Shown here one piece after another: positions 1-64,000 of a stretch of 64,000 nt of DNA. The translations under genes and the position numbers were made by a program. The notes under the pieces were generated by a model. That model did no database searches. It had not been told where the DNA came from and saw only the letters and a list, made by a program, of their open reading frames with translations. The DNA lies in IMG/VR virus record IMGVR_UViG_3300047476_001246. One strand, written 5' to 3'. Position 1 is the stretch's first letter. Each line of letters begins with the position of its first letter. Source of the stretch: a virus.

Positions 1-418
1 TGCGATACGTGCTGCCAAAACTGTCTTTGAATGTACCTTCGGTTGCCCTGGGTTTAATAGCCCGCCAGTGCCTCCACTGCACGCCGTATACACGACCTAG
101 ATCGCCATCAAACTTGGCCTGTGGTTTCCAGTAAGGAGCAAGCGCATTAGGAGTCCATATAGTCACTGTGCCGTCTCGGGTGCCGTGTGTAATTTCTGCT
201 AGTCTACGCTCGTCACCTGATCCTTCGATCATCCAAAGCAACTCACCAACAACACTGCGCCATGCAAGTTTTTTGGTAGTCACAGCCGGGAAATCTTTGG
301 ACAAATCATAACGCTGCTGCATACCAAATTGAGATATGGTGCCTACACCCGTACGATCATCTCTGCGTGTCCCTGTTTCTAAAACATCACGCAATGCTGT
401 TAAATATTGTTGTTCCAT
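1..418 (-). CDS. thyA: Thymidylate synthase, N-terminal part (runs off the window edge)
   Basis: Not in the ORF track. Manual translation from ATG 418: MEQQYLTALRDVLETGTRRDDRTGVGT...FPAVTTKKLAWRSVVGELLW...GDLGRVYGVQWRHW, all ThyA motifs; adjacent to DHFR. Confidence 0.95.
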   Translation of the reverse strand, partial: MEQQYLTALRDVLETGTRRDDRTGVGTISQFGMQQRYDLSKDFPAVTTKKLAWRSVVGELLWMIEGSGDERRLAEITHGTRDGTVTIWTPNALAPYWKPQAKFDGDLGRVYGVQWRHWRAIKPRATEGTFKDSFGSTYR

Positions 419-928
419 TTATAAAGGTCTAAAAATATCTACATTTTTGTAGATACTAAAGTTTAACATTTTATCGCTGCTAGGTCTACTGCTTGTGATT
501 CTCATTCCAGTCATAAACGCTCGCATGTCGATTCTTACATCCGAAAAGGCAGCACCTTTTCTGTGAGTAATATAAGCATAGTCTATTAGGTCTTTACAGT
601 CCATAATAAGATCTGGTCCGCCTAATATGAAGATATTTTTAGTTGGAAACAATGTTTGTAGTTCTCGAATTTGTTTTTTGTAATCCCCGTGTAATCGACG
701 AACACTGGGATATCCAACAATTGGTTTACTGCTAACTACACAATTAATTCTATTTGGTAATGGTTTCGTCATTTTGGGATCATCCCAAGTTCTTCGTCCC
801 ATTACAACAATTTGATCGTGTGTATGTTCGCGAAACCAAGCCATATCTTCGGGATCAAATGGCCAAGGTAAGGTGCCACGATTACCAAATGTGCCTGCTT
901 GGTCTGTGGCAAATATCGTACAAATCAT
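419..928 (-). CDS. folA: Dihydrofolate reductase
   Basis: G..GTLPW, DMAWF, VVMGRRTW, PLPNRINCVVS and FILGG motifs; next to thyA. Confidence 0.93.
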   Translation of the reverse strand: MICTIFATDQAGTFGNRGTLPWPFDPEDMAWFREHTHDQIVVMGRRTWDDPKMTKPLPNRINCVVSSKPIVGYPSVRRLHGDYKKQIRELQTLFPTKNIFILGGPDLIMDCKDLIDYAYITHRKGAAFSDVRIDMRAFMTGMRITSSRPSSDKMLNFSIYKNVDIFRPL

Positions 929-1266
929 AAATTTTTTAGAATATTATCTGTGGCAGGCTGAACAACTTTAGCGACTGCCTTGACACTTATATAAAAATCA
1001 ATGTCATTGATAATGTGATCCAATGCGCTCAACTTTGTCTTGATCATTTTTTCAAGTTCGTTGGGATCATTGCCCTCATCTAATAGTTCTTTGATATTGA
1101 TACTTACTTCTGTGCCATCAGTTAGATTGACGCTCATACTTTCAAGCATGGCGATGGGAATTTCTTTTTTCTCTACAGATCGTAAAATTGATTCCCATTG
1201 CGCCTTGCTATTGAGATTAAGCCGCTTGCTTTTTGCTCGAGGTTTTTTTGGTTTTTGTTCCGGCAT
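925..1266 (-). CDS. Hypothetical protein
   Basis: 113-aa ORF overlapping its neighbours in operon fashion. Confidence 0.6.
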   Translation of the reverse strand: MPEQKPKKPRAKSKRLNLNSKAQWESILRSVEKKEIPIAMLESMSVNLTDGTEVSINIKELLDEGNDPNELEKMIKTKLSALDHIINDIDFYISVKAVAKVVQPATDNILKNL

Positions 1267-1906
1267 CTTCGGCTCTTGGAGTTAGGCTTTCTGCTTCTGC
1301 TTTTAAACGTGCAGCTTCGGCTAGTAATTGCTGTGCTGTAGCTTCCATCTTGGCTGCTTGTTCAACTCGTTGAGCAGCAAGATCACTATCACTAAGCATG
1401 CCTGCTAGCATTTCTGCTGCACTGGTATTTCCTTGTGCTTCGCGAGTACGCTTTTCTCCTAGTTCTTGAATTTCTGCACGCCGTGGCGGAGTGTTATTTT
1501 TCTTACCAGTTAACCCTCTATTGGCATCAAGATTTTGTAGACGTTCCATTGCTTCTTGACCTTTGGCCATTTCGTCTAGAATGTCATTGAGTTCGTCAAG
1601 TCTTACACTACTAGTAGTGGTAGGTGTGACTAACACTTGATTGGTAGGAACTTTCTTCATTAAACCGTTGCGATGAAGACTTTCTAAACAGTTGGTACCG
1701 TCTGCCATTACGGTTCTGAATAATACATCAGAAATTTCTACTGCGGCTTGACCTTGCGGACTTTCAACAGCTCGCATAACTTCATCGTGTACCAGTCGCG
1801 GAAGTAGATCGCTATAAACTACTAGAGCCATGTGCTCTAGATCTGGTATTTTTCTAAAAATGATTACACATCTTTTATCGTTGTGTTTGCCAACGTGCTT
1901 TAACAT
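1217..1906 (-). CDS. Hypothetical protein with C-terminal coiled coil
   Basis: 229-aa ORF with AGGAGA RBS. Confidence 0.7.
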   Translation of the reverse strand: MLKHVGKHNDKRCVIIFRKIPDLEHMALVVYSDLLPRLVHDEVMRAVESPQGQAAVEISDVLFRTVMADGTNCLESLHRNGLMKKVPTNQVLVTPTTTSSVRLDELNDILDEMAKGQEAMERLQNLDANRGLTGKKNNTPPRRAEIQELGEKRTREAQGNTSAAEMLAGMLSDSDLAAQRVEQAAKMEATAQQLLAEAARLKAEAESLTPRAEDAGTKTKKTSSKKQAA

Positions 1907-1920
1907 ACTATTCTCCTAGA

Positions 1921-2148
1921 TTAATTTGAGGCAGACTGATCTGGTTGTTCGTTGATTACCGGTGGATTCACTGGTTTCAGTGCGCCACTTGCTTCTAAGA
2001 ATTTAACCAATTTTTGATATACAGCGCCAACTTCGGCCATTTCTTCTGCACGAACAGCGCCGCGTTCAGCAGACGCACGTATAAGATTTAGCAGTAATAC
2101 TAAATCAGCTAGTGCAAGACTTGGAATTTCTGGTTGTGTTTGATCCAT
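1921..2148 (-). CDS. Hypothetical protein
   Basis: GGAGA RBS, with a TAAATA late-promoter-like motif upstream. Confidence 0.65.
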   Translation of the reverse strand: MDQTQPEIPSLALADLVLLLNLIRASAERGAVRAEEMAEVGAVYQKLVKFLEASGALKPVNPPVINEQPDQSASN

Positions 2149-2205
2149 TGTATCTCCGTAAATAACTATAGTTATTTAACCAAGTAAAATACAACAGAAT
2201 TTTTT

Positions 2206-2553
2206 TTAGAGATGATAATTGACAGAATTGATTTGATCTAGGCAAAGAGCAAACATACTTGCTTCGCCGGGTAATTCAAAACCCACGCAATTGGTAAATT
2301 CACATTTACCAAAATCATTTACGTAGTATTCTTCGCCAATCCAAAAACGTCCTTCAAGATTTTCCCAAATCCAATCGGTAATTTTTTTTGGTTGGCTTGT
2401 TCTAAGTTCAAATTGAACTTTAATAAAATGAGGCGGACAACGGTCTAGTTCTCTTAGACCGTGTACCGACAAAGGATTAGCCTCTCCATTACGTAACATT
2501 TTTGTTGTCTTTGGTTTCGTCTGTGATGATAGTGATCTTTTGTTGCTCGGCAC
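2206..2553 (-). CDS. Hypothetical protein (true start probably about 2496, MLRNGE)
   Basis: ORF track; fits operon packing. Confidence 0.55.
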   Translation of the reverse strand: MPSNKRSLSSQTKPKTTKMLRNGEANPLSVHGLRELDRCPPHFIKVQFELRTSQPKKITDWIWENLEGRFWIGEEYYVNDFGKCEFTNCVGFELPGEASMFALCLDQINSVNYHL

Positions 2554-2776
2554 TCACGCTACTGTCGGGACGTACAATACGATTCTTCAGAAATTCGTTT
2601 GACTGCTCGATCCAGGTACTGAGAATTTCTCGCTGCCCGGTCACTTCAACAATCTCGGCAGCACGAGTGATATCTTCGAGTGCATCCTCGGTCAGTAGCA
2701 AACGTTCTTGCAGATCAGCAATCAGCTGCTTGACTTTTTTGCTTGCTTTAATTTCTTCAAAATTAATTGGTTCCAT
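2489..2776 (-). CDS. Hypothetical coiled-coil protein
   Basis: ORF with AAGGA RBS. Confidence 0.6.
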   Translation of the reverse strand: MEPINFEEIKASKKVKQLIADLQERLLLTEDALEDITRAAEIVEVTGQREILSTWIEQSNEFLKNRIVRPDSSVSAEQQKITIITDETKDNKNVT

Positions 2777-2784
2777 GATATCCT

Positions 2785-3378
2785 TTAAAAGTTGGCTAAT
2801 GCTACTGTGTTCATATTGTTATTATACACTATCTTCCAATTATGTTCAAGCAAAAAAGGAACAGCGGTTCCGCCTTTGCCATTCCATGCATACCCATTAT
2901 AAAACGTATCGTCAAGATGGATAATACATTTGTCCGCACAAAACGGTAATAGCAATTTGGTTTGGGTCAAGTGAGCCAATTTGCTATTTTCATTGTTCAT
3001 GTCTATACCGTATTTGGCATATTGTTTCTTTTGCTCAACATGCCACCATTGTTCATTGTCAGGATCATAATTAAAATCAAAGTTGTCAAGATACGCATAA
3101 CAAATTTTTTCGTTTAATGCAGGAAATACCGATTGTAAAAATTCTTCGCCAGTCATCATGTAAGCAAAAGAATTTTCAATCTGATCTGCATACGCTTGGG
3201 CAACAGTATAAGGTTCACGATCAAAATCAACAGCATGATGCCGGAACTTTTTTACACCAACAACTAGTCCGGCGTAAAAGTCTGTAGAACCTTCACCGCG
3301 TCCGCAACCAATTTCTACAATTGAACCTTCTAGTACTGCTAGATGTTGAAGTATATAATGATGACCACGAGCACCCAT
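2785..3378 (-). CDS. Class I SAM-dependent methyltransferase-like protein
   Basis: VEIGCGRG motif I, AVDFD, YLD and IHLDDT..GKG. Confidence 0.65.
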   Translation of the reverse strand: MGARGHHYILQHLAVLEGSIVEIGCGRGEGSTDFYAGLVVGVKKFRHHAVDFDREPYTVAQAYADQIENSFAYMMTGEEFLQSVFPALNEKICYAYLDNFDFNYDPDNEQWWHVEQKKQYAKYGIDMNNENSKLAHLTQTKLLLPFCADKCIIHLDDTFYNGYAWNGKGGTAVPFLLEHNWKIVYNNNMNTVALANF

Positions 3379-3773
3379 TAGGCATTTTCCTGTTTGAGTA
3401 TTTTAAATGTTTCTGCTTTGGCTTTATTGTATTTGATCCGCTCTTGTCTAGCAACTTCTTTCACTTCATATTGTTCGCGTCGTTTATCGCTCATGGCACC
3501 AAGATAACTGTCATATTGTCTTGCCCAATCCAAACCTTTGATCCAGTATTCAAGCTCAACAAGATTGCCAGTGAATAAACAAGCGTCGCGAGTATATATT
3601 GGCAAGCGATCATCCTTAGGATACAATGCTATATTGTCCATATTATCAGTTTCGCCATAGGCAGCATACGCCGGCTTACCCATGCGAAAGCCAAGACGAT
3701 CTACCACTTCACGGACACGATCGATACGTTCAATCATGTTCATACCAACAGCGACACCAATATGCTTACTCAT
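3378..3773 (-). CDS. Hypothetical protein
   Basis: ORF with overlapping start/stop codons. Confidence 0.6.
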   Translation of the reverse strand: MSKHIGVAVGMNMIERIDRVREVVDRLGFRMGKPAYAAYGETDNMDNIALYPKDDRLPIYTRDACLFTGNLVELEYWIKGLDWARQYDSYLGAMSDKRREQYEVKEVARQERIKYNKAKAETFKILKQENA

Positions 3774-3996
3774 GATTGTTTAGTTGTTCTTTCCAGTTGA
3801 AACCAACATAGTATTCGAGGAGCGTCTCCATAGCATTACGATAACGGTAATTATGATCTAGATCTTGTCGCTGGTATTCTCGAAGTTCTTTTGCAGATTC
3901 TAAGCGATTGATGTCTTGGCACAGGCCTTGATAATCTTGGATTAGGATACTATGCATTAGGCCGTCAACTGCATCATTAGTTAACTCCACTTTCAT
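3766..3996 (-). CDS. Hypothetical protein
   Basis: ORF with overlapping start/stop codons. Confidence 0.55.
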   Translation of the reverse strand: MKVELTNDAVDGLMHSILIQDYQGLCQDINRLESAKELREYQRQDLDHNYRYRNAMETLLEYYVGFNWKEQLNNHE

Positions 3997-4166
3997 CGTG
4001 CCATCCTTTCTTTTCTACAAGCTTCTTTCATCTCATTGGTATAGTCTGGACTGATTTCTGCAATGCTGCAATCAATTACACGTCGATCGCTGGGGAAATA
4101 GGCTAAGGCAAGTATTACACCCGCTGCTATGGCTAGCATGGCCAAAATAAATTCTTTACTAATCAT
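3993..4166 (-). CDS. Small membrane-anchored protein (start re-assigned to MISKEF)
   Basis: N-terminal TM helix and two Cys; ATGA overlap with the upstream ORF. Confidence 0.55.
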   Translation of the reverse strand: MISKEFILAMLAIAAGVILALAYFPSDRRVIDCSIAEISPDYTNEMKEACRKERMAR

Positions 4167-4309
4167 CGGCATATCTCCTTGATTTCTTCTACGGATTTGC
4201 CTATCTTGGCCATCTCCACACGACAATCTTGTTTGTGATACTCGCTATAGCCAAGTCCAATAAACGGAATTATAACAAAAGCTGCAATTAGTATCATAAA
4301 CCATTTCAT
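4163..4309 (-). CDS. Small membrane-anchored protein, 48 aa (not in track)
   Basis: MKWFMILIAAFVIIPFIGLGYSEYHKQDCRVEMAKIGKSVEEIKEICR; fills the gap exactly. Confidence 0.55.
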   Translation of the reverse strand: MKWFMILIAAFVIIPFIGLGYSEYHKQDCRVEMAKIGKSVEEIKEICR

Positions 4310-4310
4310 A

Positions 4311-4583
4311 TCACTGTCCATCAATCTTCTCCTTCTTTAGGATGTCAAATACTCGTTCATCGTGCTTGACAAAATCTCGCCATATATTACGAGCACCCCA
4401 AGCCATAAAAGCCAACATAGCCAAAGCATTTACTGCAATAGCTATACCCCAAAAGACATTACGAGTTGGTCCTTCGCCTGCTGTAAGGCCTGCTGCTAAA
4501 CTAAATGAAGTAATAAACATTACAGCTTCGAACCAACCGCATTTACTTACAAACCACTTAACAAAACGCCATATTCGTTTCAT
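4311..4583 (-). CDS. Two-TM membrane protein
   Basis: Two hydrophobic segments; GAGGAGG RBS. Confidence 0.6.
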   Translation of the reverse strand: MKRIWRFVKWFVSKCGWFEAVMFITSFSLAAGLTAGEGPTRNVFWGIAIAVNALAMLAFMAWGARNIWRDFVKHDERVFDILKKEKIDGQ

Positions 4584-5842
4584 TATTTGCCTCCTCGTGC
4601 AGCTTCTTCATAGTGTGCCCAAATACCCCACGGTGGCTCACAACCCGGGTTGCCTTTAATGATCCATACTGTTTCGCAGTACTCTTCTTCGCCCCACTCG
4701 CCAAACGGCATACCGTCAGTAAACATAATGAACTTTTTAGGTTCAATGTTGTTTTCTTTCATAAACTCCCAGTTAGCCATAAAGTCGGTACCACCACCGC
4801 CCATGGGCTCGTATTCCATAATGTCATCAATGTTGTCGCTAGTAAAAGTTTTGACATTGTAAATCTCAGTATCAAAGCACCACAGCGTGATCTTGTACTC
4901 ATCGAACGCCTCCATGATGCCTTTGATCTCACCCAGGAACGCACGACTGTCTTCTTCACTAATGGATCCAGACTGGTCCAATGCAATACAGATATCAATC
5001 ATGTCACCAGGTTTGAGACCAGGCATAATAGCATCCATGTGCCAGCCTCGACGACTTGGACGAGCCCAAGTATAATCGTTTTTAATTACACTTGTAATCT
5101 GTTGCTGCAACAATTCTTTCCAACCAATAACAGGTGCAGTGATGTCCTTGAGTAGACGCTTGACACCTGCTGGCAAGTTGCCTGCACCTGCAGCCTGAGC
5201 CGCTGCAATCACAGCACCCTTGATCTCGTCGCGGATAGCTTGTGCTTCTTCTTTGCTTAGTTTGGGACGACCTTTGCCGTCTTTGCTCTCACCATCGCCG
5301 TCGCCGTCATCATCTTCAAGGTGATCATCAAGAACCATTTGCTCAAGTTGGTCCATGTTGAGCTTGTCTGCATTTTCATACAGATAGTCATAGACCTCTT
5401 CGTAGCTCTGTCCTTTAAATTTTGCATCATAAAGAATTGGCACTACTGAGATCTTTTCACCAATACGCTGGTCCACCAGGTCCTGGTTAACACAGTAGTC
5501 GGCAGCAATATTGCTCAGACGCGGCATGCGATCTCCGCGTCGACCCATGTGATCATAAACCGCATGTAGAATCTCGTGTCCGACTAGGAACTCGAGCTGT
5601 TTAAGCGGCATCTTGTTTACAAACTCGCTATTGTAATAGAACTTGCGTCCGTCTGTTGCCGCAGTCGAGCACCACTCGTCTGCGTTGGTCAGTGTCATTC
5701 TAGTAGCCAACTGTCCAAAGAACGGAGCCTTTAGCAGCAAGCCAATACGTGCTGTGGTAAGTTTTTCGCGAGCCGCCGCATCGGTGCGCGGATCGGTTAT
5801 AGTGACTGCCTTTGCTTTATCAATTACGGTTGAATCTGCCAT
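4583..5842 (-). CDS. Metallopeptidase-like (HExxH) plus VWA domain protein (DUF2201-type)
   Basis: TAATDG, HEILH, acidic linker, DQSGS MIDAS, GGGGTDF and FTDG; near a MoxR ATPase. Confidence 0.85.
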   Translation of the reverse strand: MADSTVIDKAKAVTITDPRTDAAAREKLTTARIGLLLKAPFFGQLATRMTLTNADEWCSTAATDGRKFYYNSEFVNKMPLKQLEFLVGHEILHAVYDHMGRRGDRMPRLSNIAADYCVNQDLVDQRIGEKISVVPILYDAKFKGQSYEEVYDYLYENADKLNMDQLEQMVLDDHLEDDDGDGDGESKDGKGRPKLSKEEAQAIRDEIKGAVIAAAQAAGAGNLPAGVKRLLKDITAPVIGWKELLQQQITSVIKNDYTWARPSRRGWHMDAIMPGLKPGDMIDICIALDQSGSISEEDSRAFLGEIKGIMEAFDEYKITLWCFDTEIYNVKTFTSDNIDDIMEYEPMGGGGTDFMANWEFMKENNIEPKKFIMFTDGMPFGEWGEEEYCETVWIIKGNPGCEPPWGIWAHYEEAARGGK

Positions 5843-5867
5843 TTACATGCTCCTTAACTATGTGTAT

Positions 5868-5896
5868 ATTATAACGCAAACGGGATTTATAGTCAA
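5868..5896 (-). promoter_or_regulatory. Sigma70-type early promoter for the VWA gene
   Basis: TTGACT-17 bp-TATAAT. Confidence 0.75.
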
Positions 5897-6237
5897 TTGG
5901 TCCATTTTAATTGTACGTGCGACAACACAGTATCGTCCACAAGGTATATGTATGGGGCAAACTGTTTTGGATCGTAGTACCAAGCCCACCTTGGCGCATT
6001 TGCTTTGCGCTCGGCGAAGCGAGTCTTTGGATTTTCCTCGAACGCCACGTACCTATAAAAATCTCGTTCGCATCCTGGCCCAAACGCTTCCCAGCACCAT
6101 TCTAGCATTTCTTGTTGCTGCCGCGCGAGATCTTGGTGTCTGTTGTACCCATGTATAGAGGATTGAAACTCCAGGCGATACTTAAAAGAGCTGCTACCAG
6201 TGTATCTACCGTCGAGCTTGATAATTACGAATCTCAT
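5893..6237 (-). CDS. Hypothetical protein
   Basis: 114-aa ORF between the MoxR and VWA genes. Confidence 0.55.
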   Translation of the reverse strand: MRFVIIKLDGRYTGSSSFKYRLEFQSSIHGYNRHQDLARQQQEMLEWCWEAFGPGCERDFYRYVAFEENPKTRFAERKANAPRWAWYYDPKQFAPYIYLVDDTVLSHVQLKWTN

Positions 6238-6275
6238 AAAAATAAGGGGGTCTTACGGACCTAGGTCCTGCCCCC
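6238..6275 (-). terminator. Probable intrinsic terminator after the MoxR gene
   Basis: GGGGG...CCCCC stem followed by TTATTTTT on the minus strand. Confidence 0.5.
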
Positions 6276-6294
6276 GCCTCACACGCGATTAAAC

Positions 6295-7401
6295 TTACTT
6301 AGAAGAACCAGCTGCTGCAAGAACATACTTACCAAACCGCTGATGGAACTCATCAAAGCTAGGCATCTTGCCAGGAACCATTGGCAGATTGTATGTGGTC
6401 AGTGCAACACGAGCACCCATCACAGTGACTTCGGTTGTAAAGTTATCCATCATAAAGCGCAGGAAGTTGTCTGCCATTTTATGGAAGTCTACAATCTTGT
6501 CCTTGCCGTTCTTTTGGTAGTAGTCTTGCAACTCGTAGCACATGCTGGTAGTCAGCGAATACATGGCCGAAATCTCTTTGGTCTTGAGTTCTTTGACTTT
6601 GCCTGCCAGAATGTCTTCGGGCTTGGGCAAGTTAGCCGCATGCTTACGATGAGCCATAAACTTGACAGCCGTACCTTCGCCAACACAACCTGCGATAAGG
6701 TCTGTTAGTTCAGCAGCACTGACACCATCGTCGTGGCAGAACTGACTTGCAAAGGTCCACGAACGCGGCGTCGGGAACGAACGACTATTGCTACGCGGAT
6801 CAAAGTCAAACATGTCCGACTTAGCAAAGCTGAGATAACCGACCACGTCCGGGTGGATCTTGTTCTTGACAGCCCAAGTCTGCCACGATTCAAAGTCGGG
6901 ACGAACTTCCAAGTGAACAAAGCGGTTCGCCAGCGGACTAGGCATACGATAAGTGACACCTTTGTCTGAATCGCGGTTGCCGGCTGCAACCATTACAACA
7001 TTGTCCGGCAAATGATACTTGCCGATACGACGGTTAAGAATCAGCTGATACGCTGCCGCTTGTACAGCCGGCGCAGCCGAGTTCAATTCGTCCATAAACA
7101 GAACAACGATTGGGTACTGCGATGCCAGCTCTGTATCCGGCAAGTCAATTGGTGGAGCCCAATCCATTAGGCCTTTGTCTTTGTTAAAGTACGGGATACC
7201 GCGAATGTCAGTGGGTTCCATCTGCGACAAGCGCAGGTCAATCATATAACCACCGAGCTCTTTAGTAATGTCAGCAATCACCTCTGACTTGCCAACACCC
7301 GGCGGACCCCACAAGAACAGCGGACGCTGGTGTTTGAACGAGCGTAGGATACGGCTACGTGCCTCTTCGGGCGTCACCGTGCGAGTTTCAGATACAGCCA
7401 T
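6295..7401 (-). CDS. MoxR-like AAA+ ATPase
   Basis: Walker A GPPGVGKS, Walker B LFMDE, AAGN sensor, LANRF and TPRSW. Confidence 0.9.
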   Translation of the reverse strand: MAVSETRTVTPEEARSRILRSFKHQRPLFLWGPPGVGKSEVIADITKELGGYMIDLRLSQMEPTDIRGIPYFNKDKGLMDWAPPIDLPDTELASQYPIVVLFMDELNSAAPAVQAAAYQLILNRRIGKYHLPDNVVMVAAGNRDSDKGVTYRMPSPLANRFVHLEVRPDFESWQTWAVKNKIHPDVVGYLSFAKSDMFDFDPRSNSRSFPTPRSWTFASQFCHDDGVSAAELTDLIAGCVGEGTAVKFMAHRKHAANLPKPEDILAGKVKELKTKEISAMYSLTTSMCYELQDYYQKNGKDKIVDFHKMADNFLRFMMDNFTTEVTVMGARVALTTYNLPMVPGKMPSFDEFHQRFGKYVLAAAGSSK

Positions 7402-7454
7402 TTAGTTCTCCTTGTTAACGTGTGAAACATTATTATAGTGTATTACAGAATTAA

Positions 7455-7480
7455 TGTCTGTGGCATTTTTGCCACAGACA
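7455..7480. repeat. Perfect 11-bp inverted repeat overlapping the -35 of the MoxR promoter (CAGACA-17-TATAAT)
   Basis: tgtctgtggca-tttt-tgccacagaca; could be a terminator or an operator. Confidence 0.6.
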
Positions 7481-7489
7481 CCCAACATA

Positions 7490-7885
7490 TTAAATGCCGT
7501 TCTTCTCACGCCATGCATCGGCTTTGACGGTCTTTTCGGCCATCCACTGGTCAAAGAATGCAGCAGCATCCATACCCGGCTTCAATTCAGCAGGCACTGG
7601 TTTGGCTTTGGCGGCAACCACTTTAGTAGTCTTAGCAGCCTTGACTTTGACAACCGCAGGCTTTGCAGCCTTGGCAGCACGAGGTGCTTTGCCAGCAGTG
7701 ATGCCTTTGGTTGCAAGATAAGCCACAGCAGCTTCTTTATCCATTGCTTCTGGCAGTGCAATCATGTTAATGTCTGTGCAACCAAAACGCTCTAGTGCTT
7801 TGGCACGATTAACATCGTTAGCAAATTTGTAAACAGTAGCGCCGTTCTCAACGCAAGTACCCGCAAAAGTAAAAGTCTTAGACAT
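7490..7885 (-). CDS. Small protein with Lys/Ala/Pro-rich histone-H1-like segment
   Basis: KAPRAAKAAKPAVVKVKAAKTTK; AGGAGA RBS; upstream TAGACC-17-TATACT promoter. Confidence 0.7.
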   Translation of the reverse strand: MSKTFTFAGTCVENGATVYKFANDVNRAKALERFGCTDINMIALPEAMDKEAAVAYLATKGITAGKAPRAAKAAKPAVVKVKAAKTTKVVAAKAKPVPAELKPGMDAAAFFDQWMAEKTVKADAWREKNGI

Positions 7886-7957
7886 ACACTCTCCTATGAA
7901 TTACGGTTAAAATTAACTACCCAACAGACATAGTATAACAAAATGGGCTTTTTTGGT

Positions 7958-8293
7958 CTACCGTTTTTTTCGTTGCTTTTTTGCAACAGTTTTGGGTGTT
8001 GCTAAAGGTGCAACTTTAGTTGCATTTTTTAAACGATGAAATAGCATAGTAGCACGACCAAACTCAAAATTTGGATGCTTATACATGTAGTCAATTTTGC
8101 GCTCTAAAACTTGCAAAACTTCTAACAAGTCCATTTTTGTTGCAAAATCGCTATCCATTAGTATTTTGTTAACATCATGCTTGTCTAGCATGTATTCTAC
8201 CCATTTTTCTGTTGCGGGTATTTTGTAATATTGGACTATTGCTTTTTTGTTATTGCGTGTTGCATATTTTGTAATATATGTACGAGCAAACAT
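7958..8293 (-). CDS. Basic hypothetical early protein
   Basis: AGGAGG RBS and its own sigma70 promoter. Confidence 0.65.
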   Translation of the reverse strand: MFARTYITKYATRNNKKAIVQYYKIPATEKWVEYMLDKHDVNKILMDSDFATKMDLLEVLQVLERKIDYMYKHPNFEFGRATMLFHRLKNATKVAPLATPKTVAKKQRKKR

Positions 8294-8319
8294 AAAGCCT
8301 CCTTTACTGAAGACTATGT

Positions 8320-8348
8320 ATTATATGCAAAAAGTGAATTATGTGCAA
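8320..8348 (-). promoter_or_regulatory. Sigma70-type early promoter
   Basis: TTGCAC-17 bp-TATAAT. Confidence 0.7.
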
Positions 8349-8354
8349 CGGTTA

Positions 8355-8726
8355 TTAAAGTTGCAAGTTGTCGAGGTATTGTTGAAGATTATCCGCATGT
8401 AATTTTAACATAACAGCTTCTTCGTCGCCTAGCAGTAGCACGTGATCAAGTTTGTGTATATAATACGGACAAGTCATCAATCTACTCAATTGTATCAGAG
8501 TGCGATTTCGTAATGGTTCGGGAAGGACACATTCGTACACAGGAATCCGTGTATTTTTTTTAATAAATGTGATTCCCATTTTTGATAATCTAAGTTGATT
8601 GGTATTGGTGTGATTCCACCACCAATCAACCCAATAATTAGACTTTGCAACAGTGTCTACATCCAACCCCGCAGCCTGTATAAAAGCTTCGGTGTAGTGA
8701 TGTTGATTATGGGTAGATTTGATCAC
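8355..8726 (-). CDS. Hypothetical protein
   Basis: ORF track. Confidence 0.6.
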   Translation of the reverse strand: MIKSTHNQHHYTEAFIQAAGLDVDTVAKSNYWVDWWWNHTNTNQLRLSKMGITFIKKNTRIPVYECVLPEPLRNRTLIQLSRLMTCPYYIHKLDHVLLLGDEEAVMLKLHADNLQQYLDNLQL

Positions 8727-8994
8727 CTTGTTTCATTAAGACCACAGTGAATTTGTCTGTCTTGAACAGAGTGTTTAGTTTTTTGCAAAGATTAATAGCA
8801 TGCCCGCTATTGCTAAAGCTTACTTTCTTATATTTTGGACCAGGGTAATGCAGTAAGGTATGATGAGTTTTTAAATTAATGGGCGCATTGTCGTAGAATA
8901 CTGCCCAAATTCCTTCGGAACTTAGTACTTGATCACTTTTGTAGTTAGTTTTGTTCACGTGTTCTAACAACACAGTAGGTTTAGGTCTTGCCAT
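8707..8994 (-). CDS. Hypothetical protein
   Basis: AAGGA RBS with a TAAATA motif upstream. Confidence 0.65.
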   Translation of the reverse strand: MARPKPTVLLEHVNKTNYKSDQVLSSEGIWAVFYDNAPINLKTHHTLLHYPGPKYKKVSFSNSGHAINLCKKLNTLFKTDKFTVVLMKQGDQIYP

Positions 8995-9039
8995 TGCTGG
9001 ATTCCTTGATTATATATTTATGACAGAAAACGGCGTAGT

Positions 9040-9252
9040 TTACTTAAACCCGCCTCCGTCCATAAACGTTTCCGAAGTTGGCTCACTTTCGGGCGTTGTT
9101 TGCATTTCAGCCAGGTTAGCCAGAAGTACATAGATATCTGCATGTAAATTTCTTGCTTCGTCCGCAGTTAACATAAGTTGTCTACTTCCGGTTTGATTCA
9201 TTTGTTGAATTTTGTTATTAAAATTTTTAAATGCTAGACTAAGTTTCTGCAC
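9040..9252 (-). CDS. Hypothetical protein
   Basis: ORF track. Confidence 0.55.
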   Translation of the reverse strand: MQKLSLAFKNFNNKIQQMNQTGSRQLMLTADEARNLHADIYVLLANLAEMQTTPESEPTSETFMDGGGFK

Positions 9253-9718
9253 GATTCAGTTCCTTTAATTTGCTCGACATTTCTGCTTCTGTACGAAATG
9301 GACCAAGATATTGGTATCTATTAACGCTAATGCTTTTGGGACAAAACGCTTTGGTCCATGTATTGTTTAATAATAGCAAATAGTATCCTGCACAATATTG
9401 ACTTTTACTTTTTTCTGTCTTGGTATATATTGGCAATCGTTTCTTTACATCATATACAACATTATAAAATTTTCCAGAGACAGGATAGCCATACACTTGG
9501 TTTGTTTTTTCTTTAACGGCTTTCGCGGTTGATGTAGTAAATTTAATATTGTGTTGTTTGCTTAAAATTTTTATACTAGGATACTTTTCTCTATAATCGT
9601 TGTGAACATAAACAATACTGCCATCTTCTACAGCTTGTATGGTAGCAATTTTTTTGCCTTGGTCTTCAACTACCCAGAATTTATTCTTGACCACTGGTTT
9701 TGCAATTAGTTCGCTCAT
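9239..9718 (-). CDS. Hypothetical protein
   Basis: ORF track; overlaps neighbours. Confidence 0.65.
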   Translation of the reverse strand: MSELIAKPVVKNKFWVVEDQGKKIATIQAVEDGSIVYVHNDYREKYPSIKILSKQHNIKFTTSTAKAVKEKTNQVYGYPVSGKFYNVVYDVKKRLPIYTKTEKSKSQYCAGYYLLLLNNTWTKAFCPKSISVNRYQYLGPFRTEAEMSSKLKELNRAET

Positions 9719-9990
9719 GATGATTTAACTAACGTATGATGAGTCACGATTTTACCTAATTCCTGTCCTAGATCTTTATTATCGTCAATCACGTACATGT
9801 CACCTTCGTTGCCGTAGCCGGTTGATACTCTTACCACATATCCGCCGTGTGCGGTATGAACATCAAACGATATTTTTTTGTTAGGCAGTTTATTTTCACT
9901 GTTCCATCCTCCCAAATTGATTTGAGAAAGATCACTCACAGTCAATGGGCCAATCCCGGCTCCTGAACCTGCCATGGTGTAATTACTCAT
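9715..9990 (-). CDS. Hypothetical protein
   Basis: ATGA overlaps. Confidence 0.55.
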   Translation of the reverse strand: MSNYTMAGSGAGIGPLTVSDLSQINLGGWNSENKLPNKKISFDVHTAHGGYVVRVSTGYGNEGDMYVIDDNKDLGQELGKIVTHHTLVKSS

Positions 9991-10259
9991 AGTTTCATTT
10001 GCTCCAACATGATTGCTTGTGCCACTTGTTTGGCAAAGTCTTCATCGTCGTGGATCATGTACAGCGTACCTTCGTGGCGATCAGTTTTATGATTGTAATT
10101 TTTACATTCTAAAATATGTCCGCCCACTGCATTGTATAAGGTAAAGTTCATACCGTTTATGGCCGGACTAGACCTATCTCGTTCCACTACTTCAACTCGC
10201 TCAAGTTGAATTTCATCATGGTTTAACCAATCAAGAATTTTTCTTTTTAACCACTTCAT
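9987..10259 (-). CDS. Hypothetical protein (start MKWLK); C-terminal half resembles the downstream ORF (A.GG....; G..Y.I.D..D....)
   Basis: ATGA overlaps; possible tandem paralogue of 9715..9990. Confidence 0.55.
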   Translation of the reverse strand: MKWLKRKILDWLNHDEIQLERVEVVERDRSSPAINGMNFTLYNAVGGHILECKNYNHKTDRHEGTLYMIHDDEDFAKQVAQAIMLEQMKL

Positions 10260-10603
10260 TGCTGTTCTTCCTCCATGCATAGTGCTTTCATCATTTCAAA
10301 TTTGTCGTTTAAATCTTTTAGGCCAGGATGTCGAGCTAATAGTTCTTTTAACTTTTGATCTTCCTGCATTTTTTTCTCGGCCCATTCAAGGATTCTCTTT
10401 GTGTCTTCGCTAAGATCAATGTTGGCTGATCCATTGGCAATCGTTTGCCACGTGCCACCATCATATACTTCCATGCCGCCACCGTTATGAGTGTTATAAC
10501 GTACCATGCCTGCAACTGGCTGTGTGGTATTAATATACGGTTTATTACCTTGATAAGTTTGCACGTTTAACCACTGACTGTTTCCGTAGATGTTATTGAT
10601 CAT
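10256..10603 (-). CDS. Hypothetical protein
   Basis: GMVRYN...MEVYDG..W motif. Confidence 0.6.
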   Translation of the reverse strand: MINNIYGNSQWLNVQTYQGNKPYINTTQPVAGMVRYNTHNGGGMEVYDGGTWQTIANGSANIDLSEDTKRILEWAEKKMQEDQKLKELLARHPGLKDLNDKFEMMKALCMEEEQQ

Positions 10604-10995
10604 TAAATGTATTCCGCTAATAATATTGAAACTGTAAAGCCAATCATCAAATATACCATGGCGTGTGCAAGTTGGTCAACACCAATCCACATCCAAAATC
10701 TATCTGACTCTGTACTCAATCTGACTGTAGCCCTACGATGAACTAAATCCATAGTGTAATGCAATACTGCGTCAAACACAGCTAGCATAACACAGGCCTG
10801 CAAATTTAAAAAATGCATCAGTATCACATAGGTCAAGGCACCATGTAAACCGGCATGCTGCAAACCGCCAAGTCTACCAAGGTGCCCTTTGTCTTTGATC
10901 ATTCTATCACTTTGCCAGCAGAAGTCTGCTAGAAAGTGTTTAACAAATAGTAAGGCCAATATTAGCCAAGTTGTCATTGGCCAAGTTCCTCCCAC
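10603..10995 (-). CDS. DUF3307-like membrane protein
   Basis: KHFLADF..Q, H...H, H...D and G.DQ..H pattern with TM helices. Confidence 0.7.
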   Translation of the reverse strand: MGGTWPMTTWLILALLFVKHFLADFCWQSDRMIKDKGHLGRLGGLQHAGLHGALTYVILMHFLNLQACVMLAVFDAVLHYTMDLVHRRATVRLSTESDRFWMWIGVDQLAHAMVYLMIGFTVSILLAEYI

Positions 10996-11201
10996 ATCAA
11001 TTCGTTATCTTTTACATTAGCAACAAGTCGAATATAACCAAGAGAAAAAGCTCTTCGTATCGTCTCTTCTTCATATCGCGGGCATTTAGAATCAATTACA
11101 ACGCCGGCACGAGCTGCAACAGTTATGCCGTCGTGAATGTAAAAGCCGGGGTCGTCTTGTCCGATAGTTCTAATGTTAGATTCGTGTACAGTGTATGTCA
11201 T
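10974..11201 (-). CDS. Hypothetical protein
   Basis: ORF track. Confidence 0.55.
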   Translation of the reverse strand: MTYTVHESNIRTIGQDDPGFYIHDGITVAARAGVVIDSKCPRYEEETIRRAFSLGYIRLVANVKDNELMWEELGQ

Positions 11202-11335
11202 CTAAAAATTGAGAGATACAGAAATGCTCCAAGCAGGCTACCAAATACGCCGCCGAAGCCTAAGAATCGCCAAGCCACAGCAGTAATCATGCCTTGAAAC
11301 AAGATCCACATTTGTAAGTCAAGTAGCGTACTCAT
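11198..11335 (-). CDS. Small hydrophobic protein, 45 aa (not in track)
   Basis: MSTLLDLQMWILFQGMITAVAWRFLGFGGVFGSLLGAFLYLSIFR; ATGA overlaps on both sides. Confidence 0.5.
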   Translation of the reverse strand: MSTLLDLQMWILFQGMITAVAWRFLGFGGVFGSLLGAFLYLSIFR

Positions 11336-12321
11336 TCGGGGTACTCCGCACTTAATAGTTCTGCATAATTTGAACTATGTTCACTCAGTCGATTGAGTTC
11401 GTACTTGCCGCAGAACTTGAGAAACTGTGCTCCTACCATTGGGCGGCTCTTTTTCACCGCACCAGCTTGCACTGTTTCGTTGATCTTTGCTTTGATATCT
11501 GCAGGCTGTGCAGCAAGATCCACTAGAGTCACATTACGATTGTAATCGTCTAGTACTCTATGCTCAACTCCATTGTGGTCAGTCCACCGCTGGAGCATGA
11601 GATTGTTCCAATCAAATCCCTTTTTATCTTTGTCAGCAAAAGCTTCAGTGAGACCAACTTTATTTTTGCTACCTTTGGTCCTAACACCAGGATAGGCGGA
11701 AAAGACGTTATCTGTTGGATCACCGCGCATACACTTCTCAAACAGGATCCATTTTGGATCAGGTATGACCTTGGGAGCTTTAGTTTTCTTGTCAATGACC
11801 AGTTTACCTTTCTTGTCAAAGATACCTTCTAGAGTGTGAAGCTCGTCGGCAACACCATTGTATTGTTGTACGTTCGGCGCCAGCAGCTGGTGAAAGTCTG
11901 TGTCGGAAGAAACAATAACATGATGGTCATTGGGGTGGTTCCAGATCCAACCAGAGATAAGATCATCTGCTTCGAGCTCGCTGTGTTGGAGCACGGTGCA
12001 ATTAGTTTTCTCAGCAAGAAAAGTCTTAAGGTTATCGAAAGCTTCCCAAAAAAGTCGGTCCTCTTCGGCTTCCGTCTCCGTAAGAGCCGCCCTTGCGACT
12101 GCCCGATTCTTTTTATATGGCTCATAGAAATCTTTGCGCCATGACCGTCCCTCCAAACAGAATACCACGTGATCGGCCTTTTGATCACGCCATGCTTTGT
12201 TGACTGACGCCAAGGTGACATGTATGGCAAATCCTAGTTTATCCCAGGTGTCCGATTGACGATGTGCCGAATGCCGAGCACGAAAGAATGTATTGGCTGT
12301 GTCTACGATTAGATATCTCAT
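11332..12321 (-). CDS. rnh: T4-type RNase H / 5'-3' exonuclease (FEN family)
   Basis: LIVD..N, SWRK...PYK.NR, LEADD, SSDTDF.QL and GD.TDNV motifs. Confidence 0.9.
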   Translation of the reverse strand: MRYLIVDTANTFFRARHSAHRQSDTWDKLGFAIHVTLASVNKAWRDQKADHVVFCLEGRSWRKDFYEPYKKNRAVARAALTETEAEEDRLFWEAFDNLKTFLAEKTNCTVLQHSELEADDLISGWIWNHPNDHHVIVSSDTDFHQLLAPNVQQYNGVADELHTLEGIFDKKGKLVIDKKTKAPKVIPDPKWILFEKCMRGDPTDNVFSAYPGVRTKGSKNKVGLTEAFADKDKKGFDWNNLMLQRWTDHNGVEHRVLDDYNRNVTLVDLAAQPADIKAKINETVQAGAVKKSRPMVGAQFLKFCGKYELNRLSEHSSNYAELLSAEYPE

Positions 12322-12327
12322 GCAGTA

Positions 12328-12356
12328 ATAGTAGCATATTACAATAATCTAGTCAA
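12328..12356 (-). promoter_or_regulatory. Sigma70-type promoter giving a probably leaderless rnh mRNA
   Basis: TTGACT-17-TACTAT, 6 nt before ATG; no RBS. Confidence 0.55.
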
Positions 12357-13022
12357 GTGCGGTAGCAGAAATTCTGCCCATTTTCTGTGAGCATCTGCTC
12401 GAAAATGATAAGACGGATTGGAAAGGAATCCGTGATTGGTTAACCATTTCCAATATGTCATATCCGGATCATACGGATCAATATACGATCCGTTCCAATC
12501 TTGCATTGGTTGATTTTGGAAATCGCTATAGCAATTAAAAAATAAATGAGGAATGGATAAGTTGGTTAGTTCTTGATGAAATTCAAAAATTTCTTTGTGT
12601 GCTTTGTGCTCGTAGTGCGCCCAATCAATATTGACAACGTATTTTTTATAACGTTCTTTGATTTCTTCGGGCCAGTCGTTTCCCACTCCGCCGGCATTCA
12701 CTTGCCAAAAGATATCGTTGAGCAGCCACTCTTCTCTTTCCCAGGTGCTCCATCCGATAACAATTACATCCGGTATGCCTTCATTTTTGAGATAATCTCT
12801 TGTTGTTCTTATTATTCTTGTATTGCTACTAGCCGATTCTGCATCACAATGCAATATGGCTCCTAATTCATTAGCAAGCAAGCAACCATAACTGGCACGT
12901 TCATTTTCTGGATGTGGCTGTCGTCCCAATCCTCGATATAAAGGATCGTCTTCGGCAAAACAATAGGGAACTACCGCTTCGGCACCGGCACTGTGACTAT
13001 CGCCGTTTACATAAAGTATCAA
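12339..13022 (-). CDS. SGNH/GDSL-like hydrolase family protein
   Basis: N-terminal NGDSH..G, SSN.RI.R, IGWS..R and C-terminal H....H..WA. Confidence 0.55.
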   Translation of the reverse strand: MILYVNGDSHSAGAEAVVPYCFAEDDPLYRGLGRQPHPENERASYGCLLANELGAILHCDAESASSNTRIIRTTRDYLKNEGIPDVIVIGWSTWEREEWLLNDIFWQVNAGGVGNDWPEEIKERYKKYVVNIDWAHYEHKAHKEIFEFHQELTNLSIPHLFFNCYSDFQNQPMQDWNGSYIDPYDPDMTYWKWLTNHGFLSNPSYHFRADAHRKWAEFLLPHLTRLL

Positions 13023-13474
13023 GATATCTCCGACCGACCGTTTCCTAAATCGTTTCGATCTACTCGACGCGGTCGAGCATCAATGGGTTGGTTGGCTTCC
13101 CATTGTTCGAAGTTCTCGTTCAAAATATTACGGCATACACCCTGAAACCAACGATCCACAATTTCAGCATCGGTGTCATCTTTTTTCTGCATGTATCCGG
13201 CTTTTACCAGTCTAGCAACAAATACTTCATTCCAATCTAGTTCAAAAGCACCATTGCCAACATCATCTGGATCAAGCTCTACACTGACAACGCTGATGTA
13301 AGGTTCGCCGGCTTCGGTAGCAATTTCTTTTTCTGATTTGGGTTTTACCTTAGGCTTTGGTTCTGATTTTGCTACTTTTGGTTCTTCTTTAACTTTTTTC
13401 TTTAAGAAATCAAACATTTCAAATATCCCGTCTAAGTACATTATATAGTACCTTTCAATTTTTCCACTAACCAA
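13019..13474 (-). CDS. Hypothetical protein (start probably MFDFLKK)
   Basis: ORF track. Confidence 0.65.
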   Translation of the reverse strand: MVSGKIERYYIMYLDGIFEMFDFLKKKVKEEPKVAKSEPKPKVKPKSEKEIATEAGEPYISVVSVELDPDDVGNGAFELDWNEVFVARLVKAGYMQKKDDTDAEIVDRWFQGVCRNILNENFEQWEANQPIDARPRRVDRNDLGNGRSEIS

Positions 13475-13665
13475 GTGTCTTTGTCCATCCAGCGTTTTTC
13501 TCTAAGAAAAATGCTTTCGTACAAACTTTCTATAGTACCGCAGTACGCCCATTCGAGCCAGATTATTCGTCGAGTTCGAATACAGCGGTGGGGCAAAATA
13601 GCAAAGCACGATTTCCATTTCGTAGCAATACGATAGAAATGTTCATAGTCAAAATCAATCCTCAT
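13441..13665 (-). CDS. Hypothetical protein
   Basis: ORF track. Confidence 0.5.
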   Translation of the reverse strand: MRIDFDYEHFYRIATKWKSCFAILPHRCIRTRRIIWLEWAYCGTIESLYESIFLREKRWMDKDTWLVEKLKGTI

Positions 13666-13871
13666 TGAGATTGCTCCGTTTGATTTTGAATCCAGCCTAC
13701 TTCGTAATAAAGTCCTAGTATATCTAAGTATTCTAATTTGTAATACTTGAAACTAAGTTTTCTTTTGTTAGTTTTTAATACCCAAACACGATCTTTTATC
13801 CTTAAAGACCAAACATGTCCTTGATTAGTCCGCACATGATAAAAGTTTAGTATGGACATTAAGTGCCCCAC
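13662..13871 (-). CDS. Hypothetical protein
   Basis: ORF track. Confidence 0.4.
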   Translation of the reverse strand: MGHLMSILNFYHVRTNQGHVWSLRIKDRVWVLKTNKRKLSFKYYKLEYLDILGLYYEVGWIQNQTEQSQ

Positions 13872-14716
13872 TCATTTTTAAACAGTGGTACCTGTAGTCG
13901 ATCGCTATAACGCAAGCCATGCTTCATTGCATGTAGTGCAACTGCTTTATTATTAAGAGAGTATACACTTTCTACACCGCCCACAGGCATTAGATACACA
14001 TCGCCCTTAAACCCTGCTGCACGATATTGTTCGTGTGCTTTCAATGCATCACGTACATCCTCATCTGTGGCAACAACAAACTTGAGATACGTGTGTCCAA
14101 TTTCTTCGTAGCTGCGAACAATGTCTGGTCGAATAGCATCTTCCCACCGTTCGCCACTGGCAGGAAGTTTAGCACTTACACTAAATGTAAGAGCATTGCG
14201 TCCTCTGCGACCAAGTTTTGGATTCAATGTCCAGTCCAGCAAGTAATGTCTAAAATCTTTTGACAGCTCTTGAGTACCGTTTGTTTCAAAAGTAATTTCT
14301 TTTAGTTTTTGCATACGAGGATGATTTAGCAGATCCTCATAACTGCGTTGCCAACCCAGTAAGGGTTCACCGCCAGTGATAACAAGATGTTCTTCCTTCC
14401 ATTTACCATGCGGAAGAATTTCCATGATACGTTCCACAATGGCATCACTAGTTAATACAGGACTAAGATCTTTGAATCTTGGATCCCAGCTAGCATAACT
14501 ATCACAGCCTGTACTTACCAATGGTAGTTCTTCATACCGGCTATACTTGTTGGGATCTACAGACTCAGCTTCTTTACTTAACTCACCTCTAGGCATACCA
14601 AAGCCGGCACATTTGAAGTTGCATCCGAATGTGCGTAAGAACACACTGGGCACACCCATATAGCGTCCTTCGCCTTGTATACTATAAAATAATTCTGCTA
14701 CTTTGATTTTGCTCAT
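13859..14716 (-). CDS. queE: 7-carboxy-7-deazaguanine synthase (radical SAM)
   Basis: ELFYSIQGEG...G.PSVFLR..GCN..C...CDS, VITGGEPLL, ETNGT, LKFVV and RLQ..L. Confidence 0.93.
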   Translation of the reverse strand: MSKIKVAELFYSIQGEGRYMGVPSVFLRTFGCNFKCAGFGMPRGELSKEAESVDPNKYSRYEELPLVSTGCDSYASWDPRFKDLSPVLTSDAIVERIMEILPHGKWKEEHLVITGGEPLLGWQRSYEDLLNHPRMQKLKEITFETNGTQELSKDFRHYLLDWTLNPKLGRRGRNALTFSVSAKLPASGERWEDAIRPDIVRSYEEIGHTYLKFVVATDEDVRDALKAHEQYRAAGFKGDVYLMPVGGVESVYSLNNKAVALHAMKHGLRYSDRLQVPLFKNEWGT

Positions 14717-14719
14717 AAT

Positions 14720-14869
14720 TTACCAATGTCGAATAATACCTGCAACAATAAACAGGTTTGTTACAATATATACTAGCACAATAGCGGTACGGATGCAAGC
14801 AATTTTGTTTGCTTCTGCATCCGTAGTTCCTGCTTTTTCGCCTAGTGATTTAGCCCAGAGACGCCACAT
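14720..14869 (-). CDS. Small membrane protein, 49 aa (not in track)
   Basis: MWRLWAKSLGEKAGTTDAEANKIACIRTAIVLVYIVTNLFIVAGIIRHW. Confidence 0.65.
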   Translation of the reverse strand: MWRLWAKSLGEKAGTTDAEANKIACIRTAIVLVYIVTNLFIVAGIIRHW

Positions 14870-15210
14870 CAATGATTTCGTTTTCCGTCAAATACACAAT
14901 TGAATACAAGATTCATTTCGCCAGTGTTGATTACACGATGAAATGCACCATCTGGGATTAGCACAATGTCTCCGGCCTTGACTGGAAATGGTGTATCCGT
15001 TTCGTTGCCTACAATCATTTCTCCAAAACCTTGTACAAAGAAATATACTTCTTCTTGCCCAGCGTGTCTATGTCCTCTTGTACTTTGTCCTCGATATAGT
15101 TTGGTAGAACTTAATACAAGATTGTTTAATGTTCGATTGTCTTTAAGCAGGTAAACATCGTTGTCTTTGACAATTTCACCGCCAATGTCGTGTACATTGT
15201 ATTTGTTCAT
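14869..15210 (-). CDS. Cupin domain protein
   Basis: GHRH..QEEVY....G.G and GD...IP.G.FH...N. Confidence 0.85.
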   Translation of the reverse strand: MNKYNVHDIGGEIVKDNDVYLLKDNRTLNNLVLSSTKLYRGQSTRGHRHAGQEEVYFFVQGFGEMIVGNETDTPFPVKAGDIVLIPDGAFHRVINTGEMNLVFNCVFDGKRNH

Positions 15211-15308
15211 GCAAATAAATCCTCATTCCATTCACGATGTCCTTCACGGAAAGCCATGTTAGCTTGTGTTTCGCGAACTTCAACACGATAGCACCATAAG
15301 CGTTGTTC
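15207..15308 (-). pseudogene. Orphan (displaced) 3' end of queD
   Basis: Translates EQRLWCYRVEVRETQANMAFREGHREWNEDLFA*, almost identical to the C-terminus of 16749..17336; no start codon of its own. Confidence 0.9.
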
Positions 15309-15318
15309 TAACCGTGTA

Positions 15319-15624
15319 TTAAACATTTTTTAATCCTATTCTACTATAACCTAACTTTGACTTGAGTTCCCTGCTTTTCTTCTCTGGTTTCCATGCTCTA
15401 GGATCAACTGTTTCGCCTGTGAGTTCATAACGAAAGTCTGGATCATAAACCATATAGCCCAACTTGTTCCATTTGATTACCCCGTCATCAAAGAGAAAGA
15501 TACAACCACGACACATACAGAAACTGGCACCGTTGTTACTCATTACATTACCATTTACCGTGCCAACATATTTGACGACACGACCTTGGTGCATTTCTTT
15601 CAGTGCTTCGTAGTAGTCAATCAT
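15319..15624 (-). CDS. Hypothetical protein (cassette cargo)
   Basis: ORF track. Confidence 0.55.
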   Translation of the reverse strand: MIDYYEALKEMHQGRVVKYVGTVNGNVMSNNGASFCMCRGCIFLFDDGVIKWNKLGYMVYDPDFRYELTGETVDPRAWKPEKKSRELKSKLGYSRIGLKNV

Positions 15625-15851
15625 TTTTCAACTCCAAAAACAAATTTGATACGGTTGGCAACAACCTTGCCTTCATACCGTGTATCGTTAGCAACATCTA
15701 AACATTCATTGATGATTAGTTCAGCAAACTTAGCCAAACGGATCTTGTCCCATTCTTGAATTTTGAATCCATGATCGGGATCAAATTGATATGTCTTATC
15801 AGCAGACAAGTTAGCCTGTTCAGTAAGTTGTTTTATCTTCTGTTCGTTCAT
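15621..15851 (-). CDS. Hypothetical protein (KFAELII.EC motif; cassette cargo)
   Basis: ORF track; ATGA overlaps. Confidence 0.6.
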   Translation of the reverse strand: MNEQKIKQLTEQANLSADKTYQFDPDHGFKIQEWDKIRLAKFAELIINECLDVANDTRYEGKVVANRIKFVFGVEK

Positions 15852-16708
15852 AGGTAATAATATTCCTTGTTGGCTGGGTCTTTTAATCTACTATGTAGTT
15901 TGTATTCAGATATGTTTAATTCTAACATAGCCTGTTTGAGAGTGTCAAATGTTCTGGATTCGGCTACAATCTTTCTTGCCCTGCCGTTTTGACTACCAGC
16001 ACATTTACCTTTTCTACCTTTACTGCTTTTTTCAAAAACCTCTTGTCGTTTTTCTTCTGACCAGTTTGCTCTTGTTTCTTTGGCTTTCTGTCTTGCTAAT
16101 GTTTCGGATTCTGGATTGCGGTTCTCTACACCTTTTCGTGCCGCTTCTTTTCTGCGTTCTTCGCCCATTCGCTCTTTACCTAACCGGGCACTACGCTTTC
16201 TATCTTCTGGATCACGAGCCTTTACACCTTCTACTAATCGCGGTATATTATCTCGTAATCGTTCTTTTAACTTCAGTCCTTCTTCAGTCTGATACCATTC
16301 TTTAGTTTTAGTATGGACAGTATCTAACAATCTTTTCTTTTCTTCTTCAGTTCTGTTTGCCCATATTTGTTTGATTTGATTACTAAACTCTCGACGGCGT
16401 TCGTCGGTCCAGCCAGCTTTAGTGTCTCCGCCTATTACATCCTTTGCTACATTGTAGTAGTCATCGGAATAGTAGGCATTGACTTTATCTAAATAGAATT
16501 TTTCACGCTCTAATAGATATTGCCGATCTTCAATTTCAACATATTCAATAATAGAACGGGTAAAGTTTTCTATTCCGTGTTTTTTTACAGCCCTTTGAAA
16601 AACTTTACCAGATCCAACATATCCATCGTCTATGGTACCAGCATGTGAACCAATATACTTTTTACCATTGATGTTATTGGTCCACTCGTAAATAAATCCA
16701 TAATACAT
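15848..16708 (-). CDS. GIY-YIG (Seg-like) homing endonuclease
   Basis: GFIYEW.N..NGKKYIG, Y.GSG, YYN, basic repeats and a C-terminal HTH-like segment. Confidence 0.88.
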   Translation of the reverse strand: MYYGFIYEWTNNINGKKYIGSHAGTIDDGYVGSGKVFQRAVKKHGIENFTRSIIEYVEIEDRQYLLEREKFYLDKVNAYYSDDYYNVAKDVIGGDTKAGWTDERRREFSNQIKQIWANRTEEEKKRLLDTVHTKTKEWYQTEEGLKLKERLRDNIPRLVEGVKARDPEDRKRSARLGKERMGEERRKEAARKGVENRNPESETLARQKAKETRANWSEEKRQEVFEKSSKGRKGKCAGSQNGRARKIVAESRTFDTLKQAMLELNISEYKLHSRLKDPANKEYYYL

Positions 16709-16742
16709 AGTTCGTCCTTTGCTACTAACTATGTTTATTTAT
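16706..16742 (-). promoter_or_regulatory. Late promoter plus RBS/start-sequestering hairpin of the endonuclease
   Basis: ATAAATA then a CATAGTT...AACTATG 7-bp stem enclosing AAGGA and the ATG. Confidence 0.65.
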
Positions 16743-16748
16743 GCTGAT

Positions 16749-17336
16749 TTATTCAAAACCTTCAAATAAATCTTCGTTCCATTCTCTATGACCCTCTCTA
16801 AACGCCATATTAGATTGGGTTTCTCGGACCTCAACTCTATAACACCATAAGCGGTCGGCTTCACCCGGACCCCACATATCTGGAATATATACAGCGTTGA
16901 TATATTTGTATAACATATCGGCTAACCCCTCACACCCAAGTTTAGGCAAAATTGTGAGTTTAGCCATCTTCTTTTCTTGTAGAAGTTTATATACTTCAAG
17001 ATGGGGGTCATCGGAACTAACTAGAAGGGTATGATCGAACTTGTCCTCTAAAAAGCGTTTAAGTTCCTTAAGACCACCGTAGTCGGCAGCCCAGTTACGC
17101 ACATCCAAATGGTCTGTGCCAAAATAAAACTTCATTGAAAAACTATAGCCATGAATAAGATTGCAATGGCTATCAGCACGCCATTGGCGATACGCACATG
17201 GAAATGCATCGTGATATTCTTTGGTGCTTGTGTATTTGTAAGTTCTTGGTTGATTACCAAATGCACCAAGTTGTTCTAAAGTTGCAACTGCTTGTTCAGG
17301 TGTTTGATTTCCTACATCAACATTGATTGTTGTCAT
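16749..17336 (-). CDS. queD: 6-carboxy-5,6,7,8-tetrahydropterin synthase
   Basis: CxxxHGY motif, D.G.LK, FDH..L, E..A and VEVRET. Confidence 0.88.
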   Translation of the reverse strand: MTTINVDVGNQTPEQAVATLEQLGAFGNQPRTYKYTSTKEYHDAFPCAYRQWRADSHCNLIHGYSFSMKFYFGTDHLDVRNWAADYGGLKELKRFLEDKFDHTLLVSSDDPHLEVYKLLQEKKMAKLTILPKLGCEGLADMLYKYINAVYIPDMWGPGEADRLWCYRVEVRETQSNMAFREGHREWNEDLFEGFE

Positions 17337-17429
17337 GCTATTCTCCTATGTTAAATTTTAGCATAGGCTTGCAGAATTTGTAAAGCGGGATGAATGCCAG
17401 AAAGGCCGCTGTGTAGAATGATATTTATA
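17337..17429 (-). promoter_or_regulatory. TATAAATA late promoter followed by a structured 5' leader of queD
   Basis: Exact T4 late consensus at 17422..17429; AGCGG/CCGCT stem; CCTATG/CATAGG stem covering the AGGAGA RBS. Confidence 0.55.
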
Positions 17430-17434
17430 TTTTG

Positions 17435-17614
17435 TTATTGCTTCAATATAATACAATTAGCAGATACACGATAACGGTCTGATCCCCACCCACGTATAAC
17501 TGCTTCTCTTGTTTTAAGGCACTCTTCGTACCCTGCTGTTGGTAAAACTATAGATCCTTTTGCTGGAGGTACGTTGGGTGATACTGCATGTAGCATTACA
17601 ATCAAGGTCCACAT
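17435..17614 (-). CDS. Small protein, 59 aa (not in track)
   Basis: MWTLIVMLHAVSPNVPPAKG...CLK...SANCIILKQ. Confidence 0.5.
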   Translation of the reverse strand: MWTLIVMLHAVSPNVPPAKGSIVLPTAGYEECLKTREAVIRGWGSDRYRVSANCIILKQ

Positions 17615-17616
17615 AT

Positions 17617-17991
17617 TTAGGCCATTTCTCTGGCGTGACGTTCCATTACTTCTTGCAAATTGTTTGCTGTAATATGCTCAAAAAATTTCATGATAAACAT
17701 GCTGGCAGCGGGTGCATCATCACCGTGGAAATGTAGTCTAGTGCCACCTGTACCGTTTTGATGATGATGACAGCGTTTACCTCGACCGTAGCTTACATAG
17801 TAAACAGATTGCTCGCGACCACGAGTGTCGTACCATTTGTCTTGATATACTTTGCCGTCGACCATTCGATACCACTCAACCATTTCGTCGTTCAGCTTAT
17901 CTACATCAACCCAAACAGCATAAGTCACGGTGCAACCGGGCGGGAGTGCGATCATCGCTGCCACCAATCTTCCCATGGGAATACTACCCAA
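17617..17991 (-). CDS. Hypothetical protein (start probably MIALPPG)
   Basis: ORF track. Confidence 0.6.
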   Translation of the reverse strand: MGSIPMGRLVAAMIALPPGCTVTYAVWVDVDKLNDEMVEWYRMVDGKVYQDKWYDTRGREQSVYYVSYGRGKRCHHHQNGTGGTRLHFHGDDAPAASMFIMKFFEHITANNLQEVMERHAREMA

Positions 17992-18503
17992 CAGGGACTT
18001 TCGTGTTTGTTGATACTGGTACCTGCATAATCAATATTTTTGAATCCACTCGCTTCGTTGTTGACAAGGACTGCAAATTTTGTGGTATCGTTCCAGATTG
18101 AATCCCAAACCGGACTGTTAGGCAAACATCCACTGACCCAGTCTTGACGAATCCAATCTATTGTGGCACCAGTGTCATTGATATCGTCCACAATTAAAAT
18201 CTTTTTACGACGTGCAGGATCTGTTTCTGTACCAGACTCGTCACGTTGGTCATGCGGTACATAACCAAATGCTTCTTCGGCCATCCATAAATTACTTTCA
18301 GAATCTCCGTCACCGTCTCTGAGGCTGACCTTCAATGTGTGCATGGGCACACCCAGATACTGACTGATCATAACAGCAGGAACAAGTCCTCCGCGAGTAA
18401 TTCCTACTACATAATCTGGACGCCAATTCTGTGCATACATGTCTCTTAGCATGGTTTGCACCAAAGATTGTACATGTGCGTTTGAATAATATAATTTGTT
18501 CAT
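17952..18503 (-). CDS. Purine phosphoribosyltransferase (Gpt/Hpt-like)
   Basis: VGITRGGL, PRPP loop ILIVDDINDTGAT and WVVFPWE. Confidence 0.88.
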   Translation of the reverse strand: MNKLYYSNAHVQSLVQTMLRDMYAQNWRPDYVVGITRGGLVPAVMISQYLGVPMHTLKVSLRDGDGDSESNLWMAEEAFGYVPHDQRDESGTETDPARRKKILIVDDINDTGATIDWIRQDWVSGCLPNSPVWDSIWNDTTKFAVLVNNEASGFKNIDYAGTSINKHESPCWVVFPWEDWWQR

Positions 18504-19288
18504 TTGATACCTCGAAATTGATTGTTAGCAATATCCACGGCCTCAATAACTCCGGAACTTATTGCATGAGTTTGAAGAACATTTATTATAGCACGAACAT
18601 CTTTAGGAAAGCAAGCTCCACCATAACCAAATTGACCGTCGGGTCCGGGCACTTGATTGTGACTTGAGCCCATTCGATCATCCACTTCAATCATTTCTGT
18701 AAACTTGTTCCAATCCCCACCCAATTGCTCACACAGTTTGTAGTACTGATTTAGTACAGTGACTTTGGTCGCTAAAAAGCTATTCATAAAATATTTCACG
18801 AGGCTTGCTGTGACCAAATCTGTTTTTACAATTGGCACAGACAGTCTTACCGCACTTGTTTGTATAATACGAATTGCATCATGACAGTCGTTGTTTCCAC
18901 CCACAAATATAAAGTTGGGATTTAGATAATCATAAATGGCCTGTCGCGCCACCAAAAATTCCGGAACATGATATAAATTGTAAACATGTTTATAGTCTAA
19001 CCAGAAATCCGGAGGAACAGTGCTCTTTACAATAATGGCACCTGAGTAGTGTCCGATTAAAGATTTCAATGTATCGCTGATAACAGTAGTATCGCATGCA
19101 CCGCTATCATCAGACGGGGTAGGTACGCATACAAAAATTGCACCTGGACGATCCTCAAGCAACTGGTTGATACTGTCAACAGAACCTGCAACTGCGGGAT
19201 CGTAAAATTTTACAGAATGGTCGCTGCCGAGCCAGCTGGCCTCAACTGCTCGACCAACATAGCCCATGCCAATAATACCAATTTTCAT
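18500..19288 (-). CDS. UDP-glucose/GDP-mannose dehydrogenase family protein
   Basis: GMGYVG, CVPTP, KSTVPP, PEFL, KY..N.FLA.KV and GYGG.CFPKD. Confidence 0.88.
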   Translation of the reverse strand: MKIGIIGMGYVGRAVEASWLGSDHSVKFYDPAVAGSVDSINQLLEDRPGAIFVCVPTPSDDSGACDTTVISDTLKSLIGHYSGAIIVKSTVPPDFWLDYKHVYNLYHVPEFLVARQAIYDYLNPNFIFVGGNNDCHDAIRIIQTSAVRLSVPIVKTDLVTASLVKYFMNSFLATKVTVLNQYYKLCEQLGGDWNKFTEMIEVDDRMGSSHNQVPGPDGQFGYGGACFPKDVRAIINVLQTHAISSGVIEAVDIANNQFRGIK

Positions 19289-19299
19289 AAATTGGCGTC

Positions 19300-19488
19300 T
19301 TAGTCTCGTTCCATTGCTGATGCTTCTTTGATAAGTTGCACTAACTCATCTAAAGTATTGCACAGAATTTTAACACTGGCCCAATCACCTTCTTCATTGC
19401 GACCACTGGCTTCAAACATAAAGCCATTGTCGTACATGTTAACGTTAAAGCTATCACTGATTTTAGTTAGTTTATCTTCGATTTTCAT
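19300..19488 (-). CDS. Hypothetical protein
   Basis: AGGAGA RBS. Confidence 0.6.
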   Translation of the reverse strand: MKIEDKLTKISDSFNVNMYDNGFMFEASGRNEEGDWASVKILCNTLDELVQLIKEASAMERD

Positions 19489-19513
19489 TTTTTCTCCTTG
19501 AAAAATTAATAGA

Positions 19514-19741
19514 TTATTTAAGTCCCTTTTTTTTCTTTTCTTCCTGCATGCCTTGTGCTATCATTTTTTTAACTATCAGCATGACCCTGCCTTTTTCTTT
19601 TTCAGTTAAAATCTTTACCAGCGTGAGTTTGTCTTCGTAGCTTTTGGCATTGTCAAGAAACTCAGCTGGTACAGTGATTTTAGGCTTTTTTGGTTTAAAC
19701 TTTTTTAAATTTGCTTGTATATCGTCGTTATCGTCGGACAT
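19514..19741 (-). CDS. Hypothetical basic protein
   Basis: ORF track. Confidence 0.55.
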   Translation of the reverse strand: MSDDNDDIQANLKKFKPKKPKITVPAEFLDNAKSYEDKLTLVKILTEKEKGRVMLIVKKMIAQGMQEEKKKKGLK

Positions 19742-19746
19742 TCATG

Positions 19747-20424
19747 TTATTCTTTCTTGATACCAAATAGCTGAAGCAAACTTAAAAATAGATTAATAAA
19801 ATCTAAATACAGGGTTAGAGCGCCCATTGCTTCAACAGCCGGACCATCCGATTCCATGATCTGTTCTCTAATCTTTTGAGTATCATATGCAGTCAGTCCT
19901 AAAAAGATTACAACTGCTGCGGCACTAATTACGGTTTGAAGAACAGACGATCCGATAAAGATATTTACGATGCTAGTGATAATAATGGCGATTAACGCCA
20001 CCATTAAGTATTTTCCTACACTGTCAAGACTCTGCTTGGTAAAATAACCGTATACGCTCATAACACAGAACAACACACCAGCACCAAAGAACGCACTGGC
20101 AATACTGGCTGTGGTGTAAACAACAAAAATTGTAGCAAAGCTGATGCCCATTAGTGCCGCAAAGCCGTGTAGGGTCAATTGAGCAGTAGTTTTACTTGGA
20201 TTATTGCCTAACACATATCCTACTGCAAAGATAGCAGCCAACGGTGCAAATATAACCACCCATTTCATAATGCCTGTAAATAGAAACGTCATTAGTGCAG
20301 CATTACTTGCTACCAATGCGCTAACGATCATACTTGTAAAAACAGCCATAGCCATGTTTCCATATACACGACTCATTGCTGTGTTAATCTCCGATGCAGT
20401 TTTATAAGGTAAAGCGTAGTCCAT
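19747..20424 (-). CDS. Bax inhibitor-1 / YccA family membrane protein
   Basis: Seven TM helices, AYDTQ.I and ALTLYLDFINLF..LL. Confidence 0.9.
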   Translation of the reverse strand: MDYALPYKTASEINTAMSRVYGNMAMAVFTSMIVSALVASNAALMTFLFTGIMKWVVIFAPLAAIFAVGYVLGNNPSKTTAQLTLHGFAALMGISFATIFVVYTTASIASAFFGAGVLFCVMSVYGYFTKQSLDSVGKYLMVALIAIIITSIVNIFIGSSVLQTVISAAAVVIFLGLTAYDTQKIREQIMESDGPAVEAMGALTLYLDFINLFLSLLQLFGIKKE

Positions 20425-20435
20425 AATTAATCTCC

Positions 20436-21215
20436 TTATCGTGGGGCAAATTCTTGTTGCAGTTTAACGTTGTCAAAAAACTCTTTCTTGGTTGCAGGGT
20501 CGTTCTTAAACGCACCTTTTAACACGGTAGTTTGGGTGAGACTACTGTGCGCCATAATTCCTCTATTTTCGCAACAGCCATGTGTCGCCTGTATGTATAC
20601 AGCCACATCCCCACTTCCAGTTGCAAATTCGATTTCTCGTGCAATGTCCATGCAAAGTTCTTCCTGAAGTGTACCGCGCCTCGCGCACCATTGAGCGATT
20701 CTAGTGTATTTGCTAAGACCAATGAGTTTCGGTCCAGCAATGATCCCAATATAAGCCACACCGGATACAGGCTGGTGATGATGACTGCAAACACTTTTAA
20801 GTTCTGAACGGACAACGAGCATACCTTCGTATTTTCCCGCCGTGTCATTTGGAAATGCAGTTGCATTTGGAGTCGGATCATATCGGCCTGCCATTAGTTC
20901 GTTGTAATACATCTTAGCAAGTCTGCGAGCAGTGCCTTGACTGTTAGGATCTGTGTCTCTGTCAATCAACAATGTGTCAAGTACTATTTCAAATGCTGCT
21001 GTGGCTTCGTCGATCAGTTTCTCCTTGTCTTTGTCGCTTACATAATCACTGATATTGTCGCCGGCCCAGTGTCGCTTATTGTCACGCTTCAATCGTGCTA
21101 AAATATTGCGATACAAAGGACCTTCACTGTAGCCACCTTCGCCAGCCATTGCACCTAGTGCTGTTTCGTCATTGCTTTCATACATTTTTTCGTAAACCAT
21201 ATAATTAATCTCCAA
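20436..21215 (-). CDS. folE: GTP cyclohydrolase I
   Basis: T..R.AKM, S.CSHH, IGLSK..R, LQE.L and HGC...RG. Confidence 0.93.
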   Translation of the reverse strand: MEINYMVYEKMYESNDETALGAMAGEGGYSEGPLYRNILARLKRDNKRHWAGDNISDYVSDKDKEKLIDEATAAFEIVLDTLLIDRDTDPNSQGTARRLAKMYYNELMAGRYDPTPNATAFPNDTAGKYEGMLVVRSELKSVCSHHHQPVSGVAYIGIIAGPKLIGLSKYTRIAQWCARRGTLQEELCMDIAREIEFATGSGDVAVYIQATHGCCENRGIMAHSSLTQTTVLKGAFKNDPATKKEFFDNVKLQQEFAPR

Positions 21216-21789
21216 TAATTTCTATATCCCGCAAGTCTGGATATTCGTGATATTTAGGCGGGTCATTAACAAAATACAATTTTTCTAAACCGATCCTTGC
21301 ATCTTCAATAGTGGGCCGATAATGGTAGCCCACCATGAACTTGCGCTGCGACTGCCACGGCTGTGTTGCGAGGTCGCGTCCATCATATCTTTGCTGTAAT
21401 AAAACGCCATATGCTTCCTTGTCATCTAGTAGTATAGCACCACCGTGGCCTATTTGTAAAGGCTTGTTATGACCAAAACTTACGCATTGCATTTGTCCCG
21501 GTCTATACATATCATTTTCCAATCTTCTGGCACTATCCCAAATGTTAGTGCCATGAAACGGATATTCTCCTACCCACTGCTCTTCGGTATACATGTATGT
21601 AATACCCAATTTATGCATAAGCATGGGTATACTTAAATAGGTAAACGCGGTAAATGCTGTTTGGGTCACACGATGATATCTCAAACACAACTCAATAGCA
21701 TGGGTGCAGCAATCGGTCATTATGGCATAAGGTGCGCCAGTTTTCTTTGCTAATAACTTTTCGAATTGTAGTATTGGTTCAAATGCCAC
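21205..21789 (-). CDS. Short DegT/DnrJ-family PLP aminotransferase (GTG start assumed)
   Basis: FE..LA...G..YA...DCCT.A, DSA and SF...K....G.GG. Confidence 0.75.
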   Translation of the reverse strand: MAFEPILQFEKLLAKKTGAPYAIMTDCCTHAIELCLRYHRVTQTAFTAFTYLSIPMLMHKLGITYMYTEEQWVGEYPFHGTNIWDSARRLENDMYRPGQMQCVSFGHNKPLQIGHGGAILLDDKEAYGVLLQQRYDGRDLATQPWQSQRKFMVGYHYRPTIEDARIGLEKLYFVNDPPKYHEYPDLRDIEIIGD

Positions 21790-22744
21790 TGGTATACCAC
21801 TTGTACGCTGAGTCAACGATTTGATTGATAGTAGAGTAGTTAGGCTTCCATTGAAGAATCGATCGAGCCCGAGTAGCATCAGCAATCAGCTGATCCGGAT
21901 CACCGGGCCTACGCGGTCCTGTTTGTATTTTTAATGGGCCGTAATTTATCGTTATGTAATCAATAATTTCTTGATTGCTAATCCCAGTATTGGTACCAAG
22001 ATTAAACACTGCCCAGCGATTATCTGTATTCCATTTGATAGCTCGATGGTGTGCATCTGCTAGATCCCACACATGAATATAATCTCTTATACATGTTCTA
22101 TCTGGGGTATTAAAATCTATTCCGTTAAGTGTAAAGAACTCGTCGCGAATTTTTGATTCTAACAGTCTAGCAATAATATGTCCAGCGCCAGGTGCTTGTC
22201 CTAGATCGTGATTGTTGGGCTCGGCACCAGCTGCATTGAAATATCTGAAACAAACACTAGGTAGTCCGTATGCTTGATTGTAGTTTTGCAGCAGCACTTC
22301 AACTAGATCCTTGGTATGACCATATGGACTGATTGGCCTTACCCGGTCTGTTTCAACCAATGGAACATGATCAGGATTGCCGTAAACACTAGCACTAGAA
22401 CTGAAAAGAATAAGCGGTTTCTTTTTATAATCCTTAACATGATTCAAAAAAGTTATTGTCTTGGCCACATTGTTATCGTAATACTTGGCCGGATCTTCAA
22501 CACTTTCTCTTACAGAAATGTCTCCGGCACAATGTACAATGACGTCAGGTTGAATTTCATCTAACCATAACAAGCTTTGTCGAGACACGTAATCTGTGTG
22601 TAAAAAACCGTCGACGTTTTTTAGTGTGTGATCTCTACGTTCGCGATCAATCACATACACACTTGATCCTTCGTTGTGTTGTTTTAAATAGCGAGCGATG
22701 TGACTACCAATATAGCCACATCCTCCAGTAATTACTATTTTCAT
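21779..22744 (-). CDS. galE: UDP-glucose 4-epimerase
   Basis: TGG.GYIGSH, FSSSA.VYG, SPYG.TK, RYFNAAGA, RDYIHV.DLA and RRPGD. Confidence 0.92.
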   Translation of the reverse strand: MKIVITGGCGYIGSHIARYLKQHNEGSSVYVIDRERRDHTLKNVDGFLHTDYVSRQSLLWLDEIQPDVIVHCAGDISVRESVEDPAKYYDNNVAKTITFLNHVKDYKKKPLILFSSSASVYGNPDHVPLVETDRVRPISPYGHTKDLVEVLLQNYNQAYGLPSVCFRYFNAAGAEPNNHDLGQAPGAGHIIARLLESKIRDEFFTLNGIDFNTPDRTCIRDYIHVWDLADAHHRAIKWNTDNRWAVFNLGTNTGISNQEIIDYITINYGPLKIQTGPRRPGDPDQLIADATRARSILQWKPNYSTINQIVDSAYKWYTSGI

Positions 22745-22959
22745 TGTGCGTGATTTTCTTTAAGTACGGATAGTAGTTTACATTGTTCATAAATCTTTGT
22801 CAAGTCAACCCATCCGCCCATACCATTAGCAATTTCAAATTTTTGATCGCTGCCCCATGCTGTGGCAGCACGATAGTAAAGCAGTTCGGCAGCCGATTCA
22901 GACAGAATTGGTGACTCCTGCATCACCAATTCTGTCCATAGTTTAATACTTGGAGGCAT
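22741..22959 (-). CDS. Hypothetical protein
   Basis: ORF track. Confidence 0.5.
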   Translation of the reverse strand: MPPSIKLWTELVMQESPILSESAAELLYYRAATAWGSDQKFEIANGMGGWVDLTKIYEQCKLLSVLKENHAQ

Positions 22960-24136
22960 GTGTATGTTTACGATAGTCAGTACTCATACGTAGCCACTGC
23001 TCGCCCTTGCCTTCAAGGATATCGCAGACACGGTCAATAGTGCCATCGTTCCACGCACTAAATTTACCCATGTTGATGTGTGGGTTCTTGAGGAGGGGAA
23101 TAAGTTTTTCGATTGCGTCTGTAAGCGACCACGGGATATAAAGTCTTTGGTTATCGTTTGCAAAAGCTTCGGGAAAACTACGGTAGGCTGGGTATAGTAT
23201 GTTAGCACCCAAAGTATCAGCTTCACTTGCAGTATTCGAAACCCAATCCTGAAGAGCACAATTAAACAGCACTCGCGTATCGTTGAGTAGAGCGTAGTAA
23301 TCATTCTTTTCAAGATCTTCATATACTACTAACTTTCCTTCTGCTTGCAGTCTGCGAGTACGCTCCATGTAGCTGCTATTGTTAGACTTTAGTTTACTGC
23401 CACTAAAGATCGCAAACTCAACCCGAGGCCAATCGTTATAAGGCATTGCTGCTAGACGATGGTATTCTTCGATCAAATCCATGTAGAAGTCAGGCTGCTT
23501 CTCTTGATCCCATCTAGCAGCAAAGCCTACACGATATGCACGATCCTCAAACTTTTTAAGTTCACCTTCGACTCGACCTCGTACTTCTGCTTTACCAAAT
23601 GCAAGACCACTAATGTTATAGACGGGGGCTTTCCAACCTGCCACTTTCATATGCATGACCATTTCCTCGTTGGTAGCCAGAACAATGTCAGCAAATGAGT
23701 CTACCATCTTTTCGTAATGCCCCATCCATTCTTGCATGCCCCAGACATGAACAAAGTCATCTGGGTCAATAGTTTGTGCAAGACAACGAACGGCAATGCG
23801 AGGACGCATATTAGCAGGAACTTGATCGAGAATATAAGGTAAGCTCTCGATGCCGGCTGTAAACATATCTTCAAAGTAGATAACATCCTCATTGGTAATT
23901 TCTCCTTGTTTCATCAATTTGACTAATTTAGCCAACTGTGTCATTGAATAATATGTGCGGCCATGTGCATCCAGAACTTGACCGGTAACGATTGCCTTGT
24001 CTGTATCTAGGGTTTCGCCTTCAACAATGACATAATCGATGCCTCGTTTTTTAAACACGGCTTCGTTCCATGTCTGCAATTGAAGTGTGTATCGAGCCTT
24101 ATAAGACTCTAGTCCAACATAAAATAATTTTCTCAT
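22943..24136 (-). CDS. GT-B fold glycosyltransferase
   Basis: F.ARW..EKQP, YY.LL..RVLF..ALQD....T..EA...G and P..RSFPE (Ex7E-like region). Confidence 0.75.
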   Translation of the reverse strand: MRKLFYVGLESYKARYTLQLQTWNEAVFKKRGIDYVIVEGETLDTDKAIVTGQVLDAHGRTYYSMTQLAKLVKLMKQGEITNEDVIYFEDMFTAGIESLPYILDQVPANMRPRIAVRCLAQTIDPDDFVHVWGMQEWMGHYEKMVDSFADIVLATNEEMVMHMKVAGWKAPVYNISGLAFGKAEVRGRVEGELKKFEDRAYRVGFAARWDQEKQPDFYMDLIEEYHRLAAMPYNDWPRVEFAIFSGSKLKSNNSSYMERTRRLQAEGKLVVYEDLEKNDYYALLNDTRVLFNCALQDWVSNTASEADTLGANILYPAYRSFPEAFANDNQRLYIPWSLTDAIEKLIPLLKNPHINMGKFSAWNDGTIDRVCDILEGKGEQWLRMSTDYRKHTHASKY

Positions 24137-24142
24137 AGTGTG

Positions 24143-24171
24143 ATTATATAGAAAGATGCTTGAAAAAACAA
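24143..24171 (-). promoter_or_regulatory. Sigma70-type promoter, probably leaderless, for the glycosyltransferase
   Basis: TTGTTT-17-TATAAT, 6 nt before ATG. Confidence 0.55.
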
Positions 24172-24180
24172 GATATTTTG

Positions 24181-24249
24181 ATAAATAAAAATGCCGATCG
24201 CGATACTGGAATATCCACCGGCTCTAACAGTTTATAAGGAACTATCAGC
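24181..24249 (+). promoter_or_regulatory. Late promoter and two-hairpin leader of the endonuclease
   Basis: ATAAATA; GCCG..GATA/TATC..CGGC stem; AGTT/AACT stem around AAGGA. Confidence 0.5.
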
Positions 24250-24843
24250 ATGTCTATTTATACTGCGATTGATCGCACCCCGTTTACTTATGTTATAACT
24301 CATATTCCGACCGGAAAGCGATACTATGGTGCTAGATACAGCATACATTGTAAACCTGAAGATCTTTGGTCTAAATACTTTACATCGTCCCAGGCTGTAC
24401 ATAATCTTATAAAAGAATACGGAAAACAATCATTTAATATTAGCATTCGCAAAGTCTTTACTAGTGTATCAAAATGCAGAGATTGGGAATCTCGTTTCTT
24501 GCATAAAATTAATGCAAGGTTTAATCCTGAATGGATCAATGCTCATAATGGCGGATCTAATTTTTATAATATAGATAAAGCATCAGATATTACTAAACAG
24601 CGTATGAGTAAAGTTCGTTTAGGTAAACCAAAATCTGAATCAATGAAACAAAATGCTATGTGGTACTATGAATTAAAATTTGATACAGGAACAATTGAAC
24701 ATATTAAAGGCAAAGTAAATGTATTAGAAAGACTCAATCGCAAAGACTGGGAATCTATACGGATTACAATTCAATCGAAGAATGGTTACTTACGCAAGGA
24801 TAAAGTAACCATTCAACGAATGCCAAAGTCATTTACACCATAA
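24250..24843 (+). CDS. GIY-YIG-like (Seg-type) homing endonuclease, inverted orientation
   Basis: PFTYVI...TGKRYYG.R, YFTSS, E...L, WIN and a NUMOD3-like KQRMSK.RLGKPKS segment. Confidence 0.78.
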   Translation: MSIYTAIDRTPFTYVITHIPTGKRYYGARYSIHCKPEDLWSKYFTSSQAVHNLIKEYGKQSFNISIRKVFTSVSKCRDWESRFLHKINARFNPEWINAHNGGSNFYNIDKASDITKQRMSKVRLGKPKSESMKQNAMWYYELKFDTGTIEHIKGKVNVLERLNRKDWESIRITIQSKNGYLRKDKVTIQRMPKSFTP

Positions 24844-24851
24844 TTTTCGCA

Positions 24852-25373
24852 TCATTTTTTAAATAATCCTTCCGCAGCAGAGTTGACTCTGATATCTAGC
24901 TCGCGTAGAGCATCCTCAGAAATTTGTGCAGAGTATTTTGCAGCGGCCTGCGACTTCCAATAATCTTCTGCAGAGATAGCATTGGTACCGGTGCTTTGTG
25001 TTTGTGGCCATCGCGCTGCTTGTTCAGCACCGCCACGATATCCGCCCGAGGCTCTATCCGACCATGCATTCATTTTTTGTAGATTTTGAATTTCGTGCCT
25101 TAGGTCTGACACTATTCTACGCAAGTCGTTAAGGTCTTCTTGCATTCTACGCATTGGACCTCTACGACCATTCAAGCCCCTGTCCTTATCTTCGTGCTCG
25201 TCACTGGTAAGAATAACCATCATCATGAGTTGACGCAAGGCATTCTTGACTCGAGGATCGTCACTGGTCAATGCTTCGTCGAATAGTTCAGTTAGACGCT
25301 CTAGGTCGTAATCTGAACTGTCCTTTTCTCTCATTGCACCGCTCATTGGGTACGTTCTTTCTTGGCGTACCAA
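24852..25373 (-). CDS. Hypothetical coiled-coil protein
   Basis: ORF track. Confidence 0.6.
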   Translation of the reverse strand: MVRQERTYPMSGAMREKDSSDYDLERLTELFDEALTSDDPRVKNALRQLMMMVILTSDEHEDKDRGLNGRRGPMRRMQEDLNDLRRIVSDLRHEIQNLQKMNAWSDRASGGYRGGAEQAARWPQTQSTGTNAISAEDYWKSQAAAKYSAQISEDALRELDIRVNSAAEGLFKK

Positions 25374-25564
25374 TTCATTTTAGGATATTTGCCGCGTCGA
25401 GCACGATCGAACTCTCCCCATGGAGTGCTATTGTTGTATAGATGTCGTTCGTCATACGGGTATCCGTATTGAACGCAGAACTCGCGATACCGGTCAAGTT
25501 CATCAAAAATTTGAGTGACTTCGGGTTTCATAGTCAGGTACTTCTTGAGCCATTTAGCGGCCAT
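25343..25564 (-). CDS. Hypothetical protein
   Basis: AGGAGA RBS. Confidence 0.65.
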   Translation of the reverse strand: MAAKWLKKYLTMKPEVTQIFDELDRYREFCVQYGYPYDERHLYNNSTPWGEFDRARRGKYPKMNWYAKKERTQ

Positions 25565-25574
25565 TTTAATCTCC

Positions 25575-26024
25575 TTAGATTTTTATTGATAGAGAAGGTT
25601 GATGAGTGTTGTAAGTAATAGAGCAGCCATTTTCGCCATCTTCACTTACTTCAATTATAACACGACGATCGGGATATCTATTAGCAATTTGAACATACAG
25701 TTCATCAGCAATCATCTCGCATGATTTGTAGTCCAGTCGCAGACAATTTGATTCCCCTGAATACAGTGCTTCCAGCCATCGTTTGAATTGGATGAACTCG
25801 ATATCACGGTCATTGTGCCATACGTCGATTGACACCCGGAAGTGAAAAATATGGCGATGAGGATAGCCAAGAAACGATACATCATATTGATCTCCAGTTG
25901 CTAGTTTTGGGTCATCAAGTGCTGCTGGATATTTATGAATACCTTCTTTGCGAAAAGTGACCCAAATTTGTCTTTGGGCTTGTTCCATGATTCTATCCGC
26001 TGTGTCTCTTTGTTCTTGATTCAT
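25575..26024 (-). CDS. Second T-fold QueD-like protein, DpdL-like (putative CDG decarboxylase)
   Basis: EG.H, LGYPHRHIF (LxxxHRHxF), DIEF, SCEM.A and VSEDGENG. Confidence 0.7.
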   Translation of the reverse strand: MNQEQRDTADRIMEQAQRQIWVTFRKEGIHKYPAALDDPKLATGDQYDVSFLGYPHRHIFHFRVSIDVWHNDRDIEFIQFKRWLEALYSGESNCLRLDYKSCEMIADELYVQIANRYPDRRVIIEVSEDGENGCSITYNTHQPSLSIKI

Positions 26025-26536
26025 CTAACAATCTCGTCTTTAGTGTATTTGGACCAATCAGTAAATGACTGATCTCGTTTCATTAAATTGTGTACGCTAT
26101 GGCACCAAACCCCAGGATTTGTTGCAGCGAAATCTTTGTCGTCTAACTTAATTGTAGCATTATATCCCAGTTGTTGTATATAGGGCAATTTAACCGAAAT
26201 CATAGGAATAAAATTATGCCGTTCGGTCAATCCGCTTTCTAGTAGACCCTCAACTTGGTTAACGTCAATATCCAACGTACAAAGAGTTCCTTTGGATAAA
26301 AATGGATGAATCATGTTCTCCCACTTGGTCCATTCAGTACTATTTGTGTCAATTGGCGGAAAACTTTGATTGGCACCAAAATAAATGTGTGTACATTTAT
26401 GAGCAACCATTGCTGCTTCAATTAGTTCTTGTGATTGAATGCCAACCACAAACAATGTTTTTTGACCGTAAGCTGGACTGTGTTCAACTTCCGTGCCAAC
26501 AAACAAACTTGTATTATTGTGACCTGCTCTATTCAT
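26021..26536 (-). CDS. Hypothetical protein within the deazaguanine cluster
   Basis: G.EVEH, HIYFGAN.SF and K.DD.DF..TNPGVW. Confidence 0.7.
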   Translation of the reverse strand: MNRAGHNNTSLFVGTEVEHSPAYGQKTLFVVGIQSQELIEAAMVAHKCTHIYFGANQSFPPIDTNSTEWTKWENMIHPFLSKGTLCTLDIDVNQVEGLLESGLTERHNFIPMISVKLPYIQQLGYNATIKLDDKDFAATNPGVWCHSVHNLMKRDQSFTDWSKYTKDEIVR

Positions 26537-26751
26537 TAATAATCATCTCCATAACCGGTTCGCTGTGTATCCTCTTCCCACTGTAGTTTAGTTAGTTTAC
26601 TGATTTCGTCCTTAATGAGCAACTTTTTCTTTTTGAGATCAGCCAAGTGTTCGATATCTACACCTGGATGATTGTTTTGCATCTCGTTAATTTGCTTGTC
26701 CAGCAACTTGTGCATTTCTTCTAGATGGTTAATTCTGCTTTTATAACTCAT
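26536..26751 (-). CDS. DUF465/YdcH-like small coiled-coil protein
   Basis: H..LD..I and LKK.KL..KDEI. Confidence 0.7.
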   Translation of the reverse strand: MSYKSRINHLEEMHKLLDKQINEMQNNHPGVDIEHLADLKKKKLLIKDEISKLTKLQWEEDTQRTGYGDDY

Positions 26752-26752
26752 G

Positions 26753-28426
26753 TTAGCCCTCCACTAAATGATCTAAAGAAATTGGAATACTTTTTTGTTT
26801 CTTGGGTTTATCAAGCTTGGTATCCGATCCTTCAATTTCCAGATGTACTTCGGCCATTGTTTCGGAATTCAATGCTTTTTTACCTTTATTTCCTCGAGTA
26901 CCAATAATTTCCATCCAGTAGTTCTTATAGTACTCAATTATGGCCAAGCTTTCATCTTTGGTTGGTGCAGCAAAGATCGCTTCCACTAGGTCCTCAAACT
27001 TTTCATGTCCTGGACCTGAATACTGCATCATGTAAGGACGATCACCTGCATCAAATCGCCGATTGGCTTCTTGTACAGCAGTAATATGCATCCATACATT
27101 GTGTCCCATTAGCAACATATAGCTAAACGAATCCCAACTAGTTTTACCTTCCTTGCCATTCTTATTTAGGTCACCGGGCCGATATATACAAATGTCTTTC
27201 ATTTGTAAATGATCACTAATTGGACTTTCTTGCCAATTTGGATAAATGCCATCTTGTACTACACCATCTGACCATTTGCGAGTGTCCGTTGCATATTTTT
27301 TATCATCGGCACTTGGAGCCATTCTATAACTCCATTTACCCTCGTGTTCAAATGTATTTTCGTAATACACTTGGCCGTTGGCTGTTGCAAGAAACGGACT
27401 AGCACAATCAAAACTAATAGTGAAATCTGGATTCACATGTTTTCGTACAGCTCGTTGAATCACTGTTAATAGTACTGCCCACTCCAGTTTACTTGTACCT
27501 AGAAAGTGCATCCAGTCGTGGACGCCTTGTTGTAGCAAATTATCATATCGTAATGCAACCAGGCGTCTAAGAATCAGATCAACATCGCACATGTTCTGAC
27601 CTCCCATGGCCCAACCATCAAAATGTCGATCAGGATACTGTGCGGGATCACAGTACTTCTTCATTTCTTGATACCAAGACTCGGCGTTTGTGTGATTGGA
27701 GCCTTGTAAAACATTTAGAAACTTGGCACCACCGTTGTTCTTGCCTCGACGATTGGCAATAAAGTATTCGTTATTGAATTTTGTTGCTGCAATAGCTTCA
27801 GGTACAGTTTTAATTTTACAAGCGTCACTGGCTTTCTTGTCTTTAGTGACCCAAGTTGGAATATCAAGAATCATGCCGTAGTCAGCAATGCCATCTAACC
27901 ATTTAAGAACAGCATCTCGTTTCTTTTGTGCAGCATCCAATAACTTTTGATGTTCCTTCAATGGATCAACTACAACAGTTTTGCCTTTTTTATTAACTTC
28001 GGTGTAAGTACCCTGTGCCGCAAGATCCTTTAGTTCTTGTTGAACTTCAACGCTGCCAGGATCACGCCAGTCACCTTCCCACAGTCCTTTAGCAATCTGG
28101 AATCCACCCGAGTCGCCTAGCATGAACGTGCCTGATTCGCGTTTTCGAACCATGTCTTCGCTGGCGTCGTCTTTGGCAAGATCTAGGTTTGCGTGTCCGC
28201 CGGAGTAGAGGCTCCATCGGTACGGGAAGAGGGCTTGTTGGCTGTTGAGCCAATTGAATTGCTCCATGTCTTGTAGTGCCTTAGGCATACGAGCAGGATC
28301 AACATAGTCATTGTTAACACGTTGTTTTCCTATAAAAGTTGCATAGAAACCAGATATAGCAGGTAAGAAAACTGCATAATCTGATTGTTTACTAGTTAAA
28401 TTATCTTGGGTCATTGTAAAATTCAA
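26753..28426 (-). CDS. TGT-fold guanine transglycosylase (DpdA-like)
   Basis: DSGGFQ, LDIP, NVLQG, GWAMGG, HFLG, FDCAS and late HN; no CxCxxC zinc site of tRNA TGT. Confidence 0.8.
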   Translation of the reverse strand: MNFTMTQDNLTSKQSDYAVFLPAISGFYATFIGKQRVNNDYVDPARMPKALQDMEQFNWLNSQQALFPYRWSLYSGGHANLDLAKDDASEDMVRKRESGTFMLGDSGGFQIAKGLWEGDWRDPGSVEVQQELKDLAAQGTYTEVNKKGKTVVVDPLKEHQKLLDAAQKKRDAVLKWLDGIADYGMILDIPTWVTKDKKASDACKIKTVPEAIAATKFNNEYFIANRRGKNNGGAKFLNVLQGSNHTNAESWYQEMKKYCDPAQYPDRHFDGWAMGGQNMCDVDLILRRLVALRYDNLLQQGVHDWMHFLGTSKLEWAVLLTVIQRAVRKHVNPDFTISFDCASPFLATANGQVYYENTFEHEGKWSYRMAPSADDKKYATDTRKWSDGVVQDGIYPNWQESPISDHLQMKDICIYRPGDLNKNGKEGKTSWDSFSYMLLMGHNVWMHITAVQEANRRFDAGDRPYMMQYSGPGHEKFEDLVEAIFAAPTKDESLAIIEYYKNYWMEIIGTRGNKGKKALNSETMAEVHLEIEGSDTKLDKPKKQKSIPISLDHLVEG

Positions 28427-29021
28427 TAGTGTTTATAAATTCGTAATCTTCTTTATAAGCCTGTACTACTCGTGCTTTTAAATCTGGATTGTTTGCAATT
28501 TGTTTTTTGATAAATCTTGATACTTGTTCGGTATCATAATTGGATTCAGATTTATTAGCATTGACTGTGACAGTTGTATTTAGATCGTGTCCAAGAAACG
28601 AATTAATTTGTGGAACTAAATTCTCGTTATAACGAAAGAATACAGGATTATAATCAAGTATTTGTTTAATGTATTTTACTTGATGATCAGTGTGATCGTC
28701 AAATATCACTTGATCAAAGATAATTCGTTTTGCTAGATTGTTGTAATCTTCAACAAAGTGATCACTACCATAACCATAACCAAATAAATGTAATGCAGCA
28801 TAAGTGGCGAACCCACTGATCCATCGGTCCACTGGGTCTCGAACAAATGCCATTGTGGTTTTAATAGCAGAGGAATTTTCTAATATGTTCCAATGACTCC
28901 ACTCGTTTTCTTTTAGTACATTAGTTAAATATGTACTTGCATTTTTTGGAATATTGAGATAAAATATTTCCCGGGTGGGAGAAATCATTCCTCCCCCTGG
29001 GTAATATCCGCGATCTTGCAT
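28401..29021 (-). CDS. Sulfotransferase-family protein
   Basis: IPKNAST (5'-PSB-like), VRDP..RW.S and Y..DY. Confidence 0.7.
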   Translation of the reverse strand: MQDRGYYPGGGMISPTREIFYLNIPKNASTYLTNVLKENEWSHWNILENSSAIKTTMAFVRDPVDRWISGFATYAALHLFGYGYGSDHFVEDYNNLAKRIIFDQVIFDDHTDHQVKYIKQILDYNPVFFRYNENLVPQINSFLGHDLNTTVTVNANKSESNYDTEQVSRFIKKQIANNPDLKARVVQAYKEDYEFINTIEFYNDPR

Positions 29022-29743
29022 TACTTGGTTTGAGCAGGTAAAATGTAGTTGTAAACAGCCAGTCCTGAATCAACAGTAATCTGTGCCGCACCTTCATCAC
29101 TGAAGCGAATCATTTTGTCGCCTGGTAGACTCAAGATGCCAATAACAGCAGCAACTGGCCAGTGCCAAGCTTTAGACAAGCTACCAGACACATCATGGGC
29201 AAACACAAAATTGCCGGCATGACTTGAGTGGTCGCCAAAGTAAAATACTAGATTACCGTTTTCTACCCGGGCAATAAAAGTAGTTTCTTCACTGTTGGCT
29301 TGAGCCTGAAATTTCAAACGTTGAATACTGGCCACGCTTGGTTCAATTTCTACACCCCACTTGACGCCTTTGAACTTGACTGTCTTGAGTTTGTCATTGA
29401 CCACATTCGCAGTCATTAGGCGATAATCGTTTTTAAAATCACCATTTTTATTCTTGAACGAAATACCATCAGGGTCGCCGCCTTCTTTTTTTGTAATTAC
29501 AATAGCAGCATCTTCCTTGTATTCGGGAATGTTTAAGATAGTGTTTAGTTTACCTAGGCTAGGCATACCAAAAGTTCCAATAAACTCTGGAACTGGATTG
29601 TGAAACTGTGCTTGAATAATAGCAACCCGATCTTCGCTGACTGCGTCAATAACAGTAGCGGAATCTGTGCCTGTAATTTTTACCAAATCAATAAAACCGA
29701 GGCCATGAGTGTGCTGTACAATGTCGTGTAAATAGTCTTTCAT
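29021..29743 (-). CDS. Probable DNA sliding clamp (gp45-like)
   Basis: 240 aa, beta-rich two-domain pattern ending Y.YILPA; near the polymerase; clamp loader in the window. Confidence 0.6.
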   Translation of the reverse strand: MKDYLHDIVQHTHGLGFIDLVKITGTDSATVIDAVSEDRVAIIQAQFHNPVPEFIGTFGMPSLGKLNTILNIPEYKEDAAIVITKKEGGDPDGISFKNKNGDFKNDYRLMTANVVNDKLKTVKFKGVKWGVEIEPSVASIQRLKFQAQANSEETTFIARVENGNLVFYFGDHSSHAGNFVFAHDVSGSLSKAWHWPVAAVIGILSLPGDKMIRFSDEGAAQITVDSGLAVYNYILPAQTK

Positions 29744-29791
29744 TTAGATCTCCAATAATAGTTGTAAGTTTAGCAAAGGTATTTAGACAAG

Positions 29792-30724
29792 TCAATGGTT
29801 AATTTGTTTTATTTCACCAAGTGCTTGTGATGCTTTTATCGAATTTAGGACACCTTGCTTTTTAAATTCAATAAACGAGTGCGATGGGTCAGAGTTATAA
29901 CTGATAACAGTTTCAAATCCTATACTCTCTGCCATTGGTACCAGTATAGATTCTGGCACATAGGTCATAAAATAACTTTCTGCAAGGCCAGCCGATGTTG
30001 ATAAATCAGCATTGTTGTAAGTGAAAATAATAGTGCCGCCGGGTCGCAGCCATTCCATGGCCTGTAGCAACAGTTGTTTGATACTGTCAACACTGAGATA
30101 ATTAAAAAAATTAAAACTAAAGATTAAACCAAATTGATTTTTTGGCAAGTTATCAATTTTATAAAAATCGTGTATCAGGTATTTCCTTACTCTGCCTCGA
30201 TATAGATCTGGAAATTGTTCTACAGCAGATGTGAGAAACTCAGGAAACACATCAGCAATATATAGTGGATCACTTGCGACCAACAGTTTGGTCCAATCTC
30301 CGTCTCTACAACCAATTTCAAGAGCAGGGTATTTCCAATTGCTATACAAATTGATTCTTTTTGCAAGCTCTTCGAGAAATTTGTCGTTCTCGGGCATGAC
30401 TCTGACTTTTCGAATAAATTCTGGGCTTACGTGTTTTAGTTCAGTTTGATAATTTTCTTGAAAAAATCTACTAGATAACGAAGTAATTCTTTCTTGAACT
30501 TCTTCGTAAATTACACGCACATTCTTTATATCTTGTTCTAGTGCAAATGTTATTTTTTTGTGATCTTCGGCTGCAGATAGAATTTTATCTGCAATGTCTT
30601 GATCTATGTTATTTGTTATTGTGTTTAATCGTGCGTAATTTTTTTCAATTTCTGTTTTGATAATTGAAGTATCTAGAACTTTAGCTAGTTGATTGCGTAA
30701 TTGTACAAGCTCAGATAAATTCAT
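29792..30724 (-). CDS. Class I SAM methyltransferase with N-terminal coiled coil
   Basis: LEIGC..G, IAD and LRPGG. Confidence 0.75.
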   Translation of the reverse strand: MNLSELVQLRNQLAKVLDTSIIKTEIEKNYARLNTITNNIDQDIADKILSAAEDHKKITFALEQDIKNVRVIYEEVQERITSLSSRFFQENYQTELKHVSPEFIRKVRVMPENDKFLEELAKRINLYSNWKYPALEIGCRDGDWTKLLVASDPLYIADVFPEFLTSAVEQFPDLYRGRVRKYLIHDFYKIDNLPKNQFGLIFSFNFFNYLSVDSIKQLLLQAMEWLRPGGTIIFTYNNADLSTSAGLAESYFMTYVPESILVPMAESIGFETVISYNSDPSHSFIEFKKQGVLNSIKASQALGEIKQINH

Positions 30725-30751
30725 CGAATAGCACCATTTACAGTTAGATAT

Positions 30752-33412
30752 TTATTCGAACGTGAACAAGCTATCGAATGTTGTTTTGATATCAGTATGC
30801 GAGGGAATATCCCAATCAAGAACTCCTAATAGATTTTCTACTTTTTGATCCACAATAGTAGTTTCCATCAGTCCATCATCAAATGGTAGATCTTTAAACC
30901 ATTGCGGAATATGTGTTTCGTCTGTGGGATAACCTACACTGGTATAGCCCAGAGGATTGTCTTTGAGTTTACACACAATGGTTTTCATGCCATCAATGAT
31001 AGACATAGAATAGTTGTCTCCGTGCATACGACGCAAGTTATTCCAGTTCATTGCTGCACGTACATGCCCGGGCATGTTGGCTCGGCCGAGACGTTCTTCT
31101 TCTTTGCTATACTTGGTCAAGTTGTTCACACGTTTAGGAGTACCTTTTTCCCAGGCTGGTCTATCCTGAAACGCAAGTTTGAATTCGCGTACCTTGTCGT
31201 ACACATGATCCGGTTTCGCTCCTGTTAGAACATCAGTTAACAATTCACTTAAGAAATCCTGCACAACCTTGGGAGTATCAGACCGTTTAAGGTCAAGCCC
31301 CATTGCTTTTACTTTACCGGGCTTGCCGTGTGTGTCTAGTCTATTATTTTCTAAATCATAAATTAGTACTGCATAGCGTTTCTTCTTTATGAATAGTCCC
31401 TTGCTAGCAACAAGCTCCCGCCCTCCTTTGATAAGCGAACCCATCGATCGCGGTACGTGACACGCTCGTTCCATAAAGGCCGGAAAACTTGCGTTAACTT
31501 GATCAGCGATTGAATCATAGAGCTGCACACAGATTTCTTTGTTCCACTCCATACGTCCGGCTTCAACTTCTTCTCTAACAGCAGGCCAAGCTGTAAAATA
31601 GCAACTGTCAGTGTCGCCGTAGATGATACTTTTACCCACATGGTCGTACTCTCCGAAGATGCACTCATTGATATACGCATCCATGTGCCTAGCAATGATA
31701 CGTCCAGTGAGCGTAGTGCTTTGACCAATCCTTTTGTCGAAAAATCTACAACCTGGGTTGAGAATTGCTCCGTAGAGACTGTTAAGGTTAATCTTTTTAA
31801 CCAGCTGTCTCTTATCCCAAAAAGCCTTGTCTTCTTCAGTAGTTGCTTCTTTTTTCTTGGCTTGCAACTCCTTGCGTTCTGCATACCACCTCTCAAGTAG
31901 TCCTGGCACAACTGCCTTTTGTTCATAACTGAATATAGTGCCGTTGGCACTCAGCATCCAGGGTCGATTACTGTCAAATATTAGTCGCCAAATGTCAGCA
32001 GCACTCATAACATCTGACCCACCAGCTTCCCAATCAACTGTAATTTCTGTACCAGGTTCAGCATTCATTACAGCAGTATATTCAAGACTGCCAAACATGT
32101 TTTCCCAGGCGTCAGCAAAACTTGATCCTGCAGCTATTTTGTCTTGAATATATCTATCAGTCATTATTGGCCGGAGTTGGCCAACGATGGACTCTTGTGC
32201 CATATTAAGAGCGCGGATTGCTGACGGGTAGAGACTGTTGATGTCGATTGCGCCGATCCAGTCGTGCATGCCTTTTTTGGGGAAAGCAACATAGGCACCT
32301 GCTGCTTGTGTGTCACCTTGATCATCTCTATTTTTCCTATTAGGGACTACTAGTCCACGTTGATGTGCTTCGTTGATAATCGCCTGCTCAGTGACTGCTA
32401 CAGCACCCATGGTTGTTTGCAGTAATACTGTATTGTCATGTGCAAGTTCGTTCGCTAGATCCAAGAAACGCAGTTTCTTGTCTAGTTTGGCCACAAGCAT
32501 GGTATCTTGCCTGTTGTAATCAATAAATTTTGGAAAATCTTTGTTGTATAACTGATCTAGGGTTCCTTCATATTGTGTCTTGCGTTCATCAAGCTCGTAC
32601 TCGCCAATGGCATCCAAACTATAACTGTGACGTTCTTCGTATGTGTACTTTCTATACAATTGCATATAGTCCATATGCACACGACCAATCAAGTCAAACG
32701 TGAGATTCTCTGCACCAAAACGTTCAAATGTACGTTGCTTGGGCAGTTGACCCCATAAGCAGAATCTACGGGTGTCATCTTTGTTTAATACCTTGGTGGT
32801 ACGCATGACCATGTACGGAATATCGAAGCCTTCCGAGTTCCACCCGCTTAGTATATCTGCATCATCGATCAAATCTAAAAAAGTATTCAATAGATCTTCT
32901 TCACGTTCGAACAAGAAACAGTTGTCGTACTTGTCGCAGATTTCTTGTGCAGTTTCCCAACTGTACGATTTTGGTGGCACAACAAGCGTGACCAATTTGT
33001 CCATCCAGTCTAGATAAACACTAATGGCAGTAATTGGATTAAACGGATCGTCGGGTCGACTAAAACCTCTTACTGGGTCGAAGTCAACCTCAATGTCGAA
33101 AAACGCAGTTTGCAGTTTTGGCGAGTTGGCTCCAAGATAGTGCTCTTCCAAACAGCGGAATACAGGATTGATATCCGATTCCCAAAGACGCTTGTTAGAA
33201 TTAATACGCAGCTCTTTTTGGAACTCCTTGTACGAACGACTTGAAAACCTGCTAACAGGAGTGTCGTAGACAGTACGGAACTTACCGCGAGGGTCGTCGT
33301 AGTAAAAGATGTAATTGGCCGGATATTCTTTATATACCCTTCCGCCATTGACTCGTTCCACAACATGGATGCGATCTTGATTACGATCATAAAGTGCGTC
33401 AACATAACTCAT
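30752..33412 (-). CDS. Family B DNA polymerase (gp43-like)
   Basis: ExoI DIE, ExoII GWN..GFD, ExoIII YN..D; DINSLYPS, K..LNSLYG, YGDTDS and KKRY. Confidence 0.97.
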   Translation of the reverse strand: MSYVDALYDRNQDRIHVVERVNGGRVYKEYPANYIFYYDDPRGKFRTVYDTPVSRFSSRSYKEFQKELRINSNKRLWESDINPVFRCLEEHYLGANSPKLQTAFFDIEVDFDPVRGFSRPDDPFNPITAISVYLDWMDKLVTLVVPPKSYSWETAQEICDKYDNCFLFEREEDLLNTFLDLIDDADILSGWNSEGFDIPYMVMRTTKVLNKDDTRRFCLWGQLPKQRTFERFGAENLTFDLIGRVHMDYMQLYRKYTYEERHSYSLDAIGEYELDERKTQYEGTLDQLYNKDFPKFIDYNRQDTMLVAKLDKKLRFLDLANELAHDNTVLLQTTMGAVAVTEQAIINEAHQRGLVVPNRKNRDDQGDTQAAGAYVAFPKKGMHDWIGAIDINSLYPSAIRALNMAQESIVGQLRPIMTDRYIQDKIAAGSSFADAWENMFGSLEYTAVMNAEPGTEITVDWEAGGSDVMSAADIWRLIFDSNRPWMLSANGTIFSYEQKAVVPGLLERWYAERKELQAKKKEATTEEDKAFWDKRQLVKKINLNSLYGAILNPGCRFFDKRIGQSTTLTGRIIARHMDAYINECIFGEYDHVGKSIIYGDTDSCYFTAWPAVREEVEAGRMEWNKEICVQLYDSIADQVNASFPAFMERACHVPRSMGSLIKGGRELVASKGLFIKKKRYAVLIYDLENNRLDTHGKPGKVKAMGLDLKRSDTPKVVQDFLSELLTDVLTGAKPDHVYDKVREFKLAFQDRPAWEKGTPKRVNNLTKYSKEEERLGRANMPGHVRAAMNWNNLRRMHGDNYSMSIIDGMKTIVCKLKDNPLGYTSVGYPTDETHIPQWFKDLPFDDGLMETTIVDQKVENLLGVLDWDIPSHTDIKTTFDSLFTFE

Positions 33413-33552
33413 GTGTATATTTTATTATTTTTTAAAGAAAAAATCAACTATGTATTCGCAAACATGTGCAAAGCATAATGCGGCGATCATAATAACAGAC
33501 ATAACTGCTCCCGATACCAACCAATATGCAATGATCCTTAATGCTATTTCGA

Positions 33553-33840
33553 TCACGCAATCATCCTTACCAGCCCAATCGTATCAATGGTGGTGAGCAA
33601 TATGTAGTTAGCCAGCATACCAAAGGATTTACGACTCCAAGCAGCCCAAGCATACATAGCACAACCCCCAATCCAAATAGGATATAGAAGAAGGAGTGGA
33701 GGATTGGGTACCGTGAGCGCCATTGCGACGGCGCATCCAATTGAAAGTGCCCAAGCAAGAAGCTCAATAACAAAACGTACACGGTTTGATGACCAATCAT
33801 CTCGTATCCATTGGATTATGCTCGATACAACATTGATCAA
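33553..33840 (-). CDS. Three-TM membrane protein
   Basis: Hydrophobic helices. Confidence 0.6.
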   Translation of the reverse strand: MINVVSSIIQWIRDDWSSNRVRFVIELLAWALSIGCAVAMALTVPNPPLLLLYPIWIGGCAMYAWAAWSRKSFGMLANYILLTTIDTIGLVRMIA

Positions 33841-34097
33841 AGAGTTTTACCTACTGTTTGAAGAATAGTGTTTAGTTCTTCGTTGTCGGCGTTCTCGTCG
33901 CCTAGTTTGCTTTTATGAGCAATCTTGATTGCTTTTTTAAGAATGGCAGGTTTGATTTCCATTTCTTCAGCAATGGCTTTGATAGTGTCACTAAGTCCGG
34001 CATTGAGATCTTCAACTTCTTGCATGACTGCCATGCCTTCGTTAATGATTTGAGTAAGTTTAGCTTTTTGTTCGGAAGAGAACATACGTGAGCTCAT
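33837..34097 (-). CDS. T4 DsbA/GapR-like dsDNA-binding protein
   Basis: Helical 86-aa protein with I.E......E.....D....A.E.......L.K.I; AGGAGA RBS. Confidence 0.65.
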   Translation of the reverse strand: MSSRMFSSEQKAKLTQIINEGMAVMQEVEDLNAGLSDTIKAIAEEMEIKPAILKKAIKIAHKSKLGDENADNEELNTILQTVGKTL

Positions 34098-34121
34098 AAA
34101 ATCTCCTAAGTTAAAAATAAT

Positions 34122-34150
34122 ATTATAGATGAATGTTTTTGCAATTGCAA
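34122..34150 (-). promoter_or_regulatory. Sigma70-type promoter
   Basis: TTGCAA-17-TATAAT. Confidence 0.7.
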
Positions 34151-34157
34151 GAAAATT

Positions 34158-34234
34158 TTGCTCACTTTAACTCTCGGGGCACGACTCCTCTGAGTAGGGC
34201 AGCAGCCGCCCACACACGGTCCTAAGGTGTGTTC
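34158..34234. ncRNA. Candidate structured RNA with three consecutive hairpins; function unknown
   Basis: GC-rich intergenic stems ACTC/GAGT, GGGC/GCCC and ACACAC/GTGTGT. Confidence 0.5.
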
Positions 34235-34414
34235 TTATTTTTTAGGTTCGCAGGTGCGTGTTCTCAGGACCGTACCGTCGGGTTGTTTCTGTTCCTTCCA
34301 TTCGGAACACGTTTGAGTTTCGGTTTTTTCTGACATCAGTTGATCTACAGTCCAATTGGCTCCCATCCAACCCATTGCACTAAAAAATCCCCATACTAAC
34401 ATTTCGCCTATCAT
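34235..34414 (-). CDS. Small protein, 59 aa (not in track)
   Basis: MIGEMLVWGFFSAMGWMGANW...CSEWKE...RTRTCEPKK. Confidence 0.55.
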   Translation of the reverse strand: MIGEMLVWGFFSAMGWMGANWTVDQLMSEKTETQTCSEWKEQKQPDGTVLRTRTCEPKK

Positions 34415-34983
34415 TTTGGTAATCTTTCTTGAATAATTTGAATCACTTGATCGCTCAAAACCACTTCATAATGATTATACTCTACTTCTATTAGATCCAT
34501 GTCCTTGCCATGATGTTTCTGACTGGCAATAGTGACCACACCGTCATTTTTTCCCATTACCCAGGGAGTATCTCCTTGAGTAGTGACAATATTGCACCAA
34601 GGGTGTTGTACTTGAATTTTATTTGCTTCTCGCATGGCCCAACTGTTAGGTCCAATATCTTTGAGAAGTCTGCTGTATGGTAAAAAATATTTGGCCACAT
34701 CCGCTACCTCGGCACCACCATACGGGGTACTCAAGGTCACTGCCCCAATTACATTATCAGGAAATTTGTTTGCAAGATGCAGTGCATATATACCGCCCAA
34801 GCTATGACATATGAAAAAAACTTTTTGTAAATCTTTTATTTGATTGCCTAGGTCCTCAAGATTTTTTTGAAATCCGTTGCGACTATCGTAGTTAACAACC
34901 AAATCGTTGCCACCGAGATGTTTTCTGATGTAATTGAAACTTTCACTGGTAGCGTTTGCTCCGTGTATGTACACTAATAACAT
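34411..34983 (-). CDS. Alpha/beta hydrolase
   Basis: IHG, HSLGG nucleophile elbow, STPYGG, NDGVV and H. Confidence 0.85.
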   Translation of the reverse strand: MLLVYIHGANATSESFNYIRKHLGGNDLVVNYDSRNGFQKNLEDLGNQIKDLQKVFFICHSLGGIYALHLANKFPDNVIGAVTLSTPYGGAEVADVAKYFLPYSRLLKDIGPNSWAMREANKIQVQHPWCNIVTTQGDTPWVMGKNDGVVTIASQKHHGKDMDLIEVEYNHYEVVLSDQVIQIIQERLPK

Positions 34984-36137
34984 TATCTATACTCCAACCA
35001 AAGGTCTGCAAATTTTAATTTAAAATTTGGCCAATACGTGTCTTCTTGATTTTTATGCCATTTGTAAAGATTATCGCAATTGGTATGTGTTGGCGTGATA
35101 CTGTTTAAACTGTTGGCCATGTCCTCTAGGAATCTTTCCTGTACTGGGGAATAGTGATATTGCATGGACTTTTTAAGTTCGTCAATTGCTTTTGAAATGA
35201 ATTCTTTTGGTAGACTAGCAACACTTAAAATGTTAGGATGGTGCAATTCATTCCAACGCATCATTGGTATGTCGTTGTCGGCAAAGTATTCGTGCAGCGT
35301 CGACAACTGTAAGGCATTATAAACACAATATTGACTGGTGATTCCAATCCTGTGACCAGGACTCTGTTTGACGCTTTCTTTCAAATACTTTAGATTTTCT
35401 AGCATGGTATTCCAACTGCTACCATGTCTGACATATTCAAATTGTTGTTCTACTGTTTCAAAACTGATATCCCACATTACATTTTTCTTGGTTATTAATT
35501 TTTGAAAAATACGATTGTTTGCAAGTGGAACACTTAGATTGGTAATGACATTGATAGATACGTTTTCGTCAATTGCATCTAGTAGGTAATCATTTTCTTT
35601 TTGCAACAAAGGCTCGCCGCCCAGTAAGGCCAAATTCTTTAGCGTGCTCTTGTTTGATTCAATAAACTTTACAATATCTTCAATGGTGTTATCGTAATTC
35701 AATCGATCTAGAGGTTGCTTTTTTAACGAGGCCCATTGACTACTGGCCTCTTGATCGCAGTACACACAACTTAAATTACAGGTATTTGACCAACGTATAT
35801 CTAAATTTTGTAGTTTTGTGTCGTGTACATTGTCAATGTTGATTGTTTCGTTGTTGGCAATATCGTTGTACCACGACCGTTCACTTACTGAACTGTGTTG
35901 TTCTTGTCTATAGCAGATATCACAATTGCTGTCGTGCTTGTTGTCAACAATTGATTTTTTTATTTCGATCAGTTTGTGATCTGAGAGCAAATTGGTGATT
36001 GGGGTGGTTCGTAAATCACCAATTGATTTGGTTCCGGCACAACATGTTTTAAATGTACCACCGGTATTGATATGAATATTGGTCCAAGGGGCATAACAGA
36101 AATTAGGGCCAATTTCGTTGCTAAGTTTTATAGACAT
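34983..36137 (-). CDS. Radical SAM protein with N-terminal SPASM/twitch-like domain
   Basis: C..PW...CC, CxxC, CNLSCVYC, GGEPLL and YVR.G..W. Confidence 0.85.
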   Translation of the reverse strand: MSIKLSNEIGPNFCYAPWTNIHINTGGTFKTCCAGTKSIGDLRTTPITNLLSDHKLIEIKKSIVDNKHDSNCDICYRQEQHSSVSERSWYNDIANNETINIDNVHDTKLQNLDIRWSNTCNLSCVYCDQEASSQWASLKKQPLDRLNYDNTIEDIVKFIESNKSTLKNLALLGGEPLLQKENDYLLDAIDENVSINVITNLSVPLANNRIFQKLITKKNVMWDISFETVEQQFEYVRHGSSWNTMLENLKYLKESVKQSPGHRIGITSQYCVYNALQLSTLHEYFADNDIPMMRWNELHHPNILSVASLPKEFISKAIDELKKSMQYHYSPVQERFLEDMANSLNSITPTHTNCDNLYKWHKNQEDTYWPNFKLKFADLWLEYR

Positions 36138-36140
36138 ACA

Positions 36141-36575
36141 CTATTTAAGTGTACTACGTAGCATCCAAGAATGTTTTTTGTGTGCGTCCTGTCTACCAGC
36201 CAAGAAATCACTCAATCCATGCATGCCCAATTCTTCGCTAGCATTGAACACTATACGAAACATTTCGGCCATTTTGTCGCTGTCTTCGAGCAATTCCATG
36301 AGCATGGCTTCGGCTGGTAAAATTTCAACTTCGTCATCTACCAGACTAAGGATGCTGAAACGTGTAAACGAGCCCGGAGTGTATGTGCCAGTGGCTCGAA
36401 TTTCTTCAGCAAAGGTATCTATGCTACCATACACTTCTTCGTAGATTTTTGCAAACAAATCGTGCAGTTGAGGAAAATTGGGTCCTTCAACATTCCAGTG
36501 AAAATACTGTGCCTTTAAATAAAAAGCAAATTCGCTAGCAAAAGCAATTTTTAGTGCTCGTTGTAATTCGTCCAT
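36141..36575 (-). CDS. dps: Dps / DNA starvation-protection ferritin-like protein
   Basis: HWNV.G..F..LH..F...YE, D..AE and K..WML. Confidence 0.9.
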   Translation of the reverse strand: MDELQRALKIAFASEFAFYLKAQYFHWNVEGPNFPQLHDLFAKIYEEVYGSIDTFAEEIRATGTYTPGSFTRFSILSLVDDEVEILPAEAMLMELLEDSDKMAEMFRIVFNASEELGMHGLSDFLAGRQDAHKKHSWMLRSTLK

Positions 36576-36597
36576 ATCAAAACCTTAATACGAGTAT

Positions 36598-36735
36598 TTA
36601 TCTGCCTTGCCCTCGATAGGCCTTGTGACTAGCTTTGATTACTTTATTCATACTACTAGTTTTTGGGGATCTTCCGCCTTGGCTAGTTTTTTTAACTACT
36701 GCTTTTATTTTTGAATTTGATGAAGATTTAGACAT
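36598..36735 (-). CDS. Small very basic protein, 45 aa (not in track)
   Basis: MSKSSSNSKIKAVVKKTSQGGRSPKTSSMNKVIKASHKAYRGQGR; AGGAGA RBS. Confidence 0.65.
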   Translation of the reverse strand: MSKSSSNSKIKAVVKKTSQGGRSPKTSSMNKVIKASHKAYRGQGR

Positions 36736-36751
36736 TGTTTTTCTCCTTGAG

Positions 36752-37423
36752 TTATTCCCATGCTACCATTTTAAAACGTTCTCTCGCAATACCAAAATAT
36801 TTACACTTGTAATCGCTCTGTGCAAAAAAGTCCAGGTGGTGCCATTCTGATTTTTTCTTTAGCAATTGTTGTGCAGCATCGTCCCAATCAATGTTGGCCA
36901 GTACCGGTTCAACTGCTTGTTTGACTTCTGCAAGTTCATTGTAATCAAACCCGTCGTATTCCCAATGCAGTATTTCAAAGCAATTGCCGTATGCATCAGC
37001 ATAGTCCATGCTAAAATCAAGTCCCCATTTTGGGCGTAATCTAATCAGTTGCCAAATACGTGGAAAGTATTTGGTCCACATCTTTAGTTGACTGAGTGCT
37101 TCACCTTCAAACCCTTTGCGTTCAAACAATAAACTGTGATTTAGTATAGCACCTTCTACTTTGTCAGCCTGATCAAACCAGGGCTGTTTGATTGCTGTTC
37201 TATGACTACGGTGCGATTTAGTTTCTACTAAATTTACCGCAGCAAACATTTTTTCTAGCTCGGTTAGATCGTAGCCGTTCTGATCAAATAAATCTAAGTG
37301 GGGTATTTTAGGGGCAAAATATCCTGGAAGAGGAATCAACCAATACCCATCAGGATTCCATGTGTTATCGGTAAGTACAAAATCTTTCATTAATCTTTGA
37401 CTATTGGGCCACCGGTGATCCAT
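36752..37423 (-). CDS. Hypothetical protein
   Basis: ORF track. Confidence 0.65.
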   Translation of the reverse strand: MDHRWPNSQRLMKDFVLTDNTWNPDGYWLIPLPGYFAPKIPHLDLFDQNGYDLTELEKMFAAVNLVETKSHRSHRTAIKQPWFDQADKVEGAILNHSLLFERKGFEGEALSQLKMWTKYFPRIWQLIRLRPKWGLDFSMDYADAYGNCFEILHWEYDGFDYNELAEVKQAVEPVLANIDWDDAAQQLLKKKSEWHHLDFFAQSDYKCKYFGIARERFKMVAWE

Positions 37424-37806
37424 AGTTCACAACTGCGACTACCGGCGCATTTAAAGTGTAGCAAGTTGCAATAACCTAGGTCTGCGGCTTCGCGAGTTTT
37501 TTCTGCTTTGTATGCTTCTGCACCCATGCCGTCATGAATGCATTTATACATACTGTCAGAGATATTAAAAGCAGCACAGTTGCCACATGTCATTGACTTT
37601 GCAGTCTTTTCATCTATCTTCCATTGCCGGGCTGCTTGTTTCCAGTAGTTGCCAGGCTGATCAGGATTGGCAGGGCCATAATGATGTTTATCTATCGCAG
37701 TCTGACGATTCTTTACATTTAGTTCTAAATCGTACGTGGCTCTAGGACAATTTTTGCCTGCTGCTTCTACCAGTTGTATCAAGTTTCTCATTTCAATCAC
37801 GCCCAA
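37390..37806 (-). CDS. Cys-rich protein with capsid-targeting-like N-terminus
   Basis: MRNLIQLVE; CGNC..F ... GYC....FKC...RSC..W. Confidence 0.6.
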   Translation of the reverse strand: MGVIEMRNLIQLVEAAGKNCPRATYDLELNVKNRQTAIDKHHYGPANPDQPGNYWKQAARQWKIDEKTAKSMTCGNCAAFNISDSMYKCIHDGMGAEAYKAEKTREAADLGYCNLLHFKCAGSRSCELWITGGPIVKD

Positions 37807-40105
37807 ACAAACGATTTATGATGCTGACATTTTTACTGCTCGAATCTTGGGGTGAACGAACTACATTGGTGATTTCTTGATTGACTGCATTTTGTACATC
37901 ATCGCGATCAATTCCGGCTAATTTTTTAATTGTACGTAAAGCACCAATTGCTTGATCTGCCGGATGAGGTTGTTCTCTTGGATTGGGGTCTGATATAGTA
38001 GGTATTTGTTCAGCCACAGGTTCTGGTGGCATCATGCGTTTAATATCAGACTTGTTTAGATTAGGTGGTCCATTTGCTGCGCCATACTCATCTACTTTTT
38101 TTTTAATTGGCACGCAATTATTAACTCGAACATCACCTTTCATTTTAGTACCAGCTTTACGATAACCTTTCCAGCACTTGGGATCCAATCTAGTTTTTTC
38201 TTCGAGAATGCTGTATCCGGCACGTTCTAATTCTTCAATATAACGTTCAACATCTTCGTTTGTGATACTGCTTTCTCCAAATCGATCTCTGTAAGTATTG
38301 GCTTTCATGCTATTTTTACTACCAATTACAGCATGTCCTTCGCCACTTAATAATAAATCGTACATCAGTTTAATAATTTTAAGCGGACTGTCCATACGAT
38401 CAAGTGCAGCATTAAACCAAGCAACTTTTTCAGGCTTCATTGGTCGTTCGCTAGGTTTAGAAATCAATGCCAAAGCTTGTGCTCGTAGAGTTGGCAAGTC
38501 TCTTATTCTTTCAAGATTCTTGATATCCTCGATGTCAAAATTAACTTCTTGTTTACGTGCTTCTTTGACTTGATATTTCTTCTTTAGTTCTGCTGCCTTA
38601 GCATATCTTTCTTTGTCAGGAAGATCGTATGTAGCCTTTAACTCTTTGTAATAGTCAGGATCGGGCAGGCCAGATTTTTTTCTTAATTCTTGGTGACGCT
38701 TGTGTAGTTTATCTTGCACAGAACCTTCCGCCACACCTTCTGGCAAAGCATTTTTAGCAAAGTTCTTTATAACACGCAATGCATCTCTTGCACCGTCACT
38801 GCCACTTTCTACCCAATTGGTTTTACCAGCTCTTCCTGCGATTCCCAATGCCCAATACACTGTGCCTGAATCTGCTGGATCCATTTCAACTTCAATCACT
38901 TTCTTACCATCAGTCCAGCTATAAGTATCGCCTGACTGTGAGCCTGTATAATCTACTAAAAAGTCATCAACTAGTTCTAAGAAACTTCTACCAGCGCCTT
39001 CCGCCACATCTTTTGGGAGAATTTTTGCAACGCCTACCATTTGATCCCGGGGTTCAATGGGCTGTCGGCCGCGTTCCTGTTCTTTACGCTTTTGTGCTGC
39101 TAGATCCGCTACACTACCTTTGCGTGGCTTCTTGGCACCGTATGAGAATGGTCCTGCTTCATCTATATCGGTAAATCGTTCCCAAGCTCGATTAGCTGTC
39201 TGTTGATTTTTTCGAGCATAAGCAGGATCTTTATCTGCTTGTTTAGATACCACTCTGTCAACTGCTCGCTTGTGAACTTTAGTTAGCTGCTTCTGACCTT
39301 TGGCCGTATCGCCATATTCTTTTAAATCTTTATTTTGATTTTTTTGCATCATTGTTTTAGGATCCAGATCGGCTCCTAATTGCATATCTCTGGTGTCAGA
39401 CACACCAACACCACCTGACCCACCACCTCCACGTCCAATGTTTTTTGCATGGCTAATCAATGAATCAGCTTTATCTCTAGCGTCCGCTACGCGACGAAGT
39501 GAAGCACCCAATGCATTTGCTTTTGGATCTGCGTTGGGATTTTGGCGGCCCATAGCAGCATTCCAGAAGTCATCACTATCGGTTATGCCTTCTGCCACAT
39601 CTTGTTCGTACATAGTGGCTGACTTAATAGGAACACCACGAGGATTGGTTGCAGGAGCAGTTCTTGCACCAGGGGTAAGCTTAGGATTGGCCATTACGGC
39701 TGCATCTTGTGCTGGCTCTTTGGCTCGCATGGCCTGATAATCACGTTCGATTTGTTGCGGAGACATAATACCTAACTTGTCAAAATCTGCTTGATTGCCT
39801 GAAGCAAATGCTTGATCAATTGCCTGACCTTGCGCCTTCATTTGCGGAGTATTATATTGTGCAGTTAAACGATCATCAATGGCATCTTCGTTAACATCTT
39901 TTTTGTGCTTTTTAACATCATTGTCGAGTTGTTTACTGGTAGCTTTAACAATACCTTTAAATCTCTTGTTGCCTTGTTCAACGTCTCCGCGTTTGTCTGC
40001 TGCACTGGCATCTGCCCCTGCGGCTTTTTTATAACGACCCAGTAATTCATTACTGACTTCGTTTAATTCTTTATTTTTGTCGTTAAAGATATCGTTAATA
40101 AACAT
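37793..40105 (-). CDS. Modular probable capsid-internal polyprotein
   Basis: Hydrophilic modules separated by [ILV]-x-E sites (LNE, VNE, VAE x4, LKE, IDE, VKE, VDE). Confidence 0.6.
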   Translation of the reverse strand: MFINDIFNDKNKELNEVSNELLGRYKKAAGADASAADKRGDVEQGNKRFKGIVKATSKQLDNDVKKHKKDVNEDAIDDRLTAQYNTPQMKAQGQAIDQAFASGNQADFDKLGIMSPQQIERDYQAMRAKEPAQDAAVMANPKLTPGARTAPATNPRGVPIKSATMYEQDVAEGITDSDDFWNAAMGRQNPNADPKANALGASLRRVADARDKADSLISHAKNIGRGGGGSGGVGVSDTRDMQLGADLDPKTMMQKNQNKDLKEYGDTAKGQKQLTKVHKRAVDRVVSKQADKDPAYARKNQQTANRAWERFTDIDEAGPFSYGAKKPRKGSVADLAAQKRKEQERGRQPIEPRDQMVGVAKILPKDVAEGAGRSFLELVDDFLVDYTGSQSGDTYSWTDGKKVIEVEMDPADSGTVYWALGIAGRAGKTNWVESGSDGARDALRVIKNFAKNALPEGVAEGSVQDKLHKRHQELRKKSGLPDPDYYKELKATYDLPDKERYAKAAELKKKYQVKEARKQEVNFDIEDIKNLERIRDLPTLRAQALALISKPSERPMKPEKVAWFNAALDRMDSPLKIIKLMYDLLLSGEGHAVIGSKNSMKANTYRDRFGESSITNEDVERYIEELERAGYSILEEKTRLDPKCWKGYRKAGTKMKGDVRVNNCVPIKKKVDEYGAANGPPNLNKSDIKRMMPPEPVAEQIPTISDPNPREQPHPADQAIGALRTIKKLAGIDRDDVQNAVNQEITNVVRSPQDSSSKNVSIINRLFGRD

Positions 40106-40109
40106 AATT

Positions 40110-41231
40110 TTACGCCTGTGATCTTAATGCTGCAACTTGACTCATGAGGTCTTCTATTTGTCTGCTTAGTTGTACTTTTTGTGCCTGCTGTTGTTGCAAG
40201 CTCATTGCTTTCTCAACTGGATTTGCACCTTGTGGAAACTGTTTGTTTAAATCGGCCAACTGCGATCTAGCACCGTTAACTTGACCAATTAATCCCATTA
40301 ACTGATTGCGTTGATCTGCTTTACCTGCGACCTGTTGCGCTCGTTGAGCTGCAATTTCTACAGGATCGGCATCATCGTTGCCTGGTCCTACTGCTGTACC
40401 GGCTGCACCCCATTCTGATATGGTTGGTTCTGTTTCCTTCCAATTCGGCAACGGAGCGCGATATCTGCCTTTGTCCTGTCCGGGTACTTTTACATCTTGC
40501 ACGTTGTCTGTGTCTGACACTTTGTATTCTGGTCCTGGCTCTCTTGGGTTCTTGATTCCACGAATCAACTCTTGTGTGATTGGATCTTCGCGACCAGTGA
40601 CATCTCTCCAGTATTCATTGTAGTGCGGCGATCCTTTGGGCACTACTTCTTTTGTTCCATCTTTAAACTTGTGAAAAAATTGAACATCAGGATCATTATA
40701 ATCCAATTTATTTTTTGGAATATTGGCCGGTCTCTGCATTTCCACATCTACTGTTGTAGGTTCCTGCTCCCACTCATTGCCTTCTTGAACTCTTTTATCA
40801 GTATTTCGCCAATCTGTTTTTGGCGAGAGCTGTGCTGCTTGCCCCTGCTTAATGCTTTTAGCCACTTCTTTTTCATCAAATGGTCGTGGAATAGCATCAG
40901 CTATACCGCCGAGTGCGTCTCTTGTGGCACTGCCAGCTGAAACAATTTTATCAGCAGCTGATTTGACTGTATCACCAAATCCTTCTTTAAACTCTGTCCA
41001 TTCTTGAAATAAATCTCTTTTTACTGGGTCACTGTTGATAACTGTGCTCAATTCCTTTAATAAATTGTCCGAGCTTTCGTTGGCTCCAACCAATCTACCT
41101 GCATAAGGATGCTTCTTGGTGCCTTTGCGAGGCATAGGTTCACTGCCGCGAACTTGGTCACCTGGCTTTTGGCCTACCTTTTCTCCAGCAAAGCGATTCA
41201 TTGCTTCAAGTAAGTGACGCATATCACTCAT
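40110..41231 (-). CDS. Probable capsid-internal protein
   Basis: MSDMRHLLE N-terminus; LKE, FKE, VQE and ISE junctions. Confidence 0.55.
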   Translation of the reverse strand: MSDMRHLLEAMNRFAGEKVGQKPGDQVRGSEPMPRKGTKKHPYAGRLVGANESSDNLLKELSTVINSDPVKRDLFQEWTEFKEGFGDTVKSAADKIVSAGSATRDALGGIADAIPRPFDEKEVAKSIKQGQAAQLSPKTDWRNTDKRVQEGNEWEQEPTTVDVEMQRPANIPKNKLDYNDPDVQFFHKFKDGTKEVVPKGSPHYNEYWRDVTGREDPITQELIRGIKNPREPGPEYKVSDTDNVQDVKVPGQDKGRYRAPLPNWKETEPTISEWGAAGTAVGPGNDDADPVEIAAQRAQQVAGKADQRNQLMGLIGQVNGARSQLADLNKQFPQGANPVEKAMSLQQQQAQKVQLSRQIEDLMSQVAALRSQA

Positions 41232-42034
41232 TAGTATACACCTTTTCCTACATTTACTTTTTTAGGCTTGTGTGCATTACCTAGTTTCTTAGGAACACCC
41301 GATGTTGATTTGTGTGCAGGCCCGCCAATTGATGTAGCTACTGCACCAGCACTACTTGCGCCACCTGTAGCACTTTCCTTTACAGATTTTTTATTTTCGA
41401 AGTGTATAAATCTGGATTTTGCACCTTCAGGATCTTGCATAACACCAGCAGATCCACCACCACCGCCTCCTGCTTTTGGTCTTGAGCTTTTGTACATTGG
41501 ATCTCCGAGTGCATCGGTAGCAGTATTAGGAAGACCAAGTGTACCTGCTGCTCGTTGAATCAATGAAGGAGGATTGGGATTCCCTTTTACAACTTCGCCA
41601 CCTGATCTAATTACATCACCACGGGCGTTTCTTCCTTGATAATTACGAGCATTGTCATACCGCTCATTTTCTCTTCGTGCAGCAGCATCTCTTTCCTCAC
41701 CGGTTTCCCCTTCTTCAGAGATCAATGATTCTAAAGCATAGTCAGCAGCATCCTCAGCAAACACAGTCATTTCTGATTGCTGACTTGCTGCTTCGTATTT
41801 TAAATAATCGCGAACGCTTTCCAAGTACTGGCTTGCTAGGGTTAGTTTACTTTGTACCCAACCTTCAAGACCTTCTAGCTCGCTAATATCTTTAAGCAAA
41901 CGATGAATCTCAATTGCTGCTTGTGCAGACGAATACATCTGACTGCGAGCCATTTGCACTTCGTGGTCGCGATGCATGTCATCGGCTTCTTGTGCGATTG
42001 TGCTGTTTTCTACTATAAATTCTGTTGTTTTCAT
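41231..42034 (-). CDS. Probable capsid-internal protein
   Basis: MKTTEFIVE resembles the T4 internal-protein targeting sequence; LEGWVQSKLTLA..YL..V..Y module. Confidence 0.6.
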   Translation of the reverse strand: MKTTEFIVENSTIAQEADDMHRDHEVQMARSQMYSSAQAAIEIHRLLKDISELEGLEGWVQSKLTLASQYLESVRDYLKYEAASQQSEMTVFAEDAADYALESLISEEGETGEERDAAARRENERYDNARNYQGRNARGDVIRSGGEVVKGNPNPPSLIQRAAGTLGLPNTATDALGDPMYKSSRPKAGGGGGGSAGVMQDPEGAKSRFIHFENKKSVKESATGGASSAGAVATSIGGPAHKSTSGVPKKLGNAHKPKKVNVGKGVY

Positions 42035-42059
42035 TTCAATACCTTACTGTATCTAATAT

Positions 42060-42368
42060 TTAGTAATTACAAGCAAAGGTCCATTGCTTGTTGTCATAAC
42101 CATCTTTGCCTGGCTGTTTGGGCATTTCTGCATTGTCTACTCGTAATTTAAGTAGCTGAAAATTTCCGCTATTGGAACAATTTTCTAATTTTATACAATG
42201 AACTCCGGGCGCTAAATCGCAAACTACATTTTCTTGTATGTAGTAATCGTAGCCGGCATAACCAAAAGTGCGTTCAGTGATCAAGTCGTCGTCTACGTAT
42301 ATTCTATAAACAGGAGGCTCACCGCTCCAGTGACAATGCACATCGAAGCGTAGCATTCTGTTAAACAT
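42060..42368 (-). CDS. Hypothetical beta-rich protein
   Basis: P.YRIYVDDDLITERTF. Confidence 0.6.
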   Translation of the reverse strand: MFNRMLRFDVHCHWSGEPPVYRIYVDDDLITERTFGYAGYDYYIQENVVCDLAPGVHCIKLENCSNSGNFQLLKLRVDNAEMPKQPGKDGYDNKQWTFACNY

Positions 42369-43273
42369 TATTTTTTCCTACCTTGGCAATGTGCCCGCTG
42401 ACTAAAGCCCTGTGGACGATTGCAATTGATACTGCGCTTGTACTTTGCGCTCCACTTTTCTTTTAACGTGTCTATTTCTTCTTTTAGCTTTTTGTAGCGT
42501 TTGGTCAAATGATATCCAGCCATCATCTTAGGCAAAGTAGCAGCAGTGACATCATTATCATCGCCCATGGTGGCCATACTATAACGTGGGTCATTGCCGT
42601 TTTTAACTACGCCAACTCCAGCTGCTTCTTCATTGACTGTTTGTGGGATTTTATCAAGCACACGCCCTAGTTCAGGATCATCTCTACCATACATTTGCAG
42701 CAAGTATTCGGATCTTGATTTGGGATTATCTCTTACTGCATTCCATGCAGCTCTCGCGGGAGTTCCATGACTGACATCTACCTGCTGCCCATTGATAGTA
42801 ATGACCTTTTGGCGCTCGTCGGCAATTATCACATAACCATGCTTGTCAGCAGTTGCACATTTGTCAAGACTTTCAAATGTTTTAAAATAGCCTGGAGTGC
42901 CGTCCTTTTTAACACTGTCTGGACGTAAACGATCACGGTCTGGAGCACCTACTGCTACAATAAAAATTGTGTTAGCAGGATTAAATTGTGGTTCAGGAAG
43001 TTTATAAGGACTTACTACTTCTAGGATGCGATCGCTGGGAATACCAGCTGCATTCATGAATACAGTTTTGTCGGAAAAATTAAACGGACTCTTTGGAGGT
43101 TCTACTTTGTTGCTGGTTGCAATGTACACATTGTCACGACCAAACTTGCTTTGTAGACTTTGGAATACTTCGCGATGTCCAAGATGGAATGGTTGAAAAC
43201 GGCCCGGGTAGAGTACTACCAATTGCGGGCCGGCTTCTGCTACATAACTTTCAAATAAATCAGCAATAAACAT
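42368..43273 (-). CDS. HxGH nucleotidyltransferase (cytidyltransferase/NMNAT-like) with extra C-terminal modules
   Basis: YPGRFQPFHLGH, SPF.F..K, VG..D..R and S.T..R. Confidence 0.8.
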   Translation of the reverse strand: MFIADLFESYVAEAGPQLVVLYPGRFQPFHLGHREVFQSLQSKFGRDNVYIATSNKVEPPKSPFNFSDKTVFMNAAGIPSDRILEVVSPYKLPEPQFNPANTIFIVAVGAPDRDRLRPDSVKKDGTPGYFKTFESLDKCATADKHGYVIIADERQKVITINGQQVDVSHGTPARAAWNAVRDNPKSRSEYLLQMYGRDDPELGRVLDKIPQTVNEEAAGVGVVKNGNDPRYSMATMGDDNDVTAATLPKMMAGYHLTKRYKKLKEEIDTLKEKWSAKYKRSINCNRPQGFSQRAHCQGRKK

Positions 43274-43302
43274 GGGAAATCCATTATATTGCTGTATTTA
43301 GC

Positions 43303-43785
43303 TTAAATGTTCTCTAGCAACCAAATGTAGAAAGGACTAGTGAAAGGCAATTTCCATGTGCCGTTCCACCCTAAATTAACACAGTTTTTAACGGATGAAG
43401 ATAACTCTTCGCCTCTTTTTTGTGCTTCGATTCGATAACGTTCTGGGTAGTTTGGCTCGTATGTGCTCAAAGTCCATTTCAAAGATCCAAGATCAATCTC
43501 GTCAATTTCAATTGAATCAATGTTTAACAGCAGGTCGCCAATGATATTGCCCTCGGGGTCCAGGACTGTGTCCCCGAACCCCTTGTTGAGCAAACTTATT
43601 TCTAAGGTATTATCACCCTCGGTTATTTCGTGATTGAACTCAAAATATTCAGTTTCGTTTGCTGGACGCGACAGTTTGTCATGCACAACAACCGTACCGT
43701 TTACACTTATTTTAAATTCTGTTGGCTTTTTGTCAGAAGAACTGCTTAAACCGATCTTAAAGGCCAACGTTTCTTTTTCATCCAT
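43303..43785 (-). CDS. Hypothetical beta-rich protein
   Basis: LGWNG.W...F.SP.Y.WLLE C-terminus. Confidence 0.65.
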   Translation of the reverse strand: MDEKETLAFKIGLSSSSDKKPTEFKISVNGTVVVHDKLSRPANETEYFEFNHEITEGDNTLEISLLNKGFGDTVLDPEGNIIGDLLLNIDSIEIDEIDLGSLKWTLSTYEPNYPERYRIEAQKRGEELSSSVKNCVNLGWNGTWKLPFTSPFYIWLLENI

Positions 43786-43794
43786 AATTCATCC

Positions 43795-44739
43795 TTATGC
43801 CGGAACTTTTTGTGCCATTTGAATTGCGTCTTGTAGAGCACGTGGAGCACCAGGCGCAGCGTCCGGATTAACTGGCTGTCCAAATTGTGGCATCTTGGCA
43901 AGGTCACCAACGAACTCGTAGTGCCCAATGTGATTCAACAGTACTTTACCGTGTGCCCAAATTTCTCCACCCAATGCAGCCCAACGACGGCAGAATAACC
44001 AGTCTTCGCTCAAGTAATGTCCTTTGGCGTCAATTGCTACATCAAAAATGCTGTACATGGTAGGTTCGTATTGTTTACCTAGACCAACATCATCAACATA
44101 CTTGCACTCTGGGTGTGCAGCACACAGCTTTTCGTAAACTCCGCGTTTGAACATCAAGAAACCGGTACCCATAGTATCTACAGTAAAGATATCGCCTTGT
44201 ACCTTGGTTTCGGGTTTTAGATTAATTACATAGTTAACTGGCAGGGCTTTTTTAGGATATAGTCCGCCGATAACTTCTTTGTCGCAAGCCATCATTTGCA
44301 GAATACTTTCTGGTTGGAAGCGAATATCTGCATCAATAAACATAAAGTGTGTTGCAGCTTGATTGGTCATCATTTTTGCCATCAAGTTATTGCGAGCACG
44401 AGTCACTAGGCTTTCATTTACCATGGTATCTAGGGACCAGTTGAGTCCAACTTGTTGCGCCATTAGAATAAAACGCAGCAGCGAAGTCATTGTGGGTTCG
44501 CTGACATTGCCACCGTAGCATGGCATACCAATATGCAAATGGCACTTGGTAAAGTCAAACGGTGTACCTTGCGGCTGAGCCTGTTGTGCTGTTCGCTGTG
44601 CAGCAGCTTGTTTGATTAGCGACACTGCGTCTTGTTGAGGCATAGCCTGCTGCGATTGTCTCTGTTCTGCAGCCGCTTTGATAGCAGCTACCGCGTCGGC
44701 CTGCGAAGAGGCATTTTCTCCCATTACTTTTTTAGTCAT
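43795..44739 (-). CDS. GT-A fold glycosyltransferase-like protein with Q/A-rich N-terminus
   Basis: PCYGG, ESLV.RARN, FIDADI (DxD), GTGF and LSED..FC.RW. Confidence 0.7.
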   Translation of the reverse strand: MTKKVMGENASSQADAVAAIKAAAEQRQSQQAMPQQDAVSLIKQAAAQRTAQQAQPQGTPFDFTKCHLHIGMPCYGGNVSEPTMTSLLRFILMAQQVGLNWSLDTMVNESLVTRARNNLMAKMMTNQAATHFMFIDADIRFQPESILQMMACDKEVIGGLYPKKALPVNYVINLKPETKVQGDIFTVDTMGTGFLMFKRGVYEKLCAAHPECKYVDDVGLGKQYEPTMYSIFDVAIDAKGHYLSEDWLFCRRWAALGGEIWAHGKVLLNHIGHYEFVGDLAKMPQFGQPVNPDAAPGAPRALQDAIQMAQKVPA

Positions 44740-44762
44740 TGATTTCTCTCTTTGTAAATTGA

Positions 44763-44927
44763 TTAGGCTTTGTTAACTTCGACAACAACACCGTTGCCTA
44801 GTAGTTCTTCTGCAACTGAAGCTAGTGCAGCGATAATATCATCAGTGATAATTTCTGCACCAGTTTCGTCGTTTTTGATTAATTTGCTAACGGTAATTAC
44901 CGCTACTTCTTCATGTACTTTTGCCAT
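44763..44927 (-). CDS. Small protein, 54 aa (not in track)
   Basis: MAKVHEEVAVITVSKLIK...EELLGNGVVVEVNKA; AAGGA RBS and TAAATA upstream. Confidence 0.6.
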   Translation of the reverse strand: MAKVHEEVAVITVSKLIKNDETGAEIITDDIIAALASVAEELLGNGVVVEVNKA

Positions 44928-44951
44928 GTTGGGCTTCCTTGAATAATAGTA

Positions 44952-45674
44952 TTATTTATTATCCATGCAAACGAACTCAGAAACTTCTCGTACAATGTCT
45001 GGGTTAATTAATCGTATGAAAGTTTCTATATCGCGATCGTTTGAATAAATGTACGAACCCCAAATCCAATCGTATGGCTTGCTCAAACTTTCTCGGGTAT
45101 GATTGCTCATTCTGACTAGATCACCCAAACTGGTCAAGTAAGTTAAAATTTGGCTTCTGGTTTCGGAACTGTATTGCTTTTCTTTAAACCAAATTCTATA
45201 TCTATACTTTGGCGGCTTTTTGACCAATATGACATTTTTATTGAGTAATGATTTAACCTCATCATTCTCTGGGCCAGTAATCGAAATAATTTTATCTCTT
45301 TGCTCAGGATCAATTGACTGAGCGATAGATCGTATCATTGGTTCGTCAGTGGCGTATATAGATATTTTAGGTTCTTCTGTGCGTATTTTAACATCAGGAT
45401 ACTCGTAATAGAGATCCTTGAGTGCGTATAAAAATCCAATATCCGCTTCCTGAAGAGCCTTGTATAATTGCTGGTTGTACCAAGAACCTTGACGCTTGTA
45501 GTCTCTAACCCATTCGCGTCTTTTATGTACGTCACTGGCTATATCGTCACAGCGAATACTTTTGCACCCTGGTGCACGAATATCCAATTTGTAATAATAT
45601 TCTCTGTAAAAGTTTTTTACAGATGATTCAATTTTAATATTTGGAGACAGGCTCTTCCAGAATGATGTATCCAT
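44952..45674 (-). CDS. Hypothetical protein
   Basis: ORF track. Confidence 0.6.
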   Translation of the reverse strand: MDTSFWKSLSPNIKIESSVKNFYREYYYKLDIRAPGCKSIRCDDIASDVHKRREWVRDYKRQGSWYNQQLYKALQEADIGFLYALKDLYYEYPDVKIRTEEPKISIYATDEPMIRSIAQSIDPEQRDKIISITGPENDEVKSLLNKNVILVKKPPKYRYRIWFKEKQYSSETRSQILTYLTSLGDLVRMSNHTRESLSKPYDWIWGSYIYSNDRDIETFIRLINPDIVREVSEFVCMDNK

Positions 45675-47925
45675 TGTCGTCTATTCTATGTTGAAAGTTT
45701 GATGTTTCTACTGGTTGAAAAACAAATTCTTTGTTTGCAAAATCTACAATAATAGTTGTTCCTGCAGAAATATTTTCAAACAAAATCTTTTTACTCAAAG
45801 GAACTTTGATAACGTCGTTGATTTTTCTTTGCAACGGTCTGGCTCCCATTTTAGGATCAAATCCGTTAACTACCAGTTCATCAACTGCACCTTCTGTTAG
45901 TCGTACTCGAAGTTGTTTGTCTTGCAATAAATCATTGAGTTCGTTGATAAACTTGTTGACAATTTTACGCATACTGAGTTGATCAAGTTTATTAAACTTA
46001 ACGATCCCATCAAGTCTGTTTCTAAATTCTGGTTTAAAGAACTCTTTGACTGCTTTGTCATCTTCGTTTGATTTTTGCAGTTTACCAAACCCGATGTTGT
46101 TCTTTTCATTATCTGCTGCACCAAGATTAGATGTCAAGATAATGATTGCGTTTCTGCAATCTGCCTTTTTACCATTGCTTGACGTGACAGTTCCTTCGTC
46201 CATCATTTGCAGAAGTATGTTGCTGACATCGGGGTGTGCTTTTTCAATTTCGTCCATTAGAATAATGGAATTAGGATTCTTTTCGATATCGCTAATCAAC
46301 AAGCCGCCACCAAGATTGCCATCGTCGTAGCCCACATAACCAGGAGGTGCACCAATCAGTTTTGCTACAGCATGACGTTCTTGATATTCGCTCATGTCAT
46401 ATCGTATCAATTTCATACCAAGATTCTCTGCCAACAGTTTAGCAAGTTCGGTCTTGCCTGTGCCTGTTGGACCAAGGAACAAGAAGTTGCCCACTGGTTT
46501 GTTGATTGCTTTGAGTCCTGCTCTGCTGACATAAATTTTTTCAAGTACTGTTTCAACTGCATTGTCCTGACCAAACAGTCTGTCCTTGATTTTGGGTTCT
46601 AGATTTTCTATACCTTTTGAATTCTCTGTGCTGCCAATTTGTTCAACAGGTATCTTGGTCATTTTGCTGATTGCATCAACAATGTCGGATCTAACAATAG
46701 TCCAGTCCGAATCGGCCAGTTTACGTCTTGCACAGCAAATGTCAATCAAGTCAATGGCTTTGTCAGGCAGTTTTTTATCTGTTTGATAGCGAACGCTCAA
46801 GTCCACTGCTGCTTCAATAGCAGCGTCAGTGATTGTGCCGTTGTGGAACTTTTCAAAATTGCTTCGCAGACCTTTGAGAATATCTTTGGCCACTTGTGGG
46901 CTAGGCTCGTCCACTGTGACTCGCTGGAATCGACGCATCAAGGCTCGATCTTTTTCGAATGTCTGTGTGTATTCTTCCCATGTAGTACTAGCAATAACTT
47001 TGATACGACCTTTGGTCAATGCCGGTTTGATCATGTTGCTGAAATCTGGGCCGCTTTGATTACCTGACCCTGCTCCACGCATTTGATGCGCTTCATCAAT
47101 GAACAGAATAGCTTTGCCTTTTACTGTAAGGGCAGCAATAATTTCTTGAATTTTTTCTTCAAAGTCTCCACGATATTTGCTGCCTGCAAGTATAGTTCCG
47201 ATATCAAGATTGTAAACAGTGTAATCGTGCAGATAATCAGGAACAGTCTTAAGAGTAATTGACAGCGCCAATCCTTCGGCAATGGCAGTTTTACCCACAC
47301 CTGGATCACCAATCAACAGCACATTGTTTTTGTTCCTACGTGCCAGTACTTCGACAATTTCGTTGGTTTCAAAATTTCGACCAATCACAGGATCAATTTT
47401 ACCATCCACTGCCAATTTATTTAGGTTGGTACAGAAGTGCTCAAGCACCTTGTCCGCTCTTGCAGTATCAGTAATTGTTTTACTTGAATCTGTTTTGTAT
47501 GACTTATTGTAAAGTTCAATCAGCTTGGCACGTTCTAGACCATACTTGACCATGAAGTAATGAGCATAGCTGTTGTTTTCTGCGTGTATGCTCACAAATA
47601 GATCAATTATGGTAATGTGTGTTCTTGAACTAAACAGCACCTGGGTAAATGCACGATTAAAAGTGCGTTCCAGAGCATGTGTCTTTTTGGGATCGCCATC
47701 AGTGCTGATCAAGTCAACCTGTGACAGTAGATAGTCTTCCAACTCGTTTTCGAGTGATTGGACATCTGCTCCAAAGTTTACTAATAGATCTTTAAAAGGT
47801 TCGTATCTCAGCATGGCCAAAAATACGTGTTCCAGCGTGACGTATTCGTGACTTAGTTTGATAGCTATTTTTGTTGCTTCTTCGATGACATGATCAATTT
47901 CGGGATTAGTCTGTAGCATATCCAT
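45634..47925 (-). CDS. clpA: ClpA-type Hsp100 AAA+ chaperone
   Basis: Clp N-domain, two NBDs (GDPGVGKT, GPTGTGKT), GAPPGYVG, IGF ClpP-docking loop and GARPL; no ClpB middle domain. Confidence 0.92.
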   Translation of the reverse strand: MDMLQTNPEIDHVIEEATKIAIKLSHEYVTLEHVFLAMLRYEPFKDLLVNFGADVQSLENELEDYLLSQVDLISTDGDPKKTHALERTFNRAFTQVLFSSRTHITIIDLFVSIHAENNSYAHYFMVKYGLERAKLIELYNKSYKTDSSKTITDTARADKVLEHFCTNLNKLAVDGKIDPVIGRNFETNEIVEVLARRNKNNVLLIGDPGVGKTAIAEGLALSITLKTVPDYLHDYTVYNLDIGTILAGSKYRGDFEEKIQEIIAALTVKGKAILFIDEAHQMRGAGSGNQSGPDFSNMIKPALTKGRIKVIASTTWEEYTQTFEKDRALMRRFQRVTVDEPSPQVAKDILKGLRSNFEKFHNGTITDAAIEAAVDLSVRYQTDKKLPDKAIDLIDICCARRKLADSDWTIVRSDIVDAISKMTKIPVEQIGSTENSKGIENLEPKIKDRLFGQDNAVETVLEKIYVSRAGLKAINKPVGNFLFLGPTGTGKTELAKLLAENLGMKLIRYDMSEYQERHAVAKLIGAPPGYVGYDDGNLGGGLLISDIEKNPNSIILMDEIEKAHPDVSNILLQMMDEGTVTSSNGKKADCRNAIIILTSNLGAADNEKNNIGFGKLQKSNEDDKAVKEFFKPEFRNRLDGIVKFNKLDQLSMRKIVNKFINELNDLLQDKQLRVRLTEGAVDELVVNGFDPKMGARPLQRKINDVIKVPLSKKILFENISAGTTIIVDFANKEFVFQPVETSNFQHRIDDNGYIILEEPVSKY

Positions 47926-47927
47926 AT

Positions 47928-48791
47928 TTAGTGAATGAAAAAGAGTTCTTTAAGAGTTTGTTTTTGATCATCTGTCAGATGAACAGGAACAGTAATTTTA
48001 ACAGAGACCAACAACGAACCCCTAATATTTTGGTTCATTGCATATAGGCCCTGATTGGCAATTCTAAATTTAGTTCCTGGTTGTGTGCCCGGAGGAATAG
48101 TTAATTCAAATTGTTTATTATCTATACCGGACACGGTGATTTGATCCCCGACCATTGCACGTACACAATCAATTTCAATTGAGTAAATCAAGTCTTGGTT
48201 ATTTACTTCAAATTTGGTATCATTTTCAACATGAACCCTGACAAACAAATCTCCTCTTGGTAAACTTTCAAAAAAGTTATCTCCCAATCCTGGATATTTG
48301 ATTGTGGTGTTAGGGCGCACACCGCGTGGGATACCTACATCAACTGCTTGCCTGCCTCCGTTGGTAGTTTGGACGCTTATGGTTTTTTGTTGATCCGCTA
48401 ATGTGCTTGACAACGGAACCACAAGATCTACTTGTATATCCTTGTTGCGTCTAGGTTGTCTAAAACCGCCAAAAGGGTCTCCGTTTTGTCCACCAAACCC
48501 TGGGCCAAACGCAAACCCAAAATTACGCAGCATGTCTTCCATACCATGTGGCATTCCTCCGCCAACATCTTGGCCGTTGAAATTGAATCGCATGCCGCTA
48601 CGACGTTCGGCATCGTATTGGGCACGTTTCTGTGCGTCACCGATAACATCGTAGGCACTTTGAATTTCTTGGAATTTGTTTGTATCACCACCTTTGTCAG
48701 GATGATGCTGCATAGCCAATTTACGGTATGCCTTTTTTATTTCGTCCTGACTGGCAGATTCTGATACGCCTAGTGTTGCGTAATGGGTCAT
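47928..48791 (-). CDS. DnaJ class B / CbpA-like co-chaperone
   Basis: J-domain with HPD, G/F-rich linker and C-terminal domain; no zinc finger. Confidence 0.92.
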   Translation of the reverse strand: MTHYATLGVSESASQDEIKKAYRKLAMQHHPDKGGDTNKFQEIQSAYDVIGDAQKRAQYDAERRSGMRFNFNGQDVGGGMPHGMEDMLRNFGFAFGPGFGGQNGDPFGGFRQPRRNKDIQVDLVVPLSSTLADQQKTISVQTTNGGRQAVDVGIPRGVRPNTTIKYPGLGDNFFESLPRGDLFVRVHVENDTKFEVNNQDLIYSIEIDCVRAMVGDQITVSGIDNKQFELTIPPGTQPGTKFRIANQGLYAMNQNIRGSLLVSVKITVPVHLTDDQKQTLKELFFIH

Positions 48792-48799
48792 AGACTGTA

Positions 48800-48848
48800 A
48801 TTATATACTACAAAAAGAAAACGGTCAACACTTTAGAGCATTGACCGT
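48800..48848 (-). terminator. Intrinsic terminator of the lysis operon, overlapping the dnaJ sigma70 promoter
   Basis: ACGGTCAA/TTGACCGT stem plus T tract; the 3' arm supplies TTGACC-17-TATAAT. Confidence 0.65.
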
Positions 48849-48867
48849 CAAGTGGGTTCAAAGACAA

Positions 48868-49062
48868 TTACTTCTTAGCGTCTTTTTTTGCATCTTCAAT
48901 CTTGGTACCTTCTAGTTTCTTGTGTACCTTGATTGTCTTGCAAACTTCTTTTTCTTTTTTGGTTTTGTTGTCGAACTCTTTAACACAAACTTTCTTTTCT
49001 TCAGCTGCATAAGCACCGGTTAGTGCAAATACGCTGATCATGGCTGCTAAAATATATTTCAT
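48868..49062 (-). CDS. Small secreted protein
   Basis: Signal peptide (AYA cleavage site), two Cys, Lys-rich. Confidence 0.65.
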   Translation of the reverse strand: MKYILAAMISVFALTGAYAAEEKKVCVKEFDNKTKKEKEVCKTIKVHKKLEGTKIEDAKKDAKK

Positions 49063-49286
49063 TTTGGATTATCCTTTTTGGTAAATTTTTCTGATGCTGT
49101 GAATCCTAGTCCGCCAATCACAATGTACATCATGTATTCGTAAGTGGTAGGATTGACTCGTTTTTCAAAAAACATTTCTGCAATAAATCCTACAGCACAC
49201 AGCAAGAAAGCCAAAAATGTTATGACTCTCTTGCTGCTAGGATTTGATTCGCTTTCTCCCGAAAGCATTCGTACTAGAAAGCTCAT
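49059..49286 (-). CDS. Two-TM holin-like protein
   Basis: SSKRV plus two TM helices and a charged tail, in the lysis cluster. Confidence 0.55.
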   Translation of the reverse strand: MSFLVRMLSGESESNPSSKRVITFLAFLLCAVGFIAEMFFEKRVNPTTYEYMMYIVIGGLGFTASEKFTKKDNPK

Positions 49287-49762
49287 TATCGCTCTGGATG
49301 ATCTGGTTGAAATGGAGCTTCTTTGCCACCAAAGCCTGCGTTCACTGATGCTGCAAAAGGTGCAACAGGTTCAAATGCAGATGATGTTGTAGTCATGAAA
49401 CCGCCCGCTGTACCAACTGGTACCGATGATGCTTTTGCGACTGATGGTGGTTCTGGTGGAGGTGTATACGGTTTGTTGGCCGCATCAATTGCCTTGGCTC
49501 TGAGTTCCTTGTCGTCACCGGCCAACATAATGCCCGACAGTGTACCGGTCAAGAATGTTGCGATTGGAATAATAAGTTCAAAAAACTTGTTATCGACTGG
49601 ACTCATACCATTCATAGGTTGTGTCACAAAAATCAGGCTGTATAGTACAACAAACACAATCCCAAACAGTGTTAAACCTAATATAATACCGATGAAGAAT
49701 TTGAGTCTTGCATTTAGTTCTTCTGTGGTATATCTTTCTTTACTGAATAATTCCGTAATCAT
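49286..49762 (-). CDS. Two-TM membrane protein with Pro-rich tail
   Basis: Two hydrophobic helices. Confidence 0.6.
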   Translation of the reverse strand: MITELFSKERYTTEELNARLKFFIGIILGLTLFGIVFVVLYSLIFVTQPMNGMSPVDNKFFELIIPIATFLTGTLSGIMLAGDDKELRAKAIDAANKPYTPPPEPPSVAKASSVPVGTAGGFMTTTSSAFEPVAPFAASVNAGFGGKEAPFQPDHPER

Positions 49763-50001
49763 TTACAATCTCCTTTTTTTGATGCTGGTGGTGCAGGCTG
49801 TAGTAAGTTTGGATTTCCAGGTGTACCGCCTACTTTATCTTTTTCATAAGGTGTTAAATCCTCTGGGCATGTTCCATTGGCACTGCACCAAGGCTTCTTA
49901 CACTCTTTGTTTTCCCAGTTATCGGGGTCCTGGCAAGGATAACGATAGTTTTCCGAGCAAGCTACAAGCAAAGGCAATAACAATAGTGCTAGGTATCGCA
50001 T
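49759..50001 (-). CDS. Small Cys-rich lipoprotein
   Basis: Lipobox LVAC; YRYPCQDP.NW...C..P.C...G.CP. Confidence 0.7.
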   Translation of the reverse strand: MRYLALLLLPLLVACSENYRYPCQDPDNWENKECKKPWCSANGTCPEDLTPYEKDKVGGTPGNPNLLQPAPPASKKGDCK

Positions 50002-50618
50002 TAGTGAACTCCTAGAACATGCAGAGCATGGTTGTAGTGCTTGATGCGATCATCTAGACCAATAAACCCGCCGTTGATTTTGCGTGTCATTGTTTTGATA
50101 TCGCCTTTGTCAGCTTCGTTATTGAGCTTGTTAGTTTCCCAGAACCAGCAAGCACTTTGTGCTGCACCTTCGAATGTTTGAGTATACTCGGCTGCTTCCT
50201 CGGGTGTGATCTCTAAGCTGGCAGCAAACCAGGTGTAGTTTGTTTTGCCAGTCAACTGAATTAGACCACGACCGCGATATTTCCAACCATCACCTGACGC
50301 TTCGTCACCATTGCCCATTCTATTTGCATAGATTCTATTGGCAATTTTTTCAGGTTTCTTTTCGTAGGCTTTGGCCACGCTCATTTCTGTAAAGTACTTG
50401 GGAAATACTTTCATCAAGCTTTCAGCTTTGTAATTCAAGTTCTCTGTCAAGAAAACAAAACTGCCCGATTCGTGGGCACATTGAGCAATAAATGATGCAA
50501 TACGCTGCGGGGTATTGATTTCATAGTCTGGCAATAGTTGACTTAATGCTCGATGCCAATGATCAATATATTGATTTTTTGGTAGCAGTTGTCTTAGTTG
50601 ATCTTTAGTTAGTTCCAT
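50001..50618 (-). CDS. Glycoside hydrolase family 19 endolysin
   Basis: F.AQ..HES, ENLNY, YRGRG.IQLTG..NY and T..INGG..G..DR. Confidence 0.92.
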   Translation of the reverse strand: MELTKDQLRQLLPKNQYIDHWHRALSQLLPDYEINTPQRIASFIAQCAHESGSFVFLTENLNYKAESLMKVFPKYFTEMSVAKAYEKKPEKIANRIYANRMGNGDEASGDGWKYRGRGLIQLTGKTNYTWFAASLEITPEEAAEYTQTFEGAAQSACWFWETNKLNNEADKGDIKTMTRKINGGFIGLDDRIKHYNHALHVLGVH

Positions 50619-50680
50619 TCTTTAGTTCCTTTATTTTTTATGTTTTCCACCGCATATAGGACAAGTTTCTTGATCGCTCA

Positions 50681-50947
50681 TTACTTTACCTCGTCAAATA
50701 TCTTTTTCTGTGTTGCATACCACTCATTCCACGCTTCCACCTTTGTGGCGCATTCATAATATTGTGTATAATTCTCAACTACGGTTTTATGCAAATCCAC
50801 AATCGAAACCGAATCGCCTTCAATTTTTTTAAGTTCCGGGCAAGTGACCTTTAACGATGCCGGTGCCTCGGGAAATTTAGCTACAACTGGCACTGTGGTT
50901 GAACAACCGGTTAGTAATAATGTTAGTAGTAGACCGTAGCGTTTCAT
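50681..50947 (-). CDS. o-spanin (Rz1-like lipoprotein)
   Basis: Lipobox LTGC, Pro-rich, C...C; overlaps the i-spanin end. Confidence 0.75.
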   Translation of the reverse strand: MKRYGLLLTLLLTGCSTTVPVVAKFPEAPASLKVTCPELKKIEGDSVSIVDLHKTVVENYTQYYECATKVEAWNEWYATQKKIFDEVK

Positions 50948-51459
50948 TTTTGTGCTGCTGCCTTATTTTGTTCTTCGACGATAATTTTAGGAACAGGGCA
51001 ATTTTTAATCGCATCCAGTAATTCTTTTTGACGTGCCTCAAACACTGCACGTTCTTCTGCACTCATGTCCTTTACTATTTCAACAGTTTTTCCTTCAACC
51101 AAACGATTAATATATTCGATCTGAGTCTTGCCTTTTTCTCGTATTACCTTTGTTCGTTCTACAATCTTTGTTTCAAGTTCTTTGTTGGCTTCTTTGCTCT
51201 TGGCTTCGGCTGCTGCTACCTTGGCTTCCATTTCAGCCACACGCTCACGCCATAGCATTTCGTTGCTATAACCGCCGTACCAGTAAATGCCGCTGACCAG
51301 CAATAGAATACTGGCCAACTGTATCCATTTTCTATAGATGTTGATAAAGGGAACGAATGTGATTAACCAGCTAACAACTAGGCCTATAGCGCCGGCACCT
51401 ATCAAGCAATAGGTGAAGAAAAGTATTAAACTGTCAGGTAGTAGATGTAAAAGCCACAT
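50944..51459 (-). CDS. i-spanin (Rz-like)
   Basis: N-terminal TM helices, coiled coil and C-terminal Cys. Confidence 0.7.
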   Translation of the reverse strand: MWLLHLLPDSLILFFTYCLIGAGAIGLVVSWLITFVPFINIYRKWIQLASILLLVSGIYWYGGYSNEMLWRERVAEMEAKVAAAEAKSKEANKELETKIVERTKVIREKGKTQIEYINRLVEGKTVEIVKDMSAEERAVFEARQKELLDAIKNCPVPKIIVEEQNKAAAQK

Positions 51460-51469
51460 AAAAATACTG

Positions 51470-52351
51470 TTAATTGATAACAGTATTTAGCCTTTTTTGG
51501 GTATTTTGGACGTCGGTAATTAGATTTCGTTTACTTAAAAACTCTAAGTAAGCTGTTTTTTGCTCAGTAGTCAATAAAACCCAAGATTTTGAAGCAATAC
51601 TGACTGTCAAAGTTAAAAACTTTTGCATATCCAAAAACAGTCGGTTAAAGTTATCAACTTCCCAATCTGCAATGTTTATACAACTCCATCGTTGAGTGTT
51701 GGAGTATAACTCTTTAAAATCTCCATACTTGTATTTGACATAGGCAGAATACAAGTAAAATTCTGTAATCAAATTTGGATAACAAACGCTGTCAAGGAAA
51801 AACTCAATAAAAGCCTTGCCTGTCAGTTGTTCTGTGTCGCTAATCAGCGACTTTACAGTATCTGTGTGAAACAAAAAGGGAACACCGCCGGGACCTATTA
51901 TATAATCAAGTTCGATGTTATAGAGCTTCTCAACAAAATTTTTTGCTGACTCAAAAACCGGCATGTGTAATAGTTTATTAGTGCAGGCTTTGTTTTCTGA
52001 ATTTAAAAATAGTTCGGTCTTAAAGGGTCTGACAAAAAATGTTTTGGCATCTAGTACCACACTCCAATCGCATGTGGATCGTGCTGCTGCTAATAATTTG
52101 CACAACTGTTGATTGTCCCAACCGCCAACGCGATTGGTATATCCAAACACTGAATAAGGATATACAATTACTCGATCAGCATATTTTCCGTACCAAGATC
52201 GATCTATCAAATTGACCACATCGTCGCTGTCGTTGACAACGATGTAGATGTTTTTTATTTGTTTGTCAGTGAAATAATTTTCTATAGACTTGGCTTGAAT
52301 TTCAAGGTAGCATATCTCAGGACGATATACTACCGTTATTAGATCTATCAT
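51470..52351 (-). CDS. Glycosyltransferase-like protein (DUF6492-type)
   Basis: GW..QQ..KL, VLDAK and TEF.LY. Confidence 0.55.
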   Translation of the reverse strand: MIDLITVVYRPEICYLEIQAKSIENYFTDKQIKNIYIVVNDSDDVVNLIDRSWYGKYADRVIVYPYSVFGYTNRVGGWDNQQLCKLLAAARSTCDWSVVLDAKTFFVRPFKTELFLNSENKACTNKLLHMPVFESAKNFVEKLYNIELDYIIGPGGVPFLFHTDTVKSLISDTEQLTGKAFIEFFLDSVCYPNLITEFYLYSAYVKYKYGDFKELYSNTQRWSCINIADWEVDNFNRLFLDMQKFLTLTVSIASKSWVLLTTEQKTAYLEFLSKRNLITDVQNTQKRLNTVIN

Positions 52352-52360
52352 GTAGAGTAA

Positions 52361-52972
52361 TTACAGAATACCTGCTAGCGATCTCAGTGATTGTGTATGA
52401 TCATTTTTTGGAGCCTTGGTGTTTACATTTACACCTGCAGCCACACGCATTTCGTCTAGTGCTTTATTGCCGTATCTACGCAAATAGTCTTCGGTAGTCA
52501 ATGGTACCAGCATTTGAATATTGTCAGCAGTAAGCTCGTGTTCTTCGGGACTTGATCTAACCATCAATCGCCACTCGCTTAAATCTTGATCAGTCAAGCG
52601 CATGATGTCTTCTAACATCTGAACAGCGTTTTCTGCAAAGCTGGGCTCTCGATCGCACTCTACAAAAACAATAAAATCGCCATCATCTAGTTCGCCTGCA
52701 CTGATATCAGCATCAATGACCCAGCTGTAGCCTTTTTCAATGAAATTGACTAAATCGGCAGCAGGCTCACGACCATTTACTTTAAAACTAATAACTATTA
52801 CATCTTCGTCTTTGCCCATCTTGCTCTTGTATTCGTCAATATGGAGTTCATTGTGAACCAGACGTTTAAGATCGTTGGCTTCGAGCCCTTCGTTTAAGTT
52901 AATAAGGTGCCGGTCCATTTTGCTGTCCTTGTGGTGTGTTTTCTTGACCTTGACTGGCTGATGTTGGTGCAT
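52361..52972 (-). CDS. Hypothetical protein (start probably MDRHL)
   Basis: ORF track. Confidence 0.65.
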   Translation of the reverse strand: MHQHQPVKVKKTHHKDSKMDRHLINLNEGLEANDLKRLVHNELHIDEYKSKMGKDEDVIVISFKVNGREPAADLVNFIEKGYSWVIDADISAGELDDGDFIVFVECDREPSFAENAVQMLEDIMRLTDQDLSEWRLMVRSSPEEHELTADNIQMLVPLTTEDYLRRYGNKALDEMRVAAGVNVNTKAPKNDHTQSLRSLAGIL

Positions 52973-53477
52973 CGCTTTCTGTTTTGTACATGTTGTCGTC
53001 TAGGCCTTCTTCATAACTCTGCTCAATATCTTCTGCGTCAACTTTCCCTGCTTCTAGTTCCACACTGCCTTGATTGATTTCCTGCATCAATTGCTTTGGC
53101 ATTACTATTTCTACTAGCCATACAGGAACTCTGGCCATTTTTGGTACTTTGGTTCCGGGCTTGAAATCCTCAGGGTCTTTGACTTTGACAGGGTATTGTA
53201 AATGATCTTTTTTGTATTTGACTTCGCATCCATAATCTAATAGACGCTCGCCACCCCTGGGATCGGGCATTAATTTATAGGGCCACATGAATGTGCAAGT
53301 GACAAAATATTTTTCATACTTTGGACCTACAACTAGTTCGCCCTTTTTCCAGTTTGCAAAGGTATAAACATCTAACTCGTCAATAACACGCTCAAAATCC
53401 AAAAGGGTGTTAACTGCACTGTCAGTTAGTGATATGGTTTTAGTGTTTTCTAATACGTCTTTAATATCTGTTGGCAT
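52899..53477 (-). CDS. Hypothetical protein
   Basis: TAAATA upstream; acidic tail. Confidence 0.65.
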   Translation of the reverse strand: MPTDIKDVLENTKTISLTDSAVNTLLDFERVIDELDVYTFANWKKGELVVGPKYEKYFVTCTFMWPYKLMPDPRGGERLLDYGCEVKYKKDHLQYPVKVKDPEDFKPGTKVPKMARVPVWLVEIVMPKQLMQEINQGSVELEAGKVDAEDIEQSYEEGLDDNMYKTESDAPTSASQGQENTPQGQQNGPAPY

Positions 53478-53708
53478 AGAATTTCTATCAATATTAGTTA
53501 TTTAGCTAATAATTGCTGTATTCTTATTAACGTGAGTGGGATTGTGTATCGTACGGTCTAATACTTAGCCTACAAAAATTTTAATAAACACACAGTTTTC
53601 GACACAAATTGAGCTACGTAAATATCTACGTGGACTTGATAAAGAAGATGCCAAGCCCACTGAGGAGCTCGGGCCATGGCAGATCCACCATTTATAAAGG
53701 AGGTAGTC

Positions 53709-54428
53709 TTGAGCAAACGTCGCAGAAGCGAAGTAGCACAATTATCGGTAGTTAGCAGCATTGAACCGTATCAAAAACAACGCCGCACCATTCAACTAAT
53801 CCCCAAGAGTTTAAATCAAGAAACATACATAGATCTATTAGAAAATCCCCAACGCTTAATAGTTTACGCCGCAGGCCCGGCAGGTACAGGCAAAACTATG
53901 CTGGCTGTGTTGGCCGCCCTAAAAGCATTTAGAGCAGGAGAATGCTCTAAAATTGTTATTACCAGGCCCGCAGTAGGTGTTGATGACGAGCAACATGGAT
54001 TTTTGCCGGGTACACTAAATCAAAAAATGGAGCCTTGGACCAGGCCTATTTTTGACATTGTAGAAGAATATTATAGACCACAGGAGGTCGTACGTCTGCT
54101 AGAAGAAAAATATATAGAGATTGCTCCACTAGCATACATGCGAGGACGGACATTTAAAAACTCGTGGATTATTGCAGATGAAATGCAAAACGCGACACCA
54201 AGTCAGATGAAGATGCTGTTGACTCGACTAGGCGACAACTCCAAGATGGTTATTACAGGTGACACGCAGCAGGCCGACCGTAGGGCCAAGGACAACGGAC
54301 TATTGGACTTCCAAAGTTTGATGAAAAACTTTGATAGCCAATACATAGCTGGCGTGGAGTTTGCAGTCAAGGATGTTCGTAGACATCCAGCTGTGGCTGA
54401 AGTTCTTAAACTTTACGGGGAGGATTAA
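53709..54428 (+). CDS. phoH: PhoH-family ATPase (TTG start after AAGGAGG)
   Basis: GPAGTGKT, TRPAV, GFLPG, YMRGRT, DEMQN, TGD..Q.D and RHP.V. Confidence 0.93.
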   Translation: MSKRRRSEVAQLSVVSSIEPYQKQRRTIQLIPKSLNQETYIDLLENPQRLIVYAAGPAGTGKTMLAVLAALKAFRAGECSKIVITRPAVGVDDEQHGFLPGTLNQKMEPWTRPIFDIVEEYYRPQEVVRLLEEKYIEIAPLAYMRGRTFKNSWIIADEMQNATPSQMKMLLTRLGDNSKMVITGDTQQADRRAKDNGLLDFQSLMKNFDSQYIAGVEFAVKDVRRHPAVAEVLKLYGED

Positions 54429-54445
54429 TATAGTTTAAATACTGG

Positions 54446-55441
54446 ATGCTTAATTATAATGAAATAAGCAGCGTTCATTTAGAAATTTCAACTAGGTGCA
54501 ACGCTGCTTGTCCTGAGTGTCCAAGAAATTTTCGTGGTGTTGATGTAATCGATTCTTACCCTATTTGTGACATGAGCTTGGAACAAGCTCAAAAAATATT
54601 CACGATCCCGTTTCTCAGACAAATAAATCATATTTTAATAAACGGCAATTACGGTGATTTTATTACTGCCCGTGACGGACTAGAAATTGTTGAGTACTTT
54701 AGATCTGCTAATCCAAGACTAGAAATTGAAATCAGCACCAATGCTAGTGGTCGCCCAAACGTTTGGACTAGACTTGGGGAATTGAAAACCAAAGTCTATT
54801 TTAGAATTGATGGACTGCAAGACACACATCACTTGTATCGCCAATACACAGATTTTGATTTAATTATGGAAAACGCCAGCAAGTTCATTGCTGCTGGTGG
54901 ACATGCTATATGGGCGTTTATTCCTTTTGATCACAATCAACATCAAATTGAACAAGCCAAACAACTATCCAAAGAATTAGGTTTTGCACAATTTCAAATA
55001 GTTGATGCCGGAAGAAACGTTGGTCCGGTGTTTACCAGAGAAGGCAAGTACAGTCACAGTTTGGGAAATTACACAGGTGATAAAAATTTTGATAATCTTT
55101 ATTCAAAACATTTGTACTATGTTGATAAGCCTGAAATTACCATTTTGCATACAGAACATCCCAATAGGAAAATTGATTGTTATGCAAAACGACAACGAGA
55201 AATTTATATAACTGCCAACGGTGAAGTGTACCCTTGTTGTTGGCTTGGGTTTTATCCTGCAAAAGAAACAGGAAATCCTAGCAATATGCAACTAAGACCA
55301 ATAATGAAAGACAACAATGCAATTGAACACGGAATAGAACATGCAATCAATTGGTTCAACAGCATTGAAGCCAGTTGGAGTCTTGATTCAGTTGCTGCGG
55401 GAAAAATTTACACTTGCAACGAAACCTGTGGTGCCAGGTGA
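54446..55441 (+). CDS. Radical SAM protein with C-terminal SPASM/twitch domain
   Basis: CNAACPEC, GN.GD, IDG...T...YR and G.V.PCC. Confidence 0.85.
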   Translation: MLNYNEISSVHLEISTRCNAACPECPRNFRGVDVIDSYPICDMSLEQAQKIFTIPFLRQINHILINGNYGDFITARDGLEIVEYFRSANPRLEIEISTNASGRPNVWTRLGELKTKVYFRIDGLQDTHHLYRQYTDFDLIMENASKFIAAGGHAIWAFIPFDHNQHQIEQAKQLSKELGFAQFQIVDAGRNVGPVFTREGKYSHSLGNYTGDKNFDNLYSKHLYYVDKPEITILHTEHPNRKIDCYAKRQREIYITANGEVYPCCWLGFYPAKETGNPSNMQLRPIMKDNNAIEHGIEHAINWFNSIEASWSLDSVAAGKIYTCNETCGAR

Positions 55442-55911
55442 CGTAATTGTGTTATTGTGCTGTCAAAATCCACATGTAGGATAGCTGTACCGCCGGCAGC
55501 ACGCCACTCATCAATATTACTCTTACGATCATCAATTAATATATCGCCGGGCCGACAATGCTGGTGTTTGTCTTTGCTGAAAGGACCAAACATCACAGGT
55601 ATAGTGGGAAAGTTGTGTCTAGCCCAATACACTTTGTCATAGAATGCCCAAGGAACATCATTGCCTTTGGGTACCGCAGTCAAGAACATTAGATCGTAGT
55701 TGTGCTGTTTGGCAAATTTGCTGCATTCGAATACCAACTGATCTGCATAAGATGTTTTTACTAGATCTCTATAAAGTCTAGCATTACTGGCTAGTTTGTA
55801 CCACACTTCATCAGGATAAATGCCCGCACTGGGCGGAACACCTAAAGTTCGTGCGGCATACTCATCGAAGTCGGCCACGACTCCGTCCATATCTAAATAT
55901 AATGTTGTCAT
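55408..55911 (-). CDS. 5'(3')-deoxyribonucleotidase (NT5C, HAD family)
   Basis: DMDGVVAD, LTA, K..W and LIDD...N..W...GG. Confidence 0.85.
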   Translation of the reverse strand: MTTLYLDMDGVVADFDEYAARTLGVPPSAGIYPDEVWYKLASNARLYRDLVKTSYADQLVFECSKFAKQHNYDLMFLTAVPKGNDVPWAFYDKVYWARHNFPTIPVMFGPFSKDKHQHCRPGDILIDDRKSNIDEWRAAGGTAILHVDFDSTITQLRHLAPQVSLQV

Positions 55912-56147
55912 TTGTTGTTTGAAATTTTATGATGCAAGGTTTGCAAATAGTTTGTCTGGTAATTTAACTTAGATTCTAATCGTCTAATTTTTTCTTCTTG
56001 TTGCTGTACTATGTTTACCAAAGCTTGAAAATCTTGTTTTTGCTCTCGTAGTTTAACTTCGTGCGTCAATAAGTTTGGTCGAGGCGGAGCATCGGGGTTT
56101 ACTGCCCGTTTCTTTTTTGCTTTCATTGCTTTAAAGATATTGCTCAT
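55908..56147 (-). CDS. Hypothetical coiled-coil protein
   Basis: ORF track. Confidence 0.55.
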   Translation of the reverse strand: MSNIFKAMKAKKKRAVNPDAPPRPNLLTHEVKLREQKQDFQALVNIVQQQEEKIRRLESKLNYQTNYLQTLHHKISNNK

Positions 56148-56467
56148 ATGTAGTATTTATCGCTAGGGATGCTAGGAAACTTGATAGCAACTACTTCGGT
56201 ATCTTCTAAATAGTGTGCGCGATATTCCTCTCCGGGCTCACTCATATAGATATCACCAGGTCCAAATTCTTCGCCATTGATTACTATACGTCCTTTGGTA
56301 ATAAGTTGAACTTCGGTAATAACTCGGTGCATATGCGGAGTATCAACTGCACCAGCTGGGTTAGCTTGCCAGCATACCTCAAAATCTTTAGTACGTACTA
56401 CAGCTTCAGGAAAGTCACCAATGAACCATCCTCTAGCCCCTGCTTCACTCAGCCGGAACTTCTTCAT
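56144..56467 (-). CDS. Cupin domain protein
   Basis: GWF.GDF, H.H....E, G.I...PGE and K.PS...DKY. Confidence 0.7.
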   Translation of the reverse strand: MKKFRLSEAGARGWFIGDFPEAVVRTKDFEVCWQANPAGAVDTPHMHRVITEVQLITKGRIVINGEEFGPGDIYMSEPGEEYRAHYLEDTEVVAIKFPSIPSDKYYI

Positions 56468-56825
56468 TGACTTTTTCCTTGTCTAGTTCAGCTTGCATTT
56501 CATCTAGCATTTGATTAAAGTATTCGGGGTCAAGCTTGGACATGACTTCAGTCACGTACTTGTGATACCCTTTAAAGAAATATTTAAACAGTTCATTGAA
56601 ATCTTTATTCCCGTTAAAACTGTTTTTCTCAACAGTTTTGGTACTGAGATTTACAATTACTTTGGCCATTAAGTTATCCTGCGAACGCAAACGAGTGCTG
56701 ATTTGCACTTGTTCATCATATTGATGATTGGCAGGATCTTTCATGTACCCAGGAATATGTGTTTTCTTTGGGTCACGTGGCCGTGTCACATAGTGTGCCA
56801 CTAGATAAATGTTTTGTTTTTTCAT
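56445..56825 (-). CDS. Hypothetical protein
   Basis: ORF track. Confidence 0.6.
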   Translation of the reverse strand: MKKQNIYLVAHYVTRPRDPKKTHIPGYMKDPANHQYDEQVQISTRLRSQDNLMAKVIVNLSTKTVEKNSFNGNKDFNELFKYFFKGYHKYVTEVMSKLDPEYFNQMLDEMQAELDKEKVNEEVPAE

Positions 56826-57745
56826 GATATTTGAGAAAGTTCTACTAGAGTTGCTGAAAGGTTGATTTCGTGGTCTGCCACTAACGAATGAGTTGCTGCA
56901 CCTTTGCGAATAATTTTAATTGCTTCGTCTTGTCCTTCTACAGTCTCAGACCATAGATCAAGATTTTGATGCATCCAAGTAAACAAGCCTTCGCATTCGT
57001 CGGCAGCAGTGTGTGAACAAAGCAGAGTTCTTGCTTCTCTAACTTTGCCTTTTTTAAACAGTTCAACTGCTTCTAGTTTGTAATCTGAAGTACCAGCAGC
57101 ACTTGAGTTTTTAGAAATGTTTAAGGTACCGCCGATGCTGTTGGCTTGTAGCAATTTCAAACAGTTGCGAAGATCAGGATACGTTGCTTTGACATAGCTG
57201 TCCAAAGTATCTAGATCAAATTCGACACCTTCGGTTATTAACACTGTTGCTGCACGACTGGTAAATTCAGTTTGGTCAGTTTTGTCAATGACAAATTGAG
57301 TGCATCGACTTTTCAGTGGGTTGATAATCTTGTGTGCAATGTTGGCAGTAAGAATAAATCTAGCCTGACTTTGATAAGTTTCCATCAAGCCACGCAAGAT
57401 AGCCTGTGCGTTATGACTCAAATAGTCTGCTTCGTCTAGCAGCACGATCTTTAAATCGCCAAACGGCATGGTGCTAACAAAGCCTTCAATTTTGGTTTTC
57501 AGAAAATCTACACCGTTGTCACGACTGGCGTTGACTTGTAAGAAATCATACGGATCAATGCCCAACTCATTCACAAGTATCTTGGCCAGTGTAGTTTTAC
57601 CTGTACCTGCTGGCCCTGTGAGCAGCAGATGTGGTACACTTTTTTCTTTTACAAAGTATTCAATTTGTTCTCGTTGGGCAGGGTCAGTAAACACATATCC
57701 ATCTAAGGATTGTGGTCGATATTTTTCAGTCCAAAGTTCTTTCAT
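56822..57745 (-). CDS. Clamp loader ATPase subunit (gp44/RFC-like)
   Basis: LW.EKYRP, GPAGTGKTT, NAS, LDEAD and SRC. Confidence 0.93.
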   Translation of the reverse strand: MKELWTEKYRPQSLDGYVFTDPAQREQIEYFVKEKSVPHLLLTGPAGTGKTTLAKILVNELGIDPYDFLQVNASRDNGVDFLKTKIEGFVSTMPFGDLKIVLLDEADYLSHNAQAILRGLMETYQSQARFILTANIAHKIINPLKSRCTQFVIDKTDQTEFTSRAATVLITEGVEFDLDTLDSYVKATYPDLRNCLKLLQANSIGGTLNISKNSSAAGTSDYKLEAVELFKKGKVREARTLLCSHTAADECEGLFTWMHQNLDLWSETVEGQDEAIKIIRKGAATHSLVADHEINLSATLVELSQIS

Positions 57746-58533
57746 AGATTATCTCGATGTATACAGATTAAATCCTCGCTACGAATGCTAGGATCTGCTT
57801 CTTTCATTGTGTCAGGGTAAAATGCAACATATCCGGCTTGGTCAATTACTCGGAATAGTTCGTCTGTGTCGGCTTGTGAATATGCAACGAACCATTCAGT
57901 AAACAACACAGGTTTATATTTTACTAAAATATCGCGCGAACTCCTAATGATTTCTATATCATGTCCTTCCGTATCTGTTTTAATAAACCCAATCTTGCTC
58001 ATTTCTTCTGGGCTGAGATATTTTTTGCACATGTCTTCCAAAGTCATTCCGCTTACTGTAATGCTTTCGCCGCTCATTCCGGCCACTCTTGCTGCGGTTT
58101 CAGCGTCCCATGTCTCACCGACCAGACCACCGTTGCACATGCTGTTTTGATGATCTTTAAAAGTAAGGTTGTCCGCAGTTTTGTTTGTGACTGCTTCATG
58201 AGCAATAACAAAACGCCCTAGGTGACTATTGACACCGCAATTGAATTCTAGATAAGGACTGATAACAGGATTAGGCTCTACAGATAAAACTGTGGCTCTG
58301 CATCGACTCATCATTGGTATAGCAGTGTCTCCCGAATGCCCACCAATATCAATGCAGGTCATGCCAGGTTTGATCCACAGTTTCCAATAGTTCTTTTCAA
58401 TGTAGTAGTCGTAGATGGTTTTAAAGTCAGGTACCTTTTCTCTGGGGTGATCCATTTCGAACCAATAACAGCTTGCGCCGTCGTCTAAGTCAAGTTTATA
58501 CCCATTGCGTAATTTGATAGATGTCTGATTCAT
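57742..58533 (-). CDS. FkbM-family methyltransferase
   Basis: IDIG...G, VEPNP, IKTDTEG.D and P....E. Confidence 0.8.
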   Translation of the reverse strand: MNQTSIKLRNGYKLDLDDGASCYWFEMDHPREKVPDFKTIYDYYIEKNYWKLWIKPGMTCIDIGGHSGDTAIPMMSRCRATVLSVEPNPVISPYLEFNCGVNSHLGRFVIAHEAVTNKTADNLTFKDHQNSMCNGGLVGETWDAETAARVAGMSGESITVSGMTLEDMCKKYLSPEEMSKIGFIKTDTEGHDIEIIRSSRDILVKYKPVLFTEWFVAYSQADTDELFRVIDQAGYVAFYPDTMKEADPSIRSEDLICIHRDNL

Positions 58534-58760
58534 TTTGAAATAATTTTCCAGGTCTTTTCTTTAGCACGTTCTTCTAGCCATTCTTGCTCTACAGAATAAG
58601 TGGGAGCATTGGCTAGTATATCGTCTAAAATAAATTTGATTGTGTATAGATCTTGTTTGCAACCCCAGGTCACAAAACCGTCCATGCGTGGATCATTCAT
58701 TGCATGGCCGCAGGAATGCAGTTGATTAACTATGTTCTCAACATTCCAATGTTTAATCAT
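58530..58760 (-). CDS. Hypothetical protein
   Basis: ORF track. Confidence 0.55.
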   Translation of the reverse strand: MIKHWNVENIVNQLHSCGHAMNDPRMDGFVTWGCKQDLYTIKFILDDILANAPTYSVEQEWLEERAKEKTWKIISK

Positions 58761-59179
58761 TCGTATTGTTCGCGACTTTTGCGTTCGGCGTGTACCGCGG
58801 TTGAAATGGTGTTTATGTCGTCCGGTTTTGTGTCTGTGGCAAAAATAATTGCGTTAGGATCCGCACGACGTATGACGATTTCTTCTCCGTCTTTAACAAT
58901 TCTAAGACCGCGGCTCCATCTTCCGTGTTCAACAAGCACCCATTGACCCACACCAACGTCGCGTTGTTCTGGCCCAATAGCATATACTCTTGCCCATCGC
59001 GGACGAATACCGTCTGTTTTACCGTCGTCACCAAGTAATATTACTCCACTAGCTAATTGTCTACCACTAAAGTCCATTTCCGTGACAATAACACTGTCAC
59101 GCAATGGTCTGATTTCGCCGTCAATTTCTATTTCAAATTGATAGCCACGTTTCTGATCAAACGGATTACTAACTGCCAT
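58757..59179 (-). CDS. groES: GroES-like co-chaperonin
   Basis: IRPL.D.VIV, SGVIL mobile loop, V.AIGP and V.VG..V. Confidence 0.8.
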   Translation of the reverse strand: MAVSNPFDQKRGYQFEIEIDGEIRPLRDSVIVTEMDFSGRQLASGVILLGDDGKTDGIRPRWARVYAIGPEQRDVGVGQWVLVEHGRWSRGLRIVKDGEEIVIRRADPNAIIFATDTKPDDINTISTAVHAERKSREQYE

Positions 59180-59188
59180 TTATACTCC

Positions 59189-59599
59189 TTAAATTCTTGA
59201 CGGGCCCGAACGTTTTACTGCGGGCTTCTCAGCTGGTTGATTTTTTGCTACTGAATCTGCTAAACTGCCACGCAACTTTGGTTGTACTGGTTGCGCTGGC
59301 TGTACAGCGACTTCTTGGGGTTCTTCCACTGCTGGTTCCACCCAATCGTCGACTAAATCTTTTTTGACTTCTCTGCGTCGTGGCTGTGGAGGCTCGTCAA
59401 CTGCCAATGGTGTATTTAATTTATAATGGTCTTGCATAATTTTGTCTCTAGTAAGTTCGACTTTTCCACCAGGTCCCAATTGATCGCCACGTGCATTTAC
59501 TTTCATATTACCAACAGCAATTGTGCTTTCATTTTGAGCGATGATTGCATCAATATTGATTCTCTTACCGTTTGCTGTGGTATAAACTCTTTTGTTCAT
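59189..59599 (-). CDS. Hypothetical protein
   Basis: AVGNM.VNARGD.LG..G; late promoter plus AGGAGA RBS. Confidence 0.65.
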   Translation of the reverse strand: MNKRVYTTANGKRINIDAIIAQNESTIAVGNMKVNARGDQLGPGGKVELTRDKIMQDHYKLNTPLAVDEPPQPRRREVKKDLVDDWVEPAVEEPQEVAVQPAQPVQPKLRGSLADSVAKNQPAEKPAVKRSGPSRI

Positions 59600-59621
59600 T
59601 GATATCTCCTTGTGCGGGTAT

Positions 59622-60134
59622 TTATCGTAGGAATTCTTCTACATCTAAATCGTAATACATGCTGTTAATCCTATGCACTCCCAGCAAGTACAACACATAA
59701 CTGGCCACACTAGATCCTCGACCTACACCCCATAATATATTGTTTGCTCTCCAGGTATCAACAATGTATTTCAATTGTTTGAGCAGCAAAAATAAATCTC
59801 TTTCTTGATACAACAATAATTCCTTGCCTACTCGCTGTAATTCTTCTTGAGTTTGACATCGATCTAATAGCCATTGTGCTATATCCATGTTGCGATATTC
59901 TTCGGGCATTGACCATTGATCTTGATTTTTTCTATCAAACTGTTCGACAGAAATATCTTGATTAGTATATTGTGCCAAGACAGGTAAATCTACATAAAAA
60001 TCACGAACAGAGTTGTTGTATTTGTACGAATCAGTGACCGAAATCTTGGCTATATCTAAATTGGGATTTTGATACAATAGCTCACACAATTCATTTGTAG
60101 ATGTGTATGCAACACCCAGTTTATCGTAGTTCAT
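59622..60134 (-). CDS. Stand-alone fragment of DNA polymerase III alpha subunit (DnaE palm N-terminal part)
   Basis: R...EL, GVGRGSSVASYVLYLLGV..I....Y.L....FL. Confidence 0.8.
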   Translation of the reverse strand: MNYDKLGVAYTSTNELCELLYQNPNLDIAKISVTDSYKYNNSVRDFYVDLPVLAQYTNQDISVEQFDRKNQDQWSMPEEYRNMDIAQWLLDRCQTQEELQRVGKELLLYQERDLFLLLKQLKYIVDTWRANNILWGVGRGSSVASYVLYLLGVHRINSMYYDLDVEEFLR

Positions 60135-60370
60135 TTTTTAATATCTATTAGATCTTTGAACTTGTCGTTCTTTGATTCCATCTCTGCCATTAGTTTTCTA
60201 TTACGAGTGTCCATCTCGTGTTTGTAATTTTCAATGATCATTTGCATTTGAGGAATTACACTAGTTGGACCAAATCTGTATGCTTGATTCATTTTGGTCA
60301 TTAACTCGTTGTACTTTTTGTGCAACTCTTCATTTGAAAGATCAGTTAAATTAGGAACAAGTGGGTGCAT
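60131..60370 (-). CDS. Hypothetical protein (start MHPLVP)
   Basis: AGGAGA RBS before ATG 60370. Confidence 0.6.
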   Translation of the reverse strand: MHPLVPNLTDLSNEELHKKYNELMTKMNQAYRFGPTSVIPQMQMIIENYKHEMDTRNRKLMAEMESKNDKFKDLIDIKK

Positions 60371-60443
60371 GATTTCTCCTTGATAAAAATTGGGCCAATT
60401 TAACAAATTTAAAGGTGGAAACCAATCAACCCATCCTTGCATT

Positions 60444-60878
60444 TTACAAATCTCCGGCCTGTCTGTGTTCTGAATAATGTACATCAAACTCGCCACTGGG
60501 GTAGCGGGCTTTTAATTTATTTACGTTTTCTTCTACTACATCATCTGGATTTAACCCTAGTGCCCGGCAGGCATTGATCCAGTACCACATAACATCACCC
60601 AGTTCACGCTTCATATGGAATACGTTTTCTTCGGTAAGTGGCTTACCTTGAAAGAAAATCTTTTTGGGGATTTCACAGAACTCGCCAGTTTCGGCAGCAA
60701 GTCCCAGTGCAGCAGTTAGCAACAATGGCACATTGATGTCTGGTCCATGGGTGTCTGTTTCGTGATTGAAATTGCCATCTAGTTCATCCAAACGATTCAT
60801 AAAGGTAGTCAAATCGTTTGATGGTTTACTGGTCACAGCCGCTACAAATTGCTCATATCGTTTTAAGTCTACGGTCAT
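60444..60878 (-). CDS. mazG: MazG-like NTP pyrophosphohydrolase
   Basis: GL..E.GE..E..KK, ELGDV.WY and N..KL..RY. Confidence 0.88.
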   Translation of the reverse strand: MTVDLKRYEQFVAAVTSKPSNDLTTFMNRLDELDGNFNHETDTHGPDINVPLLLTAALGLAAETGEFCEIPKKIFFQGKPLTEENVFHMKRELGDVMWYWINACRALGLNPDDVVEENVNKLKARYPSGEFDVHYSEHRQAGDL

Positions 60879-60883
60879 AAAAA

Positions 60884-60928
60884 ACTCCTAGTTTGCATAA
60901 TTATACGTTATGCAATGCTAGGAGTCAA
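60884..60928 (-). promoter_or_regulatory. Sigma70 promoter embedded in a long inverted repeat that also covers the mazG RBS
   Basis: TTGACT-17-TATAAT; ACTCCTAG/CTAGGAGT and TTGCATAA/TTATGCAA arms. Confidence 0.7.
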
Positions 60929-60944
60929 CGATTTTATAAATTTT

Positions 60945-62027
60945 TTAAACTTTAAACCATCGTGCAACAGATGCGCTGTACATCAATTTGATTGCAGCCG
61001 AATTAGTTAAACTGGCTGATGCCGACCAATTGTTGGCCAATCCATAAACTGATGTGACTCCAGGAGTCATGTTCGAAACAAAACAGCTGGTAATTGGTGT
61101 CATTGACACAATGTCTAACATTCTTCCGTCTTCGACAGAATTTGGTAATGTGATAAACAAATTGGCAACTGTTCCAGTTGGTGAGCAGTTAGCAATAAAT
61201 CTGTTATAGTCAACATTCGCAAATAAATTTTGATCAGTGACCACATTGGCAATAAAATAGTCAGGGTTGATAATACCACTGTTAATAATTAAATTGCCGT
61301 TTACAAATACGTTTCCTGCTACACCAACTCCACCTTTGACCACTAATGCTCCTGTTGTGGCCGAGGTACTTGTTGTGGTTGAATTGGCAACTAGATTGCC
61401 GCCAGAAACAGTAAGCCCGCTAAAATGATACGCTCTATTTCTAGTTAGATCTTTGATTGCAATTGTGGTTCCGTAATCAACAGTGCTGAACTCAAAGAAG
61501 TAATCAGTAGCATTGCCTAATTCTACGGAATTGAATGTAATAGTGTTTGAACTGAGTCCAGCAATGGTGTCCTTGTCGCCTAATGCCACTGCACTTGGTA
61601 CAGTTAAAGTATACGACGGATTGTTAACACTTACCCAAAGTGTCACTTTGGCGTTTTGATTGGCTGCATTACTTGGAAAGTTAAACGATAGAGTGGTAGC
61701 ACCTGCTAGTGTAATTTTTTGGAAATTACCGTTGGCAAAATCAACAGTGATAGCTCCACTTACAGCACCAATGTTGTTGTAAGTTTCTCTATATCCAGTA
61801 AAACTAGCACCTACAATAGCATTACCTAACAAATCATTTTCTAGTGTGGTGTTGCTTAATGCAGACTTAAAGACTGCTTTGTTTTGCATGTCTTCAATTT
61901 CTGCTTTAACATATGTAAAATTATTACGAATGTTGGTAAAATTGTCACGGAAACCCTGACTGTCGTTGTCCTGTCCGGCAACGGGATATGTACCATCAAT
62001 ATTATTTGGATTAACTTGGCTTGTCAT
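60945..62027 (-). CDS. Virion structural (tail/baseplate-associated) protein
   Basis: YPVAG.DNDSQGFRDNF..I N-terminus, TGALVV.GGVG fibre motif, rich in N/T/S. Confidence 0.65.
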   Translation of the reverse strand: MTSQVNPNNIDGTYPVAGQDNDSQGFRDNFTNIRNNFTYVKAEIEDMQNKAVFKSALSNTTLENDLLGNAIVGASFTGYRETYNNIGAVSGAITVDFANGNFQKITLAGATTLSFNFPSNAANQNAKVTLWVSVNNPSYTLTVPSAVALGDKDTIAGLSSNTITFNSVELGNATDYFFEFSTVDYGTTIAIKDLTRNRAYHFSGLTVSGGNLVANSTTTSTSATTGALVVKGGVGVAGNVFVNGNLIINSGIINPDYFIANVVTDQNLFANVDYNRFIANCSPTGTVANLFITLPNSVEDGRMLDIVSMTPITSCFVSNMTPGVTSVYGLANNWSASASLTNSAAIKLMYSASVARWFKV

Positions 62028-64000
62028 TTATACGAATACTCCATTTTGTGGGAACTTGATATATTTATCCTCAGATTCTGGAATGATATATTTGTCTCTG
62101 TTATTACTGAAGGCTGTACCACCGCGTACACCACCTTTTCCTGGATCACCTTCGCGACACTGACAACTGCCCCCATCAAACGTTGTTTCTTCGCTGGCTA
62201 ACGAACCTGTAAATATTCGGTATCTTGGAACCACTTCCCCTGCAGATTGTCTATATTGCAAGGTACTTGAAGGGTAGCTTTTACCGGTTCTAACTTTGAC
62301 TGTCTGGGCTAGATTACACTCGTTTTGGAATTCTAGCTTGATTTCGAAGTCGTCGCCCTGATCAAATCTTGAATATGCAAATCCTGGACTGGCTTCATCA
62401 AACCCCACAGTTGGGTTGTCAAAGCCCAGCGGGACCAATGGTTCCCAGGTCAGTTGCCATACTCCGCCGCGTTGATTGATTTTGCTCAATCCGGATAATT
62501 TATCAAGATATCCAGGAACAGTAGTTATTCCGTCAGTTAGTATCCAACCATCATTGACGTACTCTGATCCAAAATTTGCCTGATTTGCAAATATTATCAG
62601 TTCGTTTTCAACAAAATTTGTAATGCCGTCGATCAATCCCAATCGTTTAACATTTCCTACAGTGTTTCCGTTGATCTGACTAAATGGTCCTTGTACAGCA
62701 TAATCCACTCGAGCCGATCCGTCAAACTTGACCACAGCGCCTTGTTGAGCTGTTATGTTGGCAGACAGTACCATTTCAATAGCACGAACGCCGTAATCTG
62801 TTTCGTTTAGAGTCACTGATCTTACCGCTGTGTTAGCACCAATTGACGATAGTGTATCTGTACTGGTACAAATCCATCCGTACCCAATTTTCAAGTTGTC
62901 GGTAATTACAATAGTATTGGAATCAGTGACGCCACCATCAATGACTGTGGCCACAATCACATCGCTACCAACTCCAAGATTGGGATATTTGTCAAATGTG
63001 GTATCTCTACTAGGCAAGAATCTGTTGGTATCTGTGTCGTAAAATTTTGAAAGATAATTATCCCATTGATATCTGTCTACTACAAAATCAATTGAGTTCA
63101 AACTGAATCCGCTGTTCTTTAATCTATACGCAACCAACTTTGACGCTCCGGGTTTGGTATATGCAAGAACCACAGCTCTGGTCAACCCAAGAACACGCCC
63201 GTCTTCTTGTACACTGGTCATCCATCGGGGCAATGCACCTCTGTTGGAATATCCTAATCCTTCTTCCAATCTATTTTGCATGTTGTTGAAACTGTTGGGA
63301 TAGATTGTGCTGTACTCGTTGCTGCCAAATTTAAATTTATTTTTGTTTATTAAATTCACACTCAACGGCGGACCTGCAGTATCAAATTGTTGATTGTCAA
63401 TTACATCAACATAAACAACTTCATAATCAATATTGCCGCTATTGTTGACTGCACGAGCTGTTCTAATATTACCAAAATTCAACGATTTTGTGTAATGATT
63501 CAGTGAGATTGAATTAATTACTGTGCTTGCTTTAGAAGCACTTAGGCCTGGTAAGAATAAAAACTTTAGATTTTTTTGTAATCCAAAGAAAGCATCATCG
63601 GGTCTATACAACAATTCCCTAGGAACAATATTGGTATCTTCTAGTACGTTCTTTAACGCCAATCTTTGTTCTTCTTTTGGTAATGCTTTTAGATATAAAT
63701 TTTCAAACGGAGCAAGGTTGCGCGGTCTGACATGGATTACAAAATTATTAACTGATGATATAGATTTGTCAATTGCCTCGGCTTTTACGCTAAATCTGCA
63801 ATCTTGATCAAAGGTGGTGTTGCCGCCATCAATAACAGTTGAGATAGCATTTGCAATTGTACTGATTACTATAGTGTTTTCGTCGTTGCTAAAGGTCAAC
63901 GGAGATCCTTGCACCACATAAATTGCTGGACGAACTTCGATAGTGTTGTTTTCAAGTATGTCAGTGACTTCACAACCTGCTGCAACACCAACTCCTTGCA
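62028..64000 (-). CDS. Large baseplate-wedge-like structural protein, C-terminal part (starts beyond the window)
   Basis: Long ORF with YEVVY, LP.WM.S.Q, TTFDGG and DKY..FP; frame appears open to the edge. Confidence 0.6.
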   Translation of the reverse strand, partial: QGVGVAAGCEVTDILENNTIEVRPAIYVVQGSPLTFSNDENTIVISTIANAISTVIDGGNTTFDQDCRFSVKAEAIDKSISSVNNFVIHVRPRNLAPFENLYLKALPKEEQRLALKNVLEDTNIVPRELLYRPDDAFFGLQKNLKFLFLPGLSASKASTVINSISLNHYTKSLNFGNIRTARAVNNSGNIDYEVVYVDVIDNQQFDTAGPPLSVNLINKNKFKFGSNEYSTIYPNSFNNMQNRLEEGLGYSNRGALPRWMTSVQEDGRVLGLTRAVVLAYTKPGASKLVAYRLKNSGFSLNSIDFVVDRYQWDNYLSKFYDTDTNRFLPSRDTTFDKYPNLGVGSDVIVATVIDGGVTDSNTIVITDNLKIGYGWICTSTDTLSSIGANTAVRSVTLNETDYGVRAIEMVLSANITAQQGAVVKFDGSARVDYAVQGPFSQINGNTVGNVKRLGLIDGITNFVENELIIFANQANFGSEYVNDGWILTDGITTVPGYLDKLSGLSKINQRGGVWQLTWEPLVPLGFDNPTVGFDEASPGFAYSRFDQGDDFEIKLEFQNECNLAQTVKVRTGKSYPSSTLQYRQSAGEVVPRYRIFTGSLASEETTFDGGSCQCREGDPGKGGVRGGTAFSNNRDKYIIPESEDKYIKFPQNGVFV

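Follow-up and report, generated by a model that had tools for sequence, protein, structure and literature searches.

Genomic context of the element

The window, that is, the whole 64,000-nt stretch of viral DNA analyzed here (IMG/VR record IMGVR_UViG_3300047476_001246), derives from a large, T4-like phage with nearly every gene on the minus strand. The nearest relatives of its DNA polymerase are those of Phosso, Atu_ph07, and the 350-kb Erwinia/Serratia/Escherichia jumbo phages (42–50% identity). A structured RNA element is located at 34158..34234 on the minus strand. It is the short form of a family and comprises P1 with loop 1, P2 with loop 2, P3 with loop 3, and a 3′ pseudoknot tail. Covariance model R1 matches it with 61 bits at 34157–34236(−) and has no other strong match in the window.

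Immediately upstream is an unannotated 59-aa ORF (34235..34414, minus strand), which is outside the RNA and whose TAA abuts P1. Its product is hydrophobic at the N-terminus, has two conserved cysteines, does not match any Pfam entry, and has relatives encoded upstream of the element in 31 loci. On the 3′ side begins the sigma70-like promoter (TTGCAA-17-TATAAT, 34122..34150, minus strand) of a T4 DsbA-like gene (33837..34097, minus strand; phrog_639 and phrog_12534, with a weak PF11126 match under the cut-off), which is a common but not an obligatory neighbor of the element. An earlier reading made from the letters of this DNA (hereafter the sequence-only reading) had placed the element outside this promoter, and it does sit between the stop codon of the ORF and the promoter (34150..34122). 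TAAATA motifs, which we take to be late-promoter-like from their resemblance to T4, are present upstream at 36147, 36600, and 36803. Together with the position of the element after the ORF stop codon, they suggest that it probably forms the 3′ end of a minus-strand, late transcript. The window copy has neither a promoter of its own nor a clear terminator and would have to be released from the mRNA.

Two further genes, encoding a Dps/ferritin-like protein (36141–36575, minus strand) and a radical SAM protein (34983–36137, minus strand), are located upstream in the same apparent operon, behind TAAATA motifs. A terminator-like hairpin on the plus strand within the 59-aa ORF (34302–34323) is probably due to chance, as the region varies in relatives. 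A longer element including the 11-nt inverted repeat I3 was considered and rejected; its second arm falls inside the 59-aa ORF and lacks conservation.

Fold and strand of the RNA

The fold of the window copy alone is indistinguishable from that of shuffled sequences (z about 0), and we regard it as real because the stems covary in relatives, not because of folding energy. The three stems proposed earlier were recovered, on the minus strand. P1 (34212..34232, ACACAC/GUGUGU), supported by the fold and by family pairing, displays loop 1, and P3 with its inner helix P3b (34170..34195), supported by family pairing, displays loop 3. The sequences of P1 and P3 vary widely yet remain paired: family-wide, the pairs of P1 are 980 Watson-Crick, 19 G-U, and 1 A-C, and those of P3 are 1014, 151, and 2, respectively. 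The minus strand thus has 170 G-U pairs in P1 and P3 (172 with P2) against 3 A-C pairs. Among the matches listed, 154 of 175 copies also fold better on this strand. The large excess of G-U over A-C pairs indicates that the RNA is the minus strand and that its rRNA words are antisense.

In P2 (34197..34211), all four pairs vary on both sides and 97.9% are paired, while P3b shows compensatory changes; controls in which the strands were slid lose the pairing of both helices. The P2 loop GGCUGCU (34201–34207) is the 5′ strand of a pseudoknot with the 3′ tail AGUGAGC (34160..34166). This pseudoknot is indicated by loop 2/tail variants changed on both sides, including GCCGCU/AGCGGC, GCCACU/AGUGGC, GUCGCUC/GAGCGAC, GGUGCU/AGUGACC, and others. 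As judged from this covariation, the element is a conserved pseudoknotted minus-strand RNA of a large T4-like phage.

The rRNA motifs of the window copy

Three plus-strand motifs had been singled out as resembling rRNA functional centers, and all three were found at their positions: CAGCAGCCGC at 34200–34209, ACGGTCCTAAGGT at 34216–34228, and GCACGA at 34179–34184. They match E. coli 16S 519–528, 23S 1919–1931, and 23S 1964–1969, respectively. In 5000 shuffles of the element, an exact 13-nt rRNA match had p=0.008, against p=0.40 for an exact 10-nt match such as that to 16S, and GCACGA is present three times in 23S; within the window, therefore, the helix 69/70 match alone exceeds chance. The correspondence with rRNA holds as antisense to 23S helices 69–71 (H69–H71), and the suggestion of several functional centers gives way to a single region.

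The match to the 16S 530 loop did not survive the comparison with relatives. Loop 2 varies, the 3′ tail changes along with it, and the pseudoknot accounts for the loop sequence, making the 16S match incidental. Two antisense roles for loop 2 were rejected on the same grounds: variants drop to 6–8 of 9 pairs with 16S 519–527, and a wobble pairing with 23S 1902–1910 is broken by variants, which track the tail in both cases. A 7-nt match of the tail to 23S 1099–1105 is at chance level. A kissing interaction between loops 1 and 3 (GAC/GUC) was discarded because loop 3 is exchangeable.

A family of phage RNAs

Copies were gathered from loci around dsbA-like genes and by scanning viral and metagenome contigs with patterns, yielding at least about 350 distinct copies. 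The family ranges from uncultured freshwater phages of ~300–350 kb to cultured Vibrio phages of 120–200 kb; four near-complete phage contigs of 289–354 kb have one clear copy apiece. The matches examined in prokaryote genomes were chance only. The search for homologs near dsbA-like genes, which the sequence-only reading had advised, returned a family with covarying stems and no tie to dsbA, which is the next gene downstream in 77 of 288 pattern-derived copies among the matches listed. P1 mostly starts within a few nt after a stop codon, and the neighbors, again among the matches listed, fall into at least 35 unrelated upstream gene families and 31 downstream gene clusters. With neighbors so varied and dsbA in the minority, the element moves like a small gene rather than as the leader of one gene. 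Nor is it placed as a riboswitch or leader, being upstream of the dsbA promoter and followed by 31 unrelated downstream clusters. A U-rich stretch follows the tail in 148 of 295 copies among the matches listed.

Four minimal copies of ~65–75 nt (L055 2362–2450, L056 1164–1252, L700 3066–3156, and L623 23–127) do not have loop 3 but retain loop 1 and the pseudoknot; they would be useful as minimal constructs.

The element belongs to no Rfam family. Rfam 15 gave no meaningful match over the element in the window, in 10 long-form loci, or in the Vibrio loci, the sole contact among the 10 long-form loci being a match with E about 7 that touches one edge. ARAGORN and Rfam did not identify a tRNA or tmRNA in the element, and Rfam did not reveal similarity to a ribozyme. 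Resemblances to twister, pistol, preQ1-III, SAM/SAH, raiA, RNase P, and retron RNAs were considered and dropped because no Rfam match was obtained. None of the phage loci examined contains a sense 15-nt copy of rRNA. One of the element-bearing metagenome contigs has a tmRNA-like sequence at its edge (L391 1–107, minus strand), which scores 55.7 bits with beta_tmRNA (under the cut-off) and 49.7 bits with the permuted tmRNA model (over the cut-off of 47) and is not called by ARAGORN.

Loop 1 is complementary to 23S helices 69–70

Loop 1 of the window copy (34216..34228, minus strand) is the main guide, with 13 nt exactly antisense to 23S 1919–1931, covering the 3′ side of H69 and H70. The predicted duplex (−23.6 kcal/mol) is the best in 16S and 23S, the runner-up being −15.8. 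The core CCUUAGGAC (34218–34226) is present in 276 of 333 copies among the matches listed and is also conserved in scans without that core in the query; loop 1 is thus conserved in relatives. Long forms have an extra CUAC at the 5′ side, a hairpin ending in GUUAC at the 3′ side, or both, and each addition extends the complement of 23S 1907–1933. This region is the best antisense site in 16S and 23S for 83 of 87 loop 1 variants (51/52, 25/26, and 7/9 over the three forms), and 56 of the 87 beat all 150 shuffled rRNAs. As the variants share ancestry, these counts reflect a single genuine ancestral match, since retained, and not 87 independent events.

The nature of the deviations is informative. 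The complement of 1910–1914 is GUUAC in 68, GUUAU in 19, and GUUGC in 11 of 138 copies among the matches listed, and the G-U compatibility of the two commonest departures speaks for RNA as the target. Opposite U1915, the base is Watson-Crick in 23% of cases, against 78–91% at neighboring positions. N3-methylation prevents Watson-Crick pairing. RlmH methylates pseudouridine 1915 on the assembled 70S ribosome (PMC5430550), and a free base opposite this position fits a methylated pseudouridine, hinting that the target of loop 1 is mature rRNA, though part of the freedom at 1915 may stem from the hairpin inside the long forms. The 23S sequence 1902–1937 is identical in E. coli, one Undibacterium genome, and one Emticicia genome.

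Loop 3 is exchangeable and matches the same region

In scans without loop 3 in the query, the loop 3 position holds unrelated sequences. The version AUUCGCUAC matches 23S 1929/30–1937, and ACGCCAUUC and UUACGCCA match 23S 1968–1979; the matches to these two intervals were equalled by 0 of 210 control rRNA windows. The window copy carries version 1, AGUCGUGC (34179..34186, minus strand), which is antisense to 23S 1964–1971 with 6 nt exact and 7 of 8 overall. Its match to 1964–1969 was equalled by 34 of 210 control windows and is insignificant alone; it is persuasive only in the company of the other versions. A fourth version, found in two copies, has no clear match in 23S. The sizes of these classes depend on the search patterns used. 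Compared with a simply inverted piece of rRNA, the RNA has its guides in a permuted order. Loop 3 provides the strongest test of 23S targeting, and the four copies without it suggest that it is an optional second grip. The conserved complementarity of loops 1 and 3 to 23S thus favors one of the earlier proposals, an antisense small RNA that may act on the ribosome.

Cultured carriers and other matches in phages

Phage records were searched with 23S 1905–1940. Vibrio phages have intergenic matches to this segment on the strand that gives an antisense transcript, with the layout of the family and the loop 3 word UCGCUACC; their flanking genes are on the antisense strand, as in the window. A model built from the uncultured family alone finds the Vibrio copies at full length and once per genome among the whole records searched, with E-values, to be taken as rough, of 7.7e-4 for PWH3a-P1 and 3.4e-3 for 10AMN. 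It also matches qdvp001, R16F, P018-4, VnaP, and 11895-B1, and weakly VmeM-32. The PWH3a-P1 copy can form about 25 contiguous pairs with 23S, and its deviations from the exact complement are G-U; folding comparisons for this copy and the long forms consider the RNA alone and ignore ribosomal proteins and tertiary structure. In 11895-B1, a 12/12 sigma70 consensus is located ~15 nt upstream of the element. For the PWH3a-P1 copy, a candidate upstream promoter was rejected because it is inside an ORF and is not conserved. The cultured carriers PWH3a-P1, VnaP, and 11895-B1, two of which grow on V. natriegens, make the RNA testable. Phosso, Atu_ph07, and BF gave no match with the model, and the exact loop 1 word is absent from these three as well as from XbC2 and A4.

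Several other matches are recorded here as separate observations. In R16F (L840 332–504), two tRNA genes are located immediately downstream of the element, and the strand given for them in the record is opposite to that given by Rfam. Within a 780-nt intergenic region of Staphylococcus phage SpP (PP468606.1; L837 801–817), 17 nt on the gene strand are exactly antisense to 23S 1908–1924, with hairpins following; R1 matches this site weakly (E 0.53), and it is possibly another RNA with a common target. The human gut phage MT835492.1 (L838 801–820) has a 19/20 match to 23S 1909–1928 and, ~110 nt further on, a second 8-nt piece (1925–1932); a weak R1 match covers the site. Several GenBank "phage" records of 2–7 kb (matches H38–H57) are apparently host rRNA contigs.

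Proposed mechanism

The family, its fold, strand, and pseudoknot, and the conserved complementarity to H69–H71 are established by comparing sequences. That the RNA pairs with 23S in some role is very likely. It is also likely that it represents a widespread class of phage ncRNA that pairs with H69–H71 through exchangeable guides on a pseudoknot scaffold and controls the joining, storage, or turnover of ribosomes. For the role itself, we lean towards a model in which the RNA would bind H69–H71 on free or late-immature 50S and block subunit joining.

We infer as follows how the RNA is expressed, freed from the mRNA, and paired in the cell, and what this leads to. A phage RNA of about 80–110 nt would be formed, in the window as the 3′ end of the minus-strand transcript. 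The pseudoknot between P2 and the tail, a structure derived from covariation, would make a compact core projecting two loops. Loop 1 would pair with 23S 1920–1931, the hairpin insert of the long forms would extend the pairing into the H69 loop (1910–1919), and loop 3 would hold a neighboring strand of the H67–H71 junction. In 70S the target is buried, whereas free 50S exposes it and late pre-50S particles leave it flexible. By unfolding H69/H70, the duplex would prevent the 30S subunit from joining, such that the RNA would act as an anti-association factor and remove part of the 50S pool. A duplex on 1910–1937 should be incompatible with bridge B2a, making blocked subunit joining the likeliest direct effect. 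An antisense PNA on H69 blocks translation, as covered in a review (PMC12828698), and H69 and H71 are flexible in undocked pre-50S (PMC11260487). As a plausible sequel, 23S might be turned over. RNase E starts 23S decay by cutting after 1942 when the subunit interfaces are exposed, as in free subunits (PMC4931109). The guides flank this site without covering it, leaving 1938–1950 uncovered. The RNase E site would then probably be exposed, which we consider the weakest step. Several considerations weigh against the blocking model: the window copy offers only 13 nt and a weak 6-nt grip, four copies do not have loop 3, and the inactivation of ribosomes is not obviously useful to a lytic phage that needs them.

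Alternative explanations

The dependence of the phage on ribosomes would suit a protective placeholder that shields H69–H70 of free 50S from host nucleases or toxins, or keeps H68–H71 undocked, and is later released. All the complementarity evidence applies to it equally, YjgA-type proteins hold H68/69 undocked and thereby aid maturation (PMC11260487), and the 13-nt short form is reversible in principle. We nevertheless consider this reading unlikely, because the long-form duplexes of about 25 bp would be difficult to release, no release factor is linked to the element, and the guides do not cover 1938–1950, where the 1942 cut site is located. A snoRNA-like guide whose pseudoknot core binds a protein and which recruits an enzyme of the phage or host (a nuclease, modifier, or ligase) to H69–H71 would be in keeping with the conserved non-guide core and exchangeable guide loops, the unpaired position at 1915, and the AGUA/GAA-type internal loop in some P3 stems. 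However, the neighboring gene is not fixed, inspection of alignments A1–A3 did not reveal C/D or H/ACA boxes, and the loop 3 versions do not converge on one target nucleotide; together these make it improbable. Similarly improbable is a cis element of the mRNA that catches 50S released at the adjacent stop codon, as a bacterial analog of the TURBS-type rRNA pairing of caliciviruses, or protects the 3′ end. The start of P1 near a stop codon, the lack of an own promoter in most copies, and the U-rich stretch after the tail (148/295 among the matches listed) favor it. On the other hand, stop-codon proximity is expected in genomes that are compact throughout, the neighbors vary freely, the downstream gene frequently has its own promoter, the 11895-B1 promoter is directly upstream of the RNA, and 3′-end protection would leave the complementarity unexplained.

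A ribozyme or riboswitch acting internally, with the rRNA matches as inherited accidents, would have the pseudoknot, conserved loops, and real fold in its favor. It is very unlikely, since it explains neither the convergence of unrelated loop 3 sequences on one 50-nt stretch of 23S nor the conserved unpaired extensions of loop 1, and neither Rfam similarity nor a functional link to downstream genes was found. The sequence-only reading had also proposed a plus-strand rRNA mimic that absorbs ribotoxins, and the rRNA words are indeed in sense on that strand. The stems carry G-U pairs on the minus strand only (172 against 3 A-C), this strand folds better in 154/175 copies among the matches listed, and the flanking genes in the window and the Vibrio phages are on the antisense strand, so that such a decoy is highly improbable. 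At the DNA level, the element might imitate the rDNA sequence recognized by an I-CeuI-type endonuclease or by some other protein that binds rDNA, and the I-CeuI site overlaps the matched interval. With the match split across hairpin loops, permuted, variable by wobble, and embedded in strand-specific RNA stems, we give this reading hardly any credence.

Comparison with known systems

Literature searches did not uncover a description of this element, although it may be an unnamed entry among the 10,000 candidates of a viral RNA survey (PMC10690425), nor did they uncover one of any natural phage RNA pairing with the functional core of bacterial rRNA. Such pairing, if confirmed, would give viruses a new way of controlling translation, and the RNA would be an antisense agent shaped by evolution whose target, a nearly universal site of the ribosome, has hitherto been attacked by synthetic PNA alone. 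The RNA is also relevant to the question of whether host ribosomes are recycled, stored, or remodeled by phages.

CopA/CopT of plasmid R1 and RNA I/RNA II of ColE1 present seed loops held by stems, and their loop-loop contact can zip to a duplex. The phage RNA likewise has its seeds in hairpin loops on covarying stems, and its long forms mirror the H69 hairpin. CopA and RNA I are encoded in cis, and their complementarity to a plasmid RNA is complete, whereas the phage RNA is trans-encoded, permuted, and pseudoknotted, with host rRNA as its target. It is not a cis-antisense RNA, because the target is the host 23S and the complementarity is partial and permuted; as in trans-acting small RNAs, a conserved seed is complementary to a target encoded elsewhere. 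The snoRNA and archaeal sRNA guides and chaperones (H/ACA, C/D, and U3) pair in trans with rRNA via scaffold-held segments. Unlike them, the phage RNA has no boxes seen and no known protein partner, its host is bacterial, and its origin is a phage. A cis-antisense RNA of Helicobacter pylori pairs with the 23S–5S precursor and alters its cleavage (PMC6582327). That RNA is chromosomal, targets a precursor leader in cis, and involves RNase III, whereas the phage-encoded RNA is aimed at the mature functional core, and the 13-bp duplex of the window copy is probably too short for RNase III. The synthetic PNA against E. coli H69 (Kulik 2017, reviewed in PMC12828698) shares the target helix but is an artificial oligomer, for which we know of no described natural counterpart. 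Among protein factors, YjgA, ObgE, and RsfS act on free or immature 50S (PMC11260487). Like these factors, the phage RNA would act at the H68–H71 interface, as a base-pairing RNA instead of a protein.
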